From the IMG/VR virus record IMGVR_UViG_3300020043_002699, positions 1-26,615 of that record: 26,615 nucleotides of DNA. One strand, written 5' to 3'. This DNA is from a virus (Duplodnaviria; Caudoviricetes). Positions 1 to 26,615 of the stretch are shown here, piece after piece (positions within the stretch are counted from its first letter, which is position 1; each line of letters starts with the position of its first letter). The position numbers were made by a program, and so were the translations under genes. A model generated the notes under the pieces. The model was not told where the DNA came from, did no database searches, and saw only the letters and a list, made by a program, of their open reading frames with translations.

Positions 1-7
1 TTATCCT

Positions 8-256
8 TCATAAAAACTTCAATACGAATTGAACAAGTAAGCCACCAACGATACCCGCAGCGGTTGCAATACCACCCAAACGAGCGACCTGCAAACGTTG
101 GTTATTTATGTACTTGTCGTGCTTCTGCACCTTGCTAACAAGACCTTCAATTTTCATTTCGTCGTCACCAATCAACACGTTGTAAATACGGTCGATTTTC
201 TTGTCCATTTCTTGGAGTTGTTCGTGTATCAAAACGATTTCAGTTTCTGTGTTCAT
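8..256 (-). CDS. Holin-like/membrane-anchored lysis protein (82 aa)
   Basis: Coiled N-terminal region plus one C-terminal hydrophobic helix (LGGIATAAGIVGGLLVQFVL). Overlaps the endolysin stop by 4 nt. Confidence 0.55.
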   Translation of the reverse strand: MNTETEIVLIHEQLQEMDKKIDRIYNVLIGDDEMKIEGLVSKVQKHDKYINNQRLQVARLGGIATAAGIVGGLLVQFVLKFL

Positions 257-699
257 GACTTAAAGTACAATTCAATTTCAGCCTCACGACGACGAACCAA
301 ACCTTTGAGAATTACTCCGCCACCTTTGTTCCAAAGACGAAAAGAATCTGCTATTGTTGGATCGTTTGGGTTAGCATTTACCTTTCTCAACACAGACGAC
401 TTCTTGAAGCCATTAACACCGATGTTATACGCAAGTGAAACACACGCGCTAAACTGATTCTCGTTAAGCGTTTGCGTTATCAATGCACGAACGGATACCG
501 CGAACTTATCAATGACGTTTTTCGCTAATTGCTCCGCTCTTGCTTGTGTGATTACGTCGCCTTCCTTAACCTTCGTTCCGTCTTCGTAAAACGTATTTCC
601 GTATCCAATCGTCCACACGTTTGCAGGACACAAATAAGCCTTTAAACGACAGCCTTCAAACTTCTTTAATAGCGCGTAGCCGTCAGCGTTAACTTTCAT
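253..699 (-). CDS. Endolysin, GH24 (phage lysozyme) family
   Basis: Motifs FEGCRLKAY, WTIGYG, YNIG and GLVRRREAE are typical of GH24 lysozymes. Confidence 0.95.
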   Translation of the reverse strand: MKVNADGYALLKKFEGCRLKAYLCPANVWTIGYGNTFYEDGTKVKEGDVITQARAEQLAKNVIDKFAVSVRALITQTLNENQFSACVSLAYNIGVNGFKKSSVLRKVNANPNDPTIADSFRLWNKGGGVILKGLVRRREAEIELYFKS

Positions 700-805
700 T
701 TTTCAGTTTCTTTATTTGTTTCTCTTTCTTTGCAAGATACTTACGAAATTTTTCTTCGTAAATCTTGTGCATCGTTAAATTCTTCTTGCGTCCCCTTGTT
801 GCCAT
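689..805 (-). CDS. Small basic protein (38 aa), not in ORF track
   Basis: Translated by hand: MATRGRKKNLTMHKIYEEKFRKYLAKKEKQIKKLKNES*. A-rich leader; fills the gap between adaptor and lysin. Confidence 0.6.
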   Translation of the reverse strand: MATRGRKKNLTMHKIYEEKFRKYLAKKEKQIKKLKNES

Positions 806-821
806 TCGTTTTTATTTTAGT

Positions 822-1394
822 TTATCTCAACCAACCTAAACCGCGTCGTCTGTATTCGTATGGAAGTCTATCACGTCCGTCGCTAATCTCAAAAGCGTTC
901 GACGGATACACATTTGTTTGCGACCAAATCTGTTGCGTTGTGTTCGTCGTGTACTCTGGAAAGTCTGACTGATTGAAACACAAATAGTCTACCATTCTTT
1001 GCGTGTAAAACATTGCTTGTGAACGCGCTTGGTCGCGGTAGTTTTGTAAGTCGGTTTGTGAAATAGGTGTAGTGTCTTCGCTTGTGCGAATTACCAAACT
1101 TCCGTTGTCCGTTTTAACGTACAAATGAGGCAATACTTCGTACATAGTCCACCACATAACCATTCGACGCAAGTAATTGTCAAGAAGAGTCTCGTATGCG
1201 CCCGTAATATCGTCGTTTACAACGTCTTCTTTAATCTTATTGTAAAGGTCAGTTCCTAAATACAATTGTGCGTATTTATCTTGCGACAAATAGATAGCAG
1301 GGTACATAAGCAACGGATCAACTGAACCGTTAATCCAAGTGTATTTCTTTATGTAATTTTCGTCTATTAAAAGAACTTCGGGTTGTAGTGCCAT
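822..1394 (-). CDS. Probable head-tail adaptor/neck protein (DUF6712-like)
   Basis: Directly downstream of portal; pattern AI..AQD...LGTDLY..IK is typical of this structural family in Bacteroidota phages. Confidence 0.6.
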   Translation of the reverse strand: MALQPEVLLIDENYIKKYTWINGSVDPLLMYPAIYLSQDKYAQLYLGTDLYNKIKEDVVNDDITGAYETLLDNYLRRMVMWWTMYEVLPHLYVKTDNGSLVIRTSEDTTPISQTDLQNYRDQARSQAMFYTQRMVDYLCFNQSDFPEYTTNTTQQIWSQTNVYPSNAFEISDGRDRLPYEYRRRGLGWLR

Positions 1395-1406
1395 TGTGTG
1401 TTTTTA

Positions 1407-3104
1407 TTAAGGGTATTTTAAAGAACCTCTGTCTGGTCTGTTGATTGGTGCTGTTCCTTCAATGCCTTTTTGTGGAACATAAGGGTTGTTACCTACACGC
1501 TTATCATTGTTCAATCCGTCGTTAGGAAGTATGCGTCCTTTTGAATCGCGCTTGCGAATATAAATTAAACGCCTCCAAAAATGATGGCAGAAGCACCCCC
1601 CGACATAGCGGAACAAACTATAAGAATTTTGCCCTTGAGGTGCAAAACTTCCATTCACTCCTTCCTTGCTCATTGCTTCAATATCTTCATAACGAAAGAT
1701 TGCGCCTAACTGCGACATTTGAACCATTTCTTTGCAGAACTCACGACTATTTTCGCTTATGTTTTGTGAATAGGCATAGCGTAATTTATAAAGTCCTTTA
1801 TCTCCCCACTTAGATTCTTTCTCACCTTGAGCGTCGCTCATTGTCGGCATCTTGTTACGCTTTGCAAAGAACTCGCTTGTGTAGTTCATTTCGTTGTCTG
1901 GATCGGTAACATCTTCTTCACTTACCAACTGCCATTCGTCTAAATCGATGTATTCCGCTTTTTCTTTTAGAATATCAATCCACTCTTTGCCTTGTTCGTC
2001 GCTGAAATCATTCTCAGCATCCGCAACTACTTTTTTTTTTAATTCGATTGTTTGCGTTGTTGGTTCAACTACAACTTCGTCGAATGGAGAATTCATTTCG
2101 ATGTTTACTTCACCTAAAATTGGAGTGAAAACTCTTTCAATGATTCTTTGATATGGCTTAATAACTTGGTTGTTGAATATCTCTAAACCAACCAACATTT
2201 CATCTTTATTAGAACCGAAACCTGTCGTGTCTCTGATTCCGTGAATCAATGGTGAAACAACACGGTGTCCAACCATAATTTGCTTCGCTGTTTCTTCGCT
2301 TAAGAACTGGTATTGTTTGTCAGCATCTGAAAGAGGAAATGCTTCGATTTGTGGTGCGCGTGTTGGGTCTTCGTTAAACGTCATTAAGAACTTACCTGCG
2401 TTATTTGCACCGCTCAATCTTGTTTCCCATTCGCGACGAATAGCCTCACGTTCTTCTTTCTGTGGAATACCATTCAAGAAGTTAATGATGAACGAAGGAA
2501 ATAAACCATTCAATATATTATTGACGTGATAAAGTCCCATTTGATAGGACAACTCGATATAATTCAATGCACCGAAGTAGTCGGGTTTAGGATAGTAAAC
2601 ACTTCCTGCGCTCATTCCGTGCGCGTAAATAACTTGTCTTGGTTGTTCTTGTGCAATGGAAGGGTTGAACGCAGGAATGAACTCTGGCTTTCCTTTCTTG
2701 CTTCTTGTATTCGCCCAATCTTTTGAATAGAAAATTCCTGTTATATCGTCTTCGTCACGATCGTAAGCCAAACGACAATTCTCAAAAGGCAAATGGTTGA
2801 TTTGTACAACGCGTGTGAAGTCCATTGACCAAATAACTTCGGCAACAAATGCGCCTTGAAGTTTTAAGTCGAAAGAAATACCTTGCAAAGCGTTGTCGAG
2901 AATAGTTCCTGTACCTTGTCCCTCAATCATATAAGAGATTGAGTTCACCAACGCATTGTGTATTGGTGAGTTTTGGTAAAGGTTTATAAGGTGTTGAGGG
3001 AATAAGTTGTTTTGTCCGTAGTCAATCCAACCGCTTCTGTTTTCTTTTTCAACCGCTTCAACAGGTTGATAAGCCGATAAGTTTATTGCTTGAATGTTGC
3101 TCAT
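1407..3104 (-). CDS. Portal protein with C-terminal MuF/minor-head-like extension
   Basis: Portal-like motifs YGQNNLFP, SPIHNAL, YYPKPDY, NGLFPS, GANNAGK and IMVGHRV. Start placed at MSNIQ (3104), just after the upstream stop. The C-terminal ~200 aa carries SREFC...GGCFCHHFW. Confidence 0.85.
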   Translation of the reverse strand: MSNIQAINLSAYQPVEAVEKENRSGWIDYGQNNLFPQHLINLYQNSPIHNALVNSISYMIEGQGTGTILDNALQGISFDLKLQGAFVAEVIWSMDFTRVVQINHLPFENCRLAYDRDEDDITGIFYSKDWANTRSKKGKPEFIPAFNPSIAQEQPRQVIYAHGMSAGSVYYPKPDYFGALNYIELSYQMGLYHVNNILNGLFPSFIINFLNGIPQKEEREAIRREWETRLSGANNAGKFLMTFNEDPTRAPQIEAFPLSDADKQYQFLSEETAKQIMVGHRVVSPLIHGIRDTTGFGSNKDEMLVGLEIFNNQVIKPYQRIIERVFTPILGEVNIEMNSPFDEVVVEPTTQTIELKKKVVADAENDFSDEQGKEWIDILKEKAEYIDLDEWQLVSEEDVTDPDNEMNYTSEFFAKRNKMPTMSDAQGEKESKWGDKGLYKLRYAYSQNISENSREFCKEMVQMSQLGAIFRYEDIEAMSKEGVNGSFAPQGQNSYSLFRYVGGCFCHHFWRRLIYIRKRDSKGRILPNDGLNNDKRVGNNPYVPQKGIEGTAPINRPDRGSLKYP

Positions 3105-3105
3105 A

Positions 3106-3489
3106 TTATGCACCTGTATAAATTACGTCTACGGGAATCGTAGGTGTTGAAACGTCAAAGTAAATTGTTCCGTCTTGTAAAATCATTAACCCCTTTTCAA
3201 CCAATCCAACGACGGAAGCATTGGTAGGGTTTATATTGCTGCTGCTGTTTTGACCATAGACTTCGTAATGATAACGTCCTGCATCGGTCAAACCAACTGT
3301 TGTAAGTCTTATTTTAGTTACGCGTTCGTTCTCGTTGATAACAGTTACTACTTGCGCGAGTTGTTCACCTGTCATTTCGTAAGTCATAACAAGCAAATAA
3401 TGAGTAAAGGCAACGTTGAAATACTGGCGACCTTCGTCTAACGAAAGCCACGCATATTGATTCGCTGTGTTTGTATTTAGATAAACCAT
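3106..3489 (-). CDS. Virion structural protein, function unknown (127 aa)
   Basis: Beta-rich, lies within the structural operon between tail tube and portal; G.YHYEVY motif. Confidence 0.6.
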   Translation of the reverse strand: MVYLNTNTANQYAWLSLDEGRQYFNVAFTHYLLVMTYEMTGEQLAQVVTVINENERVTKIRLTTVGLTDAGRYHYEVYGQNSSSNINPTNASVVGLVEKGLMILQDGTIYFDVSTPTIPVDVIYTGA

Positions 3490-3509
3490 TCTATCTTTCC
3501 TTTACGTTA

Positions 3510-3550
3510 AAATTACAACACGTAGGGACGCTTTGTCCCTATGTGTGTAA
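3510..3550 (-). terminator. Hairpin/weak intrinsic terminator after tail tube gene
   Basis: Minus strand ACACATAGGGAC-AAAGC-GTCCCTACGTGT followed by TGTAATTTT, about 10 nt after the stop. Confidence 0.55.
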
Positions 3551-3560
3551 AAGTTTTTTA

Positions 3561-4070
3561 TTAAGAAATCACTGAAGAAGGCGCTCCTGACATTTGGTAA
3601 GCGCGAACCGCTGCTTCGTGTGTGAACGCTAAGGTATATCCATTTGCATCACCTAAAGCAGTTCCTGTTGCTGCTGTTGCAGTAGAAAGGTCTGCACCGT
3701 TCTCATATCCAACTGCCCACCAATTTCCGTTAGTATCCAAAACGAAAACAATCACGCGTGCTTGTGCAACTGCTTGCAACTCCTTGCGTTTTGCTGCGCT
3801 TAATTTGTGCAACATTACGTTAACCGTCTGCGTGTAAAATACTGTTCCGTTGTCGCGGTTGAAATTGATTGTTTCTTCGAATGAACCTGTTTGTGTTGGT
3901 AATTCGTATGTGTACAAATCTGCTTCTGTTGGTCCAGCAATTGCTGTTATTATATTTGATGCATCAAGAGTAAACCCAGTTACCAATGATTGATCCAACA
4001 AAACGATTTGCTTAATGCCACCGATGCCATTTTTACAATCGAGAGTAAATCCGCTATTTAATTCGCACAT
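3561..4070 (-). CDS. Probable major tail (tube) protein
   Basis: 169 aa, beta-rich, with C.L..G..LDCK..IGGIK, NGTVFYTQT and GTALGDANGYTLAFT. Follows the capsid gene and is flanked by hairpins. Confidence 0.65.
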   Translation of the reverse strand: MCELNSGFTLDCKNGIGGIKQIVLLDQSLVTGFTLDASNIITAIAGPTEADLYTYELPTQTGSFEETINFNRDNGTVFYTQTVNVMLHKLSAAKRKELQAVAQARVIVFVLDTNGNWWAVGYENGADLSTATAATGTALGDANGYTLAFTHEAAVRAYQMSGAPSSVIS

Positions 4071-4089
4071 TTTTTTTATAGTTTTATTA

Positions 4090-4130
4090 GCACAAAAGAG
4101 GAGCGGTGTTTAAGCCGCTACCTCTTGTGC
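4090..4130 (-). terminator. Long bulged hairpin between capsid and tail tube genes (partial terminator or stabiliser)
   Basis: Minus strand GCACAAGAGGTAGCGG-CTTAAACA-CCGCTCCTCTTTTGTGC. Confidence 0.6.
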
Positions 4131-4150
4131 AAGGGTTAGAATGGTTGAGA

Positions 4151-5062
4151 TTATGCAGTGTATTGATAGAACGCGATTTCGTCACCGAATCCGTACTGAA
4201 CACCTGCAAAGAACTGAGCAGAGAAACGAACGTTTTGTGAAAGGTCGTATTGGTACATATCCAAAACTGCTACGTTGTTCCATTGGTCAAGTAAGTTAGT
4301 ACCGAACCACAAGTTAGACTTTTGGTACATAGCCATTGTGTCGTCAGACATACCAGGACACTCGATGATGTCGTATTGTCCTTGCCAAGTCATCTTAACA
4401 GTCTCACCTTGATACAAGTAAGAACCACCGCCAAGACCTAAGATTGCAGTTCTGTAAGCCTCAGCAACGTTTGAAGATACTGCGATTACAGGCTTCTCAG
4501 TAGCACGACGAACGCGTGTTGGAAGTGTCAATACAAGACGAGCCATTTCTTCAATTACGTTTGCAGAAGTGATAGCCTCTGGAGTAGCAACATCAAGAAC
4601 AGAAGCGTCAGCCAAGAACAAAGTTTCGAAACCTGCGTACTCACCTGTTGTTGCGTTCACACCTTGCCACATTACGCGCTCGTTATTAGCAGCGATACCT
4701 GCCATTACGTTAGCAATGATAGCGTCAGTCAATGAAGCATGAAGTTCGTTGTTTTGCTCTGAACGGCTCTCCCAATCTTTTAAAAAGTCATTTTTACACA
4801 AATTTCTCTGTACTTGGAATTTTTCCAAAGTCAAAACACGCTCGCTTAATGCAACAGTTCCAAGTGGAGTGAAGTCGCAAGTAGGTGCTTCGAAAGTGAT
4901 GTTGTCAACTAAGCGACGAACAACTTGTTTGTACTCAATGTTTTCTTTGAAAGTAACAGCAGCCAAAGACTCGTTACTTAAGAACGCAGCGCGGATATAT
5001 CCTGCAGCTGCAGTACCAGCAAATGTTGAGCTGATAGGGTTTGGTGATAATGTAGTAGCCAT
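4151..5062 (-). CDS. Major capsid protein
   Basis: 303 aa, follows protease and scaffold, strong codon bias. Motifs TCDFTP.G.V.L.ERVL and NLWFGT.LL.D.N.V are typical of these capsids. Confidence 0.85.
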   Translation of the reverse strand: MATTLSPNPISSTFAGTAAAGYIRAAFLSNESLAAVTFKENIEYKQVVRRLVDNITFEAPTCDFTPLGTVALSERVLTLEKFQVQRNLCKNDFLKDWESRSEQNNELHASLTDAIIANVMAGIAANNERVMWQGVNATTGEYAGFETLFLADASVLDVATPEAITSANVIEEMARLVLTLPTRVRRATEKPVIAVSSNVAEAYRTAILGLGGGSYLYQGETVKMTWQGQYDIIECPGMSDDTMAMYQKSNLWFGTNLLDQWNNVAVLDMYQYDLSQNVRFSAQFFAGVQYGFGDEIAFYQYTA

Positions 5063-5081
5063 TTTTTATTGTTTGTTTTTT

Positions 5082-5657
5082 TTATTTGTTTAAGTGAAAT
5101 ACGAAACGCTCCTCAGCCGACATTTTAGCGTATGGCTTAGAAGGTGCGGTAACTTTTGCTTGCTTTACTTCTTTGATTGAAGGCGCAGCAGGCTGAGCGC
5201 TTAATTTTGTCACTTCGCTTGAAAGTTCTGCGTTTGCTTTCTTCATTTCAGAAAGTTCGCTTTCAAGTTTTGCAACTAACGAAAGAAGTCCTTCAACCTC
5301 TGCGTTTAGTGATTCCTCAGCAACAACCTCAGAAGCTTGTTCTTCTTCGATTACTACTTCAACCTCTGGTTCTTTTTCTTCTTCCATTGGTTTTAATTCA
5401 GTCACAAGACCACCCTCAACAACTACAATGATGCTTTCAGCTGTCTTGTATTCTCCGTCAGCCAAAACAACCTCGTTGCCTTCTGCGTCTTTGCCGAATA
5501 CACGAACACCCGCAGCCCATACATCGCTGTCTGAGTAAATGCTTGTACCGTCCTCTAAAATTGCTTCAACCATTTGCTTCACCTCAACTACTTCTTCAGC
5601 AGATAGGCTAACATTGTGTTTTGCGAATAGAGCGTTTACTTTTTCTCGTAAATTCAT
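5082..5657 (-). CDS. Capsid scaffolding protein
   Basis: Very acidic, with LEDGT and LADGEY motifs and a coiled-coil C-terminal half; immediately upstream of the capsid gene. Likely start MNLREKV (5657); an in-frame ATG also exists at 5729. Confidence 0.75.
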   Translation of the reverse strand: MNLREKVNALFAKHNVSLSAEEVVEVKQMVEAILEDGTSIYSDSDVWAAGVRVFGKDAEGNEVVLADGEYKTAESIIVVVEGGLVTELKPMEEEKEPEVEVVIEEEQASEVVAEESLNAEVEGLLSLVAKLESELSEMKKANAELSSEVTKLSAQPAAPSIKEVKQAKVTAPSKPYAKMSAEERFVFHLNK

Positions 5658-5675
5658 AATTCTGTTAATTGTTTG

Positions 5676-5708
5676 TTTGATTCGTAGATATAAAAAGAGG
5701 TATATTTG
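5676..5708 (+). promoter_or_regulatory. Bacteroidota primary-sigma promoter, antisense to the head operon
   Basis: TTTG (5676-5679), 21-nt spacer, TATATTTG (5701-5708) matches the -33/-7 consensus TTTG-N19-21-TAnnTTTG. Confidence 0.7.
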
Positions 5709-5712
5709 TTTC

Positions 5713-5785
5713 GTAATTCGCTTTTTCATAGGTTGAATTTGATTTTTAGGTTTGAACGGGGGAGTGATTACCCCCGTTTTTTTTT
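5713..5785 (+). ncRNA. Candidate small RNA (~70 nt)
   Basis: Bounded by a consensus promoter and a plus-oriented intrinsic terminator; no ATG-initiated plus-strand ORF inside. Confidence 0.55.
5755..5785 (+). terminator. Intrinsic terminator oriented on the plus strand
   Basis: AACGGGGG-AGTGATTA-CCCCCGTT with a T9 run (5777-5785). The minus-strand reading has no U-tract after the hairpin. Confidence 0.8.
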
Positions 5786-5960
5786 ATCCTAAATTGTCGA
5801 GAATCGCGTTTAATACTTTCATCTCGTCTTCACTCAATCCGTACGTCTTAAAACCCATTTTACCGCCCTCGTTCGTTATCTTAGTGAGTGCGTTAAGAAA
5901 CAGGTTAGCGTCATCGTTGAACAACTCCAACTTAAAGAAACCACCTGCCTCGATATTCAT
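5784..5960 (-). CDS. Hypothetical protein (58 aa), not in ORF track
   Basis: MNIEAGGFFKLELFNDDANLFLNALTKITNEGGKMGFKTYGLSEDEMKVLNAILDNLG*; TAATG stop/start coupling with the protease gene. Confidence 0.7.
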   Translation of the reverse strand: MNIEAGGFFKLELFNDDANLFLNALTKITNEGGKMGFKTYGLSEDEMKVLNAILDNLG

Positions 5961-6865
5961 TACTTATTCGGATTATAAGCCCAGTTCAAAAGACTAATCG
6001 TGCGCTTACTTCCGCAAACGTTTCCATTGCTATCTTCTAAAATATCACCCGCTTGATTTTCACGCATTCTATTTATGAAAGCAATTGTCTTTCCTGCATC
6101 TTCGTAGTGTTTCTCCGTCCAATCGGCTTTGTTCGTTTGTAACAATTCAAGATTTCTTTCGATTGGTGAACGATCAAGTGAAGCCAAAGTTGAACACTCC
6201 GTTTCTGACCACGCTTTTAGTTCTGAATAAGTCATATTCACCGCGCCCATATAATCATCATAACGCGCTTCAATTTCTTCTTGTGTGGCTAACGCTAACA
6301 ACTGCTCTAATTCTTCAATTAAGGTGGGTTGTTGTTCGCTTAGATACATTTCTTTCTCTGCGATGAAGTTTCCTTCGATAGAAAAGCCAAGAACCTCTTT
6401 ATTTTGTATCTGCTTCTTCACTTCTTCGTTCTCCACTTTCATACAACCAAACCAAGTACCTTCTGGAAGGTCAAACCCAAAGTTCTTCGACTTGTCGTTT
6501 TCTCCTTCAATAATCCACGTCTCAACCAAAGACACTCCGTCAACCACTTTCGCGTGTTCAACTGTTGCGTTGTTTTGGTTCGCTTGTTTCAAATAATTGT
6601 AAGCAATAGCGCGAATGGTGTCTTTCGAATACTTCACATAGTATTCCTCGTCTGTTTCGTCGTTGCGTCTGTAAATCAGTTGATCGGGAATCAATAACGC
6701 TCCATACAAAAGACCTCTAAAATCTTCTTTGAACTTAACGTTGTGTTGTTCGCTCAATGCTACAAAGTCTACACCGATTGCAGGTTGTTCTACGACGCTA
6801 ATCGCGTACACTCCAAGAAGTCCCGCGTCGTCGATTCCGTATTCAATAACTTTAATTTTTTTCAT
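5960..6865 (-). CDS. Prohead protease (XkdF-like) with C-terminal DUF3140-like domain
   Basis: AISVVEQPAI, LIPDQLIYR, TVEH, ETWI, LPEGTW and GFSIEG protease motifs; C-terminal VNMT.SEL..W...SLLNWAYNP. Confidence 0.85.
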   Translation of the reverse strand: MKKIKVIEYGIDDAGLLGVYAISVVEQPAIGVDFVALSEQHNVKFKEDFRGLLYGALLIPDQLIYRRNDETDEEYYVKYSKDTIRAIAYNYLKQANQNNATVEHAKVVDGVSLVETWIIEGENDKSKNFGFDLPEGTWFGCMKVENEEVKKQIQNKEVLGFSIEGNFIAEKEMYLSEQQPTLIEELEQLLALATQEEIEARYDDYMGAVNMTYSELKAWSETECSTLASLDRSPIERNLELLQTNKADWTEKHYEDAGKTIAFINRMRENQAGDILEDSNGNVCGSKRTISLLNWAYNPNK

Positions 6866-6869
6866 TGTT

Positions 6870-9098
6870 TTATCCTCCTAAGCGAGATTGATTATTTATT
6901 AATTGTTGTGCTTCTAAATTGCTTGACACTTGTGTACTTACAACATAGGCTTGAAGCGGTGGTTGTTGTTGGTTGGGTTGATTGCCCAAGAACGCGAAGT
7001 TGGCAGGTGAAGGTGGTGTTAATCCTCCCGTTCCTCCACCACCTACTGAAGGAGTTGAAAGACTTGCGCCTCCACCGCCCATAAATTTACTTACTCCACT
7101 TGCTACAATTGCTGCGATAGATGCTGCTGCGTTTAAGTTGTTCGCTGCAAACATTGGTGCTGCACTCGCTGCCGCCAATGGTAATGCTAATGGTCCAGAA
7201 GAAGAATAAAACGCTAATTGCTTTGCAAGAATTTCAGCATTTGCTGCTCTGTTACTCACTACTACTTTTGCAATAGCAAGACCTTTTTCAAGCGCAAAAG
7301 CCACATCTGCTGCCTTTTTATTTTTGGCGAAAAGTGTTCCTAATAAAGATATTGAGGAATTTGCTATATTCCATTTCGCTTCGGCAAGTTGTGTTTGGCT
7401 TTCAATTTCCCAATCAATTTGTTGCTTTTGTCTTTCTTTTTCTTTTTCTGCCGCTTTTTGTTTTTCTTCAAGAAGTTTTTCATCGGCATCTTGTTGTTGC
7501 TTTAATTTTAAAGCATTTGCTTCTTCATCAATTTTTGCTTGTTCCGCGTCACCTTTTTGAAGTATTTCTACAATATGTATGTTGTGTAATTCTTCAAGTT
7601 CTTCTAATTCTTTTTTAGATTTTTTAGCACGTATATAAGTTTCTCTTTGTATTTTATATTTTTCTTCTGCTTGATAAATCTCAGCCTCAATATCAGACAT
7701 TCCACGACGCTTAAATTGAGCAATGTCTTTTTCAATATCTGCAACATCTTGAGCAAGTTTTTTCTTGTCTTCTTCAATCTGTCTTAATCTTTCTTCACGT
7801 TTTCTTTTTGCTTCTGCATCGGCTTCTTCTTTTGCTCGTTTTTCAGCTTCTAATTTTGCTAATTCTTCTTCGGACTTTACAGCGTCCATTTTTGCCTTAG
7901 CAGATTTTACTAATAATCCTAATTCAGAAGTTCTACCAAACATAATTTGCTTGAGTTGTTCAATTTCTGAATTACCTGCATTTATTCTATCTTGAAGACC
8001 TTTTTTTAATTTACCTTCAATTGCTTCACGAGATTTGTATGAGTTATCAATCCAAGTTGATAAATCTCTTTCGGTAAGTAATCCTTGATTTTTTGCATCA
8101 ATTATTTCTTGTTGTGTGAAACTTTGTCTTGACAACATCGCATTCATAGCGTTGATGTCTAACATTTTGTTTTTTATTGTTTCAGCATCTTGTCTTGAAA
8201 GTGTTTTAATTGATTCAATCGCATCAAGCTCAGCTTTAGCAGCTTCATTTTTCTTTTGTTGTAATCCATAAGCTGCATCCGTTGTACGTTTTGCTTCTTC
8301 AACACCAGCATTAATTTTTCCTTCAAGTTGCGCTTGAAGAAGTTTTAAATCATAGATTGCTTGTTCTTTTACTTTTATTGCTTCTGTTCTTGCTTCTGTA
8401 TCTCCTTTTAGTGTAGCAAGTTTTTCTTCTTGAATAGCAATATCTATTTTCTTTTTAAGAATAGCAGTTTCTTGATTGTATTGACTTTCAATACTTATTC
8501 CTTTTGCTTTTTCAGTTGCAAGTTGAGTTTCTAAAATTCTTGCTTCATCTTGAAGTATTTGTTTTTGTTTTTCAAGTTTAGAAATGTCACTTGAATTTAT
8601 TAGTCCATTTAACTCTTTCCAATAAGCGACAATACCAACTAATGCACCTGCTATTCCAAGAAGTGGATTTTGAGCCACTAAACTAAATAATCCTTTTATA
8701 GCACTTTTTGCAGCACCTAACATTTCTTTAAAGCCATTTGTGATGTCTTCTGGCTTTAATTTTTTTAGGTTAGTTCCAAATAATGAAATTGATTGTGATA
8801 ATCCAGTAAAATCCAAATTTCTCATTTGCTCACCCATAAGACCAAACGAAGTCCGTAAACCTTCTATTGCTGGACCTGTATTTGCTCTTACTGCATTAGC
8901 AGTCTGATTTAATTGATCTTTTAACTGTCCTGCTCTTGCTGCAGCCTTTTGAAATTCAATAGATTTTGAATCCATTGATTGCATCTGCTTTTGTAAATCA
9001 TTTAATTCACGTTTAGCATCATTCGCCGCTTCAGTTGTTTCATTTAAATATGTAATTGCATTACCGCTTACATTAAATTGTTTTGTTGTTGCCGCCAT
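6870..9098 (-). CDS. Tape measure protein
   Basis: 742 aa, long E/K/A-rich helical/coiled-coil stretch, hydrophobic segments, Gly-rich linker and a C-terminal AYVVS.V motif. Confidence 0.8.
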   Translation of the reverse strand: MAATTKQFNVSGNAITYLNETTEAANDAKRELNDLQKQMQSMDSKSIEFQKAAARAGQLKDQLNQTANAVRANTGPAIEGLRTSFGLMGEQMRNLDFTGLSQSISLFGTNLKKLKPEDITNGFKEMLGAAKSAIKGLFSLVAQNPLLGIAGALVGIVAYWKELNGLINSSDISKLEKQKQILQDEARILETQLATEKAKGISIESQYNQETAILKKKIDIAIQEEKLATLKGDTEARTEAIKVKEQAIYDLKLLQAQLEGKINAGVEEAKRTTDAAYGLQQKKNEAAKAELDAIESIKTLSRQDAETIKNKMLDINAMNAMLSRQSFTQQEIIDAKNQGLLTERDLSTWIDNSYKSREAIEGKLKKGLQDRINAGNSEIEQLKQIMFGRTSELGLLVKSAKAKMDAVKSEEELAKLEAEKRAKEEADAEAKRKREERLRQIEEDKKKLAQDVADIEKDIAQFKRRGMSDIEAEIYQAEEKYKIQRETYIRAKKSKKELEELEELHNIHIVEILQKGDAEQAKIDEEANALKLKQQQDADEKLLEEKQKAAEKEKERQKQQIDWEIESQTQLAEAKWNIANSSISLLGTLFAKNKKAADVAFALEKGLAIAKVVVSNRAANAEILAKQLAFYSSSGPLALPLAAASAAPMFAANNLNAAASIAAIVASGVSKFMGGGGASLSTPSVGGGGTGGLTPPSPANFAFLGNQPNQQQPPLQAYVVSTQVSSNLEAQQLINNQSRLGG

Positions 9099-9099
9099 T

Positions 9100-9318
9100 T
9101 TAGAAGAAGATTATATATAATAGAAATATCCAAAACGCGTAGTTTACAGGAATTACGACAAACTTATATAAATTGTAAACCAACTTTGATAATTGTCGCT
9201 TTCCGTTCGCCATCTTACCGAACTCTGTTTCAGTCTTGATATTCAATTTCAAGAACTCCAAACAAGCCAACATTGCGTCTGCTTTATTTTGAAGATGTAG
9301 CTGTGAAGTTTGTTCCAT
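9100..9318 (-). CDS. Small membrane protein (72 aa)
   Basis: C-terminal hydrophobic helix FVVIPVNYAFWIFLLYIIFF; fills the gap before the tape measure gene. Confidence 0.6.
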   Translation of the reverse strand: MEQTSQLHLQNKADAMLACLEFLKLNIKTETEFGKMANGKRQLSKLVYNLYKFVVIPVNYAFWIFLLYIIFF

Positions 9319-11950
9319 TTGAAATAATTGTTATTGTGTCTCTTAATGCGCTTAATCCTACCGAACCACTACCTTCAACCGTCTCACCTGTGTATGCTTG
9401 AATTGTCACTCCGTTAGCCGCTGCGCTTTTCTGAATTATCAATTCACGACCTGCTGTTGTCGTTGCAGAAGGTAAATAAATTGTGATACTTCCGCCTGTC
9501 GTATCTGCGAAAATCATTCGGTCGTAATTCGTTACAACGTAGTCCGTCGTTATGGTCTTAACAGGTTGAGACACTCCTGCGTTAAATTGAACAGGTGCGC
9601 CAAATCGCGTTGGTGCAAGTGAAGGAGCTTGTGCTGTGATGAAAGAACGCGTTCCGTTGTTTGGTTGTGAGTAGCAATTGTTCTTTGCGCTGTTCCAATT
9701 GTAGCCGAAACGCAGACAGCAGTCTTCTGTTATTGTAGCTTCTGCGCCCTCTGGTGTTTCCCAATTAAGACTTTGGTCAAGGTTAGCAGATACCGGTATA
9801 AGGTCGCAGTCGTTGTCTATGTCTAACACGCGAATGAGTTTTACTTTCGTCATATCCTGTTCGCCGACAACATAACCTTCGATGTCCAACACGCGCCACC
9901 AAGAATCTATTATCCAAATCTTGTCGCTGAATTGAAACGTGAAGATGTCGTTCAAAGTAAGTGCAAACATTCCTTCTAAAATGCGAGCTTGTCCGTCATA
10001 TAACTCGCGGTAGTAATTTCTCCACCAACGATTGTATAAGTTGTTGTATGGATTCGCCACGATCGTGTGCGGTGGTATTTCGGGAGCGAAGTTTAAGTCG
10101 CTATCTGACACCGTTGCGTTCATTGTCGAGTAATTGTTCAAACACTTAACCGCTGTTTGCACTACGCTATCTGAAACCTCGTCGTACATATTGACGAAGA
10201 AGTCAGCGAAGTAGTAAAGGATGCGTGGCTTCGGTTGAACAAAGTTGCCTTCTGCGTTTGTAAAAACAGGAACAACAAGGTCTGTGCTTTGAATAGGTGC
10301 TGAAGGTGTAGACGCAAATGCTAACTCAACCTTCTCTTCACCTGTCGCAAACTCATTGATTACTTCGAAATCGTTTTCTGTCACTTCATAACGTCCGTAC
10401 ACGCGACCATTGTCTTTGTATATAGAATTATAATAGTCTCCGTCTTCCGCGTATGTGAACGTGAACTTAGCCTTTTGTAGGTCTGTTGTTGGATAGTATG
10501 TAATGTCTTTCGATAAGTCTAATTTGTGCGACCAATCGAGCGTGTTTCCGCTTGCGATATACTCAACCATTGGTTCTATTCGAAGCGTGTTCGGAAGCGT
10601 CTTATCTGCAACGAAGACAAGGTTGAACATCTTTTGTATTGAAGTTATGAAATCAATTTGCTTCATATCTGGAGCGTTGAACTCCATAAGAACTGTGTCA
10701 CCTGTTAACGCTGTTCCAACGCTTACAAGTTCAACACCTGTTCCTGTGTAGTCATTTGCTCCGTTACCTATTAAATTAATTGTTGCTGAAGGTTGCGCTC
10801 CATTAGCAATTGCAGAAGGATTATATTGCCATTGTATTTTTAATGTGTCACCTGCATTTAACGATAGCGTCTTTGTAAAGTCCGTATTGAATGTTGCATC
10901 TGTTGTAGTTCCTAATGGTGGAACTAATTGTATTTGGTCGAACAAATTTGTTACTACGTCATTGATTAAAAATATAAATGTATTCGTAATATTTAAATTT
11001 GTATTTGCGTTATTTTGACTTGCATCTCCGTGCATCCAAACGCGAAAAGTAAATTCTCCTGTAAATGGAGCGGTATAAACACCACCACTCCAATCATTAC
11101 CAGCGTCTTCGTATTCAACAAAGTCGTTATATAAATCATAAGTTCCATTAGTTGCTGTCAAAACAATTCCTGTGGAATCTGTTGACAATGCCAAAATACT
11201 TGCAATGTCGTTTAATCCTAACGCACTATTCAAATATTGACCATTCACAAAAGGAACATAAACGTCTTCAAGTATTTCTCCAAGATAATCACTTGAATAC
11301 TGCAAACCTGCGTCGTTCATTATTTGGTCGAACAAGTATTGCGCCTTAACCGCAGGTGTCATATGACCAACGTACAAAGGTTTATATGTGTCAAACGTAG
11401 TGTCAGAAGGTGAATAAACAGGTTGCCCTTCCGTGTTGTAACTTGTTAAATTCCACTTATCGCAAAGCGTTAATATCGTGTGCGCGTTAGGTGGTGTTTC
11501 AACGTATTCGTGGAGTAAATCGTAGTCAAGGTCACCTGCTACAATGCTCTCAATATCTTTCAACTTTTTCTCGTTGAGCAAGCGTGCAAGGTTTGGTACT
11601 TCACCGAAAAATACAATCTCGAATTCGAACAACTTACCACTTTGCCAATACAACTTTTTCACCTGAATATGTCCGCTTGCGATTGGAATTGTGTTCACCG
11701 TCAACACCGCGTCAACCTTCTTTCTAAAGTCAAACCAACCGTCGAAGTTTACGTTGAAGATAGCACCGAAAAAGTCGGTGTTTGTCTTACTCGCTGGAAC
11801 GCGAAACTCTCGCGAGTAGTTACCCACAGAAGCGAAGTCTGTAATGTCCGTGAACTTATAGTTCAAGTGCATCTTCTCGTTCTCGTAAAGGTCGAGAATC
11901 GCGCTGTTGCCGTTGCTATCGGTAAGCGTTAGTATTACTTCGTTCATCAT
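9284..11950 (-). CDS. Large tail tip/baseplate protein (888 aa)
   Basis: LDLYENE, YSREFRVPAS..N, FI.SIQKMFNLV and IEP motifs; C-terminal beta domain (DTTGGSITIYLPSA). Confidence 0.75.
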   Translation of the reverse strand: MMNEVILTLTDSNGNSAILDLYENEKMHLNYKFTDITDFASVGNYSREFRVPASKTNTDFFGAIFNVNFDGWFDFRKKVDAVLTVNTIPIASGHIQVKKLYWQSGKLFEFEIVFFGEVPNLARLLNEKKLKDIESIVAGDLDYDLLHEYVETPPNAHTILTLCDKWNLTSYNTEGQPVYSPSDTTFDTYKPLYVGHMTPAVKAQYLFDQIMNDAGLQYSSDYLGEILEDVYVPFVNGQYLNSALGLNDIASILALSTDSTGIVLTATNGTYDLYNDFVEYEDAGNDWSGGVYTAPFTGEFTFRVWMHGDASQNNANTNLNITNTFIFLINDVVTNLFDQIQLVPPLGTTTDATFNTDFTKTLSLNAGDTLKIQWQYNPSAIANGAQPSATINLIGNGANDYTGTGVELVSVGTALTGDTVLMEFNAPDMKQIDFITSIQKMFNLVFVADKTLPNTLRIEPMVEYIASGNTLDWSHKLDLSKDITYYPTTDLQKAKFTFTYAEDGDYYNSIYKDNGRVYGRYEVTENDFEVINEFATGEEKVELAFASTPSAPIQSTDLVVPVFTNAEGNFVQPKPRILYYFADFFVNMYDEVSDSVVQTAVKCLNNYSTMNATVSDSDLNFAPEIPPHTIVANPYNNLYNRWWRNYYRELYDGQARILEGMFALTLNDIFTFQFSDKIWIIDSWWRVLDIEGYVVGEQDMTKVKLIRVLDIDNDCDLIPVSANLDQSLNWETPEGAEATITEDCCLRFGYNWNSAKNNCYSQPNNGTRSFITAQAPSLAPTRFGAPVQFNAGVSQPVKTITTDYVVTNYDRMIFADTTGGSITIYLPSATTTAGRELIIQKSAAANGVTIQAYTGETVEGSGSVGLSALRDTITIISNGTNFTATSSK

Positions 11951-13179
11951 AAGCCAACAGGTTGTGAGTATTTAAGATTCAAAGTAACGTTGTATAATTT
12001 AGAATAGCGTTCGTCCTTGATAACAAAGTTTTGAGTATCCACAAGAACAGGAACTTGTGTTCCGTCGTCATTGATTATAAACACGTCGTTTGAACGACAC
12101 AAAGTCTGCAACAGGTTAAACTCTCCAACGCTTACCCAGTCGCTGTTTATTTGCAGTCCTTTCGTCGTTGTGACGTATCTGTCCGTTGTTCCTCTGTCGT
12201 AGGTGTTGAATCCAAACGTTGAAGCGTTGTAACTTCCAACTACTTTTTGATATTGCTTACGATCGTAGTTGAACGACAACTCGCTCTTCTTCGTGAAGTT
12301 GAAGTAATCAATACCACCGCAAGTATTCGTCCAACCCAGACGAACATTGTCAAAACGACAATCATCGTCGACAAGGTAAAAACAATACACGCGTGAAAAA
12401 GGTGTGTAAACAGGAAAAGAAGTAACTTCACCCGCTTGGATAGTGTAGTATTTAACGTCAGTAAAGTCATAACCGTCGGTTATTAGGTTTGAAGGATAAG
12501 CACCCACACGAGCAACCGCATTGTTGTCCGTTGGTAGTGTGTAGTAATTGCTATCAATCAACGTGTCTGTGTCGTCGTATAAAGAGACAATTAAAGAATC
12601 TGCATTGTTACCTATCAGACCATTAAAACAAGGTGCGTATAATTGTCCAAAATCAGCTAATCGCGTAGGTATGTACACCCAATCGTTTGAAAGACCACGC
12701 GAAGGTGCTTCAATCCATTTGTGAGTTTCGTTGGTACGTTCACTCATCATATAAGAATTGGTTGTAAACAAACCATATCTATCAGTTGGATTCGGTTTGT
12801 ATCCGTCGCTCACTTGATATTCAGCAAGGAAAGCATACACGTCGTCAATGTCAGCCATACCCGAACCACTTACCGTGAACACTCCGTCGACCAACCACCC
12901 TTCTTTTATTGTGCAAGAGATATTTGCAACGCTGTGGTATTCAACATTGATTCCTTCGTTTGCTGCTCCTTCGCGGTGTTTTAATGATTCACGAAAGATA
13001 GGCGCAAGGTCTAAGATTCCTTTGTTCGAAGCATTGGGTTGAACATTGACTTGGAACGAACCGAAGTCGAACACGAAACGGAAGCCTGCGTTAGCCACAT
13101 TCGTTGAAGATGCAACGAGCATAAGTCGCTGACCTATTGGTGTGTATTGATATGGTTGATCGTCTATTGTAATTGCCAT
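11947..13179 (-). CDS. Tail structural protein (410 aa)
   Basis: W.N..GGIDYFNF motif and C-terminal INSDW..L..S; coupled to the tail tip gene. Confidence 0.7.
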   Translation of the reverse strand: MAITIDDQPYQYTPIGQRLMLVASSTNVANAGFRFVFDFGSFQVNVQPNASNKGILDLAPIFRESLKHREGAANEGINVEYHSVANISCTIKEGWLVDGVFTVSGSGMADIDDVYAFLAEYQVSDGYKPNPTDRYGLFTTNSYMMSERTNETHKWIEAPSRGLSNDWVYIPTRLADFGQLYAPCFNGLIGNNADSLIVSLYDDTDTLIDSNYYTLPTDNNAVARVGAYPSNLITDGYDFTDVKYYTIQAGEVTSFPVYTPFSRVYCFYLVDDDCRFDNVRLGWTNTCGGIDYFNFTKKSELSFNYDRKQYQKVVGSYNASTFGFNTYDRGTTDRYVTTTKGLQINSDWVSVGEFNLLQTLCRSNDVFIINDDGTQVPVLVDTQNFVIKDERYSKLYNVTLNLKYSQPVGL

Positions 13180-13180
13180 T

Positions 13181-13783
13181 TTATTGTATGTCGTTTAGTT
13201 GATTCTCTATTGTTGCTTCAAAGTCTTTCGCGTATGCTGCTACTACCTTTGCTTCGTATTCGTCCCAAATGTTTTCGTATGCGTAGTCGAATGCTTTCCA
13301 CCCTTTGATTCCGTCACGACGAACTTTGAACATTATGAGTTTCGCCACTTCCATTTTCAATTGTTCTGTCGTCTTCTTGAACTTACCGCTTTTTTGACGT
13401 AGGCGAATACCTTTTATTGTCATCCAATCGTAGATAGCCTTTTGCATTGGAGACATCTGACCCTTCGCAGGTTTGCTTCCAGAACCTTTTTTGAATGAGT
13501 ATGGCGCACCTTGCGATTTCTGCGTTCCATTCACACCATTCTCACGAAACAAGAAATACTTACCTGCCTTCCCTTTCGCGTAGACTGAAACGTTGATGTT
13601 TTGACCTTTGATTTGCAGTCTATATTTCAAAGACTTTTCGAGCGTACCACTTGCAACCGCGTTAGTAAAGTTCTTGCCGACCTTTCGCTTCATACGATAG
13701 TCAGACTGCATCAACTCGACAAAGCGTTTAGCCATATCGTTGACCACAGCGAAGAAGTTTGGTGCGCTCTGTTCGTTAGGCAT
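13181..13783 (-). CDS. Putative tail completion/neck protein (basic, 200 aa)
   Basis: ASGTL..SL, GVNGT, IYDW...KGIR and GIKG motifs; located in the tail module. Confidence 0.55.
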   Translation of the reverse strand: MPNEQSAPNFFAVVNDMAKRFVELMQSDYRMKRKVGKNFTNAVASGTLEKSLKYRLQIKGQNINVSVYAKGKAGKYFLFRENGVNGTQKSQGAPYSFKKGSGSKPAKGQMSPMQKAIYDWMTIKGIRLRQKSGKFKKTTEQLKMEVAKLIMFKVRRDGIKGWKAFDYAYENIWDEYEAKVVAAYAKDFEATIENQLNDIQ

Positions 13784-13901
13784 CTTTCTCTGCTTCCTCT
13801 TTTATCTTGTTGAAAAATTGAATCAATGGTAAGCCAAATTTCACTGGCATCTCTTGAATGAAAGCATCTAACTGCTTCAAATGTTCCTCTGTTAAGTTCA
13901 T
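13776..13901 (-). CDS. Small helical protein (41 aa), not in ORF track
   Basis: MNLTEEHLKQLDAFIQEMPVKFGLPLIQFFNKIKEEAEKDA*; exactly fills the gap downstream of the fibre-associated gene. Confidence 0.7.
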   Translation of the reverse strand: MNLTEEHLKQLDAFIQEMPVKFGLPLIQFFNKIKEEAEKDA

Positions 13902-13902
13902 A

Positions 13903-14157
13903 TTAGAAAGATAAAATTGTTACACCTATTGCTTTTGCCACGCACTCGGTTACCCACTCGTTGTCCGTTCCCCACGCTGCGAACTCATCTTCGGTTAAAG
14001 TGTAGTTACCATTCGAAAGCACTGTGCCTTCTTCCGTCTTTAATTCGTAGTAAGTAGTGCAAGTTGTTGCGCTCGTTTCGAAGTTGAGAATGAGAACACT
14101 CATTTCTGTTGCTGTTCCTACGTTGAGAGGAAATGTGATTGGTTGAATTTTAGCCAT
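13903..14157 (-). CDS. Small acidic fibre-associated protein (84 aa)
   Basis: Directly follows the fibre gene; GNYTLT..EF..WG.DN motif. Confidence 0.6.
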   Translation of the reverse strand: MAKIQPITFPLNVGTATEMSVLILNFETSATTCTTYYELKTEEGTVLSNGNYTLTEDEFAAWGTDNEWVTECVAKAIGVTILSF

Positions 14158-14163
14158 TGTTTA

Positions 14164-16611
14164 TTATATTAAAGTGAATGTTTTTGTTACTCCGCCTATT
14201 CTCATTTTTATATCAGTTCCATCAAACCAAATGTCGCCGTTTACAGGTGAGGTAGGTGCTGTTCCGCTTGGCATTCTTAACGATGCTTTAGCCGTTGTGG
14301 CTGCGCCTAAAATTGTAATTCCTGCCGTTACTTCAATTGCTCTCCAATCTGCTGCTGCTGTTAGTGTTGGATTGATGTAAAGCCCTCGTGTGACTCCATT
14401 TGCACCACCTGTTTGGTTGATGGTTGGAGTTAATTTTAAAGCATTAAAGGAAGGTGTGCCGCTTACAGATGTTGGCGCGTATATTCCCGTAAATTGTCCA
14501 AACCCTTGCTCGTTACTTGCTGAATTTAATGTGTTGTAAGATTGTGCGTCAACTACATATCCCGAACCACCTATTAAATTTGAGCGAAGATTTACATTAT
14601 TGCCCAAACTTGCTACTGCAAAACCACTACTTATGAAAAAATTGTTTTGAATCCTCGCCGTTCCATTCACATCTAACTTGTAACCTGCGTCTGTTGTTGT
14701 GCCGATGGCGAAGTTTCCGTTGGCGAAGATTCTTGCACGTTCAGTATTGTTTGTCCATAATTGCAATGGATGATTACTAACAACACGCAAAGCAGCACTT
14801 CCGCCATTGCTTGAATCTCTCCTAACCTGCAACCACATTTCAGGAAATCCACCACCAAATCCAGTTCCTACTAAAACTTTTGCAAGAGCATACAATTCAA
14901 CGCTTGAAGTGGTGTTTGAATTTTGAAATCTTAATTGTGGAATTAAATTATCATCAGTACCAGCATATGTTCCTTGAATATGCATCGTTGAAACTGGCGA
15001 AGCCGTACCAACCCCAAACCTATTATTCGTATTATCAAAGAATAAGTTTGCGTTGTCCTGCGCTATTGTTGTGCCGTTGCTGAATAATACGCTGCCGCTT
15101 GTTAAAGCAGGAAGGTTGAAAGGTGTGTAGCCCAAAGCACTTGCAATAGTTTCATTCTTCCAAAGGCTTGTTGCGCTGTCGTAAAATAACCCCTCGTTGT
15201 TTGCAGGTGAAGTGATTGACACGTTGTGCAACTCGTCCAACTCATAGCCGTTATCCACCTTCACGAAAATCTTTCCATTATTCGCGTGAGCGTAAACCAC
15301 ATAACCAATAATGATTGTGTGAGTTGGTGCGGAAGGCTTCACATTTGTAATGCGTCCCGACGTTGTACCACTCAAATAAAGAATATCTCCGTCAACCCAC
15401 GTTTCACCCTGCAATGAACCCGTTGTATTGATTCCTTTTACCTCACCGCTTGTTGTTACAAATCCTTCTTGGTTGTTGTTTATCGTTTCGGTAACAAGTC
15501 CTATTGTCGTGGCTGAGTCTGCGTCTGTATCCGCAAGTGCTAACACGACGGCTAATCGTTGACCTTGCGCACCACCTTCGGCAACAAGACGAACGCGAAC
15601 CGCTTGATAATTTGCTTCGAGTAAATTAGAACCCGACTTGTTTACTACACGAATAACGCTTTCTTGTCCTACTTGTAAAGTTACGTTTCCACCTTTCAAT
15701 CCTACGTCAACCGTTCCATCTGTGTCGTTCCAACGCATAACGCCAACCCCTGCCGTTCCTGTTGGTGTTTGGTCGAACTCAATCTGTCCCGCCTTCAACT
15801 CATATTCGCCTAAGTCAACGTTGCCTGTTGCGCCTGTGTAAGGTACTTTGTTCGTCTCCAAAGATGAAATGTCGCTCTGCAAGTCGGTAACGTCAGTCTG
15901 CAATAAATCAATAGCTGCTTCAATGTCGATAATCGTCTGGCAAGAAGGAAGCGTTACGCACGTTAAACCTACTTCGTCAGTCAACAAGTACCAACCGCGC
16001 ACCCCTTCGTCATTCGTTCCATAGTAGTAGTTAGGCGAAGGTTCTGCCTCGTCGTTAACTAAAGAAACATTTCCATTCTCGTCGCGTGTTATGCTATCTA
16101 TGAACGTTAAAATTGATCCTGTGCCACCGCTTCCGCTTTCGAAGAAGTCGTTCCACTCAGCAGGGATAGAACAAGCGTCCCAATAATAAGGGACAAGAAG
16201 GTCAAGACTTACCGTCCAACCCGTCAATGTGTGTTGAAACTCTTCAAGGAATGGTTCTAACGAAACATTTTGAACCGTGATTAAGTCACCGAACAAAACG
16301 CGGTGGTTTGTAATCTCGGCAATTAAGTCTTCTGCTATTCTTTGAAGGTCTGATAACGCTTCGCGCTGATATTCGCTCTTGTCTTCTTTGTCACGAGGCA
16401 AATCCGCAAGGACAATCTGAAAACTGAAAGTCTTCATCCCTTGCGAATAGGTCACGTTGGAAGGAATGACGTGCATAAATGGATATTCACCAAACTTTTC
16501 TAAGTCAGAGACTTCGATTTGTCCGTGTGAAAATCTTTTCAGTATAAAGTGTCCAGAAGCAAATGCTTTGAACCTATCGATTAAGGCGTTGTAACTTTGA
16601 ATGTTGGACAT
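14164..16611 (-). CDS. Tail terminator-like domain fused to a fibre/appendage protein (815 aa)
   Basis: N-terminal ~150 aa (YP.MHV, LEPF.E.F...LTGW...L) is terminator-like. It is followed by a GSGGTGS linker, a coiled coil, a cement-like domain, GYELDELHNV and FGVGT/FAIGT..LDVNG fibre repeats. Confidence 0.75.
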   Translation of the reverse strand: MSNIQSYNALIDRFKAFASGHFILKRFSHGQIEVSDLEKFGEYPFMHVIPSNVTYSQGMKTFSFQIVLADLPRDKEDKSEYQREALSDLQRIAEDLIAEITNHRVLFGDLITVQNVSLEPFLEEFQHTLTGWTVSLDLLVPYYWDACSIPAEWNDFFESGSGGTGSILTFIDSITRDENGNVSLVNDEAEPSPNYYYGTNDEGVRGWYLLTDEVGLTCVTLPSCQTIIDIEAAIDLLQTDVTDLQSDISSLETNKVPYTGATGNVDLGEYELKAGQIEFDQTPTGTAGVGVMRWNDTDGTVDVGLKGGNVTLQVGQESVIRVVNKSGSNLLEANYQAVRVRLVAEGGAQGQRLAVVLALADTDADSATTIGLVTETINNNQEGFVTTSGEVKGINTTGSLQGETWVDGDILYLSGTTSGRITNVKPSAPTHTIIIGYVVYAHANNGKIFVKVDNGYELDELHNVSITSPANNEGLFYDSATSLWKNETIASALGYTPFNLPALTSGSVLFSNGTTIAQDNANLFFDNTNNRFGVGTASPVSTMHIQGTYAGTDDNLIPQLRFQNSNTTSSVELYALAKVLVGTGFGGGFPEMWLQVRRDSSNGGSAALRVVSNHPLQLWTNNTERARIFANGNFAIGTTTDAGYKLDVNGTARIQNNFFISSGFAVASLGNNVNLRSNLIGGSGYVVDAQSYNTLNSASNEQGFGQFTGIYAPTSVSGTPSFNALKLTPTINQTGGANGVTRGLYINPTLTAAADWRAIEVTAGITILGAATTAKASLRMPSGTAPTSPVNGDIWFDGTDIKMRIGGVTKTFTLI

Positions 16612-16858
16612 AATTGTAGTCTATTAGGTAAGTCATATAAGTAAATATTTCCCAAGCGCTTTTTTCCGTAATTGCGTCCAACTTTGTTATATCGCGCCCG
16701 CACGCTTCCATAAAAAGGTGGTACCAACCGTACCTTCCTAACACTTGGTTTAGGTTGTCTCGGTCTTCAATTGCTCCGTCAACTCCTCCGTCAACTTCTT
16801 CACCTCGTTCTCCAAATAATCGAGCGAAGTGTTGCTTAGTTCGGTTAGCAAAGTCGAA
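16574..16858 (-). CDS. -1 frameshift extension of the tail assembly chaperone (gpT analogue)
   Basis: Open -1 frame of 94 codons directly after T TTT TTT: FDFANRTKQHFARLFG...RYGWYHLFMEACGRDITKLDAITEKSAWEIFTYMTYL...LNR*. Confidence 0.8.
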   Translation of the reverse strand, partial: FDFANRTKQHFARLFGERGEEVDGGVDGAIEDRDNLNQVLGRYGWYHLFMEACGRDITKLDAITEKSAWEIFTYMTYLIDYNYVQHSKLQRLNR

Positions 16859-17334
16859 AAAAAAAGCATCGCACCATTGAATTGTTCGAGCGTCATCTGT
16901 TCAACGTACCCCTCAACTAACTCTCTGTTTTGTTTGCTGTGTGGTACAATTGTGTACTTTGAACCCACGCGTTTGTCGATAGGTCTGTAAAGCGTTCCCA
17001 TTATCTTGACCATATTGGTTGACACGTCAGAAGCCCAGGTTGAGATGTCAGCGTACTCACCCATACTGATTGAATACAAGTCTGGGATAAATCCAAAGTC
17101 TTTGTCCTTGATCGTAATCGTTTCAAAGAACTTCGCGCTTTCGTTTAGCAACGTTCCTTCAAATGCTTGGATTAACGTCGGCAAATGTTGGAAGGGAATC
17201 TGTTCCGCCTGTTCTTTCGTTAAGTTAGACACGGACGCCAGGCGTTCAATGTCGTTTTTAGCCGCGTGAAAGTCAACGTATTGCTTAACTGTTACACTTG
17301 AATAGTCAGCGGGTATGCTTACTTTTATACTCAT
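16750..17334 (-). CDS. Tail assembly chaperone (gpG analogue)
   Basis: FGFIPDL..ISMGEYADI and GAMLFF motifs; T9 slippery run near the 3' end. Confidence 0.75.
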   Translation of the reverse strand: MSIKVSIPADYSSVTVKQYVDFHAAKNDIERLASVSNLTKEQAEQIPFQHLPTLIQAFEGTLLNESAKFFETITIKDKDFGFIPDLYSISMGEYADISTWASDVSTNMVKIMGTLYRPIDKRVGSKYTIVPHSKQNRELVEGYVEQMTLEQFNGAMLFFSTLLTELSNTSLDYLENEVKKLTEELTEQLKTETT

Positions 17335-17352
17335 TTATTCGTATTTATTTGT

Positions 17353-17508
17353 TTATGAACCACAATACAAACACCCTTCGTCGTCGTCGTCGATAGTCTT
17401 TGCTTCGTTGTAGATTCTGATTGCTTCCATCTCGATTTGTTCTTTCGTCCACTCTGGATTGAAAGCGCGTATTTGAGACTTCAAGAAGTTTAATTTGTTT
17501 TCGCTCAT
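17353..17508 (-). CDS. 51-aa protein ending in DDDDEGCLYCGS, not in ORF track
   Basis: MSENKLNFLKSQIRAFNPEWTKEQIEMEAIRIYNEAKTIDDDDEGCLYCGS*; codon style matches neighbouring genes. Confidence 0.75.
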   Translation of the reverse strand: MSENKLNFLKSQIRAFNPEWTKEQIEMEAIRIYNEAKTIDDDDEGCLYCGS

Positions 17509-17625
17509 TCCTTATTATAAGTTTAGTTCTCCGTTCTTTGTCGCAAAAATCTCCTATACTTGCGACACAATCACATTATAAAGTGTACCCCCTCGGTTAC
17601 GATTATGTTCATTTTGCATATTGCG

Positions 17626-17802
17626 TTACCCTTTCGGGTGCGATTTGATTTCGCGTATGTCCCAAAACATTTCGCAGTCGCCGTCCTTCATTGGTGATTC
17701 GCTGAAGTAGCTTTGTCGGTATGGGTTCGCCTTCGCGAGATACCTGTAGCAAGTGTTTGTTTGGTTGCAGTTAATGCCTTCGCACATTGTGATGTCTGCC
17801 AT
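17626..17802 (-). CDS. Small 4-Cys (putative Zn-binding) protein (58 aa), not in ORF track
   Basis: MADITMCEGINCNQTNTCYRYLAKANPYRQSYFSESPMKDGDCEMFWDIREIKSHPKG*; starts 2 nt after the upstream stop. Confidence 0.75.
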   Translation of the reverse strand: MADITMCEGINCNQTNTCYRYLAKANPYRQSYFSESPMKDGDCEMFWDIREIKSHPKG

Positions 17803-17804
17803 AT

Positions 17805-18050
17805 TTATACGATTATTTGTTCAATGTCTATTTCGTGATGGCTGAGTAGTGCGCGAAAGTATTCAAATACTTCTTCGATACCTTCTTGGTATGCGTCTTC
17901 TTGCCGGTCGTTGTACTTGGTGAACTTGCGATAACCGTTCATCTCAATTTCCCAAAGTAACATCGCCATATCACGCGCCTTTGTGATTCTGTTGAACTCA
18001 ACACGATCGTTTGAATCGTTAAGGTCAAATGTCAAAGTTGCTTTACTCAT
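17805..18050 (-). CDS. Hypothetical protein (81 aa)
   Basis: KATLTFDL N-terminus is seen in many small phage proteins; tightly packed with neighbours. Confidence 0.7.
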   Translation of the reverse strand: MSKATLTFDLNDSNDRVEFNRITKARDMAMLLWEIEMNGYRKFTKYNDRQEDAYQEGIEEVFEYFRALLSHHEIDIEQIIV

Positions 18051-18073
18051 TCGGTAATTTGTCGAATTGGTGC

Positions 18074-18487
18074 TTATAATTTGTCGTTGATTATTATTTG
18101 AATAGGAGCATCGTTAACACCTGCAATTTCATTTCGCTCAACGTACCCTCGTTTCTTTCCGCGTGTCTTCAAATAGAAAATTGTTGCGCTTGTGTTGGGT
18201 GCGTCTTGAATACGGATTACTTCACCGTCTGGTGTTGATACCTCGCGGTGCGCTCCCTTAATCAATTCGAATAACTGACTTTCTGCAAAGTCAACAGCAA
18301 GGTCTGACAATGATTCAACCTTTGCTTTGTAATCTTCGTCTTCTTGCAACCAACGATAGTGTGTTGTTCTATCTATTCCAACAATCTCACAGGCAGAAGT
18401 CACCACACCCAAAGTGCTTTCGAGAGCCTTTAGCATAGCAGTCTTTTTTAGTGTTGCGTTTTGTGGTTTGTTTTCTTCCTTGCTCAT
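18074..18487 (-). CDS. Terminase small subunit (N-terminal HTH)
   Basis: ALE..LGVVT.AC...GI.R.THY.W...D, DFAES.L and ATIFYLKT.GK.RGY.E motifs. Confidence 0.8.
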   Translation of the reverse strand: MSKEENKPQNATLKKTAMLKALESTLGVVTSACEIVGIDRTTHYRWLQEDEDYKAKVESLSDLAVDFAESQLFELIKGAHREVSTPDGEVIRIQDAPNTSATIFYLKTRGKKRGYVERNEIAGVNDAPIQIIINDKL

Positions 18488-18535
18488 AATTTATAAATAT
18501 AAAAACTACTCTCGTTTACTTTTCGAAGGTAACAA

Positions 18536-18889
18536 TTACCCTAATTTACCCTTGTAGTGGTTAATAAGTTGTTCCATTTTAGAATCGTAGTATTTCGAGA
18601 ATGTTTTGAATCCATCATTGTCCTGTTCGAATAATCGAAAGAGAACACCTCTCAATCGTTGTGAAGGCTTCTTGAGCGTATCTTCTAACTCGCTCTTAAG
18701 ACTTTCTACTGCGTCCAGTTCTTCGCGCTTAAAATCTTCGTCTTTGAAAGCGAGATAACCGAACTGATTTGCTATTGTAAATAGTTCTGACGCTTGAGCA
18801 GGACTTAACTCGTTTGTTCCAAAGGTTAGCTTTAACGTCTTGTCCTTTCTTGTTCCTACTGATTCAAGTTGAGCTGGTATTAATATCAT
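18536..18889 (-). CDS. Conserved phage hypothetical protein (117 aa)
   Basis: TRKD.TLKL.F.T.EL and PSQRLRGVLF motifs. Confidence 0.7.
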   Translation of the reverse strand: MILIPAQLESVGTRKDKTLKLTFGTNELSPAQASELFTIANQFGYLAFKDEDFKREELDAVESLKSELEDTLKKPSQRLRGVLFRLFEQDNDGFKTFSKYYDSKMEQLINHYKGKLG

Positions 18890-19281
18890 TTGTTTAATAT
18901 GATTGAATTGAATTCGGTTTCTGCGTTTATAATGTAAGTTGTAATTTCCTTATGAAGCGTATTAATGTTAAAAGCAATTTCGTAAAATTCCAATTCAATA
19001 GCATCTGCTTCAGCCATTAAGCAACAGTCCAAAAAGTATTGAGTGTTAATAGTTGATTGATTACCTGCGTGATATCCTAACCAAAATCCTTCTATCAAAC
19101 TTTCTGAATTTGCATTGTAGTTTAAAAATCTAAAATTGTGACCTTTAATGTTGCTTACCAACATATACCAAGAAGCACCGTCAGTTTGAAAGTCATTGTC
19201 ATTAATAAAACCATAGTTTTTATCAAACCATTTTATTTGATGTTCTGGAACTATTACAAGTTTGGTTTCTGTATGTGTCAT
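18886..19281 (-). CDS. Hypothetical protein (131 aa), AT-rich
   Basis: Open frame with ATGA coupling to the next gene. Confidence 0.65.
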   Translation of the reverse strand: MTHTETKLVIVPEHQIKWFDKNYGFINDNDFQTDGASWYMLVSNIKGHNFRFLNYNANSESLIEGFWLGYHAGNQSTINTQYFLDCCLMAEADAIELEFYEIAFNINTLHKEITTYIINAETEFNSIILNK

Positions 19282-19526
19282 TGTATGTCATTAAATTTAT
19301 TAGTATGTCACTAAATATGCAAAGAAAAGAAAAGAACAAAGAAAACGTGTAAGCACTATAAAGAAAGAACAAAAGAAAAAGCTCCCCCCCGAAAAAGATT
19401 ACTCTCGCCCTTAAAAGGGCAGTTACACGATCCAAGCATTGGTTTATTGCAAGTGTAGTCATTGGTTACTTCGCTTTGACTTACGAAGGTGGTTTGTGTT
19501 CTTATCCAGTTTGTTTCATTTAGTTC

Positions 19527-19582
19527 AAAAAAATAACCCCCAATTGTTTATAGCCGTCAAGCGTAAACAAAAGAGGGTTAAT
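19527..19582 (-). terminator. Intrinsic terminator in a leader (candidate attenuator)
   Basis: Minus strand TAACCCTCTTTTGTTTA-loop-TAAACAATTGGGGGTTA followed by T7. Confidence 0.65.
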
Positions 19583-19602
19583 ACCTAAAACGCTTGACAA
19601 TA

Positions 19603-19632
19603 CAAATATACTTTGAATGTCAATTGTTACAA
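19603..19632 (-). promoter_or_regulatory. Bacteroidota primary-sigma promoter
   Basis: Minus strand TTG (19632-19630), 19-nt spacer, TATATTTG (19610-19603). Confidence 0.7.
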
Positions 19633-19639
19633 CGAATAG

Positions 19640-20074
19640 TTATTCACCTATTTCAACATCTTTCATTGATTCAAGAAAAGTATTGATGTCTTTCTTCACA
19701 CAAGGCGAACAAGTAGAACGCTCGTTGAACGCTCCTGTGGCTTTATCCTTGAACGAATAGAACTTCAACATATCTTTCTGTTCCAAACGTCCCTGGGCTT
19801 TCATATCGAGCAAGAATCGTTTGAACTCGATTTGTTCTTCCATTGAAAGAACACCGTCCCATTTAGACGCTGGACAAGATGCAAAGGCTAACTTTGCTTT
19901 GATAGGCATAACACAGCCACAAAGTTTAATTGACTTTTTGCGGAATAGGACTTCGGTTTCTACTTCTTCGCCAACGATCAATGGCCCACAACTTTGAGTT
20001 GATGCTTCGAAGAATTTACAGGTTCTACAAATTTCTAACCTGCGTTTGTACTCATTACTTTTTGCGAATAACAT
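19640..20074 (-). CDS. Cys-rich putative Zn-binding protein (DUF6171-like N-terminus)
   Basis: RLEICRTC...C...LCGCVMPIK...CP..KW plus a C-terminal CSPC. Confidence 0.65.
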   Translation of the reverse strand: MLFAKSNEYKRRLEICRTCKFFEASTQSCGPLIVGEEVETEVLFRKKSIKLCGCVMPIKAKLAFASCPASKWDGVLSMEEQIEFKRFLLDMKAQGRLEQKDMLKFYSFKDKATGAFNERSTCSPCVKKDINTFLESMKDVEIGE

Positions 20075-20555
20075 TTGCTCTTATTTTTTGTTTGATACTA
20101 TCAATTGTTCTGTACAAAAATACAGTTGGTATTCCTGTTTGTTTGGAAAGTTCTCGGTAGGTGAAACCTTCAAAGATGTATTCTTGAAAGATAAGCCTTT
20201 CAAACTCACTCAGACGACTAATTAGAATATCCAATTGCTCGTTGGTCATTCGTGCACCTAACCACGTCTTGTCCACTTCGTGAGCGTATTCTTTGAAGTC
20301 ACGACGATTACGATTCCACGCGATTGTTTGTTTGTAAAACGGAGAGGTTGGCGAATTGACTGCGAGATACATTACACGGATTAAATAGAACTCAAAGTCG
20401 CCTGTGTCGATTAGGTTTTCAATGTGTTTACTTCCAAACATAGAGAGCAAAGAGTCGTGAAGCAAATCTTCATAGTAGTCTTCGCCTCGCGAGATATTCT
20501 TCGCAAGTTCTTTGAACTTTTTGTAGTGTCCTTCTATGTAGTGGTCAAGTGTCAC
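20055..20555 (-). CDS. ECF-like RNA polymerase sigma factor (probable late-gene sigma)
   Basis: Region-2-like EDLLHD..L and region-4 HTH LSEFERLIF...GFTYRELSKQTGIP. Confidence 0.75.
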   Translation of the reverse strand: MTLDHYIEGHYKKFKELAKNISRGEDYYEDLLHDSLLSMFGSKHIENLIDTGDFEFYLIRVMYLAVNSPTSPFYKQTIAWNRNRRDFKEYAHEVDKTWLGARMTNEQLDILISRLSEFERLIFQEYIFEGFTYRELSKQTGIPTVFLYRTIDSIKQKIRANVIRKK

Positions 20556-20962
20556 CCATTAAAATATTCGTCGATTTGCTTAATTGCTTCCTCGCTACCT
20601 TTACAAATATAAGAACAATAGCCTCTGTTTCTTAATTGTTCCTGCCATTCCTTTTGCTCTGGTGATGCAACACCACCCTTTTCTTTCTTCATCTCAATAG
20701 CAAGACCGTGATATTCTCCGCGTGGTTCGTAAATGAATAGGTCGGGAAAGCCTTTTACGTAACCTGTGCGCTTCATCTTGATCGCTTGCAAGTAACTCGT
20801 TCGCATACCACCCGCAGAAGCGCAATACAAGGCGGTTGGATATGCTAAACGAAGGTATTTTATTACAATCTCTTGTTGATTTGCTTCGCTTTCGGGTGCT
20901 ATTTTACGCTTTACACTACTTTTTTTGTAACTTTTTTTATATGTCTTAACATTCATTTTCAA
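20552..20962 (-). CDS. VRR-NUC domain (PD-(D/E)XK) nuclease
   Basis: E...Q, GFPDL, LAIEMK and SPEQKEW motifs. Confidence 0.9.
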   Translation of the reverse strand: MKMNVKTYKKSYKKSSVKRKIAPESEANQQEIVIKYLRLAYPTALYCASAGGMRTSYLQAIKMKRTGYVKGFPDLFIYEPRGEYHGLAIEMKKEKGGVASPEQKEWQEQLRNRGYCSYICKGSEEAIKQIDEYFNG

Positions 20963-20997
20963 TTAGTTATAAATTATTTTTAATTTATTTTTATTTT

Positions 20998-21031
20998 TTT
21001 GTCGGATATTACAAAAGTTAGCATACATTTG
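20998..21031 (+). promoter_or_regulatory. Early promoter at the strand-divergence point
   Basis: TTTG (20998-21001), 22-nt spacer, TACATTTG (21024-21031), preceded by an almost pure A/T tract (~20960-21000). Confidence 0.65.
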
Positions 21032-21069
21032 TACTCAACAAACCAAAGATAATCAAAAACAAAACAACG

Positions 21070-21444
21070 ATGAGAACAAAAATTGAAAGCACAGTAACCT
21101 TTAGCGGACTTTCTGTAAGAATTGACGAATTTCTTAAATTATGGGCTAGCTATGCAGGTCGTTCTATCAAAGAACTTCCTTTTAAAAGAGATTTAAGCGG
21201 TTGGAATGACGGTCATACCAGTATGCAGCCTAAAAAAACTATCGCGTGTTATGCGTGGAGCAGGGAAGAGGGCGAGCAATGTGTTGGGGTGTATGAAATT
21301 TGGGAGCGTAAAGATGGTTACAGCATCGAGTGTTTCAAGTTTAACACTATCGAAGATTATAATCAATACGATCCTTGTCAAGATAGCCCAGACGCTATTA
21401 AGCGCGAAATCGGATTATGCAAAAATTATCATACAGGAATTTAA
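21070..21444 (+). CDS. First early gene, hypothetical (124 aa)
   Basis: ATG after an A/C-rich leader downstream of the early promoter. Confidence 0.7.
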   Translation: MRTKIESTVTFSGLSVRIDEFLKLWASYAGRSIKELPFKRDLSGWNDGHTSMQPKKTIACYAWSREEGEQCVGVYEIWERKDGYSIECFKFNTIEDYNQYDPCQDSPDAIKREIGLCKNYHTGI

Positions 21445-21497
21445 TAAAATGAGGGGTGCGGCTCAACAACGCACATTAACTAAACCCAAATAATCAA

Positions 21498-21611
21498 ATG
21501 AAAAAAACACTACTCTTTATCGCGATGCTATTCGCAGGAATGTTAATCGCAGGAACGATTGACGAATCCACAAGACAATTAGAACAACAACCAAACACAA
21601 TATCAAAATGA
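21498..21611 (+). CDS. Small membrane/signal-peptide protein (37 aa), not in ORF track
   Basis: MKKTLLFIAMLFAGMLIAGTIDESTRQLEQQPNTISK*; ATGA coupling to the next ORF. Confidence 0.65.
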   Translation: MKKTLLFIAMLFAGMLIAGTIDESTRQLEQQPNTISK

Positions 21612-21778
21612 AAGTAGAACTAATTCAAAAGACGACGCTTACAGATATGTATTACGTCATCAAAGTAAACGGAGAATTTCACATGTCGTACAATCACTAC
21701 GACGAAGCGGTGACAGCATACGACCGAATCAAACAAGCAACACCACGCGAAGAAATAATACTATCAAAAGAAATCTAA
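21608..21778 (+). CDS. Hypothetical protein (56 aa), not in ORF track
   Basis: MKVELIQKTTLTDMYYVIKVNGEFHMSYNHYDEAVTAYDRIKQATPREEIILSKEI*. Confidence 0.7.
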   Translation: MKVELIQKTTLTDMYYVIKVNGEFHMSYNHYDEAVTAYDRIKQATPREEIILSKEI

Positions 21779-22024
21779 AAACCAATAAATCAAATGAACA
21801 ATGAAAGAGCCAATTTTTACAAATCAATTTTTCTCTTTGAAGAAGAAGTACAAATTCTTATTGACGGAATCATTACCGCACAAAATTACTACGGTAATCA
21901 GAAGAATGGGTCAACCTCTAGGGATCAACTGTGCGAACAACGAATTGCAGAACTTGAACGAGTATTCCTCAAAGTTACTACTTCGTCTTGGAAAGAATTA
22001 CCAGAGCCACCAAAAGAAATCTAA
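21765..22024 (+). repeat. 14-bp direct repeat CAAAAGAAATCTAA
   Basis: Identical copies at 21765-21778 and 22011-22024. Confidence 0.8.
21794..22024 (+). CDS. Hypothetical protein (76 aa)
   Basis: A-rich leader (AAATCAA-ATG) and amphipathic helices. Confidence 0.65.
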   Translation: MNNERANFYKSIFLFEEEVQILIDGIITAQNYYGNQKNGSTSRDQLCEQRIAELERVFLKVTTSSWKELPEPPKEI

Positions 22025-22120
22025 CTTTATTTGTGTTTATTCGAGCGCGTCAGCCTATAACCTAACTCACAACGAGATAGCAGCCAACATTGAGAAACAT
22101 CAAAAAATTTCAGAATTGCG

Positions 22121-22150
22121 TTGGAACGACGAACTAATTGAATATATTTG
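22121..22150 (+). promoter_or_regulatory. Second early promoter
   Basis: TTG (22121-22123), 19-nt spacer, TATATTTG (22143-22150), 22 nt upstream of ATG 22173. Confidence 0.65.
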
Positions 22151-22172
22151 TAACCACTAAAAATCAAAATCA

Positions 22173-22454
22173 ATGTACAATCCAAAAATCACTTATCACT
22201 TTTCAATGGACGACATCAAGCGTCTGAATGAAGAAATCAAAGTAATTGCGCAGAACTTCGAACACGAAAACGGTTGGTTTCATGAAAACCAAGGACGCCA
22301 GTTCACAGACGAAAACGGAAACACTTTCGACTTTGATGTTCTTGGACGCTTCTTTCGCAAAGATGAACCCGACTACGATCTCCACTACGTTCGTTTGAAG
22401 AAAGACGGAATAACATTCGAGTTCGACTATCGTATCTTCCAAGACCGCATCTAA
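22173..22454 (+). CDS. Hypothetical protein (93 aa)
   Basis: A-rich leader and typical codon usage. Confidence 0.75.
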   Translation: MYNPKITYHFSMDDIKRLNEEIKVIAQNFEHENGWFHENQGRQFTDENGNTFDFDVLGRFFRKDEPDYDLHYVRLKKDGITFEFDYRIFQDRI

Positions 22455-23246
22455 ATGGGTTATTACAAGCGAATAAGCGAGGAAGAACAAATGTCAGCAA
22501 ACGAATGGTTCTGGCAAAACGAAGAAGCGAAACTCGCAAACAAATTTGAAAATTATATAAATCAACAACAAATAAACAACAACAACATGAGCATCATTGC
22601 ACAACAAAACAACAACAACAGCGGAGGTCAAACAGTACCCGCAGGAACACACGTAGCGCGTTGCTACCAAATCATTCACATTGGAACAATCGTCGACACC
22701 TATCAAGGCGAAGAAAAGTTAGTGAACAAAGTTCGCTTAGTGTTTGAACTACCACTTGAAACAGCCGACTTCGGTAAAGGTGAACAACCGTTCTCAATCG
22801 GACGCGACTTTACTTTGTCAATGCACGAGAAAAGCGGACTAAGAGCCTTCGTTCAATCGTGGTTAGGCAAGGCAATGAGCGACGCGGAAGCGAACAAATT
22901 CGACATTGGAACATTACTAGGCAAAGAAGCAATGGTAAGCGTTATGCACCGCACAGCTAACACAGGAAGAACTTACGCAGACCTTAAAGGAGCTTCACCA
23001 CTTGCGAAAGGAATGGTTTGCCCACCACAGGTTAATGCAGCGTTTCTTTTAGACTACGATTCAGAAGACTTCGACTTGCGTTTTAAGATGCTTCCAGAGT
23101 GGCTTCAAAACAAAGTTAGTTCGTCTCAGCAATTCAGCGACCGTTTAGAGCGCTCTGCGGATCAAATGAACAAAGCGAAGTCAATGCTCGAAAAAAGCGG
23201 GTTAGTTCAACCAACGCAAGAAGACGAAGACGAATTGCCATTCTAA
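22455..23246 (+). CDS. ssDNA-binding-like protein (NGO0469-like family) with acidic DELPF tail
   Basis: PAGTH.ARCY..I.IGT and TLSMHEKS.LR....SW.G motifs; C-terminal EDEDELPF resembles the SSB C-terminal peptide. The core probably starts at ATG 22587. Confidence 0.7.
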   Translation: MGYYKRISEEEQMSANEWFWQNEEAKLANKFENYINQQQINNNNMSIIAQQNNNNSGGQTVPAGTHVARCYQIIHIGTIVDTYQGEEKLVNKVRLVFELPLETADFGKGEQPFSIGRDFTLSMHEKSGLRAFVQSWLGKAMSDAEANKFDIGTLLGKEAMVSVMHRTANTGRTYADLKGASPLAKGMVCPPQVNAAFLLDYDSEDFDLRFKMLPEWLQNKVSSSQQFSDRLERSADQMNKAKSMLEKSGLVQPTQEDEDELPF

Positions 23247-23250
23247 ATAC

Positions 23251-23287
23251 AAATGGGGGTTATAACATACATTAACCCCTATTTTTT
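23251..23287 (+). terminator. Intrinsic terminator after the SSB-like gene
   Basis: AAATGGGGGTTA-loop-TAACCCCTATTTTTT. Confidence 0.7.
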
Positions 23288-23293
23288 AACTTA

Positions 23294-23713
23294 ATGAATA
23301 ATAAACCATACAATAAAAACAAAATGAAAAATCAAAAGCCATTTAACATTGAAAGAGTTCGTGAATTTTGCAAATTAGTAAATAACGGATTGAAACCAAA
23401 AGAAGCACTTGCAAAAATGAATACTTGTGAAGGTTATCAAATGCCTCTAAAAAAAGCAGGTTTATTCTGGAAGGAAAAAGACGGAAGTTATAAAGCCGTT
23501 GAGCGTATTCGAACTGACCGTTATGAATTATTTGTAAGTGAAAAAAAGAATTACAATAAATACAAAAACAAAAAGCAGTATAAACAATTTGCAAAACAAC
23601 CGACACTTTTCAACCAAGCAAAACCAAAACAAACAACAGCGCAAAAGGTAAAGGTAAAACAACCTCAATTGAACTTCATTCAACGTATTGTAAAATCAAT
23701 TTTTAACCTGTAA
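23294..23713 (+). CDS. Very basic hypothetical protein (139 aa), AT-rich
   Basis: Lys-rich open frame; the start may be the second Met. Confidence 0.65.
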   Translation: MNNKPYNKNKMKNQKPFNIERVREFCKLVNNGLKPKEALAKMNTCEGYQMPLKKAGLFWKEKDGSYKAVERIRTDRYELFVSEKKNYNKYKNKKQYKQFAKQPTLFNQAKPKQTTAQKVKVKQPQLNFIQRIVKSIFNL

Positions 23714-23717
23714 CAAA

Positions 23718-24011
23718 ATGAAAAAATTAGTATCACTTGAAAAGCGTGTTGAGAAACTACTCAAACAGGCGAAGAAATACCGCAACGATAACAAAGCACT
23801 TTGTGTGAAGATATGGCAAGACCAATTCGCAGAGCGTAAAGACATCACAAGCAACTTCTTTGCTATGTATGAACTTGGTAAGTACACGACAGCCGACAAC
23901 ATCACACGCATAGCGCGATTAGTTAAGGAACGCAATCCAGAACTACGCGGAACGAACCACGAAGAAAACAAGAAGAAAGAGCAGTTGATTAAACCACTAT
24001 TGAAAAAATGA
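23718..24011 (+). CDS. Hypothetical protein (97 aa)
   Basis: RNDNK.L...IW and ITR..R......PELRG motifs, common in phage proteins. Confidence 0.75.
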   Translation: MKKLVSLEKRVEKLLKQAKKYRNDNKALCVKIWQDQFAERKDITSNFFAMYELGKYTTADNITRIARLVKERNPELRGTNHEENKKKEQLIKPLLKK

Positions 24012-24247
24012 ACAAACAAATCTATTCAACACCATTCGGTCGCCTCGTCAAAAGTCAATTTAAGACGATGCACAACTTCAAGAACGTCTTGCGCATCAGC
24101 GACCCAACGGCACGACTTTACGTTGCACATCCAGAGCGAATGAGAATGAAAGACTTCAACAACATTTGTCTGCACACAGGATTGTCACGCGAAGAAGTAT
24201 TCAGCACATTTACACCAACAATTTTAATAAACGAAGAAAATGACTAA
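24008..24247 (+). CDS. Putative Cro/XRE-like HTH protein (79 aa)
   Basis: FKNVLRISDPTARLYVAHP is HTH-like; gene is coupled to neighbours. Confidence 0.5.
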   Translation: MNKQIYSTPFGRLVKSQFKTMHNFKNVLRISDPTARLYVAHPERMRMKDFNNICLHTGLSREEVFSTFTPTILINEEND

Positions 24248-24773
24248 CGAACAAATAAGACAGCAAATAGTAGATATGATACCGTTTGCACACATGGAAC
24301 GCTTTGAAACACTATGGACAATGCTTACTCCGAAATATGAACGTTTGAGCAGCGAACAAATCAAACAACAACAGGAACTCGAAAACGAGCGTGAGATATT
24401 CTGGAGCGCACTTGAAGACGTTGTTTGTAGCGTTGTGGGTATTCAGTCTCAAATGCTTTACACACCAACAAGAAGACGCGAGATAGTGACAGCACGACAA
24501 ATTATTTTCTTTTTAATTCGTCCTTGTTACTTTCAGTCTTTCGAATCAATTGGTAAGCACTACGGAAAGGATCACGCGACAGTAATGCACGGAATCAAAC
24601 AAGCGACTTGGCAGATTGAGTGCGACAAAGCCTACGCGGCAACTGTTGAACGTATCTGTGAATTGATGAACGCGATGGGTTATGCTAAACCTATTAAATT
24701 TTTCACTAAGTTTGTTGAACACTTAGAGCACCAAAAACAACTAGAAGCAAAAAGAAAAGCCAAATTAAAATAA
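24240..24773 (+). CDS. DnaA C-terminal (domain IV) HTH protein lacking the AAA+ domain
   Basis: RRREIVTARQIIFFL...SFESIGKHYGKDHATVMHG matches the DnaA signature R.R.I..ARQ...IG..FG.DH.TV.H. Confidence 0.85.
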   Translation: MTNEQIRQQIVDMIPFAHMERFETLWTMLTPKYERLSSEQIKQQQELENEREIFWSALEDVVCSVVGIQSQMLYTPTRRREIVTARQIIFFLIRPCYFQSFESIGKHYGKDHATVMHGIKQATWQIECDKAYAATVERICELMNAMGYAKPIKFFTKFVEHLEHQKQLEAKRKAKLK

Positions 24774-24792
24774 ACCTTAAAATCAAAAATCT

Positions 24793-24987
24793 ATGAGCGA
24801 CTATTGCCGTTATTGCGATTCAGACCAAATTGAAGAACGCATTGAAGAAATCAAAAGAACAAACAGAAAATATCGTGACTGGGACGACAGCGACGTGCAG
24901 GAACTATTCGAAGATGAAATAGGTCTTTGTTACGAATGCACACGCGAAGAAGACGCTGACGATTACAAAGGGGAGGGTTGGGACTAA
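24793..24987 (+). CDS. Small acidic protein with two CxxC pairs (64 aa)
   Basis: CRYC ... CYEC; strong A-rich leader. Confidence 0.7.
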   Translation: MSDYCRYCDSDQIEERIEEIKRTNRKYRDWDDSDVQELFEDEIGLCYECTREEDADDYKGEGWD

Positions 24988-25181
24988 TGATACCATTTCA
25001 CAAATCAATCAAATGTTACCGTTTGTTCTATGGTTATAAACAGGAATACCTCGCGTATAAGTTAGGAATCGAACAATCGAATTACTGCCTACGCGAAAAC
25101 GGAATAACCAATTTCAAAGACCACGAAATTGAGATACTAAAAGAACTTTTTAAAATAGAAATCAGAGAGGAGAAATTATAA
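24987..25181 (+). CDS. XRE-family HTH regulator
   Basis: GYKQEYLAYKLGIEQSNYCLRENG; start placed at the TAATG overlap. Confidence 0.8.
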   Translation: MIPFHKSIKCYRLFYGYKQEYLAYKLGIEQSNYCLRENGITNFKDHEIEILKELFKIEIREEKL

Positions 25182-25603
25182 TGCTAATACTACAACTAAA
25201 AAAGAGAATCGAGATTCTCGAAGCGCAAATAAAGGAACAAGACCAAAAGATAAACGATATTCTTATTCGCTTATCCGTTCCACAGGCTAACCTTCCAGTA
25301 CCAACAAAAGAAAAAAAGACTGCGTTCGTTAAACCAACGGTTGTTGAAATCTACGAATACGCCTGCGAAAAGTTAAGCAACGACGACGCGCTTAAATTTA
25401 CCGAGAAATTCCACGCTCACTACGAAGCGAATGGTTGGAAGGTGGGAAGGAACGCGATGAAGGACTGGAAGGCTGCCGTTCGCAAGTGGGACTTATCTAC
25501 CTTTGTAACTACAAACCAACAAACAAAAATCAAAAATGGAAAATTCGATTCAGACGCTGCGCAACGCATCTACAACGACGCTCACAACTACACAAAGGGT
25601 TGA
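25181..25603 (+). CDS. Replication-initiator C-terminal-like domain protein
   Basis: F.KPT..E...Y and F..HYEANGWKVGRN.MKDWKAAVR.W motifs, preceded by a coiled coil. Confidence 0.7.
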   Translation: MLILQLKKRIEILEAQIKEQDQKINDILIRLSVPQANLPVPTKEKKTAFVKPTVVEIYEYACEKLSNDDALKFTEKFHAHYEANGWKVGRNAMKDWKAAVRKWDLSTFVTTNQQTKIKNGKFDSDAAQRIYNDAHNYTKG

Positions 25604-26291
25604 TCGTGCGGAAAGAGAAAGCGCATTTGTAGCCGACTACGACTTGCCAACTTTCGTCAAGTTATGCTCAAAGGTTTGCGCTATGTACGGAATAGCACTT
25701 CCAGAAGCGCAACTGTTGCAAATGCTGCACGAGTTCATAGGTAAACACTTTCGTTGGGTTACGTTTGAACACTTCAATCTCGCGTTTGAATTGAACGCAG
25801 CGAATGAACTGACAAAGAAGTGTGAGCACTTCGGAGCGTTGAGCGTGTCGTTTATTGGTGACGTGCTCACCCATTACAAACCACACCGCGACAAAGCGAA
25901 CTTACAAATACAGCGTGAAATAGCGCAATCAATTGAGGAAAAATCACAATTAATAAAGGAGAATGAAATGGCGGTGAATGACGACAGTTGGAGACGAATG
26001 TTGAAAGAAGATATAGACAGCTTCAAACAAGGCAAAATGACGACGTTAGAATTGCGAGGTGTGTCAATGATGCGATGGCTCGAAGAAAGTAAGCGTATAA
26101 CCGCTGAAACGTTTACAGACGACGAATACAATCTTTGCAAAGCGAAGGCAAGAAAGACAGTCTTCAACGAACAGCAACTTTCAAAAGGAATGGTTGAGCG
26201 AATGAGTGACCGCAAACGTCAGCTACTCAAAGAATCGATTCAGTTCGAAGGCTTCCGTGAACTTTACAAACTTTATTTGTCAAAGCAATGA
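25536..26291 (+). CDS. Hypothetical replication protein (possible helicase loader)
   Basis: Sits directly after the initiator-like gene; LAFEL..A...EHFG..S..FI..VL motif. Function inferred from position only. Confidence 0.45.
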   Translation: MENSIQTLRNASTTTLTTTQRVDRAERESAFVADYDLPTFVKLCSKVCAMYGIALPEAQLLQMLHEFIGKHFRWVTFEHFNLAFELNAANELTKKCEHFGALSVSFIGDVLTHYKPHRDKANLQIQREIAQSIEEKSQLIKENEMAVNDDSWRRMLKEDIDSFKQGKMTTLELRGVSMMRWLEESKRITAETFTDDEYNLCKAKARKTVFNEQQLSKGMVERMSDRKRQLLKESIQFEGFRELYKLYLSKQ

Positions 26292-26615
26292 ATCACGGAT
26301 CGTTGTTTAGCGGAATAGGTGGCTTCGATTTAGCCGCTGAATGGATGGGGTGGAACAATACATTTCATTGTGAATGGATGCCTTTCCCTCGCAAAGTTTT
26401 AAATCATTATTGGCCAAACTCAATTAGTTATGAAGACATTACAAAGACAGATTTCACTATTCACCGAGGAACAATTGACATACTCACAGGAGGATTTCCT
26501 TGCCAACCATACTCAAGCGCAGGTAAGCGACTTGGGAAAGAGGACGAGCGACACCTCTGGCCGCATATGCTCAGAGTCATTTCAGAAGTTAAACCAACCT
26601 ACGTCGTGGGCGAAA
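26288..26615 (+). CDS. DNA (cytosine-5)-methyltransferase, 3' truncated by the window edge
   Basis: Motif I SLFSGIGGFD, catalytic motif IV GGFPCQPYS and the start of motif VI (VVGE). Confidence 0.95.
   Translation, partial: MNHGSLFSGIGGFDLAAEWMGWNNTFHCEWMPFPRKVLNHYWPNSISYEDITKTDFTIHRGTIDILTGGFPCQPYSSAGKRLGKEDERHLWPHMLRVISEVKPTYVVGE

Follow-up and report, generated by a model that had tools for sequence, protein, structure and literature searches.

A candidate small RNA gene in the late module of a tailed phage, predicted to be antisense to early-gene start regions

The locus described here raises the question of why a short plus-strand unit (5701-5785), in which a -7 box of host type is followed by a U-rich body of 42 nt and then by an intrinsic terminator, sits among late genes that are read from the minus strand. 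The window, that is the whole stretch of 26,615 nucleotides that was analysed, is a virus record that is 86% complete. Its late arm is formed by minus-strand genes, among them those for the portal, an XkdF-type protease, the small terminase and a sigma-like protein, while its early arm is formed by plus-strand genes from 21070 onward.

The locus and the anatomy of the unit

Next to the unit lies a minus-strand gene (5082-5657) without a PHROG or Pfam match, which is called scaffold-like from its position; the labels "scaffold" and "capsid" are both taken from gene position. On the other side are a minus-strand ORF of 58 aa (5784-5960), conserved in 21/21 genomes, whose stop codon overlaps the terminator U-tract, and the XkdF-type prohead protease gene (5960-6865, minus strand; PF14550, E 7e-15). 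At its C-terminus the protease carries an extension that varies and is weakly similar to DUF3140, and many relatives match its residues 1-190 only. The capsid-like protein shares 28% identity with one from P12024L, a flavobacterial phage, and from this relative, together with the promoter style and the leader style, we infer that the host belongs to the Bacteroidota. A tyrosine integrase (PF00589) was found in none of the five complete relatives; other routes to lysogeny are still possible.

An earlier note, made from the sequence of the window, had described a complete promoter, body and terminator here, and the positions that it gave were confirmed: TTTG at 5676-5679, a spacing of 21 nt, TATATTTG at 5701-5708 and the body at 5713-5754, with the letters as quoted. 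The box at 5701-5708 (plus strand) is of the TAnnTTTG type of the host primary sigma factor (sigma-ABfr type), a -7 consensus given in the available text of PMC7366714. Transcripts of F. johnsoniae start at a 4-nt spacing after the -7 box (PMC6847099, available text), and the inferred +1 of the unit, 4 nt past the box at 5713, is a purine in 77/77 of the loci compared below. The consensus promoter claimed by the earlier note stands in its -7 half, which is present in 77/77 loci, and is weaker in its -33 half: the putative -33 TTTG (5676-5679, plus strand), which overlaps the inferred late start site of the opposite strand, occurs at the 21-nt spacing in 47/77. The terminator does carry its U-tract in the plus direction only, as had been stated. 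It consists of a 9-bp stem and U9 (5754-5785, plus strand), with the stem-loop at 5754-5779 and nine T at 5777-5785, and there is no other terminator-like site within 4500-7000.

The predicted body (5713-5754, plus strand) is a U-rich 42-mer as described, but it is not wholly unpaired as had been supposed. A weak 5' hairpin is predicted at 5715-5739 (plus strand), and its loop, UUUCAU (5724-5729), carries an anti-AUG. Hairpins with a UUUCA loop were predicted in most of 36 body variants, in differing registers and with a mean z of -0.77, and the hairpin was not recovered in the RNAalifold consensus. The 3' 14 nt of the body have an unpaired probability of 0.9 in the window variant. The invariant unpaired core, UUGAUUUU(U/A)GGUUU (5739-5753, plus strand), is anchored to the terminator and is likely the seed of the predicted RNA. 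The full 74-nt fold has a z of -2.4, a score that the terminator drives. RNA contigs from four runs, with small word shares, leave 5704-5767 without cover; contigs cannot reveal a 73-nt RNA.

Elsewhere in the window, upstream of a 131-aa ORF at 19281, a second host-type -7 box on the minus strand (19610-19527) is followed by about 70 nt able to fold two alternative hairpins, one formed by GUCAAGCG/CGCUUGAC and the other a terminator-like stem followed by U7. This element occurs in 4/21 genomes, where it shows compensatory changes, and is possibly an attenuator or a second small RNA.

Conservation and predicted early-gene targets

We fetched 80 protease-bearing loci, 76 of which extend to the scaffold start, and these together with the window gave 77 loci. 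When the protease-scaffold gap was aligned across them, as the earlier note had proposed, the promoter box and the body core were found in 77/77 and the terminator stem covaried. The sequence TAnATTTG lies exactly 46 nt from the scaffold ATG in all 77 loci, and the -7 box varies at its first n alone (TATA in 51, TACA in 13 and TAGA in 13), which is a free position of the published consensus. The core, TTGATTTT(T/A)GGTTT at the DNA level, was present throughout (77/77). Among 56 distinct variants, and with gaps counted as mismatches, the identity of the body was 0.82, a figure that its U-richness raises somewhat, and that of its 3' 16 nt was 0.88; four-fold sites gave 0.65, promoter spacers 0.44 and second codon positions 0.89. 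The body is under purifying selection. The anti-AUG (CAU), present in the window as claimed, is kept in 63/77 loci, a weaker conservation than the claim implied. For the terminator stem, 288/288 cells were paired across 32 sequences and 4/9 pairs show two-sided changes; its base pairs switch between A-U and G-U, with the G-U pairs at the base of the stem, and a plus-strand RNA therefore suits this stem.

What such an RNA might pair with was suggested by matches to the leaders of early genes, two of which proved real (15/16 at 24772-24787 and 16/17 at 22157-22173). A 16-mer complementary to the body core occurs nine times in the window with at most 3 mismatches, counting the unit itself, where 1.6 occurrences were expected; none of 100 shuffles reached nine, and 6/8 of the non-self matches are on the plus strand in the early region. 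When pairing was set against shuffled controls, 15 early starts had a mean energy of -15.6, compared with -11.9 for the shuffles (0/300 as low). For 27 late starts the mean was -12.3 against -11.7 (p 0.22). In this comparison four start coordinates on the early strand were shifted by 1 nt and that of the portal was placed wrongly. All of these except the methylase start were corrected for the accessibility-aware energies, and among 12 late starts scored with folding costs none stood out. These energies come from RNAduplex and cofold applied to low-complexity sequence.

The best predicted target is the start of ORF64 (24770-24808, plus strand; ATG 24793), which encodes a small acidic CxxC protein. 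Apart from the unit itself, neither strand of the window offers a better site than this duplex of -29.7 kcal/mol, which has the CAU on the AUG in register and extends into the first codons; a late coding region holds the second-ranking duplex, and the start of ORF76 ranks third. With accessibility counted, 0/40 shuffles did as well as ORF64, and z was below -2 in 14/20 genomes. The start of ORF76 (21778-21816, plus strand; ATG 21794) likewise gave 0/40 shuffles, with z<-2 in 18/21 genomes, as did that of ORF97 (23683-23742, plus strand; ATG 23718; a weak HTH), with z<-2 in 6/14. Neither ORF76 nor ORF97 had been named in the earlier note, and both outpair ORF93 once accessibility is counted. 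The leader of ORF93 (22156-22178, plus strand; ATG 22173), which immediately follows a -7 box of its own in 21/21 genomes, was matched by 3/40 shuffles and had z<-2 in 13/21. ORF251 (25511-25556, plus strand; ATG 25536) is a possible target only, since 18/40 shuffles did as well in the window while z was below -2 in 10/20 genomes; its start lies just behind its own -7 box in 16 genomes. Two of the three targets originally named, the ORF64 and ORF93 leaders, were retained, whereas the third, at ATG 21498, was equalled by 9/40 shuffles. The accessibility-aware energies ruled out this site, and ORF251 in the window, as targets.

The same early bias was seen when the window and 20 relatives, each with its own RNA variant, were compared over 41 gene families. 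The five best-pairing families were all on the early strand (ORF64, ORF76, ORF251, ORF93 and ORF97), and starts with z<-2 numbered 68/282 on the early strand against 23/528 on the late strand; these counts over 21 genomes are not independent because the genomes are related. Ten of the 15 early families were near shuffle level, so most early starts are without pairing, and in the early orf59 family the start was mis-chosen. Co-variation between RNA and leader, a check that had been suggested, came out weakly: own pairs beat cross pairs with p 0.03 for ORF64 and p 0.024 for the sum, relatedness being ignored. A whole-genome duplex scan of 10 of the 20 genomes was noisy, with many matches within coding regions.

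The products of ORF64, ORF76, ORF93 and ORF251 have no Pfam or PHROG match. A search of the Atlas returned nothing for ORF93 and, for ORF251, unnamed viral clusters only, with DUF6633 on 11% of one. In the same region, the early gene at 24240-24773 (plus strand) encodes a DnaA C-terminal helix-turn-helix domain (PF08299, E 5e-17) and is found in 21/21 genomes, and a 119-codon alternative frame over ORF76 (21800-22160, plus strand) is open in 21/21.

Similar units in other phages and alternative readings

The exact core of the clade was found in 11/11 close loci and in 0/40 distant ones (scaffold identity below 65%), a count that leaves out loci too short or without a scaffold match. Full units nevertheless occur further away. 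In a clade of 13 loci represented by L383, whose identities to the window phage are 40% for the protease, 32% for the scaffold and 45% for the capsid, a complete box, body and terminator occupy the same slot on the late strand, and L368 has a box, body and hairpin in the orientation of the window. A small divergent protein gene takes up the slot upstream of the scaffold in L221, L222, L334, L339 and L348; in L221 and L222 it is driven by a -7 box as in the window. Nine other distant relatives (L313, L314, L316, L322, L330, L356, L357, L365 and L370) carry U/G-rich stretches such as TTTTGGTTT with a terminator on the late strand, starting right after the protease stop, and these stretches are possibly 3'-UTR-derived relatives of the candidate RNA.

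Scanning 25/64 parts of IMG/VR for the box, TTT(A/T)GGTTT and T7, with the hairpin optional, gave 119 loci, 62 in the clade and 57 outside it. Forty of these 57 have a hairpin below -8 kcal/mol and fall into 13 crude families, one of which is the L383 clade; 13 representative loci gave nothing at the Rfam gathering score. A control scan with CC for GG over the whole of IMG/VR returned 85 loci, 3 of them with a hairpin below -8 kcal/mol. No such unit was found in P12024L by a generic finder, and a look-alike in L224 was not scored by model R1.

An independent case comes from G030, an unrelated phage whose unit is placed antisense, with the large terminase on one side and the following late gene on the other. 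The predicted RNA of this phage pairs with four early starts of its own genome, which begin ATGAGAA (z -4.1 to -6.1 in a set of 53 genes) and include those of a methylase and an Erf-like gene. Cross-pairing between G030 and the window phage was at shuffle level in both directions, the targets having been chosen as the best of each RNA. Conservation, terminator covariation, the early target bias over 21 genomes and this independent case together support the reading of the unit as a stand-alone sRNA gene, predicted to be antisense to early start regions. As for the broader proposal of a phage RNA that silences early genes, the anatomy and the early complementarity were borne out, whereas one of the three targets and the action in cis on an upstream ATG at 5729 were not.

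A different destination for the RNA has to be weighed first. It could be a real sRNA directed mainly at early mRNAs from other phages or at host mRNAs, such as those of envelope or receptor genes that begin MKK, as with FopS; the match to the phage's own leaders would then reflect a leader style common to Bacteroidota. The consensus of FopS and the body both have UUUUUCAU and GAUUU-AGGUU, and where a body-like pattern matches Bacteroidota sequence, the match is the reverse complement of a real gene start, in many cases one of an MKK, signal-peptide-like kind. Some host targets are plausible because this motif precedes real bacterial genes in GTDB. ATGAAAA, moreover, begins few of the phage's own targets, and six of the seven other unit-bearing genomes have weak own targets or none: own targets were clear in G030 alone, weak in G034 (4/74), and not clear in G031, G032, G033, G037 and G038, of which G031, G032 and G037 are 24-69% complete and G037 is without most early genes. 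Host targets are possible for the units of G031 and G038, since no own targets were found there. However, when we scored 276 roughly called starts from three Bacteroidota genomes used as stand-ins for the true host, 18/276 had z<-2, none reached -25 kcal/mol, and MKK/MKN starts accounted for 3/28. The long motif occurs 0-1 times per genome in 5 Bacteroidota genomes, and the anti-AUG part of the G030 RNA follows the ATGAGAA starts of that phage. A GTDB search for the body plus T7 gave 51 matches, none with a hairpin below -8 kcal/mol and none above 27 bits with model R1. We regard mainly host or foreign targets as rather unlikely for the window phage.

Records G031, G038 and G039 (loci L415, L425, L439 and L451) contain two related units of box, body and terminator with an identical terminator; one of the two, in G031, lies beyond the 3' end of a convergent late gene and has an integrase-like ORF nearby.

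The complementarity could also be incidental, if the body were an inverted strong gene-start cassette lying beside an ordinary terminator of stray antisense transcription. The low complexity of the sequence and the weak co-variation would fit, as would the many distant relatives in which the protease stop is followed only by a U/G-rich stretch and a terminator, or which have a small divergent gene instead. Against this, the body is under purifying selection, its core is anchored to the hairpin and not to an ATG, the combination of box, core and terminator is far commoner with GG than with CC, and there is no upstream plus-strand gene for the terminator to serve. An incidental origin appears improbable.

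The promoter has to be considered together with what lies on the opposite strand. A late-type motif, TTTT(A/C)TATnT(A), is located before the scaffold-like gene at 5685-5695 (minus strand), back-to-back with the sRNA promoter. It recurs at 9120-9110, before the tape-measure-like gene, and at 18504-18494, before the small terminase, both on the minus strand and without an upstream CAAATnTAC. The motif at 5695-5685 is likely a late promoter, probably read by the phage sigma-like protein encoded at 20055-20555, and since the other late promoters lack a -7 box, the latter is not required by it. An invariant Y-AAA at 5679-5676 fits a late start at about 5678. RNA contigs of relatives from two studies end at 5678 and 5679, with no loose end, while a run that is probably DNA continues past; this is a weak hint of the same start. 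The earlier note had also proposed that the RNA acts in cis on an in-frame upstream ATG of the scaffold gene (5727-5729). The ATG is present, but an action on the scaffold is poorly supported because the inferred start at about 5678 falls downstream of it.

The promoter itself might then be the functional part, with host polymerase at the -7 box occluding the late scaffold promoter until the phage sigma arrives and any RNA working in cis alone, on transcripts that read through from the protease operon. The back-to-back promoters with invariant spacing in 77/77 loci, the box that drives a divergent small protein gene in L221 and L222, and the perfect cis duplex of -63.7 kcal/mol speak for it. 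It leaves unexplained the conservation of the body, the early-target bias and the sense-strand unit of the L383 clade, and taken as the whole explanation it is very improbable; occlusion can coexist with a damper of early mRNAs. Scarcely credible is the notion of a longer scaffold protein that begins at 5729 and has its leader and first codons in this stretch, an alternative that largely failed when checked: although some upstream in-frame ATG is open to the scaffold in 75/77 loci and gene callers often assign 205-215 aa, the extension varies without codon-position bias, column resampling predicts an open frame at 0.90-0.92 (52/53 observed), the body ATG is lost or out of frame in many variants and L032 carries a stop, the late promoter sits downstream of ATG 5729, the RNA contigs of two studies stop at 5678-5679 (a weak point), and the L383 unit, being on the late strand, cannot be a scaffold leader.

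Proposed role and known systems

That the unit is a functional small RNA, whatever its target, seems to us highly probable. On the sequence comparisons made here, we also lean towards a more specific role, a predicted 73-nt trans-acting RNA that would dampen the translation of some early mRNAs of the phage itself. Host RNA polymerase would make it from the start of infection, and its unpaired 3' core and looped anti-AUG would pair over A-rich initiation regions, covering the ribosome-loading region and the start codon of the ORF64, ORF76, ORF97 and ORF93 mRNAs and perhaps that of ORF251. Initiation regions of Bacteroidota ribosomes have A at -3, -6, -12 and -13 (PMC6847099, available text). 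As the RNA accumulated, it would slow the synthesis of early proteins after a delay, and it might also repress early mRNAs brought in by a superinfecting relative. The sRNA promoter would overlap the divergent late scaffold promoter, with starts about 35 bp apart, and mutual exclusion between the two could therefore be expected. Because the promoter is of host type and the RNA would be made alongside its targets, a damper fits better than a sharp switch.

More tentatively, and without calling it probable, we propose that host-promoter-driven anti-leader sRNAs form a class that is widespread in Bacteroidota phages, including those without an integrase, each tuned to its own early leaders and serving as an RNA timer of early translation. 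Members of such a class would sit inside late modules in either orientation and take advantage of the way this phylum initiates translation, on A-rich leaders without SD; they may also keep out superinfecting relatives. In the available part of the table of PMC12197685, those characterised phage sRNAs that have phage targets act on single genes, mostly in lysogeny, exclusion or lysis, and none is from Bacteroidota phages. If true, repression of the translation of several early genes by one RNA, in a phage that apparently does not integrate, would add a new layer to the control of lytic timing and give a function to motifs common to early-gene leaders. The scan pattern yields a list of further candidate families.

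Nothing in the window reached the Rfam gathering score. The sub-threshold matches (L20 leader, SQ2397 and FopS) we read as similarity to a terminator and U-rich sequence. In the main texts of literature mostly outside subscription journals, no description of an RNA of this kind from Bacteroidota phages came to light.

The closest likeness is to FopS (Rfam RF04319) and GibS of Bacteroides thetaiotaomicron, which in the available texts (PMC11697453, PMC7366714) are RNAs of about 70 nt with a host-sigma promoter, a U-rich 5' part, an intrinsic terminator and a UUUUUCAU-type seed over the start region of a transcript's first gene; ORF93 and ORF251, behind their own -7 boxes, resemble such first-gene targets. 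Pairing at start regions is how FopS blocks translation (PMC11697453, available text). By sequence motif the unit has the sigma-ABfr promoter of FopS (-7 in 77/77, -33 in 47/77), but the candidate RNA scores 21 bits (E 0.19-0.92) where the Rfam gathering score is 56 bits, and FopS comes as multicopy paralogues whereas the 86%-complete window has one full match. By score and copy number the candidate is not a member of FopS, though it resembles it. It differs further in being phage-encoded, with a weak predicted 5' hairpin and with predicted targets among the phage's own early genes, where FopS, in the same texts, targets host susC genes. One FopS sequence is reported in a Caudovirales phage, with no phage-internal role given in the available main text of PMC11697453.

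Two better-known phage RNAs, c4 of P1/P7 and sar of P22, are likewise phage-encoded, 68-77 nt long, and block translation around a phage ribosome binding site (PMC12197685, available part). They act on an antirepressor mRNA in temperate enterobacterial phages, whereas several unrelated early genes are predicted as targets here; the candidate has no Rfam C4 match and its predicted targets have no antirepressor match. The SAS of Cluster K mycobacteriophages, in the available text of PMC3203893, is similarly a common motif just before non-structural start codons, with a single opposite-orientation copy in four genomes, and an RNA or protein partner was suggested there as possible. SAS is an SD-like 13-mer for which that text identifies no partner, whereas the opposite copy described here has a promoter box on one side and a terminator on the other. 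Set beside these systems, the unit, a conserved candidate sRNA gene, is a well-supported example of a recurring and apparently undescribed variant of anti-initiation sRNA.
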